A stretch of DNA of 64,000 bases from Eledone cirrhosa (lineage: Eukaryota): assembly GCA_964016885.1 (NCBI GenBank), contig OZ024740.1:421538001-421602000 (forward strand), read 5' to 3'. Shown one piece after another: positions 1 to 64,000 of the stretch (positions are counted from its first letter, which is position 1; each line of letters starts with the position of its first letter). A program made the translations under genes and the position numbers. The notes under the pieces were generated by a model. The model had not been told where the DNA came from. It made no database searches and was given only the letters and a program-made list of their open reading frames with translations.

Positions 1-3000
1 AGAGGATCCCTCAGGCATGCCAGGGACAAGACAGTCTTACTGGTGATCTACACTGACAGGGTTGAGAGGACCCCTCAGTCATGTCAGGGACAAGACAGTC
101 TTACTGGTGATCTACACTGACAGGGTTGAGAGGATCCCTCAGTCATGCCAGGGACAAGACAGCCTCCCTGGTGATCTACAATGACAGGGTTGAGAGGACC
201 CCTCAGTCATGTCAGGGACAAGACAGTCTTACTGGTGATCTACACTGACAGGGTTGAGAGGATCCCTCAGTCATGTCAGGGACAAGACAGTCTTACTGGT
301 GATCTACACTGACAGGGTTGAGAGGATCCCTCAGTCATGCCAGGGACAAGACAGCCTCCCTGGTGATCTACAATGACAGGGTTGAGAGGACCCCTCAGTC
401 ATGTCAAGGACAAGACAGTCTCCCTGGTGATCTACACTGACAGGGTTGAGAGGATCCCTCAGTCATGTCAAGGACTAGACAGTCTCCCTGGTGATCTACA
501 CTGACAGGGTTGAGAGGACCCCTCAGTCATGTCAGGGACAAGACAGTCTTACTGGTGATCTACACTGACAGGGTTGAGAGGATCCCTCAGTCATGTCAGG
601 GACAAGACAGTCTTACTGGTGATCTACACTGACAGGGTTGAGAGGACCCCCTCAATCATGCCAGGGACAAGACAGTCTTACTAGTGATCTACACTGACAG
701 GGTTGAGAGGACCCCTCAGGCATGTCAGGGACAAGACAGTCTTACTGGTGATCTACAATGACAGGGTTGAGAGGACCCCCTCAATCATGCCAGGGACAAG
801 ACAGTCTTACTAGTGATCTACACTGACAGGGTTGAGAGGACCCCTCAGGCATGTCAGGGACAAGACAGTCTTACTGGTGATCTACAATGACAGGGTTGAG
901 AGGACCCCCTCAATCATGCCAGGGACAAGACAGTCTTACTGGTGATCTACACTGACAGGGTTGAGAGGATCCCTCAGGCATGCCAGGGACAAGACAGCCT
1001 CCCTGGTGATCTACACTGACAGGGTTGAGAGGATCCCTCAGTCATGCCAGGGACAAGACAGTCTCACTGGTGATCTACACTGACAGGGTTGAGAGGATCC
1101 CTCAGTCATGCCAGGGACAAGACAGTCTTACTGGTGATCTACACTGACAGGGTTGAGAGGACCCCTCAGGCATGCCAGGGACAAAACAGCCTCCCTGGTG
1201 ATCTACACTGACAGGGTTGAGAGGATCCCTCAGTCATATCAGGGACAAGACAGTCTTACTGGTGATATACACTGACAGGGTTGAGAGGACCCCTCAGTCA
1301 TGTCAGGGACAAGACAGTCTTACTGGTGATCTACACTGACAGGGTTGAGAGGATCCCTCAGTCATGTCAGGGACAAGACAGTCTTACTGGTGATCTACAC
1401 TGACAGGGTTGAGAGGACCCCTCAGTCATGTCAGGGACAAGACAGTCTCCCTGGTGATCTACACTGACAGGGTTGAGAGGATCCCTCAGTCATGTCAGGG
1501 ACAAGACAGTCTCCCTGGTGATCTACACTGACAGGGTTGAGAGGATCCCTCAGTCATGTCAGGGACAAGACAGTCTTACTGGTGATCTACACTGACAGGG
1601 TTGAGAGGATCCCTCAGTCATGCCAGGGACAAGACAGTCTTACTGGTGATCTACACTGACAGGGTTGAGAGGATCCCTCAGTCATGTCAGGGACAAGACA
1701 GTCTTACTGGTGATCTACACTGACAGGGTTGAGAGGATCCCTCAGTCATGTCAGGGACAAGACAGTCTTACTGGTGATCTACACTGACAGGGTTGAGAGG
1801 ATCCCTCAGTCATGTCAGGGACAAGACAGTCTTACTGGTGATCTACACTGACAGGGTTGAGAGGATCCCTCAGTCATGTCAGGGACAAGACAGTCTCCCT
1901 GGTGATCTACACTGACAGGGTTGAGAGGATCCCTCAGTCATGTCAGGGACAAGACAGTCTCCCTGGTGATCTACACTGACAGGGTTGAGAGGATCCCTCA
2001 GTCATGTCAGGGACAAGACAGTCTTACTGGTGATCTACACTGACAGGGTTGAGAGGATCCCTCAGTCATGCCAGGGACAAGACAGTCTTACTGGTGATCT
2101 ACACTGACAGGGTTGAGAGGACCCCTCAGTCATGTCAGGGACAAGACAGTCTCCCTGGTGATCTACACTGACAGGGTTGAGAGGATGCCTCAGTCATGTC
2201 AGGGACAAGACAGTCTCCCTGGTGATCTACACTGACAGTTTTGAGAGGATCCCTCAGTCATGTCAGGGACAAGACAGTCTTACTGGTGATCTACACTGAC
2301 AGGGTTGAGAGGATCCCTCAGTCATGTCAGGGACAAGACAGTCTCACTGGTGATCTACACTGACAGGGTTGAGAGCATCCCTCAGTCATGTCAGGGACAA
2401 GACAGTCTCCCTGGTGATCTACACTGACAGGGTTGAGAGGATCCCTCAGTCATGCCAGGGACAAGACAGTCTCACTGGTGATCTACACTGACAGGGTTGA
2501 GAGGATCCCTCAGTCATGTCAGGGACAAGACAGTCTCCCTGATGATCTACACTGACAGGGTTGAGAGGATCCCTCATTCATGCCAGGGACAAGACAGTCT
2601 CCCTGGTGATCTACACTGACAGGGTTGAGAGGATCCCTCAGTCATGTCAGGGACAAGACAGTCTCCCTGGTGATCTACACTGACAGGGTTGAGAGGATCC
2701 CTCAGTCATGCCAGGGACAAGACAGTCTTACTGGTGATCTACACTGACAGGGTTGAGAGGATCCCTCAGGCATGCCAGGGACAAGACAGCCTCCCTGGTG
2801 ATCTACACTGACAGGGTTGAGAGGATCCCTCAGTCATGTCAGGGACAAGACAGTCTTACTGGTGATCTACACTGACAGGGTTGAGAGATCCCTCAGTCAT
2901 GCCATGGAGAAGACAGTCTTACTGGTGATCTACACTGACAGGGTTGAGAGGATCCCTCAGTCATGTCAGGGGACAAGACAGTCTCACTGGTGATCTACAC

Positions 3001-6000
3001 TGACAGGGTTGAGAGGATCCCTCAGTCATGTCAGGGACAAGACAGTCTTACTGGTGATCTACACTGACAGGGTTGAGAGGATCCCTCAGTCATGCCAGGG
3101 ACAAGACAGTCTCCCTGGTGATCTACACTGACAGGGTTGAGAGGATCCCTCAGTCATGTCAGGGGACAAGACAGTCTCACTGGTGATCTACACTGACAGG
3201 GCTGAGAGGATCCCTCAGTCATGTCAGGGACAAGACAGTCTCACTGGTGATCTACACTGACAGGGTTGAGAGGATCCCTCAGTCATGCCAGGGACAAGAC
3301 AGCCTCCCTGGTGATCTACACTGACAGGGTTGAGAGGACCCCTCAGTCATGTCAGGGACAAGACAGTCTTACTGGTGATCTACACTGACAGGGTTGAGAG
3401 GATCCCTCAGTCATGACAGTGACAAGACAGCCTCCCTGGTGATCTACAATGACAGGGTTGAGAGGACCCCTCAGTCATGTCAGGGACAAGACAGTCTTAC
3501 TGGTGATCTACACTGACAGGGTTGAGAGGACCCCTCAGTCATGTCAGGGACAAGACAGTCTTACTGGTGATCTACACTGACAGGGTTGAGAGGATCCCTC
3601 AGTCATGTCAAGGACAAGACAGTCTCCCTGGTGATCTACACTGACAGGGTTGAGAGGATCCCTCAGTCATGTCAGGGACAAGACAGTCTCACTGGTGATC
3701 TACACTGACAGGGTTGAGAGGACCCCTCAGTCATGTCAGGGACAAGACAGTCTTACTGGTGATCTACACTGACAGGGTTGAGAGGATCCCTCAGTCATGC
3801 CAGGGACAAGACAGCCTCCCTGGTGATCTACAATGACAGGGTTGAGAGGACCCCTCAGTCATGTCAGGGACAAGACAGTCTTACTGGTGATCTACACTGA
3901 CAGGGTTGAGAGGATCCCTCAGTCATGTCAGGGACAAGACAGTCTTACTGGTGATCTACACTGACAGGGTTGAGAGGATCCCTCAGTCATGCCAGGGACA
4001 AGACAGCCTCCCTGGTGATCTACACTGACAGGGTTGAGAGGACCCCTCAGTCATGTCAGGGACAAGACAGTCTTACTGGTGATCTACACTGACAGGGTTG
4101 AGAGGATCCCTCAGTCATGTCAGGGACAAGACAGTCTCACTGGTGATCTACACTGACAGGGTTGAGAGGATCCCTCAGTCATGTCAGGGACAAGACAGTC
4201 TTACTGGTGATCTACACTGACAGGGTTGAGAGGATCCCTCAGTCATGTCAGGGACAAGACAGTCTTACTGGTGATCTACACTGACAGGGTTGAGAGGATC
4301 CCTCAGTCATGTCAGGGACAAGACAGTCTTACTGGTGATCTACACTGACAGGGTTGAGAGGATCCCTCAGTCATGTCAGGGACAAGACAGTCTTACTGGT
4401 GATCTACACTGACAGGGTTGAGAGGATCCCTCAGTCATGTCAGGGACAAGACAGTCTTACTGGTGATCTACACTGACAGGGTTGAGAGGATCCCTCAGTC
4501 ATGCCAGGGACAAGACAGCCTCCCTGGTGATCTACACTGACAGGGTTGAGAGGACCCCTCAGTCATGTCAGGGACAAGACAGTCTTACTGGTGATCTACA
4601 CTGACAGGGTTGAGAGGATCCCTCAGTCATGTCAGGGACAAGACAGTCTCACTGGTGATCTACAATGACAGGGTTGAGAGGACCCCCTCAATCATGCCAG
4701 GGACAAGACAGTCTTACTGGTGATCTACACTGACAGGGTTGAGAGGACCCCTCAGGCATGTCAGGGACAAGACAGTCTTACTGGTGATCTACAATGACAG
4801 GGTTGAGAGGACCCCCTCAATCATGCCAGGGACAAGACAGTCTTACTGGTGATCTACACTGACAGGGTTGAGAGGATCCCTCAGGCATGCCAGGGACAAG
4901 ACAGCCTCCCTGGTGATCTACACTGACAGGGTTGAGAGGATCCCTCAGTCATGCCAGGGACAAGACAGTCTTACTGGTGATCTACACTGACAGGGTTGAG
5001 AGGACCCCTCAGGCATGTCAGGGACAAGACAGTCTTACTGGTGATCTACAATGACAGGGTTGAGAGGACCCCCTCAATCATGCCAGGGACAAGACAGTCT
5101 TACTGGTGATCTACACTGACAGGGTTGAGAGGATCCCTCAGGCATGCCAGGGACAAGACAGCCTCCCTGGTGATCTACACTGACAGGGTTGAGAGGATCC
5201 CTCAGTCATGCCAGGGACAAGACAGTCTTACTGGTGATCTACACTGACAGGGTTGAGAGGATCCCTCAGTCATGCCAGGGACAAGACAGTCTTACTGGTG
5301 ATCTACACTGACAGGGTTGAGAGGACCCCTCAGGCATGCCAGGGACAAAACAGCCTCCCTGGTGATCTACACTGACAGGGTTGAGAGGATCCCTCAGTCA
5401 TGTCAGGGACAAGACAGTCTTACTGGTGATATACACTGACAGGGTTGAGAGGACCCCTCAGTCATGTCAGGGACAAGACAGTCTTACTGGTGATCTACAC
5501 TGACAGGGTTGAGAGGATCCCTCAGTCATGTCAGGGACAAGACAGTCTTACTGGTGATCTACACTGACAGGGTTGAGAGGACCCCTCAGTCATGTCAGGG
5601 ACAAGACAGTCTCCCTGGTGATCTACACTGACAGGGTTGAGAGGATCCCTCAGTCATGTCAGGGACAAGACAGTCTCCCTGGTGATCTACACTGACAGGG
5701 TTGAGAGGATCCCTCAGTCATGTCAGGGACAAGACAGTCTTACTGGTGATCTACACTGACAGGGTTGAGAGGATCCCTCAGTCATGCCAGGGACAAGACA
5801 GTCTTACTGGTGATCTACACTGACAGGGTTGAGAGGATCCCTCAGTCATGTCAGGGACAAGACAGTCTTACTGGTGATCTACACTGACAGGGTTGAGAGG
5901 ATCCCTCAGTCATGTCAGGGACAAGACAGTCTTACTGGAGATCTACACTGACAGGGTTGAGAGGATCCCTCAGTCATGTCAGGGACAAGACAGTCTTACT

Positions 6001-9000
6001 GGTGATCTACACTGACAGGGTTGAGAGGATCCCTCAGTCATGTCAGGGACAAGACAGTCTCCCTGGTGATCTACACTGACAGGGTTGAGAGGATCCCTCA
6101 GTCATGTCAGGGACAAGACAGTCTCCCTGGTGATCTACACTGACAGGGTTGAGAGGATCCCTCAGTCATGTCAGGGACAAGACAGTCTTACTGGTGATCT
6201 ACACTGACAGGGTTGAGAGGATCCCTCAGTCATGCCAGGGACAAGACAGTCTTACTGGTGATCTACACTGACAGGGTTGAGAGGACCCCTCAGTCATGTC
6301 AGGGACAAGACAGTCTCCCTGGTGATCTACACTGACAGGGTTGAGAGGATGCCTCAGTCATGTCAGGGACAAGACAGTCTCCCTGGTGATCTACACTGAC
6401 AGTTTTGAGAGGATCCCTCAGTCATGTCAGGGACAAGACAGTCTTACTGGTGATCTACACTGACAGGGTTGAGAGGACCCCTCAGTCATGTCAGGGACAA
6501 GACAGTCTCCCTGGTGATCTACACTGACAGGGTTGAGAGGATGCCTCAGTCATGTCAGGGACAAGACAGTCTCCCTGGTGATCTACACTGACAGTTTTGA
6601 GAGGATCCCTCAGTCATGTCAGGGACAAGACAGTCTTACTGGTGATCTACACTGACAGGGTTGAGAGGATCCCTCAGTCATGCCAGGGACAAGACAGTCT
6701 CCCTGGTGATCTACACTGACAGGGTTGAGAGGATCCCTCAGTCATGTCAGGGACAAGACAGTCTCACTGGTGATCTACACTGACAGGGTTGAGAGGATCC
6801 CTCAGTCATGTCAGGGACAAGACAGTCTCCCTGGTGATCTACACTGACAGGGTTGAGAGGATCCCTCAGTCATGCCAGGGACAAGACAGTCTCACTGGTG
6901 ATCTACACTGACAGGGTTGAGAGGATCCCTCAGTCATGTCAGGGACAAGACAGTCTCCCTGATGATCTACACTGACAGGGTTGAGAGGATCCCTCAGTCA
7001 TGCCAGGGACAAGACAGTCTCCCTGGTGATCTACACTGACAGGGTTGAGAGGATCCCTCAGTCATGTCAGGGACAAGACAGTCTCCCTGGTGATCTACAC
7101 TGACAGGGTTGAGAGGATCCCTCAGTCATGCCAGGGACAAGACAGTCTTACTGGTGATCTACACTGACAGGGTTGAGAGGATCCCTCAGGCATGCCAGGG
7201 ACAAGACAGCCTCCCTGGTGATCTACACTGACAGGGTTGAGAGGATCCCTCAGTCATGTCAGGGACAAGACAGTCTTACTGGTGATCTACACTGACAGGG
7301 TTGAGAGATCCCTCAGTCATGCCAGGGAGAAGACAGTCTTACTGGTGATCTACACTGACAGGGTTGAGAGGATCCCTCAGTCATGTCAGGGGACAAGACA
7401 GTCTCACTGGTGATCTACACTGACAGGGTTGAGAGGATCCCTCAGTCATGTCAGGGACAAGACAGTCTTACTGGTGATCTACACTGACAGGGTTGAGAGG
7501 ATCCCTCAGTCATGCCAGGGACAAGACAGTCTCCCTGGTGATCTACACTGACAGGGTTGAGAGGATCCCTCAGTCATGTCAGGGGACAAGACAGTCTCAC
7601 TGGTGATCTACACTGACAGGGCTGAGAGGATCCCTCAGTCATGTCAGGGACAAGACAGTCTCACTGGTGATCTACACTGACAGGGTTGAGAGGACCCCTC
7701 AGTCATGTCAGGGACAAGACAGTCTCCCTGGTGATCTACACTGACAGGGTTGAGAGGATCCCTCAGTCATGTCAGGGACAAGACAGTCTCCCTGGTGATC
7801 TACACTGACAGGGTTGAGAGGATCCCTCAGTCATGTCAGGGACAAGACAGTCTTACTGGTGATCTACACTGACAGGGTTGAGAGGATCCCTCAGTCATGC
7901 CAGGGAGAAGACAGTCTTACTGGTGATCTACACTGACAGGGTTGAGAGGATCCCTCAGTCATGTCAGGGACAAGACAGTCTCCCTGGTGATCTACACTGA
8001 CAGGGTTGAGAGGATCCCTCAGTCATGTCAGGGACAAGACAGTCTCCCGGGTGATCTACACTGACAGGGTTGAGAGAATCCCTCAGTCATGTCAGGGACA
8101 AGACAGTCTTACTGGTGATCTACACTGACAGGGTTGAGAGGATCCCTCAGTCATGCCAGGGAGAAGACAGTCTTACTGGTGATCTACACTGACAGGGTTG
8201 AGAGGATCCCTCAGTCATGTCAGGGACAAGACAGTCTCCCTGGTGATCTACACTGACAGGGTTGAGAGGATCCCTCAGTCATGTCAGGGACAAGACAGTC
8301 TTACTGGTGATCTACACTGACAGGGTTGAGAGGATCCCTCAGTCATGTCAGGGACAAGACAGTCTCCCTGGTGATCTACACTGACAGGGTTGAGAGGATC
8401 CCTCAGTCATGTCAGGGACAAGACAGTCTTACTGGTGATCTACACTGACAGGGTTGAGAGGACCCCTCAGTCATGTCAGGGACAAGACAGTCTTACTGGT
8501 GATCTACACTGACAGGGTTGAGAGGATCCCTCAGTCATGCCAGGGACAAGACAGTCTCCCTGGTGATCTACACTGACAGGGTTGAGAGGATCCCTCAGTC
8601 ATGTCAAGGACTAGACAGTCTCCCTGGTGATCTACACTGACAGGGTTGAGAGGATCCCTCAGTCATGTCAGGGACAAGACAGTCTTACTGGTGATCTACA
8701 CTGACAGGGTTGAGAGGATCCCTCAGTCATGCCAGGGACAAGACAGTCTCCCTGGTGATCTACACTGACAGGGTTGAGAGGATCCCTCAGTCATGTCAAG
8801 GACTAGACAGTCTCCCTGGTGATCTACACTGACAGGGTTGAGAGGATCCCTCAGTCATGTCAGGGACAAGACAGTCTTACTGGTGATCTACACTGACAGG
8901 GTTGAGAGGATCCCTCAGTCATGTCAGGGACAAGACAGTCTTACTGGTGATCTACACTGACAGGGTTGAGAGGATCCCTCAGTCATGTCAAGGACAAGAC

Positions 9001-11251
9001 AGTCTTACTGGTGATCTACACTGACAGGGTTGAGAGGATCCCTCAGTCATGCCAGCGACAAGACAGTCTTACTGGTGATCTACACTGACAGGGTTGAGAG
9101 GATCCCTCAGTCATGTCAGGGACAAGACAGTCTCCCTGGTGATCTACACTGACAGGGTTGAGAGGATCCCTCAGTCATGTCAGGGACAAGACAGTCTTAC
9201 TGGTGATCTACACTGACAGGGTTGAGAGGACCCCTCAGTCATGTCAAGGACAAGACAGTCTCCCTGGTGATCTACACTGACAGGGTTGAGAGGATCCCTC
9301 AGTCATGCCAGCGACAAGACAGTCTTACTGGTGATCTACACTGACAGGGTTGAGAGGATCCCTCAGTCATGTCTGGGACAAGACAGTCTCCCTGGTGATC
9401 TACACTGACAGGGTTGTGAGGACCCCTCAGTCATGTCAGGGACAAGACAGTCTTACTGGTGATCTACACTGACAGGGTTGAGAGGATCCCTCAGTCATGC
9501 CAGCGACAAGACAGTCTCCCTGGTGATCTACACTGACAGGGTTGAGAGGATCCCTCAGTCATGTCAGGGACAAGACAGTCTCCCTGGTGATCTACACTGA
9601 CAGGGTTGTGAGGACCCCTCAGTCATGTCAGGGACAAGACAGTCTCACTGGTGATCTACACTGACAGGGTTGAGAGGATCCCTCAGTCATGTCTGGGACA
9701 AGACAGTCTCCCTGGTGATCTACACTGACAGGGTTGTGAGGACCCCTCAGTCATGTCAGGGACAAGACAGTCTCACTGGTGATCTACACTGACAGGGTTG
9801 AGAGGACCCCTCAGTCATGTCAGGGACAAGACAGTCTCACTGGTGATCTACACTGACAGGGTTGAGAGGATCCCTCAGTCATGTCAGGGGACAAGACAGT
9901 CTCACTGGTGATCTACACTGACAGGGTTGGGAGGATCCCTCAGTCATGTCAGGGACAAGACAGCCTCCCTGGTGATCTAGACTGACAGGGTTGAGAGGAC
10001 CCCTCAGGCATGTCAAGGACAAGACAGCCTCCCTGGTGATCTACACTGACAGGGTTGAGAGGACCCCTCAGTCATGTCAAGGACAAGACAGTCTCACTGG
10101 TAATCTACACTGACAGGGTTGAGAGGACGCCTCAGTCATGTCAAGGACAAGACAGCCTCCCTGGTGATCTACATTGACAGGGTTGTGAGGACCCCTCAGT
10201 CATGTCAAGGACAAGACAGCCTCCCCGGTGATCTAGACTGACAGGGTTGAGAGGACCCCTCAGGCATGCCAAGGACAAGACAGCCTCCCTGGTGATCTAC
10301 ACTGACAGGGTTGAGAGGACCCCTCAGTCATGTCAAGGACAAGACAGTCTCACTGGTAATCTACACTGACAGGGTTGAGAGGACCCCTCAGTCATGTCAA
10401 GGACAAGACAGCCTCCCTGGTGATCTACACTGACAGGGTTGAGAGGACCCCTCAGTCATGTCAAGGACAAGACAGTCTCACTGGTGATCTACACTGACAG
10501 GGTTGAGAGGATCCCTCAGTCATGTCAAGGACAAGACAGTCTTACTGGTGATCTACACGGACAGGGTTGAGAGGATCCCTCAGTCATGTCAGGGACAAGA
10601 CAGCCTCCCTGGTGATCTACACTGACAGGGTTGAGAGGATCCCTCAGTCATGTCAGGGACAAGACAGTCTCACTGGTGATCTACATTGACAGGGTTGTGA
10701 GGACCCCTCAGTCATGTCAGGGACAAGACAGTCTCCCTGGTGATCTACACTGACAGGGTTGAGAGGATCCCTCAGTCATGTCAAGGACAAGACAGTCTCA
10801 CTGGTAATCTACACTGACAGGGTTGAGAGGATCCCTCAGTCATGTCAAGGACAAGACAGTCTCCCTGGTGATCTACACTGACAGGGTTGAGAGGACCCCT
10901 CAGTCATGTCAAGGACAAGACAGTCTCACTGGTGATCTACACTGACAGGGTTGAGAGGACCCCTCAGTCATGTCAAGGACAAGACAGCCTCCCTGGTGAT
11001 CTACACTGACAGGGTTGAGAGGACCCCTCAGTCATGTCAAGGACAAGACAGTCTCCCTGGTGATCTACACTGACAGGGTTGAGAGGATCCCTCAGTCATG
11101 TCAAGGACAAGACAGTCTCCCTGGTGATCTATACTGACAGGGTTGAGAGGACCCCTCAGTCATGTCAGGGACAAGACAGTCTCCCTGGTGATCTACACTG
11201 ACAGGGTTGAGAGGACCCCTCAGTCATGTCAGGGACAAGACAGCCTCTCTA
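1..11251. repeat. 64-bp tandem satellite (~175 copies, open at window start) in WDR19 intron 4
   Basis: Unit AGAGGATCCCTCAGTCATGTCAGGGACAAGACAGTCTTACTGGTGATCTACACTGACAGGGTTG restarts at positions 1, 65, etc. and runs into SINE-like sequence at ~11251. Confidence 0.98.
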
Positions 11252-11565
11252 GTGTTGGGGATCTACACAATTAATACACCCAATGTTGTAAAGTGGTTGG
11301 TGATAGGAAGGGCCTTCAGACATAGAAAGCTTGCCAAACAAAGGGTTGGGAGGCCCCTTCAGTTGTATCGAAGATATGATAACCTTCCCAGTATTTGGTG
11401 ATCTACATGATAGATACACCCAGTACACTCTGTAAAGTGGTTGGTGATAGGAAGGGTCTCCAGCGATAGATAGCTTGCTCAACAAAGGGTGTCTGGTTGT
11501 AAAAGACTTTCTCAAAACAACATCTCCAACTTAAGCACAGAAAAGTAGACATAAAGACTATGATA
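11252..11565 (+). mobile_element. Degenerate copies of the RTE-tailed SINE-like family, contiguous with the satellite
   Basis: Two GTAAAGTGGTTGGTGATAGGAAGGG motifs and a decayed GGACATAAA...ATGAT-type tail, matching the family at 14378, 27095 and 29745. Confidence 0.6.
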
Positions 11566-12301
11566 ATCCTTTGTTGGTTTTGTGTATGTTTTCACACAAA
11601 TACACACTATGTAAGCTTCAACTTCCTTTTACCAAGATGTTTTATAAGTCTGCTACCATTATTACTAAGACAATCATGTCAATCTTCTACACACTCCCAA
11701 TATTACTACGAAAATCACTGTTATTTACGGTACAATTACTATTACCACCTTTACTGTTATATCATCATCATTGTTTTTACGTCCATTTTTCCATGCTTGC
11801 ATGGGTTGGACAGGTCTTTCTTGGCATGGCATCTCTCCACTCCATACTCTCTTTTATCATCTATTTTCTGTTACTATTACAACATAATTATTATTACACT
11901 GCAACTGTAAATGTGGTTGGCATTAGGAAGCACATCCAGCTGTAGAAATCAAGCCTGAAACAGCTCTGTATGATCAAGACACAGCCATCTGATCTGACTT
12001 GTCTCACAACAAGACAACCAACAAAATAAGACTTTTGATCAGTTTGACAATCGCCACCAACGAATGCGAGAAAGTTCTCCAGAAAGTTAACCAGGATTTT
12101 AAAAAGCTTTCCACCAAAGTTAACAAAGGACTTATTAGATCTATATAGAAAAATTGTAAAATTATAAATTTTCCAATATATATATATATATGTATCATCA
12201 TCATCATCATCATCGTTTAACGTCCATCTTCCACGCTTGCATGGGTTTGGACTATGTATGTATGTGTTTATCTGTGTATAAATATATATATGAATACTCA
12301 C

Positions 12302-12427
12302 TTGAGTCCACTATCAATAGTCTTCATTTCATTAGAGTGAGACATCCACAGATATATAGTACTGGCTTTATCACATCCGATAGCAAGGACATCTCCATCA
12401 CGGTCCCAATCCATTCCACTACACTGG
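12302..12427 (-). CDS. WDR19: WDR19/IFT144 coding exon 4 (126 bp)
   Basis: ttgttag|C CAG TGT...CTC AA|gtgagt; encodes QCSGMDWDRDGDVLAIGCDKASTIYLWMSHSNEMKTIDSGLK, matching recalled human [42 protein letters not shown]; phases join exon 3. Confidence 0.93.
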
Positions 12428-12483
12428 CTAACAATTATAGTAAACAACTCAATAGACAAGGAAATCAAATTATTCTATTTTCT

Positions 12484-12697
12484 TTGTGTGTGTGTTTGTG
12501 TGTATGTGTGTGTGTATGTCCGTTTGTGTTTGTATGTGTATGTGGTTGCATGTGTGTGTTTGTGTATATGTATGTGTATGTTTGTGTGTATGTATGTGGT
12601 TGCATGTGTGTGTTTGTGTGTGTGTTTGTGCATGTGTGTGTTTGTGTATGTTTGCATGTGTGTGCGTGTGTGTATGTGTGCATGTGTGTGTGTGTTT
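12484..12697. repeat. Compound (TG)n/(TGTA)n microsatellite
   Basis: Directly visible; source of several spurious ORFs. Confidence 0.95.
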
Positions 12698-12869
12698 AAA
12701 ACAAATTAGATTATTATAATTTTCTTTGTGTGTATGTGTTTGTTTTGAGGTTGAAGAAAACTGGGAAGCTGAGACATTTATGCCTCTTCCAAACACCTTC
12801 TGCAGTAATGGCTCCTCAACAGCCAAAACATATTACTGAGAGAAGGCATTCTTGATGCACCAAGTGTAA

Positions 12870-13275
12870 TAATTGTTTCTACATTTGGCACAAGGCCAGC
12901 AATTATCGCAGTGCATTACTGGTACTTTATTTTATCGACCCCGTAAGGATGAAAGGCAAAGTTAACCTCGACGGGATTTGAACTCAGACCATAAAGGGAC
13001 GTAACTCTTTGCTGCAAAGCATGGCGTCCGACGCTCTACCGATACTGCCAATCCACCGTGTAATAATGATTTCTAATTTAGGCACAAGACCAGCAATATT
13101 TGGTGGGAGGGCAAAGTTGATTATATCAACTTGACTGATACTTTATTTTATCAACCCTGGAAGAAGCAAAGATAAAGTTAACCTTGGTAGGATTTGAACT
13201 CAGAATGTAAAGAACCAGAAGAAATACTGCAAAAGCATATTATCCAACACTCTACCAATTCTGCCAATCCAGCAC
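12870..13275 (-). mobile_element. Two tandem tRNA-derived SINE copies (family with GCCTTTCATCCTTACGGGGTCGATAAAATAAAGTACCAG core)
   Basis: Minus strand reads GGTGGATTGGCAGTATCGGTAGAGCG (A-box-like)...GAGTTCAAATCCC (B-box), then a conserved core and CCTTGTGCCAAATGTAGAAACAATT tail; further copies at 23768, 24010, 25185, 26555 and 27878. Confidence 0.85.
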
Positions 13276-13339
13276 CCTATATCAAATGTAATAATAGTTT
13301 TTGATTTAGGCACAAGGCCAACAATTTCGAGGCCACGAT

Positions 13340-13520
13340 AAAAAGCACCCAGTCCACCATAGTGCTGGTACCACATCAAAAATCCCCCAGTCCATCCTGT
13401 AAGGTGGTAGTGCTGGTACCACATCAAAATCACCCAGTCCACTATGTAAGGTGGTAGTGCTGGTACCACATCAAAAATCACCCAGTCCACTATGTAAGGT
13501 GATCATACTGGGGCCACAAC
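13340..13520. repeat. ~47-bp minisatellite (3-4 copies) derived from the SINE internal repeat
   Basis: GTAGTGCTGGTACCACATCAAAAATCACCCAGTCCACTATGTAAGGTG repeated. Confidence 0.75.
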
Positions 13521-13544
13521 AAGAAGATGTAGGGAACTCAGACA

Positions 13545-14046
13545 CAGAAAATAACTGCAATCCCAGTCAGTTGCTATAAAATAGCTTATAAAATCAGGTA
13601 ATGACCCTTAGAGATGGAAAAAGATGTTGACAGTGGCTGCTACAATGAATCAAAATCCTTATTTCCCAGATACTGGCTAGGTGCTCTAACCATTGAGTTA
13701 AGGGACCCCTGACAATATCTTACCCTCTAAATTAAAGAGCTAAATCAAAGCTTTTGAAAGTATAAACAAATGTTGTGTGTGAAGCTTAAATTTTCAAACT
13801 TATGAAGTCCAAGGAAATAAATTTATAAGAAAATATAGGAAGCTCAGGAGGAGAAAATAACTGCAATTACAGTTAGTTGTTATAAAATAACTTATAAAAA
13901 TCAAGTAAAGACTCTTAGAAACAGAAAAATGTTGCCAGTGACCACAATGAGGAATTGAACTCCATATATCCAAGATACTGACTAGGTTCTCTAACTATTC
14001 AGCTAAGGTACCTCTGACAATACCTCACCGTCTAACTAAGGAGCTG
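13545..14046 (-). pseudogene. Duplicated ~200-bp segment, each copy carrying a decayed tRNA-like sequence (13634-13707, 13939-14012)
   Basis: Minus strand GGTACCTTAGCTGAATAGTTAGAG...GAGTTCAATTCC has A/B-box layout; stems are imperfect, so a tRNA pseudogene or SINE head. Confidence 0.55.
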
Positions 14047-14181
14047 ACAAAAATCCAAGTTTCACACCTGACTTTTGTTTAAACTTATCTTGTTTCAAAA
14101 ATGTTTAAAGTTGCTTTTTTTTTCTTAGCTAAAAAAAAAGTGACTCAGTGAGGAAAAAAAAAGAAACGAAATTCTTCTTAC

Positions 14182-14247
14182 CCTTGTAGAGATATAGAAT
14201 TCTTCTTCACGCCATGTCGATCATAGATTCTTACAAGTTGATCTACC
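14182..14247 (-). CDS. WDR19: WDR19/IFT144 coding exon 3 (66 bp)
   Basis: tttcag|G GTA GAT...CAA GG|gtaaga; encodes VDQLVRIYDRHGVKKNSISLQG versus recalled human [22 protein letters not shown]. Confidence 0.93.
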
Positions 14248-14377
14248 CTGAAAATAGACCAACACATTGTCTTATGTAGAAACAATTTAAGTATATTTTA
14301 AATCTGACTGCTCTAGGAAGATTAACTATATATCTCAGCATCAATTCACCACTCACCAATTTGATTTCATATACACT

Positions 14378-14555
14378 AATGTAAATGTGGTTGGTGTTAG
14401 GAAGGGCATCCAGCCGTAGAAAACCTGCCAGATAGTCCTATATGAGCGAGACACAGTCACCCGACCAACCTTGCCTCAAGTGGGACAACTCCCGTCTAAC
14501 CCATGCTAGCGTGGAAGATGGACGTTAAACGAAGATGATGATGATGATGATGATT
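14378..14555 (+). mobile_element. SINE-like element with RTE-type 3' tail and (GAT)n end
   Basis: GTGGTTGGTGTTAGGAAGGGCATCCAGCCGTAGAAA...CCCATGCTAGCGTGGAAGATGGACGTTAAACGAAGATGATGATG. Confidence 0.85.
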
Positions 14556-14659
14556 TACCACTCTTTCATCTTCTCACACTCTATCTTTCTAGTTCTTATA
14601 TTTTTCATTCTTCAGGGAGATTTTTCATATCTATCTACACTCTAAATTGGTCATTTTGG

Positions 14660-15155
14660 TGTCATGATAGAAAGCACTCAGTCCACGCTGTAAAGTCCAT
14701 ACTGTAAAGTGATCATGTCAGCATCAGAAAGCACCCAGTCCACGCTGTAAAGTCCATACTGTAAAGTGATCATGTCAGCATCAGAAAGCACCCAGTCCAC
14801 GCTGTAAAGTCCATACTGTAAAGTGATCATGTCAGCATCAGAAAGCACCCAGTCCACGCTGTAAAGTCCATACTGTAAAGTGATCATGTCAGCATCAGAA
14901 AGCACCCAGTCCACACTATAAAGTTGTTGTATTGATGCCATGCTAAAAAGCACCCAGTTCATACTGCAAAGGGGTTGTTTTGATGCCATGATAAAACACA
15001 TCCAGTCCACGCTGTATATGTGGTTGGCATTAGAAACCACATCCAGTCGTAGAAACCAAGCCAGAATCAGTTCTGTTTGAGCATGTCTCATAATGGGACA
15101 ACTCATGTAACCTCATGTTAGCATGGAAAAATAGACATTAAACAGTGATGATGAT
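14660..15155 (+). mobile_element. Same SINE-like family with an internal 57-bp tandem expansion (14670-14925, ~4.5 copies)
   Basis: Unit AAAGCACCCAGTCCACGCTGTAAAGTCCATACTGTAAAGTGATCATGTCAGCATCAG, followed by the family 3' end and GATGAT tail. Confidence 0.85.
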
Positions 15156-15167
15156 ATATATATATAT

Positions 15168-15288
15168 ATAGGAAAATGTTCAAGACCCCGACGGCAGAGC
15201 TCAAGCCGTTTCGGCGGCTATTTCTGGTCCAGAAATAGCCGTCGAAATGGCTAGAGCTCTGCCGTCGGGGTCTTGAACATTTTCCTAT
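15168..15288. repeat. ~121-bp near-perfect palindrome (hairpin/MITE-like)
   Basis: ATAGGAAAATGTTCAAGACCCCGACGGCAGAGCTC...TTTCTGG-T-CCAGAAA...GAGCTCTGCCGTCGGGGTCTTGAACATTTTCCTAT; ~60-bp arms with ~3 mismatches. Confidence 0.95.
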
Positions 15289-15507
15289 TACCCACTCTAC
15301 TACCCAAAGTATCAAGTACTCTGGTGCGTTATGGTCCACCTGGTTCCTTACCACACCTCCTTTGTTATATATATATATATATATATATATATCAGGATAC
15401 AACCAGTTTAAAACTAGTTAGATCATTACTCAACAGAGTACTCAATACTTGGGGTAGTAGAGTATGGTTATATTATAAAGAGTTGGGATTCAACTACTGA
15501 GCTCTTA

Positions 15508-15543
<36 letters not shown>

Positions 15544-15610
15544 CAAGGATCTGATACCATCAACACCATAAACACAGAGCTGGCATATCTAAGAACTGAC
15601 TAACTGACTA

Positions 15611-15666
15611 ACTGCCTGATGAGGTCATAGCCATTCAATGGCTATCATCGAAATATATATAGCAGT
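15611..15666 (+). ncRNA. Type I minimal hammerhead ribozyme motif (Penelope/retrozyme type)
   Basis: Stem I ACTGC/GCAGT; CTGATGA core 15616-15622; stem II GGT-C-ATAGCCAT/ATGGCTAT-C-ATC; GAAA 15650-15653; palindromic stem III ATATATAT; predicted cleavage after AUA (15661); AATAAA follows. Confidence 0.8.
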
Positions 15667-15769
15667 AAATAAAGGATTATGAGTTCATGCAATTGTCTTA
15701 TGTTTCATCACTATATATATATAACTGAAATTTACAGACGTTTTAAAGAAGTAAAATGTGAAAGAATAC

Positions 15770-15861
15770 CCTGCAATAACTAAGTAGTTTCCATTAACTC
15801 TCTGCCAACAAAACTGGATAGCTCCATTTCCATTTTTTTCTTTTGGTATAGAAAATAAATC
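15770..15861 (-). CDS. WDR19: WDR19/IFT144 coding exon 2 (92 bp)
   Basis: ttttgcag|GAT TTA...GCA GG|gtattc; encodes DLFSIPKEKNGNGAIQFCWQRVNGNYLVIAG versus recalled human [31 protein letters not shown]. Confidence 0.92.
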
Positions 15862-16249
15862 CTGCAAAAGAGAAAAAAAACAAACGCACAAACTCATCAA
15901 TAAATTTTCAAATAAATTTGGCAATACTACTATCTAAAGCTAATGATAACGAATATAAAATACAAGATTTAATAGATTGACCACTTAGTATCTTATTGGT
16001 ATTCAGTTATATCTTGATGGCTCAGTCCATGATGTTGTAAACAGGTACCATGAGTAGGTACACTGAGCACTGCATAATTAATAAGTATCTAATTATCTAA
16101 TTAATGTGTAGGAGAAGTTGAACAAAGATGGATTATCAGCAACATCTGAATAAGAACCCTTAAGAATGAGACAGTCAGGAAACGAAGGGTAGGGAAGCTA
16201 TAGAACCTCTCTGTTAAATATAGGTTCAGTAAAACTCTACATGGTGTGT

Positions 16250-16742
16250 ATGACATGGAGGAGGATATAGAGATATGACATGGAGGAGGATATAGAGATA
16301 TGACATGGAGGATATAGAGATATGACATGGAAGATATAGATATATGACATGGAGGAGGATATAGAGATATGACATGGAGGATATAGAGATATGGCATGGA
16401 GGAGGATATAGAGATATGACATGGAGGAGGATATAGAGATATGACATGGAAGATATAGAGATATGACATGGAGGAGGATATAGATATATGACATGGAGGA
16501 GGATATAGAGATATGACATGGAGGATATAGAGATATGACATGGAGGAGGATATAGAGATATGACATGGAAGATATAGAGATATGACATGGAGGAGGATAT
16601 AGAGATATGACATGGAGGAGGATATAGAGATATGACATGGAGGAGGATATAGATATATGACATGTAGGAGGATATAGATATATGACATGGCGGAGGATAT
16701 ATAGAGATATGACATGGAGGATGTAGACAAATGACATGGAGG
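16250..16742. repeat. 25/22-bp minisatellite (~20 copies)
   Basis: TGACATGGAGGAGGATATAGAGATA and a variant lacking one GGA. Confidence 0.95.
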
Positions 16743-16799
16743 ACAGTCAGAAGTTTCTATGTGACTAGCTGCTGCAGGCTTCTGATGTAACACAGAGCT

Positions 16800-17450
16800 G
16801 GAGCAAGGTAGTAACCAGTGAAAAGGTGACTTGTCTTTGGAATAGTACTGTAGACAGGTATGGAAAAACTGGGAAACTGGGGGAAGCATAGGACAGTATC
16901 AAGTAACTAATAGAGAAGCTAGACATCAGGAGTACATAGCACTTAGGGAAGATGAAAGCAGGAGGTTTGCCCATGTTTTGTAATGTGGGGATGAGAGGTT
17001 TGAGGTGGTCTACATTGCAAAGCTGTGTATCAGTGTGAATGAGAATGTCATAGGAGAAAAGTGTGTTGAGAATAACACCAGTGAACTCAGACTCAGCACT
17101 GAGACTTTGAAATGTTACTATGAGAGGTTGCTGAATGAGAGGAATGAGGGGAAGGATGAGAGAATACCCCGCCCCCCAGTAAACTTAACTGACGGGCTAA
17201 CTCTGGAAGTTGACAGTTACAGGATCCAAAGTCAATAAGATACTGACATAATTTAGTTAAGAAGATGTAAAGCTAGTGACTCGCTTAATTAGGTAATACA
17301 TGACGATATCCAATGACTGGTATAGCTGTATAATCATTAATTCTTACAAGGGAAAAGGTGACGTTCTAGAAACGAACAACTACAGGGGAATAAAACTGAT
17401 GGCTCGAGTTATGAAGATGGCAGAAAGATGTTATCACAACTAATATAGTA
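16800..17450 (+). mobile_element. Decayed RTE-type LINE fragment (linker and start of RT)
   Basis: Broken frames give WKTGGS, YYERLLNE and YKGKGDVLETNNYRGIKLM (NYRGI is an RT domain-0/1 motif). Confidence 0.7.
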
Positions 17451-17459
17451 GGTTTAGTT

Positions 17460-17690
17460 TTATTAACAACATTTTTTTAAAAATCATAAACAAATCTATT
17501 TCAAATAACAACACTACAGATATTTGAAAACGGAAAGGGAAGAGAAAAGCAAGGGTTCTAGGGTCACAGAAGATCGAGAGGGTGATGGGCTCTGGTCCTA
17601 GGGCCTGGCGGTGTTAGGGCTGCACCCCGCGGACAAGGCCGCAAAGGTATTTCCACGGACAATGGCCAGCGACACCCGCTGCAACAACAA
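17460..17690 (-). mobile_element. 5'-truncated CRE-clade LINE 3' end
   Basis: Minus strand encodes LLLQRVSLAIVRGNTFAALSAG, the QR.S.AI.RGN C-terminal motif of CRE-like ORFs, then a pyrimidine-rich UTR and A-rich tail. Confidence 0.7.
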
Positions 17691-18339
17691 TTAGGGAAAG
17701 AATAAAATTAGGTGAGACGCAATTTGGCCTTGAGCTAATAAAGAGCACTATTGTCCGTATTACATGGATTCAATATTGATTTCTTACATATGCGCAAAAC
17801 CTCAAATTTAATATTAATTCAATATTAAATACATGTTTTAGGGGAACTAACTTTTTAAATGTAATACGTTTTAAATGTAAAGTATCTTTTATTTTCTTTT
17901 CTTCCCATTCATATAAAGACAGATATGTAAGTGTTTGAGTGCGCTAGTCACTATTTTTTATTCTCTACATGTTTACTTACGTTCTTATTTTATTGAGAGA
18001 AAGGGAAAGAGAAAGAACGAGAGGGAAAGTGGCCGAAATTAGAATATATAAAACTAAACAGAAGTAAAGATAGTAGAAGTAATAATATGAGCAATTTTAT
18101 TGAGTTTGTTGACTGTTTTCAAAGAGCAACAAGTATCTCAAATAACTATTTATTAGCATCATCACCATCATTACGATTTAAAACATTAAAAATAACCGGA
18201 ACCATAAAGTTTATAAATATTATCAAATATATATTCTCTTTAAAAAGACGCCAGAAATTAAAAAAGAATAAGATTAGAAAACGAATAGCAATGATTTTAA
18301 GTGAGTTAAAATATAAAAGTTTCAAACTGAGAAACCTAC

Positions 18340-18345
18340 CTTCAT
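18340..18345 (-). CDS. WDR19: WDR19 coding part of exon 1 (ATG AAG, Met-Lys)
   Basis: caaaaATGAAG|gtaggt; phase 0 into exon 2; human WDR19 is recalled to begin with the same 6-nt MK exon. Confidence 0.8.
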
Positions 18346-18350
18346 TTTTG

Positions 18351-18364
18351 GCTTCCTTGACAAC
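18351..18364. promoter_or_regulatory. RFX X-box next to the WDR19 start codon
   Basis: GCTTCCTTGACAAC fits RYYNYY-WW-RRNRAC exactly, 5 nt upstream of the ATG of an IFT gene. Confidence 0.7.
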
Positions 18365-18390
18365 AGACACTATTATGGCAGAATGGGAGA

Positions 18391-18408
18391 CACAGCACAT
18401 GCGCTGTG
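18391..18408. promoter_or_regulatory. NRF1/Ewg-like imperfect palindrome in the WDR19 promoter
   Basis: CACAGCACATGCGCTGTG; core GCACATGCGC is one mismatch from GCGCATGCGC. Confidence 0.4.
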
Positions 18409-18514
18409 CTGCTGTTGGAGAGAGTTATCTCCCTTACATCTGTTGGGTAATAGTGTGACGGCCAAACTCTTGAGGCTCCGACACCCCGTGTAATGTGTAT
18501 GACCGATTGATACA

Positions 18515-19142
18515 CATGTGGTTTCCGTGATCTGTCGGTTAACTCCCAACAGGGAGTTAGATGAAGCTCTCCTACGATGGGGTGAGTTGGGCTTGTCTGC
18601 TCCTGACAAAGTGAAGGACAGACGAAATCAGAGAGCTTGGGAGAGCATACATTCGAGGGCCACTTTTGACTCTCTCTTCGACCAGCTTGGACGAGCTTCG
18701 TGTATCCATTTCACTTGGAGTGGGAGCTGACGTCTTTACCGGTTTGAAATATCGATGTAGCAAACTCCTCGACTCCACAGTCTTTCTTGCCGCCTGAATG
18801 TCGGTCGCTTCGCGCGCCACTCGAAGCTAAACATCATCTTCAAGAGAGCTTTGGCCCGGGCAAACATCCCCTCAATTTTGGAACCGTCTGGGTTATCCAG
18901 AATTGATGGGAAAAGACCTGACGGCCTTGCCCTGTGCACTTAGTCAAGAGGCAGGTGCCTTATCTGGGACGTCACAGTTAGTGACTCTTTTGCTTCTTCC
19001 CACATCCTGGATGCTGCGGTTATAGCGAGAGCCACAGCTTCCGCAGCCAGACTGAACAAAATCCTAAAATACCATGATCTGTCGGCTAACTACATTTTCG
19101 AGCCTGTGGAGTTCAAGACGTTTGGGGGAGTCGGGCCTGGTA
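18515..19142 (+). mobile_element. CRE-clade non-LTR retrotransposon remnant (zinc-knuckle remnant plus restriction-like endonuclease)
   Basis: Frame reads [69 protein letters not shown]...KILKYHDLSANYIFEPVEFKTFGG (RH, RPD..D, K..KY motifs), with a stop and frameshifts. Confidence 0.85.
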
Positions 19143-20025
19143 AACGCATAGAATAACGAACCGATGTAAAGGACGTAATTTGAAAAAAACCAACAGCATT
19201 TATAAATAACTCTTTTCTTTTATCAAACATTCTTAAATTTTATGTATATATGCATATACTAATTGCTATACAAACTCTTTATCTAAACATACATCGAGTA
19301 ATATTCTAATCTGTAGTCATTCCGATCTCTATACCGTGAACACTTCATATATATGTACAGCCACCGGAAATAACAGCTGTGAAATATACAGCGCCATCTA
19401 CCTGTTAGCTAGCTACTTCAACGTGAAACAAAAGAACCCTTAGAACCTATCAGAATAAACGCCTACACATCGACTAAACAACAAACGATTGTTCCTGTAT
19501 AAATAGAGTGGTTGCAAACACTTCAGCTGTCGACTTTTGGCAGAGTCAGCTAGCGCATCGTTGTTCCTTTACTCTGCCACGCTTTGTCACTCACACGCCT
19601 TGTATCTCGTATCGTCGCTTCATGTGAAAATAAATAGCTGATCGAATTTACATCTCGCCTTGCTTCGTCCTTTCAACTTGTGCTTTCGTCTGTCCATCTT
19701 CAGCAGTTCTTTTAAGGGCTATATGCGACAACAGTCCTTTTAAGGGCTATCTTCATATCTGATCAGACCGTATGCGATAAGAGTCCTTCTAAGGGCTATT
19801 CTCAGATCTGATCAGAAGTAGTGACTAGACTGACTAACCACGTCGTTACATATATATAAAATACAATATGATGAAAAGGTAACACACTAGAGAGAGATAG
19901 TGCGCCATCAATAAAACAGGGAAAACCACCAGTGTATGGAATCTATAACCTATGAGAGGCAGGGTAGACACACGATAATTAAAAATATGAACTAAAGTGT
20001 AAATACGCACCTCTATAACTATATA

Positions 20026-20108
20026 ATACACGTACAAATCCAAAGAGATCTGTTTCGCCAGGAAGTTGTTGACTGAAAAGAAGTAGCCCATGGTTCATCA
20101 GCGTGTGT
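20026..20108 (-). ncRNA. Type I hammerhead ribozyme motif, copy in arm B
   Basis: ACACG-CTGATGA-ACCATGG...CCTGGC-GAAA-CAGATCTCTTTGGATTTG-TA-CGTGT; stem I ACACG/CGTGT; stem III ACAGATCT/GGATTTGT; GUA cleavage triplet. Confidence 0.7.
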
Positions 20109-20524
20109 AAGGCTGTAGCAGTAATATATATACATTCCAGACAACTAAGAGAATCTAAAGCGACCGCCCAGCTACGATGGCGCACTATCTCTCTCTAATG
20201 TGTTACCTTTTCAACATATTGTATTTTAAAGAGCTCAGGATTCCTTCTCCTTTGAGCACATTATTGACAGGGAATAGCGAGAGTCTATGGCTCCGTTAAT
20301 TTATCGTGATATTTCACTCCTTATAACAGTCTTTCCTCTCTCTGTTTGGTTGAGCACACTTCTCTGAATGGTTTTGGGCTGCCCTTTCTAGCAGCCCGTC
20401 CCTCAGAGACCACTGGTTCACTGCCCTAAAACGCTGTGACATCTCTCTCCCACGTGTAGCTGGGCGGTCGCTTTAGATTCTCTTAGAGTCGTCTGGAATG
20501 TATATACATTACTGCTACAGCCTT

Positions 20525-20607
20525 ACACACGCTGATGAACCATGGGCTACTTCTTTTCAGTCAACAACTTCCTGGCGAAACAGATCTCTTTGGATTTGTA
20601 CCTGTGT
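20525..20607 (+). ncRNA. Type I hammerhead ribozyme motif, copy in arm B'
   Basis: Same core as arm B (CTGATGA 20532-20538, GAAA 20577-20580, GTA 20598-20600); stem I ACACACG/CCTGTGT has one mismatch. Confidence 0.65.
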
Positions 20608-20679
20608 TATATAGTTATAGAGGTGCGTATTTACACTTTAGTTTATATTTTTAATTATCGTGTCTACCCTGCTAGTATC

Positions 20680-20940
20680 ACATGTACCACATGACACAAC
20701 ACCAATTATACCACACCAACTGTACTACATGACACAACACTACACCAACTGTACCACATGACACAACACCACACCAACTGTACCACATGACACAACACCA
20801 ACTGAACCACATGACACAACTCTACAGCTACTGTACCACATGACAAGACCACACCAACTGTACCACATGTCACCGCACTAACTGTACTACATGACACAAT
20901 GCCGCACCAACTGTACTATATGACACAATGCCACACCACA
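20680..20940. repeat. Degenerate 22-27-bp minisatellite
   Basis: CACCAACTGTACCACATGACACAA variants repeated about 10 times. Confidence 0.85.
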
Positions 20941-20974
20941 CAGAAGAAGACATGTAAAACATAGATTTAATATT

Positions 20975-22210
20975 GTTTGGCAGTAGATCTCTTTTTGTGT
21001 GTGTGCTTACCACCCAATCTGACATTGAAGGTGCTCTCAATTGACTATTTTTTCCACATATTATCAATGAATATGACTTTGAAACCTGACGAAAATGACT
21101 AGCTTTGGAGACAAAAGAGGGAGGAAAGTGGGCAGAAAAACCATTCACAAAGCTAGTCATTTTTTATTGCAGTGGAAGTCATATTTGTTGTTAATATGCT
21201 AAAAAACTGTCGACTGTGAGCAACTTGGAGGTTGAATTAGTTGATAGCACATGGAAAAATGTAGGGGGGAATTTTTTCTGACTTAAATCAAAGTGGAAAT
21301 TAAAGTCCTTACTTTATAGGAAAACACCATATTAAACTACCTGAAACCACACCATACCATACATCATATCATGGTAAATTTATTGCAGAACTCCTACTCC
21401 TACTGTTTACATCAACACACCATGGTATTGACATCAATGTGACAAATGTTCTTCCTGTTTTGTTTTGTGGTTACCACCCAATCTGACATCAAAGGTGCTT
21501 GCAATTGACTATTTTTTTTCACACATTATCAATGAATACGACATGGAAACCTATTGTTTACGATTGGTTTCCATGTCATAACTTCACCAAACCAAACCAC
21601 ACCATACCAAGCTACACCATGCTATTGATCTCAGTGTGAAAAATTTTCTTCCGCTTTTTATTTTCTTTGTGTGTGCTTACCATCTAATCTGACTTCCAAG
21701 CTGCTTGCTGGGTTTTTTCCACATATTATCAATGCATGTTACTTTGAAACCTGTCGAAAATTACTAGCTTTGTTGAGAAATAAGGGCTGAAAGTGGGAGG
21801 GAAAACCATTCACAAAGCTAGTCGTTTTTTATTGCAGTGGAAATCATATTTGTTGTTAACATGCAAAAAGAATAGTTGATTGTGAGCATCTTGGAGGTCA
21901 GATAAGTTGATAGCACATGAAAAACAAATTTTCCAGCTTAAATTGTTTTACCTGTCTGTCTACCTACCTACCCAATTATATATATATAAAACAAAGGAAA
22001 AATTTTTTTTTCCAACTTAAATCAAAGTGGAAATAAAAGAGAGAAAGCACACCCACACCAAACTATGGTAAAGTTATTGAAAAACAACTCCTTGATCTCG
22101 GTGTGAAAAACTTTTCTCCTGTTTTTTGTGTGTGTGCTTACCACCCAATCTGACCTCCAAGGTGCTCACATTTGGAAAAACAAATTTTCCAGATTAAACT
22201 GCTCTACCAA
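20975..22210. repeat. Diverged local tandem duplications (four partial copies)
   Basis: TGTGCTTACCACCCAATCTGAC... recurs near 21000, 21465, 21670 and 22130; the GGAAAAACCATTCACAAAGCTAGTC block recurs near 21135 and 21800. Confidence 0.8.
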
Positions 22211-22394
22211 CCTAAATAATTATATATATAAACACATCTAACTCCCTATATATCTATCTTACTATCTATACCTACCTAGCAAGGTATGTATCTTTCTGTC
22301 TGCCTTACTATTTATGTTTGTCTCTATATCTATCTCTCTGTCTACTTACCTACCTTGATAACTATCTATCTATCTTTCTAACTTCATACCTGCC

Positions 22395-22572
22395 TTTCTA
22401 GTCATACTTTCATCCAATCTTGCTAAATACTGCCCAGGTCTTTGTTGGTTGTTCTCTGCTACGGCTTCCTTCTACTGGGATTTCCTGGCATTTCTTCACC
22501 CATCAGTCATTGTCCATGCTCATCACATGTCGATACCAACGCAGCCTTCTCTCCTTCACACCATCTAAGATG
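22395..22572 (-). mobile_element. RTE LINE 3' ORF fragment
   Basis: Homologous to 30500-30650 (ATTTCCTGGCATTTCTTCACCCATC...ATCACATGTC.ATACCA). Confidence 0.75.
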
Positions 22573-22628
22573 GTAAATACAATGTCTTCTAAGTGAATAA
22601 ACACAACAAACAGATCACATAAATGAAT

Positions 22629-22634
22629 TTTATT
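22629..22634 (-). promoter_or_regulatory. Candidate EZH2 poly(A) signal (implies ~3.4-kb 3' UTR)
   Basis: AATAAA on the minus strand, with U-rich upstream and GU-rich (TGTTTGTTGTGTTT) downstream sequence. Confidence 0.4.
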
Positions 22635-22799
22635 CAGTAATTATTTTGTTGTTGCTTACAAATCTATGTTGCAACAATTAAAAAGAAAATTATAAAAATC
22701 AATGAAAAGATGAACTTGCCGGAAAAAAAAATGTAATAAAATAAAAATGTATATATTAAAAAAAATCAAAAGCTTTCTAAAATTCTGATGGAAAGGGCT

Positions 22800-22992
22800 T
22801 TAACCCAGCCATATCCAACCAGAATTCTCTCACCTCTTTCTGTTCAAACTGGCTGTAACCGGGTGCTCATACTGATGTTAAGGTATCGTTCTCAAAATAA
22901 ATATCAAAATCTCATAGATATTATGTGAGGTAAAGCCATTACCATGAAAATATAATAGTATATATAGAGTAATGTAAATGGTAAAGGGTTAA
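22800..22992. mobile_element. TTAA-flanked piggyBac-type MITE (copy 1)
   Basis: TTAACCC...AAAGGGTTAA; body similar to 57246-57464. Confidence 0.7.
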
Positions 22993-23767
22993 ACTTAAAA
23001 CAACAAAAACAAATCCATGAAATAGAAACTTATGGAGGTTTCTGTGTGTCGAAATGTGTACGTCAGTTGAGGTGACTTTAGACACAGTTACAGATTTTGT
23101 ATTTGTTAAGTAAAGTTTATTGTCAACTGGACATGTTCTAGGTAGAAATAGGTATTTCTAGAAAGGAGATATTTTCTTGCTAGCAACAGGTGAGGAAGAA
23201 TGAGCAAGTGAGAGAAAGAGTTCAGATGTTGAAGGAGAAAGAGAGAGAAAGAGTTTATATGCTGAGGGAGAAAGAAAGAGTTTATATGTTGAGGGTTAAA
23301 TAATATGATTTAATTTATTTTAATGTTGATGTCAAGTATTAGTTTAGGCTTCACTTCTACCTCCCTAAAATATTAGTAACCTATACATATTATATATACA
23401 TAGCATACAAGATGGGTAAGAGATGGGCAAACTAATTATTAAATATCCAACAGACAAACATAAGAGACAGGGAGGAATTGTTTGAGAAGAACCAGCAGAG
23501 AATTTTCCAATGCTAACTTTACACGGTAAAGGAATTTTTTGGCAGAAGTGTATCTTTTAGTTGCTAGCAACTTCAGCTCCAAATGTGAATATATTTAGAC
23601 TGTGCTGATGGTAGAGAAGAGGGGTTAATTATCCAGCAGTAGACAAAAGGAAAAGATTAACAAATATAATCCCCTCCCACACACCAACACACTCTCTATA
23701 GGGAACCACTAGGGATATTTTTTCAATGGTGGGGGTGGGTCATAAAGATAAAAATATTAATCATTAT

Positions 23768-24212
23768 AATTGTTTCTAATTTAGGCACAAGGCCGACAAT
23801 TTGTAGGAAGGAGAAAGTTGATTACATCAACCCCAGTACGTGACTGGTACTTTATTTTATTGACCCCGGAAGGATGAAAGTCAAAGTTGACTTCAGTGGG
23901 ATTTGAATTCAGAAAGTAAAGGATAAAGGACCATAAGTAAATGATACAAAACATTTCCTCGATGCTCTACTGATTCTGCCAATCCGCTGCCTAATAATAA
24001 TAACAATAATAATTGTTTCTACTTTAGGCACAAGGCCAGCAATTTGGGGGGAGGGTCGATTAAATCAACCCGATTACTTTATTTTATCGATCCCGTAAGG
24101 ATGAGAGGCAAAGCTAACCTCGGCATAATTCAAACTCAGAATGTAAAGGGTTGTAACTCTACGCTGCAAAACATGGTGTCTGACACTCTACTGATTCTGC
24201 CAATCCACCACC
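23768..24212 (-). mobile_element. Two tandem tRNA-derived SINE copies
   Basis: Same family as 12870-13275. Confidence 0.85.
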
Positions 24213-24804
24213 CCTTTATTATTATCAATAATAATAATAATCACCATCAGCAGAAATGTGAAAGTCTGGAGTAAAAAGAGATCATTTGATCAATAGAAAG
24301 TATTGAACATCTGATCTGTGGAATGATAGATTTTAACTCTTGTCAATACTGATTACTTGACAATGAGGACCCCAACAATGATGTTGATGATATCGAAAAG
24401 GATAACAAGTTTTTAATTACTCTCAGGTCTCGAATAATCACCTCACACCCTACGTATGTGTGTATGACTCATACACTGTTCCCTTCCCTGACTTTTGTAC
24501 ATTATTCTATGTACTGTACATGCACCTTTGACGAGTTGTAGTGCACCTGAGCACTGTACACAATAATTTTCTTTATTATATTATGAGAAAAAAAAGTAGA
24601 TTACTAGAAATCCCATACATTATAAAATAGGATGGGCTAGGGTCTCAACTTGTAAACTAAATGATTAATTCTGTTTTTTTTTTTAAATCAATGAATACAA
24701 TCTAGAAAAATTAACAATTTTCCACCAACTCCCCTTATTATTTGGGACCCGGAGTAGGTTGAGAGAATTGTTTTAACCAAGGACACAATGTACTGCCTGA
24801 CTTC

Positions 24805-24808
24805 TACT

Positions 24809-24844
<36 letters not shown>

Positions 24845-24965
24845 ATAGTATTAGTGTTGATTGTAGTAATTGTAGTAGGTGGTGGTAGTAGTAGTAGTGT
24901 TGGTGGTGTAGTAGTAGTGGTGGTGGTAATAGTATTAGTGTTGGTGGTGGTAGTAGTAGTAGTAA
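24805..24965. repeat. (GTA/GTG)n trinucleotide microsatellite
   Basis: Directly visible. Confidence 0.95.
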
Positions 24966-25184
24966 CAACATACATGAAATAGGTGTATGTAGCTGTATAA
25001 TACTCTCACACAGTTCTGTGTGTCTGTGTAAATATATTAGAAATTTATTGAATGTTTCTGATATTATTTTCATTGGAAAAGTGAAATAGGTGCAAGGGTG
25101 ATACGTATGACCAATGTATTCTGAGGTGGACTTAAACAACTGATATACAGAGATATTCAGATGAGTATGAGGGAAAATAATATA

Positions 25185-25392
25185 ATGATTTCTGATTTAA
25201 TACACAAGGCCAACAATTTGATGGAAGGGGAAGAAAGTCAATTAGATCCACCCCAGTATGTATTTTATCAACCGTAGAAGGATGAAACATGGACCGTGAC
25301 AGGATTTTAACTCAGAAATAAAGAGCAGGAACCCAAATACTGTAAAGCATTTGTCTGCCCAATGCCCTACCAAATCTACCCATCCACTGCCC
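25185..25392 (-). mobile_element. tRNA-derived SINE copy (diverged)
   Basis: CACAAGGCCAACAATTT...AGGATGAAA...TTTAACTCAG, same family as 12870. Confidence 0.7.
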
Positions 25393-26012
25393 TGAAAAAT
25401 AAAATCATGTTAAAACTTTGTTCTCGTCATTTTAAATTAACTAGCTGTGATGATGGTTTGGTAACAGTATTATAACTGTAGTGAGACCTTATGTCATTGT
25501 GGTGGTTATGGATGCTACAAATGATAGAAGTTGTATATATGGACAAAGAAGAATACAACCTTTATAGAACAACAGCGTGGTGTGAGAGTTTCCTTTATTT
25601 ACGAGATCATTGCTTGGTTGATATTGAAGAGGGCAACAGCCTTGCTAGGTGGCAAGCTGTGTTGGCAGTAGGATGGAATGGCAGTTAAGTTGGTCAGCCA
25701 AAGCAATGGGCACTTCTCTCTCTCATACACCACCTCATTGATCTAACTGAATGACTAGGAATGAACAGAAGGAAAGAAGGAACAAAGAAATGAAGGAGTT
25801 CCCCTATACTTAGGAACTTCCCAAAATATTGTTTGGAGTTTTTTGATATATTTATTAATGTATGTCATGCCAACATACATACACACTGTCTTATACAAAC
25901 ACACAACATACAACACACATACATACACACACATGTGCAGGTATGTGCTTTGGATGCTATGATGAAGGCCAGTGATATCGCACACCTGTCAAATTTAGTT
26001 AAGAACGCTCAG

Positions 26013-26073
26013 TCAGGAAACTTCGTTATCCCTCTCGATTCCAACAAACTTCAATTGTTCAGTGGGGCCATAC
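26013..26073 (-). CDS. EZH2: EZH2/E(z) terminal coding exon
   Basis: ttccag|G TAT GGC...TCC TGA; encodes YGPTEQLKFVGIERDNEVS*. Confidence 0.96.
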
Positions 26074-26130
26074 CTGGAACAAGAATAACAGGAATAGAAG
26101 ATCAATAAAACTTATAACATTTTACTTTCA

Positions 26131-26442
<312 letters not shown>

Positions 26443-27094
26443 TTAATGTGAAAATAACACGAAACCTGATGAATGTTGCAGACTTGTTGGCTTTAAAATG
26501 AGAAGCATGAGTTTTATGTTCTTTAGAACTGCAAGTCCCCACTATAATAAGTATCTTAAGCCCAAGGCCAGTAATTTTGGGGGCTTAAGGAAAGCTGATT
26601 ATATTGACTCCAGATCTGGTACTTTATTGAACTCAGAATGTAAAGAACCAGAACAAATACTGTGACACATTTGTCTGATGCTCTAACAAATCTTCCCATC
26701 TACCACATTGTCATCACTATAATAACACTAATAGTGAATTATTTTATTTGTTTGCAGAAAAATTAACTAATTGGTACTCCTCTCCCCCTCCACCTGAAGT
26801 ATTGTAGCCTGTAATATGGAATTACTTTCTGACAGATGGTTTTACTGCAATTATTCAAGAGGGTTTGTGATCCCTGTTAATCTAACTAGTATCAGAGGAC
26901 CTGCAAAGGTTCACAGCCCCTTCCTTCAAACCAATAATTTTTTTAAAATCACAGCATTAGATTATATTGCTCCACAATATTCATTCAACCCCAGTCCTCC
27001 CCATTGAAGAGGTCTCGTGGCAGGCCTCGCATCAGATGGCTGGACTTGATTAACATTTAAACCGGCCAGAATTCGCTCACCTCTTTCTATTCAA

Positions 27095-27378
27095 ACCCAC
27101 TGTAAAGTGGTCATGTTGGGGACATGACAAAAAGTACCTAGTCCACACTATAAAGTGGTCGTGTAGGTGTCATGATAAAAGCTCATATTGTAAAGTGGTC
27201 ATGTAGGTGCTACGTCCAAAAGCACCCAGGCCACACTGTAAATGTGGTTGGCATTAGGAAGGGCATCCAGCCGTAGAAACCAAGCCAGAAACAGTTCTGT
27301 ATGAACAAAACATGGTCCCCCGATCTGGCTGTCTCACAATGGGACAACTCGTTAATCCATGCTAATGATGATGATGAT
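27095..27378 (+). mobile_element. RTE-tailed SINE-like element with internal subrepeats
   Basis: Repeated AAAGTGGTCATGT units, then GTGGTTGGCATTAGGAAGGGCATCCAGCCGTAGAAAC and a (GAT)n tail. Confidence 0.8.
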
Positions 27379-27399
27379 TGATTTAAAGTGAATATTTTA

Positions 27400-27501
<102 letters not shown>

Positions 27502-27877
27502 CTACACACAGAAAAAAAAAAAATTTTTTAAATGAAAAAAAAAGCATTCATCGAATTTTTTAAACATACTTTCATTAATTCATAGTTTTGTTAATGGTCT
27601 CAGTTACTTAATATTTTCCATCTGCGCTCATAAGTAGGTTTTATAATTTCAGAGAGTTTATCATCAGGCGTTCCAAATGTTGATAATGAATAATATTAAT
27701 AAGTGAGTATTACTAACTAAGCCAAGCTACAAACATATTCCTTAAAACACTACCTAGTTTAGACATTAAAATATGTGAGTATATTTTTAGAAATATCATT
27801 ACCCTGTACTTTATATATGTCTTAAAATATGTATATTTTTAGAAATATTCCTGTATATTATCTATATATTTACTAGT

Positions 27878-28062
27878 GGATTGGCGGTGAATTGGCAGTA
27901 TCGGTAGAGGGTCTGACACCATGCTTTGCAGCATAGAGTTACGGCCTTTATGGTCTGAGTTTAAATCCTGCTGAGGTTAACTTTGCCTTTCATCCTTACG
28001 GGGGTCGATAAAATAAATACACTGGGATAATTGCTGTCCTTGTGCCAAATGTAGAAACAATT
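27878..28062 (+). mobile_element. tRNA-derived SINE copy (plus orientation)
   Basis: GGCAGTATCGGTAGAG...CTTTGCCTTTCATCCTTACGGGGGTCGATAAAATAAA...CCTTGTGCCAAATGTAGAAAC. Confidence 0.85.
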
Positions 28063-28954
28063 ATCTATATATTTACTGTTCCCATCTATGTGACTTAAAA
28101 TATATCATATATATTTACTGCCCTTGTCTATATCGATATCATCACAACTGTATTTATGGTTCTGTGTCTGAGTATACTATATTTTTTATGAACCTCCTAA
28201 TCTCTCAACACTTCGAAACTTGAAACTTTGCATACACTGCTGAACAGGGTGGAGAGGACTCTTAAGTCTGGTAAGACAACCTCTCCAGTGCTGCTGGCAC
28301 AAATAATGCACCCAGACCATGCTGTAAAGTGGTTGTTGATAGACAGGGTATCCAGCCAGTAAAACCCAGCCAAAATTATGATGATCATTATTATCATGAT
28401 ATATGAACTGATTTTTGTCTGCTTTTCCTTTGTCTTCGCTCACCGTTCTTCTATTCATTGTATGTATGTGTGTGCGTGTGTATGTATATATATATATATA
28501 TCTTTCTTTCTATATATATATGGTCCAACCATAAGTGCATAAAATGATATGCACAGAACACTCTATCCACTGCACAATTCTCTCTCTTGTACAAAATTCC
28601 AGTATTCACCACATCATATTTACACACAAACTATACGATGTCAGTCAGTGAAGTTATATAATTGTTAACATTTCTCACCAAATATTGTTTTATTCTGCAG
28701 AAAAAGGACATTTAAAAAAAATATTTTATTTTATATTATCAATCAATCAACATGATCCCAGACCTCATTTACTTACTGAGTGACGTGGAACTCATCAAAT
28801 CGGACCAAGGGAACAATATTTCTATTGGTCTTTCCATTGCTGATACTATCTACCTGTCACAACTCCTGGCAGAAGGAGAGTAACAACACCACAATATTTA
28901 GGAGAGTAACAACACTTACCTCACCACAATATTTAGGAGAGCAACAACACTTAC

Positions 28955-29050
28955 CTCACCACAATATTCAGATATAAATTCGTTTTTCTCAGCTGATACT
29001 TTCAAGAATATTCCCCAGCCAGCAACTTCACTTGGAGCCAATAGCAAGTG
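28955..29050 (-). CDS. EZH2: EZH2 SET exon (96 bp, includes the Y641/Y646-equivalent tyrosine)
   Basis: cacag|CAC TTG...GGT GAG|gtaagt; encodes [32 protein letters not shown]. Confidence 0.97.
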
Positions 29051-29619
29051 CTGTGAAAAGTATTGGGAATATTTGTAAATCAGTAAAAGGACGTACACAC
29101 ACACACTATATTATATATATATATAGTTTTGTTGACAAGTATATCAATGTGCCCAGACACGCAGATATATTGCCCTATATAAAATATGAAAGCGCACCAT
29201 AATTTGCCTTGGTGGCCCTTGAAATATGTATAATAAAATAAATATGGTTTTATAAATATAGTTTCCATTTGTTAATATATTGTATATTTACTCCACTAAT
29301 CTGTTGAGTGCTTTATATCAATTATAAAAATGTTTAAGCTTGTTGAATCCCAACAAATTAAATATAACCTCTGCATATATATATATATATATATATAAGA
29401 GATGTCAACATGAATGGACCTGTTATTTTTATCTAAAGACATTTTTTACAATTCCAACCCGTCTGTACCTTCAATCTATCTTATTTCTCATTCTTTCTTC
29501 TAATGAAGGACTAGTGTCCGAAACATTAAAACCCTCTTCCGGCTATTTCAAGCGTTAACCTAATATATTCCTTCCATATAGTGTACTGATTGTGTTGTTA
29601 TTTCTGTTTACCTTTTACT

Positions 29620-29650
<31 letters not shown>

Positions 29651-29744
29651 GTAAAACCTACTCCAGCCAGTAGGCATCTCTAACAAAATACACCCCGTCC
29701 CACCACCCCCACCCCCACCCGATCCACACCACCCCGTTCTATGT

Positions 29745-30042
29745 AAAGTTATGTTGGTGCCGCGCCATCGAGGCCGAAACAAATGAGATCGTGTAGGTGT
29801 CACGACAAAAAAACACACAGTCCACGCTGTAATGTGGCCGTGTAGGCAACACGGTAAAAACCTCCCAGACCCACACTGTAAATGTGGTTGGTGTTAGGAA
29901 GGGCATCCAACTGTAGAAAACCTGCCAGACAGTCCTATGCGAGCAAGACAATCACTCTTGCCTCAAGTGGGACTACCCCCGTCCAAACCCATGCAAGCGT
30001 GGAACACGGACGTTAAACGTTGATGATGATGATGATGATGAT
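29745..30042 (+). mobile_element. RTE-tailed SINE-like element
   Basis: Family motifs and ACCCATGCAAGCGTGGAACACGGACGTTAAACGTTGATGATGATG tail. Confidence 0.85.
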
Positions 30043-30190
30043 ATATTTATTCAGGTTTGAGGTTCACCACTGGATAGAGCTGGTCAATTCTGTATGGTCA
30101 ATCTTAATGTAATAATATGGAGAGTACTCAATGTAAAGCAGTTCAACCGTCTTCGTTTTTGTAGTTGGTGGTGCTAGTACGGAGTTAAAT

Positions 30191-30401
30191 AATATAATGA
30201 AATGACAGGAGGCTGGACTTGTGTAAATCCTTGAAAGGGTTATTATACTATGATCATTTCAATGACCGGGTTCCGTATGAATTCGGTGATATCATCATGA
30301 TATCACCGGATTCATACGGAACCCGGTCATTGAAATGATCATAGTATAATAAACCTTTCAAGGATTTACACAAGTCCAGCCTCATGTCATTTCATTATAT
30401 T
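30191..30401. repeat. 211-bp near-perfect palindrome
   Basis: 105-bp arms centred on TGATATCAT-C-ATGATATCA (30296), about 3 mismatches. Confidence 0.96.
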
Positions 30402-31217
30402 CATCATCATCATCATCATCATCATTTTACGTCCGCTTTTCCCTGCTTGCAAGGGTGGGACGGGTCTTATTCAGCACAGCATCTCTCCACTCGTCACGGT
30501 CCCTCGTCATCTCCGCCCATGTTTTTCGTGGTCTACCTCTACCACGTCTTCCTTTAACTGGCATTTCCTGGCACTTCTTCACCCATCGGTCATCCTCCAT
30601 GCGCATCACATGTCCATACCACCTCAGTCTCCTCTCCCGTACACTACATTCTATCCCTCTCAGACACAGTTTCTCTCTCAACACATTTATGCTGGGTCGT
30701 TCACGCACATTTACACTGCACATCCAACGGAGCATGCTTGCCTCATTTCTCTCCAGCCGTCGCATATCCTCTGCGGTTGCTGCCCATGTCTCACTACCAT
30801 GCAGCATCGCGCTCCTCACACAGGCATCATACAACCGGCCTTTCGTACGCAGGGAGAAACCCTTGTTCGTCAACAGAGGAAGCAGCTCCCTAAACTTCTT
30901 CCAACCCGTCCTTATTCTAGATACTATGGCCTCGGAACACCCTCCTCCCATGCTAATCTGATCTGATCTAGGTACCGGAAGCTATCCACCACTTCTATAG
31001 CGCCCTCTCGCATTTGAAAAATGTGTCTATCAGTGCGACTTCTACTGTCTAATTTCCCTGTACATCTACTGCATACATATTTCTCCCTACCTGTTAGTTT
31101 GCCTGCTATCCCGCTACAACTCTTGTGTACCCAGGACCTGCATTGTGTGCATTTTATAGAATTTATGCCAGTTCCTTTTCTGCATATCGAACATGGCCAT
31201 TTCCCTGATGGAATCAT
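30402..31217 (-). mobile_element. 5'-truncated RTE-clade LINE (PHD-like finger, RT thumb/C-terminus, (GAT)n tail)
   Basis: ORFs 30924-31217 and 30427-30951 give VVDSFRYL, LYDACVRSAMLHGSETW, RRLRWYGHVMR and GRPRKTW; tail GGACGTAAAATGATGATG. Confidence 0.92.
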
Positions 31218-31626
31218 ATTATATATATATATATATGTGTGTGTGTGTCATTGCACCTATATAATTGTACAAACACACATATTATGTAGATACATTTGTC
31301 AAGACAATATCTTACCCTTGAATTATATATTAATTTGATTAAAACATCATCAGGCCAGACTGGTATATCCCTGGTATATCTGACTAACACCTGGCCTTCA
31401 GTCCTTCCTCATCTTTAGTGATATCTTGCTTGGTTATCGCCTGCTTCTACCTTCCACTACATTCCTAAACCCCTTAAAATACACCAAACTTGGGACTCTC
31501 TAACTCTACCACTATCTGTAAATATATATATATATATATAATTGTGTACAGTGCTCAGGTGCACTACAACTCATCAAAGGTGCATGTATATAGGAACTCT
31601 TAAAATACATCAAAATTGGGACTCAC

Positions 31627-31688
31627 TTTTCTTAAGCCACGTTGTACACTGACATTTTTACAAGAGATTTTCTGAGTGTCAAATTGAT
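31627..31688 (-). CDS. EZH2: EZH2 CXC/SET-junction exon (62 bp)
   Basis: tttttgcag|AT CAA...AGA AAA|gtgagt; encodes (D)QFDTQKISCKNVSVQRGLRK; phase matches both neighbours. Confidence 0.95.
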
Positions 31689-31953
31689 CTGCAAAAAAAG
31701 AAAAAGAAAAACAGACAAAACATAAAACTGCTGCAAATGTTGGGTGTCATGTTCAGATTTAAACAGCTAAACACTACCTGTTAATGAGTAATTAATCTAA
31801 ACAGTATTGTTAAAGTGGTATTAGAAATGGTAAATACCAATCTAAGAGAGAACATAGAAACAATCCTATTGATACAACTTCAACTATTTATTATTTGCTG
31901 GGTGATTGATTGGTTTCACTACAGAACATCCACATAACTGTTTATGACCTTAC

Positions 31954-34900
31954 TGTAATACTGGACAGCACTAGTGGGCAGTGTAATATTGGTCAGGGTA
32001 TTACTGGGCAATGTACTACTGCACAGTGTACTACTGGACAGTGTAATATTAACAGCACTAGTGGACAGTGTAATATTGGTCAGAGTATTACTGACCAGTG
32101 TACTACTGGGCAGGGTACTACTGGACAGTGTAATACTGGGCAGGGTACTATTGACAGCACAAGTGGACAGTGTAATATTGGTCAGGGTATTACTGGACAG
32201 TGTAATATTGGTCAGAGTATTACTGACCACAGTGTACAACTGGACAGTGTAATATTGACAGCACAAGTGGACAGTGTAATATTGGTCCCAGTATTACTGG
32301 ACAGTCTAATATTGGACAGCACTAGTGGGCAGTGTAATATTGGTCAGGGTACTACTGGACAGGGTAATATTGGACAGTGTACTACTGGACAGTGTAAAAT
32401 TGGACAGTGTAATACTGGACAGGGTACTACTGGACAGTGTAATACTGGAGAGGCGACTAGTGGACAGTGTACTACTGGACAGTGTAATACTGGACAGTGT
32501 AATACTGGAGAGGCGACTACTGGACAGAGTACTACTGGACAGTGTAATATTGGACTAGGTACTACTGGACAGTGTAATACTGGTCAGGGTACTATTGGAC
32601 AGTGTAATACTAGACAGCACTAGTGGACAGTGTAATACTGGACGGCACTAGTGGACAGTGTAATACTGGACAGCACTAGTGAACAGTGTAATACTAGACA
32701 GCACTAGTGAACAGTGTAATACTAGACAGCACTAGTGAACAGTGTAATACTGGACGGCACTAGTGAACAGTGTAATACTAGACAGCACTAGTGAACAGTG
32801 TAATACTAGACAGCACTAGTGAACAGTGTAATACTAGACAGCACTAGTGAACAATGTAATACTGGACAGCACTAGTGGACAGTGTAATACTGGACAGCAC
32901 TAGTGGACAATGTAATACTGGACAGCACTAGTGAACAGTGTAATACTGGACGGTACTAGTGAACAGTGTAATACTAGACAGCACTAGTGAACAGTGTAAT
33001 ACTAGACAGCACTAGTGAACAGTGTAATACTAGACAGCACTAGTGAACAATGTAATACTGGACAGCACTAGTGAACAGTGTAATACTGGACAGCACTAGT
33101 GAACAGTGTAATACTAGACAGCACTAGTGAACAGTGTAATACTAGACAGCACTAGTGAACAGTGTAATACTGGACAGCACTAGTGAACAGTGTAATACTG
33201 GACGGCACTAGTGAACAGTGTAATACTAGACAGCACTAGTGAACAGTGTAATACTAGACAGCACTAGTGAACAATGTAATACTGGACAGCACTAGTGGAC
33301 AGTGTAATACTGGACAGCACTAGTGGACAATGTAATACTGGACAGCACTAGTGGACACTGTAATACTAGACAGCACTAGTGAACAGTGTAATACTAGACA
33401 GCACTACTGAACAGTGTAATACTGGACAGCACTAGTGAACAATGTAATACTGGACAGCACTAGTGGACAGTGTAATACTGGACAGCACTAGTGGACACTG
33501 TAATACTAGACAGCACTAGTGAACAGTGTAATACTAGACAGCACTACTGAACAGTGTAATACTGGACAGCACTAGTGAACAGTGTAATATTGGACAGCAC
33601 TAGTGGACAATGTAATACTGGACAGCACTAGTGGACACTGTAATACTAGACAGCACTAGTGAACAGTGTAATACTAGACAGCACTACTGAACAGTGTAAT
33701 ACTGGACAGCACTAGTGAACAGTGTAATATTGGACAGCACTAGTGGACAATGTAATACTGGACAGCACTAGTGGACACTGTAATACTAGACAGCACTAGT
33801 GAACAGTGTAATACTAGACAGCACTACTGAACAGTGTAATACTGGACAGCACTAGTGAACAGTGTAATATTGGACAGCACTAGTGGACAATGTAATACTG
33901 GACAGCACTAGTGGACACTGTAATACTAGACAGCACTAGTGAACAGTGTAATACTAGACAGCACTACTGAACAGTGTAATACTGGACAGCACTAGTGAAC
34001 AATGTAATACTGGACAGCACTAGTGGACAGTGTAATACTGGACAGCACTAGTGAACAGTGTAATATTGGACAGCACTAGTGGACAATGTAATACTGGACA
34101 GCACTAGTGGACAGTGTAATACTAGACAGCACTAGTGGACAGTGTAATACTAGACAGCACTAGTGGACAGTGTAATACTGGATAGCACTAGTGGACAGTG
34201 TAATACTAGACAGCACTAGTGAACAGTGTAATACTGGACAGCACTAGTGGACAGTGTAATACTGGACAGCACTAGTGGACAGTGTAATACTAGACAGCAC
34301 TAGTGGACAGTGTAATACTAGACAGCACTAGTGGACAGTGTAATACTGGACAGCACTAGTGAACAGTGTAATACTGGACAGCACTAGTGGACAGTGTAAT
34401 ACTGGATAGCACTAGTGAACAGTGTAATACTGGACAGCACTAGTGAACAGTGTAATACTAGACAGCACTAGTGGACAGTGTAATACTGGACAGCACTAGT
34501 GAACAGTGTAATACTGGACAGCACTAGTGAACAATGTAATACTGGACAGCACTAGTGAACAGTGTAATACTGGACAGCACTAGTGGACAGTGTAATACTG
34601 GATGGTACTAGTGAACAGTAATACTGGACAGCACTAGTGGACGGTACTAGTGAACAGTGTAATACTAGACAGCACTAGTGAACAGTGTAATACTGGACGG
34701 CACTAGTGAACAGTGTAATACTGGATGGTACTAGTGATGGACGGTACTAGTGAACAGTAATACTGGACAGCACTAGTGGACGGTACTAGTGGGCAGTGTA
34801 ATACTGGACAGCACTAGTGAACAGTGTAATACTGGACGGCACTAGTGAACAGTGTAATACTAGACAGCACTACTGAACAGTGTAATACTGGACAGCACTA

Positions 34901-37900
34901 GTGAACAATGTAATACTGGACAGCACTTGTGAACACTGTAATACTGGACAGCACTAGTGAACAGTGTAATACTGGACAGCACTAGTGGACAGTGTAATAC
35001 TAGACAGCACTAGTGAACACTGTAATACTGGACAGCACTAGTGAACAGTGTAATACTGGACAGCACTAGTGGACAGTGTAATACTAGACAGCACTAGTGG
35101 ACAGTGTAATACTGGACAGCACTAGTGAACAGTGTAATACTGGACAGCACTAGTGGACAGTGTAATACTGACCAGCACTAGTGGACAGTGTAATACTAGA
35201 CAGCACTAGTGGACAGTGTAATACTGGACAGCACTAGTGGACAGTGTAATACTGGACAGCACTAGTGGACACTGTAATACTGGACAGCACTAGTGGACAG
35301 TGTAATACAGGACAGCACTAGTGAACAGTGTAATACTGGACAGTTTAATACTGGACAGCACTAGTGAACACTGTAATACTGGACAGCACTAGTGGACAGT
35401 GTAATACTAGACAGCACTAGTGGACAGTGTAATACTGGACAGCACTACTGAACAGTGTAATACTGGACAGCACTAGTGAACAGTGTAATACTGGACAGCA
35501 CTAGTGAACAGTGTAATACTGGACAGCACTAGTGAACAGTGTAATACTAGACAGCACTAGGGAACAGTGTAATACTGCACAGCACTAGTGGACAGTGTAA
35601 TACTGGACGGTACTAGTGAACAGTGTAATACTAGACAGCACTAGTGAACAGTGTAATACTGGACAGCACTAGTGAACAGTGTAATACTAGACAGCACTAG
35701 TGGACAGTGTAATACTGGACAGCACTAGGGAACAGTGTAATACTGGACAGCACTAGTGAACAGTGTAATACTGGACAGCACTAGTGGACAGTGCAATATT
35801 GGACGGTACTAGTGAACAGTGTAATACTAGACAGCACTAGTGAACCGTGTAATACTAGACAGCACTAGTGGACAGTGTAATACTGGACGGTACTAGTGGA
35901 CAGTGTAATACTGGACAGCACTAGTGAACAGTAATACTGGACGGTACTAGTGAACAGTGTAATACTGGACGGTACTAGTGAACAGTGTAATACTAGACAG
36001 CACTAGTGGAGAGTGTAATACTGGACAGCACTAGTGGACAGTGTAATACTGGATGGTACTAGTGGACAGTGTAATACTAGACAGCACTAGTGAACAATGT
36101 AATACTGGACAGCACTAGTGGACAGTGTAATATTGGACAGCACTAGTGGACAGTGTAATACTGGACAGCACTAGTGAACAGTGTAATACTGGACAGCACT
36201 AGTGAACAGTGTAATACTAGACAGCACTAGGGAACAGTGTAATACTGGACAGCACTAGTGAACAGTGTAATACTAGACAGCACTAGGGAACAGTGTAATA
36301 CTGGACAGCACTAGTGAACAGTGTAATACTGCACAGCACTAGTGGACAGTGTAATACTGGACGGTACTAGTGAACAGTGTAATACTAGACAGCACTAGTG
36401 AACAGTGTAATACTGGACAGCACTAGTGAACAGTGTAATACTAGACAGCACTAGTGGACAGTGTAATACTGGACAGCACTAGGGAACAGTGTAATACTGG
36501 ACAGCACTAGGGAACAGTGTAATACTGGACAGCACTAGTGAACAGTGTAATACTAGACAGCACTAGTGAACAGTGTAATACTGGACAGCATTAGTGGACA
36601 GTGTAACATTGGACGGTACTAGTGGACAGTGTAATACTAGACAGCACTAGTGGACAGTGTAATACTGGACAGTGTAATACCGGACGGTACTAGTGGACAG
36701 TGTAATACTGGACAGCACTAGTGAACAGTAATACTGGACGGTACTAGTGAACAGTGTAATACTGGACAGCACTAGTGGACAGTGTAATACTGGACAGCAC
36801 TAGTGAACAGTGTAATACTAGACAGCACTAGTGGACAGTGTAATACTGGACAGTGTAATACTGGACGGTACTAGTGGACAGTGTAATACTGGACAGCACT
36901 AGTGAACAGTAATACTGGACGGTACTAGTGGACAGTGTAATACTAGACAGCACTAGTGAACAGTGTAATACTAGACAGCACTAGTGAACAATGTAATACT
37001 GGACAGCACTAGTGGACAGTGTAATATTGGACAGCACTAGTGGACAGTGTAATACTGGGCAGCACTAGTGGACAGTGTAATACTGGACGGTACTAGTGGA
37101 CAGTGTAATACTAGACAGCACTAGTGGACAGTGTAATACTGGACAGCACTAGTGTGACAGTGTAATACTGGACAGCACTAGTGGACAGTGTAATACTGGA
37201 CGGTACTAGTGGACAGTGTAATACTAGACAGCACTAGTGAACAGTGTAATACTGGACAGCACTAGTGGACACTGTAATACTGGACAGCACTAGTGGACAG
37301 TGTAATATTAGACAGCACTAGTGAACAGTGTAATACTAGACAGCACTAGTGAACAATGTAATACTGGACGGTACTAGTGAACAGTGTAATACTAGACAGC
37401 ACTAGTGGAGAGTGTAATACTGGACAGCACTAGTGGACAGTGTAATACTGGATGGTACTAGTGGAAAGTGTAATACTAGACAGCACTAGTGAACAATGTA
37501 ATACTGGACAGCACTAGTGGACAGTGTAATATTGGACAGCACTAGTGGACAGTGTAATACTGGACAGCACTAGTGAACAGTGTAATACTGGACAGCACTA
37601 GTGAACAGTGTAATACTAGACAGCACTAGGGAACAGTGTAATACTGGACAGCACTAGTGAACAGTGTAATACTAGACAGCACTAGGGAACAGTGTAATAC
37701 TGGACAGCACTAGTGAACAGTGTAATACTGCACAGCACTAGTGGACAGTGTAATACTGGACGGTACTAGTGAACAGTGTAATACTAGACAGCACTAGTGA
37801 ACAGTGTAATACTGGACAGCACTAGTGAACAGTGTAATACTAGACAGCACTAGTGGACAGTGTAATACTGGACAGCACTAGGGAACAGTGTAATACTGGA

Positions 37901-40900
37901 CAGCACTAGGGAACAGTGTAATACTGGACAGCACTAGTGAACAGTGTAATACTAGACAGCACTAGTGAACAGTGTAATACTGGACAGCATTAGTGGACAG
38001 TGTAATATTGGACGGTACTAGTGGACAGTGTAATACTAGACAGCACTAGTGGACAGTGTAATACTGGACAGTGTAATACCGGACGGTACTAGTGGACAGT
38101 GTAATACTGGACAGCACTAGTGAACAGTAATACTGGACGGTACTAGTGAACAGTGTAATACTGGACAGCACTAGTGGACAGTGTAATACTGGACAGCACT
38201 AGTGAACAGTGTAATACTAGACAGCACTAGTGGACAGTGTAATACTGGACAGTGTAATACTGGACGGTACTAGTGGACAGTGTAATACTGGACAGCACTA
38301 GTGAACAGTAATACTGGACGGTACTAGTGGACAGTGTAATACTAGACAGCACTAGTGAACAGTGTAATACTAGACAGCACTAGTGAACAATGTAATACTG
38401 GACAGCACTAGTGGACAGTGTAATATTGGACAGCACTAGTGGACAGTGTAATACTGGGCAGCACTAGTGGACAGTGTAATACTGGACGGTACTAGTGGAC
38501 AGTGTAATACTAGACAGCACTAGTGGACAGTGTAATACTGGACAGCACTAGTGTGACAGTGTAATACTGGACAGCACTAGTGGACAGTGTAATACTGGAC
38601 GGTACTAGTGGACAGTACTAGTGGACAGTGTAATACTAGATAGCACTAGTGAACAGTGTAATACTGGACAGCACTAGTGGACACTGTAATACTGGACAGC
38701 ACTAGTGGACAGTGTAATACTAGACAGCACTAGTGGACAGTAATACTGGACGGCACTAGTGGACAGTGTAATACTGGACAGCACTAGTGAACAGTGTAAT
38801 ACTGGACAGCACTAGTGGACAGTGTAATACTGGACAGCACTAGTGAACAGTGTAATACTGGACAGCACTAGTGGACAGTGTAATACTGGACAGCACTAGT
38901 GGACAGTGTAATACTAGACAGCACTAGTGAACAATGTAATACTGGACAGCACTAGTGGACAGTGTAATACTGGACAGCACTTGTGAACACTGTAATACTG
39001 GACAGCACTAGTGAACAGCACTAGTGAACAGTGTAATACTGGACAGCACTAGTGAACAGTGTAATACTGGACAGCACTAGTGAACAGTGTAATACTGGAC
39101 AGCACTAGTGGACACTGTAATACTGGACAGTGTAATACTAGACAGTACTAGTGAACAGTGTAATACTGGAGAGCACTAGTGGACAGTGTAATACTGGACA
39201 GCACTAGTGGACAGTGTAATACTAGACAGTACTAGTGAACAGTGTAATACTGGACAGTACTAGTGGACAGTGTAATACTGGACGGTACTAGTGGACAGTG
39301 TAATACTGGACGGCACTAGTGAACAGTGTAATACTAGACAGCACTAGTGGACAGTGTAATACTAGACAGCACTAGTGGACAGTGTAATACTGGACAGCAC
39401 TAGTGGACAGTGTAATACTAGACAGTACTAGTGAACAGTGTAATACTGGACAGCACTAGTGGACAGTGTAATACTGGACAGTACTAGTGAACAGTGTAAT
39501 ATTGGATAGCACTAGTGGACAGTGTAATACTAGACAGCACTAGTGGACAGTGTAATACTGGACAGCACTAGTGGACAGTGTAATACTAGACAGCACTAGT
39601 GAACAGTGTAATACTAGAAAGCACTAGTGGACAGTGTAATACTGGACAGCACTAGTGAACAGTGTAATACTGGACAGCACTAGTGGACAGTGTAATACTG
39701 GACAGCACTAGTGGACAGTTTAATATTGGACAGCACTAGTGGACAGTGTAATACTGGACAGCACTAGTGGACAGTGTAATACTGGACAGCACTAGTGGAC
39801 AGTGTAATACTAGACAGCACTAGTGAACACTGTAATACTGGACTGCACAAGTGGACAGTGTAATACTGGACAGCACTAGTGGACAGTGTAATACTGGACA
39901 GCACTAGTGAACACTGTAATACTGGACAGTGTAATACTGGACAGTACTAGTGAACAGTAATACTGGACAGCACTAGTGGACAGTAATACTGGACATCACT
40001 AGTGGACAGTGTAATACTGGACGGTACAAGTGAACAGTGTAATACTGTTACGTCACTAGTGGACAGTGTAATACTAGACAGCACTAGTGGACAGTGTAAT
40101 ACTGGACAGCACTAGTGGACAGTGTAATACTGGACAGCACTAGTGAACAATGTAATACTAGACAGCACTAGTGGACACTGTAATACTGGACAGCACTAGT
40201 GAACAGTGTAATACTGGACAGCACTAGTGGACACTGTAATACTAGACAGAACTAGTGGACAGCACTAGTGAACAGTGTAATACTGGACAGCACTAGTGGA
40301 CAGTGTAATACTGGACGGCACTAGTGAACAGTGTAATACTGGACAGCACTAGTGGAGACTGTAATACTAGACAGCACTAGTGGACAGTGTAATACTGGAC
40401 AGCACTAGTGGACAGTGTAATATTGGACAGCACTAGTGGACAGTGTAATATTGGACAGCACTAGTGGACAGTGTAATACTGGACAGCACTAGTGGACAGT
40501 GTAATACTAGACAGCACTAGTGGACAGTGTAATACTAGACAGCACTAGTGGACAGTGTAATACTGGACGGCACTAGTGGACAGTGTAATACTGGACGGTA
40601 CTACTGAACAGTGTAATACTGGATAGCACTAGTGAACAGTGTAATACTGGATAGCACCAGTGGACAGTGTAATACTGGACAGCACTAGTGGACAGTGTAA
40701 TACTGGATGGTACTAGTGAACAGTGTAATACTGGACAGCACTAGTGGACAGCACTAGTGGACAGTGTAATACTGGATGGTACTAGTGAACAGTGTAATAC
40801 TGGACAGCACTAGTGGACAATGTAATACTGGACAGCACTAGTGGACAATGTAATACTGGACAGCACTAGTGGACAGTGTAATACTGGACAGCACTAGTGG

Positions 40901-43900
40901 ACAGTGTAATACTGGATAGCACTAGTGGACAGCGTAATACTGGATGGCACTAGTGGACACTGTAATACTGGACAGCATTAGTGGACAGTGTAATACTGGA
41001 CAGCACTAGTGGACAGTGTAATACTGGACAGCACTAGTGGACAGTGTAATACTAGACAGCACTAGTGCACAGTGTAATACTGGACAGCACTAGTGGACAG
41101 TGTAATACTGGACAGCACTAGTGGACACTGTAATACTAGACAGCACTAGTGGACAGTGTAATACTGGACAGCACTAGTGAACAATGTAATACTGGACAGC
41201 ACTAGTGGACAGTGTAATACTGGACAGCACTAGTGAACAATGTAATACTGGACAGCACTAGTGAACAATGTAATACTGGACAGCACTAGTGAGCAATGTA
41301 ATACTGGACAGCACTAGTGGACAATGTAATACTGGACAGCACTAGTGAACAATGTAATACTGGACAGCACTAGTGAACAGTGTAATACTGGACAGCACTA
41401 GTGAACAGTGTAATACTGGACAGCACTAGTGAACAATGTAATACTGGACAGCACTAGTGAACAGTGTAATACTGGACAGCACTAGTGAACAGTGTAATAC
41501 TAGACAGCACTAGTGAACAGTGTAATACTAGACAGCACTAGTGAACAGTGTAATATTGGACAGCACTAGTGAACAGTGTAATACTGAACAATGTAATACT
41601 GGACAGCACTAGTGGACAGTGTAATACTGGACGGTACTAGTGGACAGTGTAATACTAGACAGCACTAGTGGACAGTGTAATACTGGACAGCACTAGTGAA
41701 CAGTGTAATACTAGACAGCACTAGTGAACAGTGTAATACTGGACAGCACTAGTGAGCACTGTAATACTGGATGGTACTAGTGAACAGTGTAATACTGGAG
41801 AGCACTAGTGAACAGTGTAATACTGGACAGCACTAGTGAGCATTGTAATACTGGATGGTACTAGTGGACAGTGTAATACTGGACAGCACTAGTGAACAGT
41901 GTAATACTAGACAGCACTAATGAACAGTGTAATACTGGAGAGCACTAGTGGACAGTGTAATACTGGATGGTACTAGTGAACAGTGTAATACTGGAGAGCA
42001 CTAGTGGACAGTGTAATACTGGATGGTACTAGTGAACAGTGTAATACTGGACAGCACTAGTGAGCACTGTAATACTGGATGGTACTAGTGGACAGTGTAA
42101 TACTGGACAGCACTAGTGAACAGTGTAATACTAGACAGCACTAGTGGACAGCGTAATACTGGATGGTACTAGTGAACAGTGTAATACTGGAGAGCACTAG
42201 TGGACAGTGTAATACTGGATGGTACTAGTGAACAGTGTAATACTGGAGAGCACTAGTGGACAGTGTAATACTGGACAGCACTAGTGAACAATGTAATACT
42301 GGACAGCACTAGTGAACAGTGTAATACTGGACAGCACTAGTGAGCACTGTAACACTGGACGGTACTAGTGGACAGTGTAATACTAGACAGCACTAGTGAG
42401 CACTGTAATACTGGATGGTACTAGTGAACAGTGTAATACTGGACAGCACTAGTGGATAGTGTAATACTGGACAGCACTAGTGGACAGTGTAATACTGGAC
42501 AGCACTAGTGGACAGTGTAATACTGGACAGCACTAGTGAGCACTGTAATACTGGATGGTACTAGTGAACAGTGTAATACTGGACAGCACTAGTGGACAGT
42601 GTAATACTGGACAGCACTAGTGGACAGTGTAATACTGGACAGCACTAGTGGACAGTGTAATACTGGACAGCACTAGTGTACAGTGTAATACTAGACAGCA
42701 CTAGTGGACAGTGTAATACTGGACAGCACTAGTGAACAGTGTAATACTGGACAGCACTAGTGGACAGTGTAATACTAGACATCACTAGTGAACAGTGTAA
42801 TACTAGACAGCACTAGTGAACAGTGTAATACTGGACAGCACTAGTGAACAGTGTAATACTGGACAGCACTAGTGGACACTGTAATACTGGATGGTACTAG
42901 TGAACAGTGTAATACTGGACAGCACTAGTGAACAATGTAATACTGGACAGCACTAGTGAACAATGTAATACTGGACAGCACTAGTGGACAGTGTAATACT
43001 AGACAGCACTAGGGAACAGTGTAATACTGGATAGCACTAGTGGACAGTGTAATACTGGACAGCACTAGTGAACAGTGTAATATTGGACAGCACTAGTGAA
43101 CAGTGTAATACTGGACAGCACTAGTGAACAATGTAATACTGGACAGCACTAGTGAACAGTGTAATACTGGACAGCACTAGTGGACACTGTAATACTGGAC
43201 AGCACTAGTGAACAGTGTAATACTGGACAGCACTACTGAACAGTGTAATACTGGACAGCACTAGTGAACAATGTAATACTGGACAGCACTAGTGAACAGT
43301 GTAATACTGGATAACACTAGTGAACAATGTAATACTGGACAGCACTAGTGAACAGTGTAATACTGGATAGCACTAGTGAACAGTGTAATACTGGATAGCA
43401 CTAGTGGACAGTGTAATACTGGATAGCACTAGTGGACAGTGTAATACTGGATAGCACTAGTGAACAGTGTAATACTGGATAGCACTAGTGAACAGTGTAA
43501 TACTGGACAGCACTAGTGGACAGTGTAATACTGGACAGCACTAGTGAACAATGTAATACTGGACAGCACTAGTGGACACTGTAATACTGGACAGCACTAG
43601 TGAACAGTGTAATACTGGACAGCACTACTGAACAGTGTAATACTGGACAGCACTAGTGAACAATGTAATACTGGACAGCACTAGTGAACAGTGTAATACT
43701 AGACAGCACTAGTGGACAGTGTAATACTAGACAGCACTACTGAACAGTGTAATACTGGACAGCACTGGTGAACAATGTAATACTGGACAGCACTAGTGGA
43801 CAGTGTAATACTGGACAGCACTAGTGAACAATGTAATACTGGACAGCACTAGTGAACAGTGTAATATTGGACAGCACTAGTGAACAGTGTAATACTGAAC

Positions 43901-46900
43901 AATGTAATACTGGACAGCACTAGTGGACAGTGTAATACTGGACGGTACTAGTGGACAGTGTAATACTAGACAGCACTAGTGGACAGTGTAATACTGGACA
44001 GCACTAGTGAACAGTGTAATACTAGACAGCACTAGTGAACAGTGTAATACTGGACAGCACTAGTGAGCACTGTAATACTGGATGGTACTAGTGAACAGTG
44101 TAATACTGGAGAGCACTAGTGAACAGTGTAATACTGGACAGCACTAGTGAGCATTGTAATACTGGATGGTACTAGTGGACAGTGTAATACTGGACAGCAC
44201 TAGTGAACAGTGTAATACTGGACAGCACTAATGAACAGTGTAATACTGGAGAGCACTAGTGGACAGTGTAATACTGGATGGTACTAGTGAACAGTGTAAT
44301 ACTGGAGAGCACTAGTGGACAGTGTAATACTGGATGGTACTAGTGAACAGTGTAATACTGGACAGCACTAGTGAGCACTGTAATACTGGATGGTACTAGT
44401 GGACAGTGTAATACTGGACAGCACTAGTGAACAGTGTAATACTAGACAGCACTAGTGAACAATGTAATACTGGACAGCACTAGTGAGCACTGTAATACTG
44501 GACAGCACTAGTGGACAGTGTAATACTAGACAGCACTAGTGAGCACTGTAATACTGGATGGTACTAGTGAACAGTGTAATACTGGATGGTACTAGTGAAC
44601 AGTGTAATACTGGACAGCACTAGTGGATAGTGTAATACTGGACAGCACTAGTGGACAGTGTAATACTGGACAGCACTAGTGGACAGTGTAATACTGGACA
44701 GCACTAGTGAGCACTGTAATACTGGATGGTACTAGTGAACAGTGTAATACTGGACAGCACTAGTGGACAGTGTAATACTGGACAGCACTAGTGGACAGTG
44801 TAATACTGGACAGCACTAGTGGACAGTGTAATACTGGACAGCACTAGTGTACAGTGTAATACTAGACAGCACTAGTGGACAGTGTAATACTGGACAGCAC
44901 TAGTGAACAGTGTAATACTGGACAGCACTAGTGGACAGTGTAATACTAGACAGCACTAGTGAGCACTGTAATACTGGATGGTACTAGTGAACAGTGTAAT
45001 ACTGGACAGCACTAGTGAACAATGTAATACTGGACAGCACTAGTGAACAATGTAATACTGGACAGCACTAGTGGACAGTGTAATACTAGACAGCACTAGG
45101 GAACAGTGTAATACTGGATAGCACTAGTGGACAGTGTAATACTGGACAGCACTAGTGAACAGTGTAATATTGGACAGCATTAGTGGACAGTGTAATACTG
45201 GACAGCACTAGTGAACAATGTAATACTGGACAGCACTAGTGAACAGTGTAATACTGGACAGCACTAGTGAACAGTGTAATATTGGACAGCACTAGTGAAC
45301 AGTGTAATACTGGACAGCACTAGTGAACAGTGTAATACTGGACAGCACTAGTGAACAGTGTAATACTGGACAGCACTAGTGAACAGTGTAATATTGGACA
45401 GCACTAGTGAACAGTGTAATACTGGATAGCACTAGTGAACAGTGTAATACTGGATAGCACTAGTGGACAGTGTAATACTGGATAGCACTAGTGGACAGTG
45501 TAATACTGGATAGCACTAGTGAACAGTGTAATACTGGATAGCACTAGTGAACAGTGTAATACTGGACAGCACTAGTGGACAGTGTAATACTGGACAGCAC
45601 TAGTGAACAATGTAATACTGGACAGCACTAGTGGACACTGTAATACTGGACAGCACTAGTGAACAGTGTAATACTGGACAGCACTACTGAACAGTGTAAT
45701 ACTGGACAGCACTAGTGAACAATGTAATACTGGACAGCACTAGTGAACAGTGTAATACTAGACAGCACTAGTGGACAGTGTAATACTAGACAGCACTACT
45801 GAACAGTGTAATACTGGACAGCACTAGTGAACAATGTAATACTGGACAGCACTAGTGAACAGTGTAATACTAGACAGCACTAGTGGACAGTGTAATACTA
45901 GACAGCACTAGTGGACAGTGTAATACTGGACGGTACTAGTGAACAGTGTAATACTGGATAGCACTAGTGAACAGTGTAATACTGGACAGCACTAGTGAAC
46001 AATGTAATACTGGACAGCACTAGTGAACAATGTAATACTGGACAGCACTAGTGAACAGTGTAATACTGGATAGCACTAGTGAACAATGTAATACTGGACA
46101 GCACTAGTGAACAATGTAATACTGGACAGCACTAGTGAACAATGTAATACTGGACAGCACTAGTGAACAGTGTAATACTGGATAGCACTAGTGAACAATG
46201 TAATACTGGACAGCACTAGTGAACAGTGTAATATTGGACAGCACTAGTGAACAGTGTAATACTGGATAGCACTGGTGAACAGTGTAATACTGGACAGCAC
46301 TAGTGGACAGTGTAATACTGGACAGCACTAGTGGACAGTGTAATACTGGACAGCACTAGTGAACAATGTAATACTGGACAGCACTAGTGAACAGTGTAAT
46401 ATTGGACAGCACTAGTGAACAGTGTAATACTGGATAGCACTGGTGAACAATGTAATACTGGATAGCACTAGTGAACAGTGTAATACTGGACAGCACTAGT
46501 GAACAGTGTAATACTGGATAGCACTGGTGAACAGTGTAATACTGGACAGCACTAGTGAACAATGTAATACTGGATAGCACTAGTGAACAGTGTAATACTG
46601 GACAGCACTAGTGAACAGTGTAATACTGGATAGCACTGGTGAACAGTGTAATACTGGATAGCACTGGTGAACAGTGTAATACTGGACAGCACTAGTGAAC
46701 AATGTAATACTGGACAGCACTAGTGAACAGTGTAATACTGGATAGCACTGGTGAACAGTGTAATACTGGACAGCACTAGTGAACAATGTAATACTAGACA
46801 GCACTAGTGAACAGTGTAATACTGGACAGCACTAGTGAACAATGTAATACTGGACAGCACTAGTGAACAGTGTAATATTGGACAGCACTAGTGAACAGTG

Positions 46901-49900
46901 TAATACTGGATAGCACTGGTGAACAGTGTAATACTGGACAGCACTAGTGGACAGTGTAATACTGGACAGCACTAGTGTACAGTGTAATACTAGACAGCAC
47001 TAGTGAACAATGTAATACTGGACAGCACTAGTGGACAGTGGAATACTGGACAGCACTAGTGTACAGTGTACTACTGGACAGCACTAGTGTACAGTGTAAT
47101 ACTGGACAGCACTAGTGAACAATGTAATACTGGATAGCACTAGTGAACAATGTAATACTGGACAGCACTAGTGAACAGTGTAATATTGGACAGCACTAGT
47201 GAACAGTGTAATACTGGACAGCACTAGTGGACAGTGTAATACTGGATAGCACTAGTGAACAGTGTAATACTGGACAGCACTAGTGAACAGTGTAATACTG
47301 GACAGCACTAGTGAACAGTGTAATACTGGACAGCACTAGTGAACAGTGTAATATTGGACAGCACTAGTGAACAGTGTAATACTGGACAGCACTAGTGGAC
47401 AGTGTAATACTGGACAGCACTAGTGAACAGTGTAATACTGGACAGCACTAGTGAACAGTGTAATACTGGACAGCACTAGTGGACAGCACTAGTGGACAGT
47501 GTAATACTGGACAGCACTAGTGGACAGTGTAATACTGGACAGCACTAGTGAACAGTGTAATACTGGACAGCACTAGTGGACAGTGTAATACTGGACAGCA
47601 CTAGTGAACAGTGTAATACTGGATAGCACTAGTGGACAGTGTAATACTGGGCAGCACTAGTGGACAGTGTAATACTGGACAGCACTAGTGGACAGTGTAA
47701 TACTGGACAGCACTAGTGGACAGCGTAATACTGGATAGCACTAGTGAACAGTGTAATATTGGACAGCACTAGTGAACAGTGTAATACTGGACAGCACTAG
47801 TGAACAGTGTAATACTAGACAGCACTAGTGAACAATGTAATACTGGACAGCACTAGTGAACAATGTAATACTGGACAGCACTAGTGAACAGTGTAATACT
47901 GGACAGCACTAGTGAACAATGTAATACTGGACAGCACTAGTGAACAGTGTAATACTAGACAGCACTAGTGGACAGCGTAATACTGGATAGCACTAGTGAA
48001 CAGTGTAATACTGGACAGCACTAGTGAACAGTGTAATATTGGACAGCACTAGTGAACAGTGTAATACTGGATAACACTAGTGAACAATGTAATACTGGAC
48101 AGCACTAGTGAACAGTGTAATACTGGACAGCACTAGTGAACAGTGTAATACTGGATAACACTAGTGAACAGTGTAATACTGGATAGCACTAGTGGACAGT
48201 GTAATACTGGACAGCACTAGTGGACAGTGTAATATTGGACAGCACTAGTGAACAGTGTAATACTGGACAGCATTAGTGAACAATGTAATACTGGACAGCA
48301 CTAGTGAACAGTGTAATATTGGACAGCACTAGTGAACAGTGTAATACTGGACAGCACTAGTGAACAGTGTAATATTGGACAGCACTAGTGAACACTGTAA
48401 TACTGGACAGCACTAGTGAACAGTGTAATATTGGACAGCACTAGTGAACAGTGTAATACTGGACAGCACTAGTGAACAGTGTAATATTGGACAGCACTAG
48501 TGAACAGTGTAATACTGGATAACACTAGTGAACAATGTAATACTGGATAGCACTAGTGGACAGTGTAATACTGGACAGCACTAGTGGACAGTGTAATACT
48601 GGACAGCACTAGTGAACAGTGTAATACTGGATAGCACTAGTGAACAGTGTAATACTGGATAGCACTAGTGGACAGTGTAATACTGGATAGCACTAGTGAA
48701 CAATGTAATACTGGACAGCACTAGTGAACTGTGTAATATTGGACAGCACTAGTGAACAGTGTAATACTGGATAGCACTAGTGAACAGTGTAATATTGGAC
48801 AGCACTACTGAACAGTGTAATATTGGACAGCACTACTGAACAGTGTAATACTGGATAGCACTAGTGAACAGTGTAATACTGGATAGCACTAGTGGACAGT
48901 GTAATACTAGACAGCACTAGTGGACAGTTTAATACTGGATAGCACTAGTGAATAGTGTAATACTGGATAGCACTAGTGGACAGTGTAATACTAGACAGCA
49001 CTAGTGGACAGTGTAATACTAGACAGCACTAGTGGACAGTGTAATACTAGACAGCACTAGTGAACAGTTTAATACTAGACAGCACTAGTGGACAGTGTAA
49101 TACTAGACAGCACTAGTGGACAGTGTAATACTAGACAGCACTAGTGAACAGTTTAATACTAGACAGCACTAGTGAACAGTGTAATACTAGACAGCACTAG
49201 CGGACAGTGTAATACTAGACACCACTAGTGGACAGTGTAATACTAGACAGCACTAGTGGACAGTGTAATACTAGACAGCACTAGTGAACAGTGTAATACT
49301 GGACAGCACTAGTGAACAGTGTAATACTAGACAGCACTAGTGGACAGTGTAATACTGGATAGCACTAGTGAACAATGTAATACTGGACAGCACTAGTGAA
49401 CAGTGTAATACTGGACAGCACTAGTGAACAGTGTAATACTAGACAGCACTAGTGGACACTGTAATACTGGACAGCACTAGTGAACAGTGTAATACTGGAC
49501 AGCACTAGTGAACAGTGTAATACTAGACAGCACTAGTGGACACTGTAATACTGGACAGCACTAGTGGACAGTGTAATACTGGACAGCACTAGTGAACAGT
49601 GTAATACTGGACAGCACTAGTGAACAGTGTAATACTAGACAGCACTAGTGGACACTGTAATACTGGACAGCACTAGTGGACAGTGTAATACTAGACAGCA
49701 CTAGCGGACACTGTAATACTGGACAGCACTAGTGAACAGTGTAATACTGGACAGCACTAGTGAACAGTGTAATACTAGACAGCACTAGTGGACACTGTAA
49801 TACTGGACAGCACTAGTGGACAGTGTAATACTAGACAGCACTAGTGGACAGTGTAATACTGGACAGCACTAGTGAACAGTGTAATACTGGACATCACTAG

Positions 49901-52077
49901 TGGACAGTGTAATACTGGATAGCACTAGTGAACAGTGTAATACTGGACAGCACTAGTGGACAGTGTAATACTAGACAGCACTAGTGGACAGTGTAATACT
50001 GGACAGCACTAGTGGACAGTGTAATACTGGATAGCACTAGTGAACAATGTAATACTGGACAGCATTAGTGAACAGTGTAATACTGGATAGCACTAGTGGA
50101 CAGTGTAATACTGGACAGCACTAGTGGACAGTGTAATACTGGACAGCACTAGTGAACAGTGTAATACTGGACAGCACTAGTGAACAGTGTAATACTAGAC
50201 AGCACTAGTGGACAGTGTAATACTGGACAGCACTAGTGAACAGTGTAATACTGGACAGCACTAGTGGACAGTGTAATACTGGGCAGCACTAGTGGACAGT
50301 GTAATACTGGACAGCACTAGTGAACAGTGTAATACTGGGCAGCACTAGTGGACAGTGTAATACTGGACAGCACTAGTGAACAGTGTAATACTGGACAGCA
50401 CTAGTGAACAGTGTAATACTGGATAGCACTAGTGAACAATGTAATACTGGACAGCACTAGTGAACAATGTAATACTGGACAGCACTAGTGAACAGTGTAA
50501 TACTAGACAGCACTAGTGAACAGTGTAATACTGGACAGCACTAGTGGACAGTGTAATACTGGATAGCACTAGTGGACAGTGTAATACTAGACAGCACTAG
50601 TGGACAGTGTAATATTGGACAGCACTAGTGGACAGTGTAATACTGGACAGCACTAGTGAACAGTGTAATACTGGACAGCACTAGTGAACAATGTAATACT
50701 GGACAGCACTAGTGGACAGCGTAATACTGGATAGCACTAGTGAGCACTGTAATACTGGACAGCACTATTGAACAGTGTAATACTCGACAGCACTAGTGGA
50801 CAGTGTAATACTGGACAGCACTAGTGTACAGTGTAATACTGGATATCACTAGTGGACAGCGTAATACTGGATAGCACTAGTGGACAGTGTAATACTGGAT
50901 AGCACTAGTGGACAGCGTAATACTGGATAGCACTAGTGGACAGTGTAATACTGGACAGCACTAGTGGACAGCGTAATACTGGATAGCACTAGTGAACAGT
51001 GTAATACTGGACAGCGTAATACTGGATAGCACTAGTGGACAGCGTAATACTGGATAGCACTAGTGAACAGTGTAATACTGGATAGCACTAGTGAACAATG
51101 TAATACTGGACAGCACTAGTGGACAGTGTAATACTAGACAGCACTAGTGAACAATGTAATACTGGACAGCACTAGTGGACACTGTAATACTGGATAGCAC
51201 TAGTGGACAGCGTAATACTGGATAGCACTAGTGAACAATGTAATACTGGACAGCACTAGTGAACAATGTAATACTGGACAGCACTAGTGGACAGCGTAAT
51301 ACTGGATAGCACTAGTGGACAGCGTAATACTGGATAGCACTAGTGGACAGTGTAATACTGGACAGCACTAGTGAACAATGTAATACTGGACAGCACTAGT
51401 GAACACTGTAATACTGGACAGCACTAGTGGACAGTGTAATACTGGACAGCACTTGTGAACAGTGTAATACTGGACAGCACTAGTGAACAGCGTAATACTG
51501 GATAGCACTAGTGAACAGTGTAATACTGGATAGCACTAGTGAACAATGTAATACTGGACAGCACTAGTGGACAGTGTAATACTAGACAGCACTAGTGGAC
51601 ACTGTAATACTGGATAGCACTAGTGAACAGTGTAATACTGGACAGCACTAGTGGACAGTGTAATACTGGACAGCACTAGTGAACAGTGTAATACTGGATA
51701 GCACTAGTGAACAGTGTAATACTGGATAGCACTAGTGAACAGTGTAATACTGGATAGCACTACTGAACAGTGTAATACTGGATAGCACTAGTGAACAGTG
51801 TAATACTGGATAGCACTAGTGGACAGTGTAATACTGGATAGCACTAGTGGACAGAATAATACTGGACAGCACAAGTGGACAGTGTAATACTGGAAAGCAC
51901 TAGTGGACAGTGTAATACTGGACAGCACAAGTGGACAGTGTAATACTGGACAGCACAAGTGGACAGTGTAATACTGGACAGCACTAGTGAACAGTGTAAT
52001 ACTAGACAGCACTAGTGGACAGTGTAATACTGGACAGCACTAGTGGACAGTGTAATACTAGACAGCACTACTGGACA
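31954..52077. repeat. 28-bp tandem satellite (~20 kb, ~700 copies) with a 15-bp-period left edge, filling an EZH2 intron
   Basis: Unit CTGGACAGCACTAGTGAACAGTGTAATA; 31954-32620 is built mainly of 15-mers such as CTGGACAGTGTAATA and CTGGACAGGGTACTA. Confidence 0.98.
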
Positions 52078-52420
52078 TTGTTACAAAACTATAGAACTGG
52101 TGTTAGTTTCTTCTCAACTCTGGCATTGCCAATAAGTACAACCTTGATATACAATATACCGACAGTTACATGTGAGACACACAGTAAATCACAAACACTA
52201 TATCTGAAGTCAATTATTTGATCCAAGTAATATAAGTGCCCAATCAGTTATAGTTATGTAATGCTTCAGTTCCAAACTTCAACAAAACACTTGACAGTAT
52301 TCAATAACAATGTTTCTACTTACAAAATGAAACTTTGCCTTATCATTGTATTTATTCACACCAATGTGGATTGAACTAATTAAGATTCTCCATTTTGATA
52401 TTATGCAGTGCAATGCTAGT

Positions 52421-52565
52421 GAAGACGCATGGCTTAGTGGTTAGAGCATTGGGCTTGCAATTGAAAGGTTGTGAATTCAATTCTCGGACCGGGTGATGTG
52501 TTGTTTCCTTGAGCAAGACACTTTATTTCAAGTTGCTCCAGTTTACTCAGCTGTAGAAATGAGAT
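52421..52565 (+). mobile_element. tRNA-derived SINE head plus conserved core
   Basis: TGGCTTAGTGG (A box), GTGAATTCAATTCTC (B-box-like), CCTTGAGCAAGACACTT core motif. Confidence 0.75.
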
Positions 52566-52835
52566 GATAGGACTGGGGTCCCTATCATTAAATCACCCAA
52601 GACACCTCCAACGAGATATACCTTGGAGGCCAGCTAAACCTGCATAGGTGTGAGCTGTAACAACAACAACAACAATGCTAGTAATAAGATAAATAAACAA
52701 ATTAGGGACCTCATCCACCATAGACCATTTATAATTTGACAGCAAATATATCTATAAAACAATATTGTACTTTACTTTACAATGAAGTGTTTCCTTGTGA
52801 ATATTAACAGAAAAAAAACAGACATGTATCAGTTA

Positions 52836-53366
<531 letters not shown>

Positions 53367-53834
53367 TTAATCAATTTAAACGTCCGTAGAGAGCTAGTAA
53401 GCCATGGTAGACTAGGGGAAATATCGAGTACTGCTTACTAATTAAGAGCTAGTGAGACAAGTAATAAAATAAAAATTATAAATGGCATGGGGGAGGGGCA
53501 AAAATGTCCAATATTGAAGGAGGCCAATAGGAGGCAGATTATGTCTGAGAAAAGAAAATAGAAAAAGAAAATAGGAAAGAAGGGAAGCTGTAAAACAAGT
53601 TTCTCTTGTTGAATCTTTCCTAGCTTCCATGTCCTCAAAGATATATTTGGTAGACCTTTAATCATGTATTGAACTTCCAATTGATATATAATATCAATAA
53701 TCAAACAAAATATCTTCAAACACCACAGCTATACTAGTAACTTAATAAATGAAGGTTTCTTTAACATTTTTTAATTTTAAATGTTTTCTCTGAAAGTTTT
53801 TCTAGACATATTTGGGTGTTAAATTCTATATTAT

Positions 53835-54635
53835 ATAATACCTTTGCCTTTCTGATATAAGACGTAGGGGGCTGACATTAGCTAGATATGTGAACTGTCA
53901 CAATGAACCTGTAGGGGGTCACATTAGCTAGATATGTGAACTGTCACAATGAACCTGTAGGGGGTCACATTAGCTAGATATGTGAACTGTCACAATGAAC
54001 CTGTAGGGAGTCACATTAACCAGATATGTGAACTGTCACAATGAAACTGTAGGGGGTCACATTAGCTAGATATGTGAACTGTCACAATGAACTTGTAAGG
54101 GGTCACATTAGCCAGATATGTGAACTGTCACAATGAACATGTAGGGGGTCACATTAGCTAGATATGTGAACTGTCACAATGAACCTGTAGGGGGTCACAT
54201 TAGCCAGATATGTGAACTGTCACAATGAAACTGTAGGGGGTCACATTAGCCAGATATGTGAACTGTCACAATGAAACTGTAGGGGGTCACATTAGCCAGA
54301 TATGTGAACTGCCACAATGAAACTGTAGAGGGTCACATTAGCCAGATATGTGAACTGTCACAATGAAACTGTAGGGGGCTGACATTAGCCAGATATGTGA
54401 ACTGTCACAATGAAACTGTAGGGGGTCACATTAGCCAGATATGTGAACTGTCACAATGAACCTGCAGGCAGAGTCCTTTTCTGGAAACTAGATGTATGTA
54501 GACGAGTTAGGAGACCAACCATCACACTGAAGGATGTTCTTGAAGATGACACCAGATTGGAGTCAGGGGAAATGCTAGAGAGGATGAACTGGAGGAGGGA
54601 CTTTGTCATGACACTGGTAACAGATGTATAGAAGA
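53835..54635 (+). mobile_element. RTE/RTE-X LINE C-terminal remnant interrupted by a minisatellite
   Basis: Removing the repeat gives IRRRGLTLARYVNCHNEPAGRVLFWK...RRPTITLKDVLEDD...MLERMNWR. Confidence 0.65.
53864..54466. repeat. 46-bp minisatellite (~13 copies)
   Basis: GTAGGGGGTCACATTAGCCAGATATGTGAACTGTCACAATGAACCT. Confidence 0.95.
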
Positions 54636-55133
54636 AGATAATACCTAGGTCTAAAGTGTATTCTGTAAAGAGGTTCTTAAAGAAGACTATTGTTTCATCA
54701 GGAATTTAAATATATAACTAATATTTAGAAATTAAAATAAAGATTAAGGAATATAAATACAATCAGTCATGTAAAACAGAAATGTTTTGTCTGTAAATGA
54801 TTAGAAAATGGTGAGGGACTAACAAAGGAACAAAAACCAAAACATTTCATATAGTTTATATATAAAATATTTAGAAGAGCTATATAGAGTGGATATTGTA
54901 GAAAAGATGAGAAACTTGTCTAACATAAAACATATAGTTTATATATAAAATGTTTGAGAAACTTGTCTGATATTAGAAAATAACACAAAAGAAGAGAAAT
55001 TTTAACAAAGATATCAATAAAACAGTCTAACTTTATTTAAGTTAGGATTACTGTTTACAGATAGAAATTGTACAAAAATTAAACAGTTGAAGAATAAAAA
55101 GAAACATTTATTTATCATATTCAATGAAAAACT

Positions 55134-56016
55134 TACCATTTATACTCCAATGTAAGCTGACCCCCAGTTTTATGTCTGAGAAATGGGCAAAAACCCAAAC
55201 CATGTTTATAAACCAAGGTAGCTAATCAACACATTACTTTGAAAATAGAATTAGAAACTTTCACTGTATATGTCCTTTATGGGGGGTTCATATACCTGAA
55301 TATTAGACTATTTTCTCTAGTCAATATAGAGTAAAAGCTTCAAATTCTATTTTCAAAATGTTCAGTTGTCACTGGATTTTAATTCACATGTTTGCAACAC
55401 ATTATATAAACCAAGACCCCTATTTTATGCCTGAGAAATGGGTAAAAATCTAAACCCTGTTTATAAGCCGAGGCAGGTAATCAACAAATTATGTTTAGAT
55501 GGTCTGGTTTTGAAATTCTCATGAATGAAGAATATATTTATGAAGGTTTAATATTTTGATATTTACAATGTTTTAAGTGTTGTTTAGAGTATAGTTTTTG
55601 TTTCACAACTTTATTACGTGATTTTTTTTTTACCAATTTCTGGCTGTTTTGAAGGTCATATTATTTCAAAACATAAAAAACAATAGGAAATAAGAATTTC
55701 ACCTCCAAAGTGAAACCGGTGTAATATTCACCTCCAAAGTCAAACCAGTGTAATATTCACCTCCAAAATGAAACAGGTGTAATATTCACCTCCAAAGTGA
55801 AACTGAAACAGGTGTAATATCCACCTCCAAAGTGAAACAGGTGTAATATTAACCTCTAAGGTGAAAATATTTTAGTATCTTATTTACATAGAATTTGGAG
55901 TTGGTGAAAATCGGCAAAATATTGACCTTGAATATAAGTCTCTCCCCCAAACCCCATTTTACCATCAATTTTTTTTTGTCACATATTTCTCAGCTTATAT
56001 ACAAGTATATACAGTA
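55134..56016. mobile_element. Old non-autonomous Tc/mariner(pogo/Tc2)-like DNA element with ~27-bp TIRs
   Basis: Left TACCATTTATACTCCAATGTAAGCTGA versus reverse complement of right end TACTGTATATACTTGTATATAAGCTGA (20/27); TA ends; contains an internal duplication and a 29-bp tandem repeat at 55700-55866. Confidence 0.55.
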
Positions 56017-56439
56017 GGGTTAAATAGCATGAAATTAAAAGATGAAATCAAGATAAAAGTGAAATTACTTTACCTTTCAATGCTCACCTGGAAATCTTAC
56101 CAATTTGTTTTAACGCTTACCTGGAAACTTTGTCAGTTGTTAATTCAATAATAATTAGCACATTTACTACCAGGAGAAACAGGTATTAAATGATGCTGAT
56201 GATGATGATGATGACAGTGATGATAAGGATGATAATGATGATGATGATGGTAATGGTGATGATTCTTATAGATGTCTTATTTCCTACTAAACATTCTTTT
56301 GTTCTTACCTTATATCTTCTACAAAACAGAAAACCCAGTCATTCCAACTGAGATAATTACCATTCTATTACAAGAACTTCAAAATTTCATGTCTATTTCT
56401 TCCTGTATTTTCATTTCAGCCTTCTCACTTTGACATAGT

Positions 56440-56745
56440 TTATACCTACATGTGCTGCCACCTACTGGTTTATAGCTACGTGTCACCACCAACCAAATAT
56501 CTACTTGTTTACAGTTACATGTGTCACCAACCAAATATCTACTAGTTTATAGCTACATGTGTCACCATTAACACCAAATATCTACTAGTTTATAGCTACA
56601 TGTGTCACCATTAGCATCAAATATCTACTAGTTTATAGCTACATGTGTCACCATTAACACCAAATATCTACTAGTTTATAGCTACATGTGACAACATCAA
56701 CCAAATATCTACTAGTTTATAGCTACATGTGTCACCATCAACTAG
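56440..56745. repeat. ~40-43-bp minisatellite (~7 copies)
   Basis: CCAAATATCTACTAGTTTATAGCTACATGTGTCACCATTAACA variants. Confidence 0.9.
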
Positions 56746-57245
56746 AAACTTTCACCATATATGGGGGTCATATACCCTAATATTAAACTATTTTCTGTAG
56801 TCAATATAGTGTTCAATCACCACCATATTCACCATCAACTAAATAACTACTACAAATCACTACACCACTACTTTATTCTTTCTTAACAGTATGGTAGAAA
56901 TGTTTGTTTTGTATCAAAGACAAAACATGAATTGAAAGAAGCTGTTAGTGCTACAGAAAAAAATAAAATTAAATAAAGGTTTCTTTACTAATGCTACTAA
57001 TATCCAAGATGTTGGACATAGCAACTCTTGTTTTGATCTACAATCTGTACATTGTGAAACCAGCCCATCTCAAAATATTTGTGTAAAATATATTGGCAAT
57101 ATTACTCAGTATTGAGAGTTTATCGAAACAACTTTGAAATAAAATCATTTTACAAGCCAAGTTTTTACAATTGTGTTCTAATACTGAAGAAAATTAGAAA
57201 AGAAAATCCTGAAACAAAACTGAGGTTATAGGTAAGGCACATTCT

Positions 57246-57464
57246 TTAACCATTTAGCATTTAAACCGGCCATAATTCTCTCAACTCTTTCTGTTCAAAC
57301 AAGCCATAATTAACCACTCATACTGATGTTAAGGTATTATTCTCAAAATAAATAACATCAAAATCTTATAGATTCGATATTATTTGAGATAATTATGTAA
57401 AGTAAAGCCTTTACCACAAAAATACAATAGTATATATAGAGTAATGTAAATGTTAAAGGGTTAA
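57246..57464. mobile_element. TTAA-flanked piggyBac-type MITE (copy 2)
   Basis: TTAA-CCATTTAGCATTTA...TAAATGTTAAAGGG-TTAA terminal inverted repeats. Confidence 0.75.
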
Positions 57465-57820
57465 ACACATTGTTAAAAACTTCAAAACATACACACACTG
57501 GCAGTCACACTGACATGCACAGATAGACACAGAGACACACATAGTCACATCTATGATAGATATTTTTAAAAACTGTAAATCTGCCATTAACTGCTTGTAA
57601 TGCAAGCACGATGATGACTGAAATGAACTGAAACTGGTTACAATACTGGGTAAATAGCCTATGCTCAAAAGCAAACTTCCTCTTTGGATATCCATCTATC
57701 TATCTATCCAGCTGTCTATATCTATCTATCTAGCTATCTATCCACCTTTGTCTGTATGTATATCTATCTATCCACCTTTGTCTGTATATCTATCTATCTA
57801 TCTTACTCACGCTATCTATC

Positions 57821-60800
57821 CTGTTTTACTTGAGACGTGTGCCAGTTCGCTGGTAAGTTTTTGTTGATTTTCTAAGTAAGAAATCAAAAATTTATTACTA
57901 TTTTATAGCTTGACCCCACGTCTGGACTTTCAGACGGTGGGTCAAGTCATCTTCACCCCTCCCTGGGGTGAAATTTTCGTTTTGAAAACAATTTCGCCGG
58001 TGAAAAAAAAGTGTAAACAAACCTTGCATTCAGTCATGAACGTGCGTTCATAACTAGAAGTGGTGGAGAGGCGGTAAGAGTGTTAAGCTCGCAGTCACCT
58101 CCTCTCACCACCCCATTGAAAGACATCGAAAATGTCGTCAGTTTTGAAAACACGATGTCGGACGTTGATTGATCAACACTAACACAAACACCAATAACAT
58201 GCAAAATATAAACAACAACAACAACAATGATAACAACAACAGCAACAATGATAACAACAACACCACCAACAACAGCAACACGAACAACTCTACGAACAAG
58301 GAAAAGATTTCTTTTGCTCAAACCGTCCAAAAGACGGAACTGCTCACATACCTTGACATTTCCAATACTAGGGAAATGTTAAGCGATGCAAAACAGTACG
58401 TAACTTTTGGTGAGAGTGGTGCTTTCAGCATCACTTCTCCTCAACAGTTACGCAGAGAAACTGTTCTAAAAACAGTAATTTTTAGGACGGTTTCAAATGT
58501 GTCGAAAAAACCAGTTCAACTATCCCAAAACGATATTGAACTGGTTCTGAAGAATTCCATGAAGGCAATATGCCTTCATCCAAAAAGGGAAACTTTTTGG
58601 AAGCATTTCGGTGTTGTTGAAAGACCAATTGACAGCACAAAAATACTCTGTATCGCCGATTGTGTCCCCCCTTTACACCTTTTTCCCCACATATATGGGA
58701 AAAAGAACACAAAAAATAAAAATTTCGAACATTGTACCAAATGTAAACGTCTGGTGGATTCTAACTGGCTTCATCGATTTCGACGAAGACACCATCATTT
58801 TGGTGGGAAAGTCCTCCAGAGGCACATTCAATGGTACAAGCATGGAAGTTCTGGTCCAAATGAAGCCAGAACGGATAGCTAAAATACCCCAACTCTGGAT
58901 GGAATTTCACACATAAACATTTCTGTTGAGGGTAGGCGGCCTCAACAACAACAACAACACGCAAACATAACCAAAACAAGAACAACAAACCAACCTGCAA
59001 GCACAGTCCCACCCAACCCCACTCCACCTAAAACCACTGCAAAAACACCCACAAACACAACAGCTCCCCAAAACATACTCCTTCCAAATAACACAGACAC
59101 CACAACAGACGAGGCCCCCACGTCATCACCAAGTGACGATGAGGGAGAGCCTCTCCATTCGAAAAGAAAGAAGAAAAGACACCACAAAAACAAAAAAACA
59201 ACAAACATCACTACAAACATACAACCACCAACACAAACATTACAAACAAAACCCCCCGTCCCGAAAACAAAACCACGACATCACTCCAAACACAAACACC
59301 TACAACAAAACGAAAGCTCCCACAAGAACAAAAGACAAAAACCACCGCAACACAACAAGAACATTACACATACATAAACAGTAAAAACAAAACTTTAATG
59401 GAGGTCATCTCCAACGACCTTTCGGTGAAAACCGACAGGAAAACTTTTTCAAACTGTGTAGACAAACCTAATTTAAAGATGATTAGGGTCCCTACGAACA
59501 CCTATAAGTCTTTAAAGGAAAACTTTCCTAAGGACGTGGGTAATCCTTGTGTTAAACCCATTAACCGCGTCCTTTTAAAAAGTTTCCCCACCAAACATCT
59601 CCGTCCCCACCCTGCCGGAAACCACCACCCACCCAGACAACTCCTCTAACACCCCCATGGAAAGCGTGTGGCCTGATCCCCGGGAGACGAAGAGGTGAGT
59701 GTTTTCTTCTCTTAACTTTTCAGAACCAACATGGCCAATATAAGAGTTGGATGCGTGAATGTACGCAGCCTGGGGATGCCCTGGAAATAGGGCAAACTCT
59801 TAAACGACCTCAGGTCGCACAGTATGGATGTAGTAGCCATTTGCGAGTCCAGGATCCACAGCGAGCGACAGCTGGCTGCCATCTTCGATGACTTTGAGAT
59901 CTACGCATCTCTGTCGGACAGGGGGTGGGGGCGGGGTTGCCGTTTTGCTGCGGAAACACCTGGGCCTCGTAACACAGACGGTACATCTGGACCCGGAGGG
60001 TCGACTGGTGGTCCTAGACGTTGACGGTAGTGAAGGTGGAGCCTTCAGGCTGGTGGCCAGATATGCCCCATCCAGGACACCGCGGCCAGACTTCTTCAAA
60101 CGTCTAGAGACTTTTCTGGGAACATCCCGCTCCTTGCTTTTAGTGGGGAACTGGAATGGAATCCTAGATGCACGTTGGGACTATGTGGGATCATGTCCTG
60201 ATAAAGGGGGTGTAACAGCCTCAAATAGTTAATTGGCCGATAGATATCGACTAGATTTTCCGACTGTGCCACTGTGGACGTGGACTAATCGCAGCGGGAC
60301 ATCTAGATCGTACCTAGATAGGGTTCTAGTTAGAAATAAGGATAGGGACATGTTAAGCTGTCCACAAAAGTTCATGGTTGCCTATTCAAATCACAAACTA
60401 GTGACCTGCATGGTCAACCTTGATAGAACCCAGACAAAGACCCGGCTACTGGAAGCTGAACTTGTCGCTACCGACATGCAAAGCCTACAGTAGACGGATT
60501 AGCACTTTAGTTAAACAGCATTTGACAGGGGCCATTGTCAACAACAGATGGTGGTACTCTCTCAAGAGGGCAGTTAGATTAGACTCGTTAGTTTTTAGTA
60601 AAGAATTAGCATTAGATAGAAATAGAACCGAGAAGGAACTGGTAGATAAAGTAGAAGAGGCAATTAGAAGTGGCAACGTAGCCAGCGTGCTAGCAACGAG
60701 AATGGCCTTGGACCAGTTCTTCGATGCAAAGCACGAGGGCTGCGTTGTCAGAAGCAAAATACGTGCTCTGGGAAATGAGGGAGCCAAAGCTGTTAGCTGG

Positions 60801-63237
60801 GCTTGAGTGACGGAGGCAAAAAGTGGCAACAAGCCCACGATTTGGTCTTTGAAGGACCAAAACGGACGCGTGATACGTGAGCCGAAGCAAATGTGTGCGG
60901 CCTTTCAGCGGCACTTTGCTTGGCTGTTCGGGCAGGGTGGCGCACCGAGAGGGGCTTTGGATTTCGGTCCATACCTCGACGGCCCACCGCGACTCTCGGA
61001 CAGCGGGGCAAAGTTCTGTGAAAGGCTGATTTCAGCCGCTGAGATAGGGGACGCGCTGAGTCAATGCGGCAAAGGCAAATCTCCAGGTCTCGACGGCCTA
61101 CCCTACGAATTTTACGTAGCAATGCCAGACTCCTGGAAGCTGTCTATTGCAACTGGCAACAGAACGGGAGAATTCCCAGTTCTGTGACCGGGGGCATAGT
61201 CACACTAGTCAGGAAGGACGAGAATAAGGGGCCATAACTCTGCTAAACATAGAGTTACAGATTTTGGCCAAGGTGTTGGCAAAGAGGCTGGCGCTTGTCA
61301 TCGAGAACCTGGTGGGAAAAGCGCAGTCATGTGCAATCCTGACCAGGTCTATACACGACAACCTCCACCTCATGCAATACATCATAGAGAGGGTAGGGTG
61401 TAAACCCGGCTCAACTTGGATCAGTCTAAGGCTTTCGATAGGGTTGACCATCGTTACCTAGATGCGGTGCTCAAGGCGGCAGGCTTTGGACCCGTGTTCA
61501 GGGGCTGGATTGCTGCAATGCACAACAGCAACATCTGCTCAAGGGTCAAGGTGAACGGCTACCTCTCAGAGCCGTTCCAGATCACGCGATCCATCCGACA
61601 GGGATGCCCTCTCTCCTCCCTTCTGTACGTACTGACTCTCGAGCCATTACTGCGGAAGTTGGAGCTATTGCAGGGCATCCCTCTGGAACCGGGACTGCGG
61701 AAAGCTGCGGCGGCCTACGCCGATGACGTGACAGTAATGGTGTCGAGCACCTCGCAAATCGAGGAAGTCAGCACCTTACTGAAGGAATACGAAAGGTTCA
61801 CAGGAGCGAGGCTGAACCGGGACAAGTCCATCGGTTTGCAACTCGGATCGTCGACAGGCAAACCGATGCCTTCCGATGGCGTTGTCGGACGCTGGACAGA
61901 AGGACCGGTAAAGCTGCTCGGGGTCTGGTTTGGTCCGGATCTCCAGATGGAGAAGAACTGGAACGAGGTGACGGCCAAGGTGTTTGCACTCACCCAGAAA
62001 TGGTTCGAGTGCAAACTATCCTTGAAAGGTCGAGTGGTGGTGGCGAACACTTTTATAGCGTCCGCCATCTACTACCGCTTGACCGTTGTGCCTTGTCCAG
62101 CCAAAACGCTCACCAAAATGGAGCGTGCGCTCTTCCAATTCCTTTGGTGAGAAGATCCATCTGCTGCTAACACCCTTCCAACGGAGGGCTGGGGATGCCG
62201 TGGCTGACGATGCGCAAACACGCACTCAAGCTGCGGCATCTCTACGTATTCCTCACCGGACAACCGGTGTGAGCCCCGTTCGTGAGGCGAGCCTTCCCAC
62301 GACTCGTCTCGCTGACCGAGCTGCAGTCCTGGGCCAAGCAAAGACCGAGGAAAATGGGTGACTGGCACATCGAATGTGCTCAGGCGCTCACAGCCCTCTG
62401 GCAGGCGGACCCGGCGATCAGTGGAGACTCCACTTCGTCATTCTATCGAGGGTTGATCCGCAGCAAGTGCGACGACGCGCTCGGTGGAACTCTAGGCGTA
62501 GAGGAAGACGAACTGGTCAGTCTGTTCGGTAGGACCTTCCGCCCGGGACCGATGGACAACTTCCAAAAGTCCCTGGCCCGGCAGTGCTACCGAGGAGCTC
62601 TACAGACATGGGCGCCCGAGCAGGGACCCTGCAAAAAAGATCTGTCCGAGGTGCGTGCGAGACAAAGAAACCGTTGTGCACGTATTCATACACTGCCCGG
62701 GCGTCACCGACTGGTGGGGCTATGTAGCACGACTATTGTCGCGGGTGGGACCAATCCGGTTGACCACCGAGTCCATTGTCATGAGAGGCGGTTTTCCTTT
62801 GTGTGATAGCTATGGCGAAAGAGGTTGAAAGGGCTGAGGTCAGACACCTTTCTCTCCGGCCAACAACTGATTCTTTTTTTCAAATACCACTTTGGAAGAA
62901 GAATCAAGATGGAGAGAGAGGTGCTGCACCCCAGCAAGTTTTATGAAAGGTGGGTGAAAGTGGCGAGAATGGCCCGAGTGAATGGGCCTTCTCTCTATAT
63001 CAGCCTGTAGGTTGAGGAAAAGGAGGAGGAGAGGAAAGGAGTACAAACTCTTCGTACTCCAGGGTTGCACATTTTTTTTCGGGGGTATGTGTTACCCATA
63101 TGTAATGTCTCCCCCTATTGGGGAAAATCGGCTAATTTTTAAATTGCATTTGTGATATTTTACATGTTTTTATTGTATGTAAACTTCCCCCTTTGTATTT
63201 GTCCCCTTCTTTTGTGCCCCTGTGGCTAATAAAGAAA
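57821..63237 (+). mobile_element. Near full-length decayed Tx1/L1-clade LINE, antisense within an EZH2 intron
   Basis: 5' UTR, broken ORF1 (~58155-59650), ORF2 with APE and RT, AATAAA at 63228-63233; TATC-rich repeats on both flanks. Confidence 0.9.
59731..63010 (+). pseudogene. Tx1-type ORF2 (APE endonuclease, RT, CCHC knuckle), disrupted by stops and frameshifts
   Basis: MANIRVGCVNVRSL; VAICES; GNWN; SYLDR; SNH; GYWKLN; KSPGLDGLPYEFY; DQSKAFDRVDH; RQGCPLS; YADD; CPRCVRDKETVVHVFIHC near 62643. Confidence 0.92.
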
Positions 63238-63687
63238 TATATCTATCTTCCTCTGTCTATGTATATCTATCTATCCACCTCTGTCTGTATACCTATCTAT
63301 CTATCTATCTATCTTCCGCTGTCTGTTTACCCAATCTGTCTATTTATTTATTATGTAATACAGAGAGAAACGACATTTGCAGCCATAAAAGGAAACAATA
63401 ACAACAAACATAGACACATACATGAAAAAACAAGACAGACACATATATGTTAAATATATACAAACACACGACAGACACATACATGTTAAATATATACACA
63501 TCTAATGATGGATGATGTTGGAATGAGAGAACTGATGAAGGAAAGAAGAAATATTGATTAGAGAGACATAACAAAGATATAACAGGAGTTGAAATAAAAA
63601 CCAAGAGAGTAAAATATATTGTAAAATATTGTAAAAGGCAGCGAGAGAGACGGGAAGCATGGTATCATACAGACCAGTGTGTGTTTA

Positions 63688-64000
63688 TACAGGGTGGACA
63701 AAGGTCGCAATACATAGGAAAATAATTACATTTTTAAGTTTCCATATTTATTTATTAACGTGTTCTTTTCTAAGTTACAGACACCCTGAAGATTTTTATC
63801 TTTGGGGACACTTGAAAGCCATGGTGTATCAGGAAAAAATAAGAGACAAATCATTTAAAGGACTACATCACCAACGCCATTACACACATAATTCCAGAGG
63901 TGCTAATGTGTGTTCATAAAGAGAGGGAGAAACATATTTCAATGTGTTTTCAAAATAATGGTAACCACGTAGAGCATGTTATATAAATAAATTGTTTCTT
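63688..64000 (+). mobile_element. Tc1/mariner-superfamily deletion derivative (runs off the window)
   Basis: TA-CAGGGTG terminus; transposase C-terminal motifs P.DFYLWGHLKAMVY and QNNGNHVEH. Confidence 0.75.

Follow-up and report, generated by a model that had tools for sequence, protein, structure and literature searches.

A worn back-to-back insertion of an abundant non-coding repeat with a hammerhead motif and Penelope-type ends upstream of WDR19 in Eledone cirrhosa

Animal retrozymes, a mussel family among them, are non-coding monomers of a reported 51-972 bp that carry a type I hammerhead (Cervera 2020, PMC7229834; Li 2026, 10.64898/2026.07.22.740005). They have been linked, mainly in vertebrates, to the pseudo-LTRs of Penelope-like elements (PLEs), and one of nine elements cleaves (Li 2026, 10.64898/2026.07.22.740005). 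PLE insertions themselves are described as comprising an inverted 5'-truncated copy, partial tandems, a tail of 30-40 bp and a bias towards (TA)n, and putatively non-autonomous PLEs have been reported as well (Craig 2021, PMC8557442). The PLE tail is defined by two internal RT start sites, and ribozyme cleavage is dispensable in vitro (Frangieh 2024, PMC11167929). Dual PLE hammerheads lie 100-700 bp apart on opposite strands; those of metazoan PLEs virtually lack stem III and conserve a G10.1-C11.1 pair, and a long helix III occurs in fungal and protist PLEs (Cervera 2014, PMC4209133). For a squid genome, 235 hammerhead-1 loci are given (PMC6962438).

The window analysed is a stretch of 64,000 nucleotides of E. 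cirrhosa DNA in which two inverted-repeat pairs interlock in the order A-B-A'-B' (Table 1), as an earlier note on this DNA had described. A and A' are 53 nt long and 96% complementary, whereas B and B' reach 95.9% over 219 columns, differing by five mismatches and two 2-nt indels. The same note regarded A and A' as TIR-like arms that bracket a 372-bp unit, a view that the genomic copies contradict. A', the spacer, B and the gap between A and B are consecutive parts of one non-coding monomer of 535-540 bp (41% GC), with a period of 535 bp at locus L004 and of 540 bp at locus L021; genomic loci contain A', y, B and x in succession, after which the sequence starts over, which identifies a head-to-tail unit. 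A is an internal piece of this monomer, it is present twice in the window because both arms include monomer positions 1-52, and the A-B-A'-B' order results from where the two arms happen to break.

The window copy is accordingly a partial minus-strand monomer fused 5'-to-5' with a plus-strand one, and the interlocking repeats represent a single worn insertion in which an abundant non-coding repeat of 535 bases with a hammerhead motif stands back to back. The local layout is what such inverted insertions ordinarily produce; in this copy both arms happen to extend over the hammerhead. An insertion of 13-15 nt is common to both window arms and was found in no other locus of the set then compared; one donor therefore made both arms, which have since drifted apart by five substitutions and two small indels. 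The 3' end of the right arm falls about 100 nt short of the usual end, probably through later loss, and abuts a minisatellite of 24-29 nt units (window 20681-20959, plus strand).

Table 1. Positions in the window of the insertion, its parts and the flanking gene ends.
Feature	Position	Strand	Remarks
Left arm, partial monomer (B-x-A, monomer positions 282 to 52)	19857..20175	sense on -	3' end at 19857 adjoins (TA)n
Right arm, 0.93 monomer (A'-y-B', monomer positions 535/1 to 485)	20176..20672	sense on +	
A	19857..19909	-	monomer positions 1-52; first 3'-end hot spot of the family
x	19910..19958	-	49-nt monomer part that joins B to A in other copies
B	19959..20175		inverted pair with B'
A'	20176..20228	+	monomer positions 1-52 again, immediately following the head-to-head junction 20175/20176
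y	20229..20455	+	rest of the monomer; 20312 is the second 3'-end hot spot (position 136)
B'	20456..20672		inverted pair with B
Type I hammerhead motif, minus arm	20026..20108	-	predicted cut 20033^20032; stem I broken at the sixth pair
Type I hammerhead motif, plus arm	20525..20607	+	predicted cut 20600^20601; stem I broken at the second pair
WDR19 start codon	18343..18345	-	1.5 kb from the closest element end; a later exon encodes the Pfam WDR19 propeller
Stop codon of SET-domain (EZH2-like) gene	26013..26015	-	5.3 kb from the element

The placement of the insertion upstream of the WDR19 start and downstream of EZH2 is confirmed by the gene ends in Table 1 and by an EZH2-type SET exon at 26128-26442; the SET-domain gene that ends at 26013 is probably EZH2, judging by sequence likeness. 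No sign of a functional link of the element to WDR19 or EZH2 was found. The surroundings contain other repeated sequence. Broken frames at about 18500-19150 (plus strand), some 150 nt upstream of the WDR19 start codon, have no Pfam match but look like the terminus of a CRE-type non-LTR element that carries its restriction-like endonuclease. Just left of the insertion, a repeated element holds three short hairpins (19701-19799, plus strand) that resemble the histone 3' stem-loop, with an Rfam Histone3 score of 18.2 bits, which is short of the cut-off of 34. At 15161-15290, next to (TA)n, a long hairpin with almost perfect pairing, similar to sequence that flanks locus L007, is probably another small mobile element.

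Searches of the organism's own genome (3.0 Gb) with B, the spacer and the x-A part returned 2,173, 2,972, 1,903 and 1,570 first-look candidates, of which 40 each were scored; these are candidate numbers and not copy numbers, and they point to what are likely low thousands of copies. The copies are dispersed over many chromosomes, often within microsatellites. Contigs from three runs of one sample also contain many monomer copies, and 27-35 contigs per run, in each of the runs, end in TA at 20312. The 136 genomic loci that were analysed are the top matches of a few queries and not a random sample, and they include 50 loci picked by reading frame, 40 of which are short stretches. Duplicates from the same genomic place were removed before each count, as was L075, a near-identical neighbour of L074.

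The copies have a consistent polarity, in which fixed 3' ends face outward and ragged 5' ends face inward. Within 50 distinct loci, 36 contain a 5'-to-5' junction (37 such junctions vs three tail-to-tail), while 68 of 84 outer 3' ends lie at monomer positions 40-53 or 134-138 and 65 of the 84 touch TA-rich DNA. When 172 arms from 89 loci are binned by 15 nt, the two bins that hold these hot spots receive 68 and 63 of the 3' ends, four 3' ends lie near the predicted cut site (406-435), and 5' ends are spread over all bins. Both 3'-end sites stand beside (TA)n, about 85 nt apart and 172-260 nt downstream of the cut site. A head-to-head junction is present in 81 of the 136 loci, and the overlaps of the arms at 87 junctions centre on 0-5 nt. 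An arm exceeds one monomer in 63 of the 136 loci and two monomers in none, the longest measuring 911 bp (1.7 monomers); an array of two full monomers was not found among them. Two cores one period apart occur in L023, L070 and L175, the second site being mutated in L175.

The monomer is non-coding, with no ORF under selection. Upstream of it lies monomer sequence again, for up to 1.7 units and without an ORF, and a tblastn search of 104 monomer loci, some of them overlapping, detected no RT or GIY-YIG ORF joined in sense. In the monomer's own reading frame, the longest open frame among the 150 matches listed has 338 codons, and most have 85-180. An ATG in the hammerhead core opens a hydrophobic frame of 104 codons in one subfamily (L025:1331-1642, minus strand) and of 39 codons in both window arms. 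A hidden protein starting at this ATG was considered and rejected, as 73 copies show a neutral substitution pattern in each frequency class (51 N and 24 S among the shared substitutions vs 50.3 and 22.2 expected). Such a frame appears in 21 of 1000 shuffles and was judged to be due to chance; its Atlas matches all scored below 0.8.

Each B arm contains a complete type I hammerhead layout, with CUGAUGA at 20532-20538, GAAA from 20577 and a GUA site in the plus arm, and with CUGAUGA at 20101-20095, GAAA from 20056 and a GUA site in the minus arm. This part of the earlier description stands, as do the 8-bp stem III and the long stem II insert in both arms. Stem III comprises eight pairs if A15.1-U16.1 is counted, two of them G-U, with pair probabilities of 0.59-0.98; stem II has three pairs around a 30-nt insert and is closed by A-C at positions 10.1/11.1. 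Stem I retains six of seven pairs in each window arm and is interrupted at a different place in each. The perfect helix that had been reconstructed from these two lesions does exist in the family, in which the unbroken seven-pair stem I is the commonest form (23 of 60 copies, with six more showing a compensated variant). The A-C mismatch is present as well, but it is not damage peculiar to the window copy, since 56 of 60 copies have A-C at this place, two have G-C, one A-U and one C-C. The core is intact in 45 of the 60 aligned copies and GUA in 55, and 95.0% and 96.8% of the cells of stems I and III are paired in the family alignment, whereas a stable stem II closed by G10.1-C11.1 is lacking in the family.

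Curated models do not recognise the hammerhead: an Rfam search of 15000-25000 gave 14 matches at E up to 10 with no hammerhead family among them, and the motif therefore lies outside these models. A covariance model search of 101,902 bases found only the two window arms. Other hammerheads occur in the genome, with at least eight further type I families in the flanks of loci L004-L144; A-U, G-U, U-U or A-A stands at 10.1/11.1 in other hammerhead families of the same genome. At 15611-15665 (plus strand), within a WDR19 intron and antisense to the gene, lies another minimal type I motif, which is unrelated to those of the insertion and whose stem III is short and palindromic (PLE type); L069 contains a similar one.

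Mean divergence among the copies is 0.020 in the core, 0.030 in stem III and 0.038 in stem II, compared with 0.051 outside the motif and 0.088 in the stem II insert, a gradient which suggests that the hammerhead was kept up in the source lineage. Shared variants in the core and stems II and III number 1/32 vs 55/362 (p = 0.04, post hoc). The expectation of a conserved and covarying core is borne out in its first half, the core being least diverged; the second half is not, as the alignment-based covariation count does not exceed that of shuffles (42 of 500 reach the score), for which a 2-nt insertion that shifts the register is partly responsible. RNAalifold, applied to the family alignment, did not recover the hammerhead and predicted another fold. 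Among 93 scored copies, the third pair of stem I is A-U 44 times and G-C 36 times, the other 40 of the 133 copies having been set aside because their core pattern failed (broken or with an indel); this swap is one subfamily event counted many times.

In the copies that were folded, stem II has a pair probability of 0.0 (five of five) and the hammerhead fold costs 4.5-10.4 kcal/mol above the minimum; a circular monomer folds with z = -1.9, on only 30 shuffles. For an RNA that spans the window, the predicted fold pairs B with B' from end to end (-473.5 and -466.8 kcal/mol for the two strands), and on both strands the antisense arm is transcribed before the ribozyme-sense arm; therefore only an RNA that starts between the arms could form the ribozyme. 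The idea that a transcript of either strand could cleave itself is not sustained by these predictions. Both window ribozymes are probably silent in any read-through RNA, given the B/B' pairing and the mutated stem I in each, and the copy would then be a passenger between EZH2 and WDR19.

The genome also contains PLEs. A young family (L092, G000:C18:6375500-6383500) has an intact frame of 784 aa with RT and GIY-YIG domains (Pfam RVT_1 and GIY-YIG), its copies are 98-99% identical among 150 scored matches, and its fixed 3' end lies at (TA)n. An overlapping upstream frame of 455 codons has no Pfam match, and a pattern search of the 1.2-kb 3' UTR revealed no canonical hammerhead. Older PLE relatives and Pfam GIY-YIG matches are also present. 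The linkage of the repeat to PLE RT/GIY-YIG ORFs that the earlier note had envisaged was encountered neither in 90 PLE loci nor in the 104 monomer loci. The PLEs at the former, which represent at least two families and were taken from more than 10,000 candidates, share no extended sequence with the monomer; only four of the 90 loci contain the monomer, and those inspected are separate insertions across a TA tract or in unrelated flank. L129 and L211 were considered as cases of partner linkage and rejected, as monomer and PLE are there neighbours across TA tracts. The sole likeness of the monomer to the 3' end of the young PLE is a 12-nt stretch, which is equalled or beaten by 30 of 346 control windows. 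The units of a 3.87-kb tandem array at L091 (G000:C2:359516500-359526400) each consist of a truncated PLE copy in inverted orientation and flanking sequence, with a different hammerhead.

Compared with the animal non-LTR retrozymes, the family shows the same non-coding head-to-tail monomer with one type I hammerhead, a GC content of 41% and a length within 51-972 bp, as well as thousands of likely dispersed copies and PLEs in the same genome. It differs in that no two-unit array exists among the 136 loci (the longest being 1.7 units), in that most copies are partial and inverted, in its stem III of eight pairs as opposed to one or two, in being known here from genomic copies alone, and in that no sequence link to a PLE pseudo-LTR was found. 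Endonuclease-bearing PLEs (PMC8557442, PMC11167929) likewise show raggedly truncated 5' ends with an inverted, 5'-truncated copy next to them, partial tandems, insertion at (TA)n, an ATG in the hammerhead region, and a tail downstream of the hammerhead that is delimited by two alternative 3' ends; unlike these elements the family has no RT or GIY-YIG ORF, and its tail measures about 85 nt instead of 30-40. The type I layout and the opposite-strand pair, with cores 431 bp apart in the window, recall the PLE pseudo-LTR hammerheads (PMC4209133), whereas the long stem III, as in the fungal and protist PLE variants, and the A-C at 10.1/11.1 set it apart from the metazoan ones. A family-wide mismatch at the base of stem II is also known from the axolotl HHR_Amex2, which cleaves modestly in vitro (PMC7229834), but which has U-U in place of A-C, a stem III of two pairs and a short loop II.

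We consider it likely, with a probability of about 0.8, that the 535-540 bp hammerhead repeat is copied by an autonomous PLE and has left one back-to-back insertion here. The earlier proposal of a non-autonomous, hammerhead-bearing and Penelope-linked retroelement gains support from the insertion pattern and from a monomer without an ORF. Judged by its sequence, the element would work like a non-autonomous PLE or a non-LTR retrozyme, which it resembles in every sequence criterion save the two-unit array and the partner. It appears to be a new family of a known kind: no published description of the family or of its A-C pair was located, and Repbase and paper supplements, which lay outside the search, may list it.

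The starting point of the proposed mechanism is the head-to-tail monomer without an ORF under selection. The end polarity, the pair of fixed internal 3' sites, the TA targets and the tail-out arms together fit target-primed reverse transcription by a PLE protein with internal initiation. In this model (TA)n DNA would be nicked by the enzymes of an autonomous PLE, which would initiate reverse transcription at either of the two fixed sites in the repeat RNA. In this step, which we regard as very likely, a Penelope-type RT/GIY-YIG protein would prime at position ~48-52 or 136 and copy backwards over a variable length, and two copies, one per nicked strand, would join 5'-to-5', often via a few shared bases, into a tail-out inverted pair. 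Of 47 arms that were selected irrespective of the cut site, 32 extend well across it and are intact there, so that the template would be either a religated circle or an uncut tandem RNA. The former would arise from two successive hammerhead cuts of a tandem transcript followed by ligation, so that copies could exceed one unit; an uncut tandem transcript is an equally open alternative. We rate the circle at about even odds, since, as we infer, an element lacking an ORF has to regain more than its own length in each generation, and since three loci have two cores one period apart. The 5' ends of eight of the 47 arms lie at 414-424, just past the cut site, but closer inspection extends the match of two of them further upstream; TATATA occurs in the monomer only at 419, and pairing with a TA target explains this pile equally well. 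In 33 arms, the mean difference between repeated parts of the same arm is 5.5%, vs 7.1% to the median other copy, which is compatible with either a circle or a tandem donor.

The same element and the same Penelope-type insertion might also be combined with a hammerhead that is a weak or dead relic, its copies coming from uncut tandem transcripts without a circle, a reading that we hold to be possible at somewhat less than even odds. It would account for the A-C at the base of a three-pair stem II, for a hairpin that competes over the core and for a stem II probability near zero, and the passage of most arms through the cut site agrees with it, but a circle would let RT pass that site just as well. 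Cleavage was unnecessary for insertion in vitro in one study (Frangieh 2024, PMC11167929) and was seen in one of the nine elements tested in another (Li 2026, 10.64898/2026.07.22.740005), and two autonomous-type families have no hammerhead in the 3' UTRs inspected. On the other hand, the core and stems are the least diverged parts of the monomer, stem I shows a compensated change between subfamilies, and the axolotl hammerhead still cleaves with U-U at the same place (PMC7229834). More tentatively, and in our estimation rather unlikely, the element could be an invertebrate retrozyme that differs from most animal ones in having a full stem III, cuts as a monomer despite its fixed A-C, and yields circles on which a Penelope RT would start copying at two internal sites 85 nt apart.

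It is improbable that the copies are dead ends, each the 5'-truncated tail (pseudo-LTR) of an autonomous PLE made afresh and none part of a self-propagating non-coding unit. Their insertion pattern is identical to that of PLE tails, but arms longer than one monomer in 63 of the 136 loci continue upstream into monomer again, up to 1.7 units, and neither the tblastn search of 104 loci for a sense-joined ORF nor the longest own frame (338 codons among the 150 matches listed) discloses a coding body. The layout of this single window, between two same-strand genes, invites a quite different picture, that of a distinct element bounded by the TIRs A and A' with ribozymes on both strands that possibly end or process EZH2 or WDR19 transcripts; this is very improbable, as the breakpoints vary by locus and A is internal to the monomer, against the conserved TIRs around a fixed unit that a MITE or TIR DNA transposon has, as the core lies on both arms in only six of 136 loci, the window included, as read-through RNA is predicted to fold B on B', and as each arm has its own stem I lesion, just as neutral decay predicts. 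Hardly more credible is a DNA-level satellite or fold-back spread by recombination without an RNA intermediate, which the many inverted copies in microsatellites might suggest but which strict polarity, dispersal over many chromosomes and the lack of long arrays oppose.

With a non-coding repeat copied by a PLE as the preferred reading, the interest of the family is modest in that the class itself is known, and resides in its stem III and tail, both long, and in the fixed A-C pair. The family provides a test case, as a unit without any coding sequence has Penelope-type ends here, alongside young intact PLE ORFs in the same genome; a recent report names invertebrates and the mechanism of mobilisation as untested for the link between retrozymes and PLEs (Li 2026, 10.64898/2026.07.22.740005). 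If a hammerhead with a long stem III and an A-C pair cuts, search descriptors would have to be widened, as Rfam missed the motif. If, moreover, the reading as a monomer-cutting retrozyme were true, the many head-to-head copies would be a ready source of long double-stranded RNA, and thousands of genomic ends would constitute a direct record that ties retrozyme circles to Penelope-type priming.
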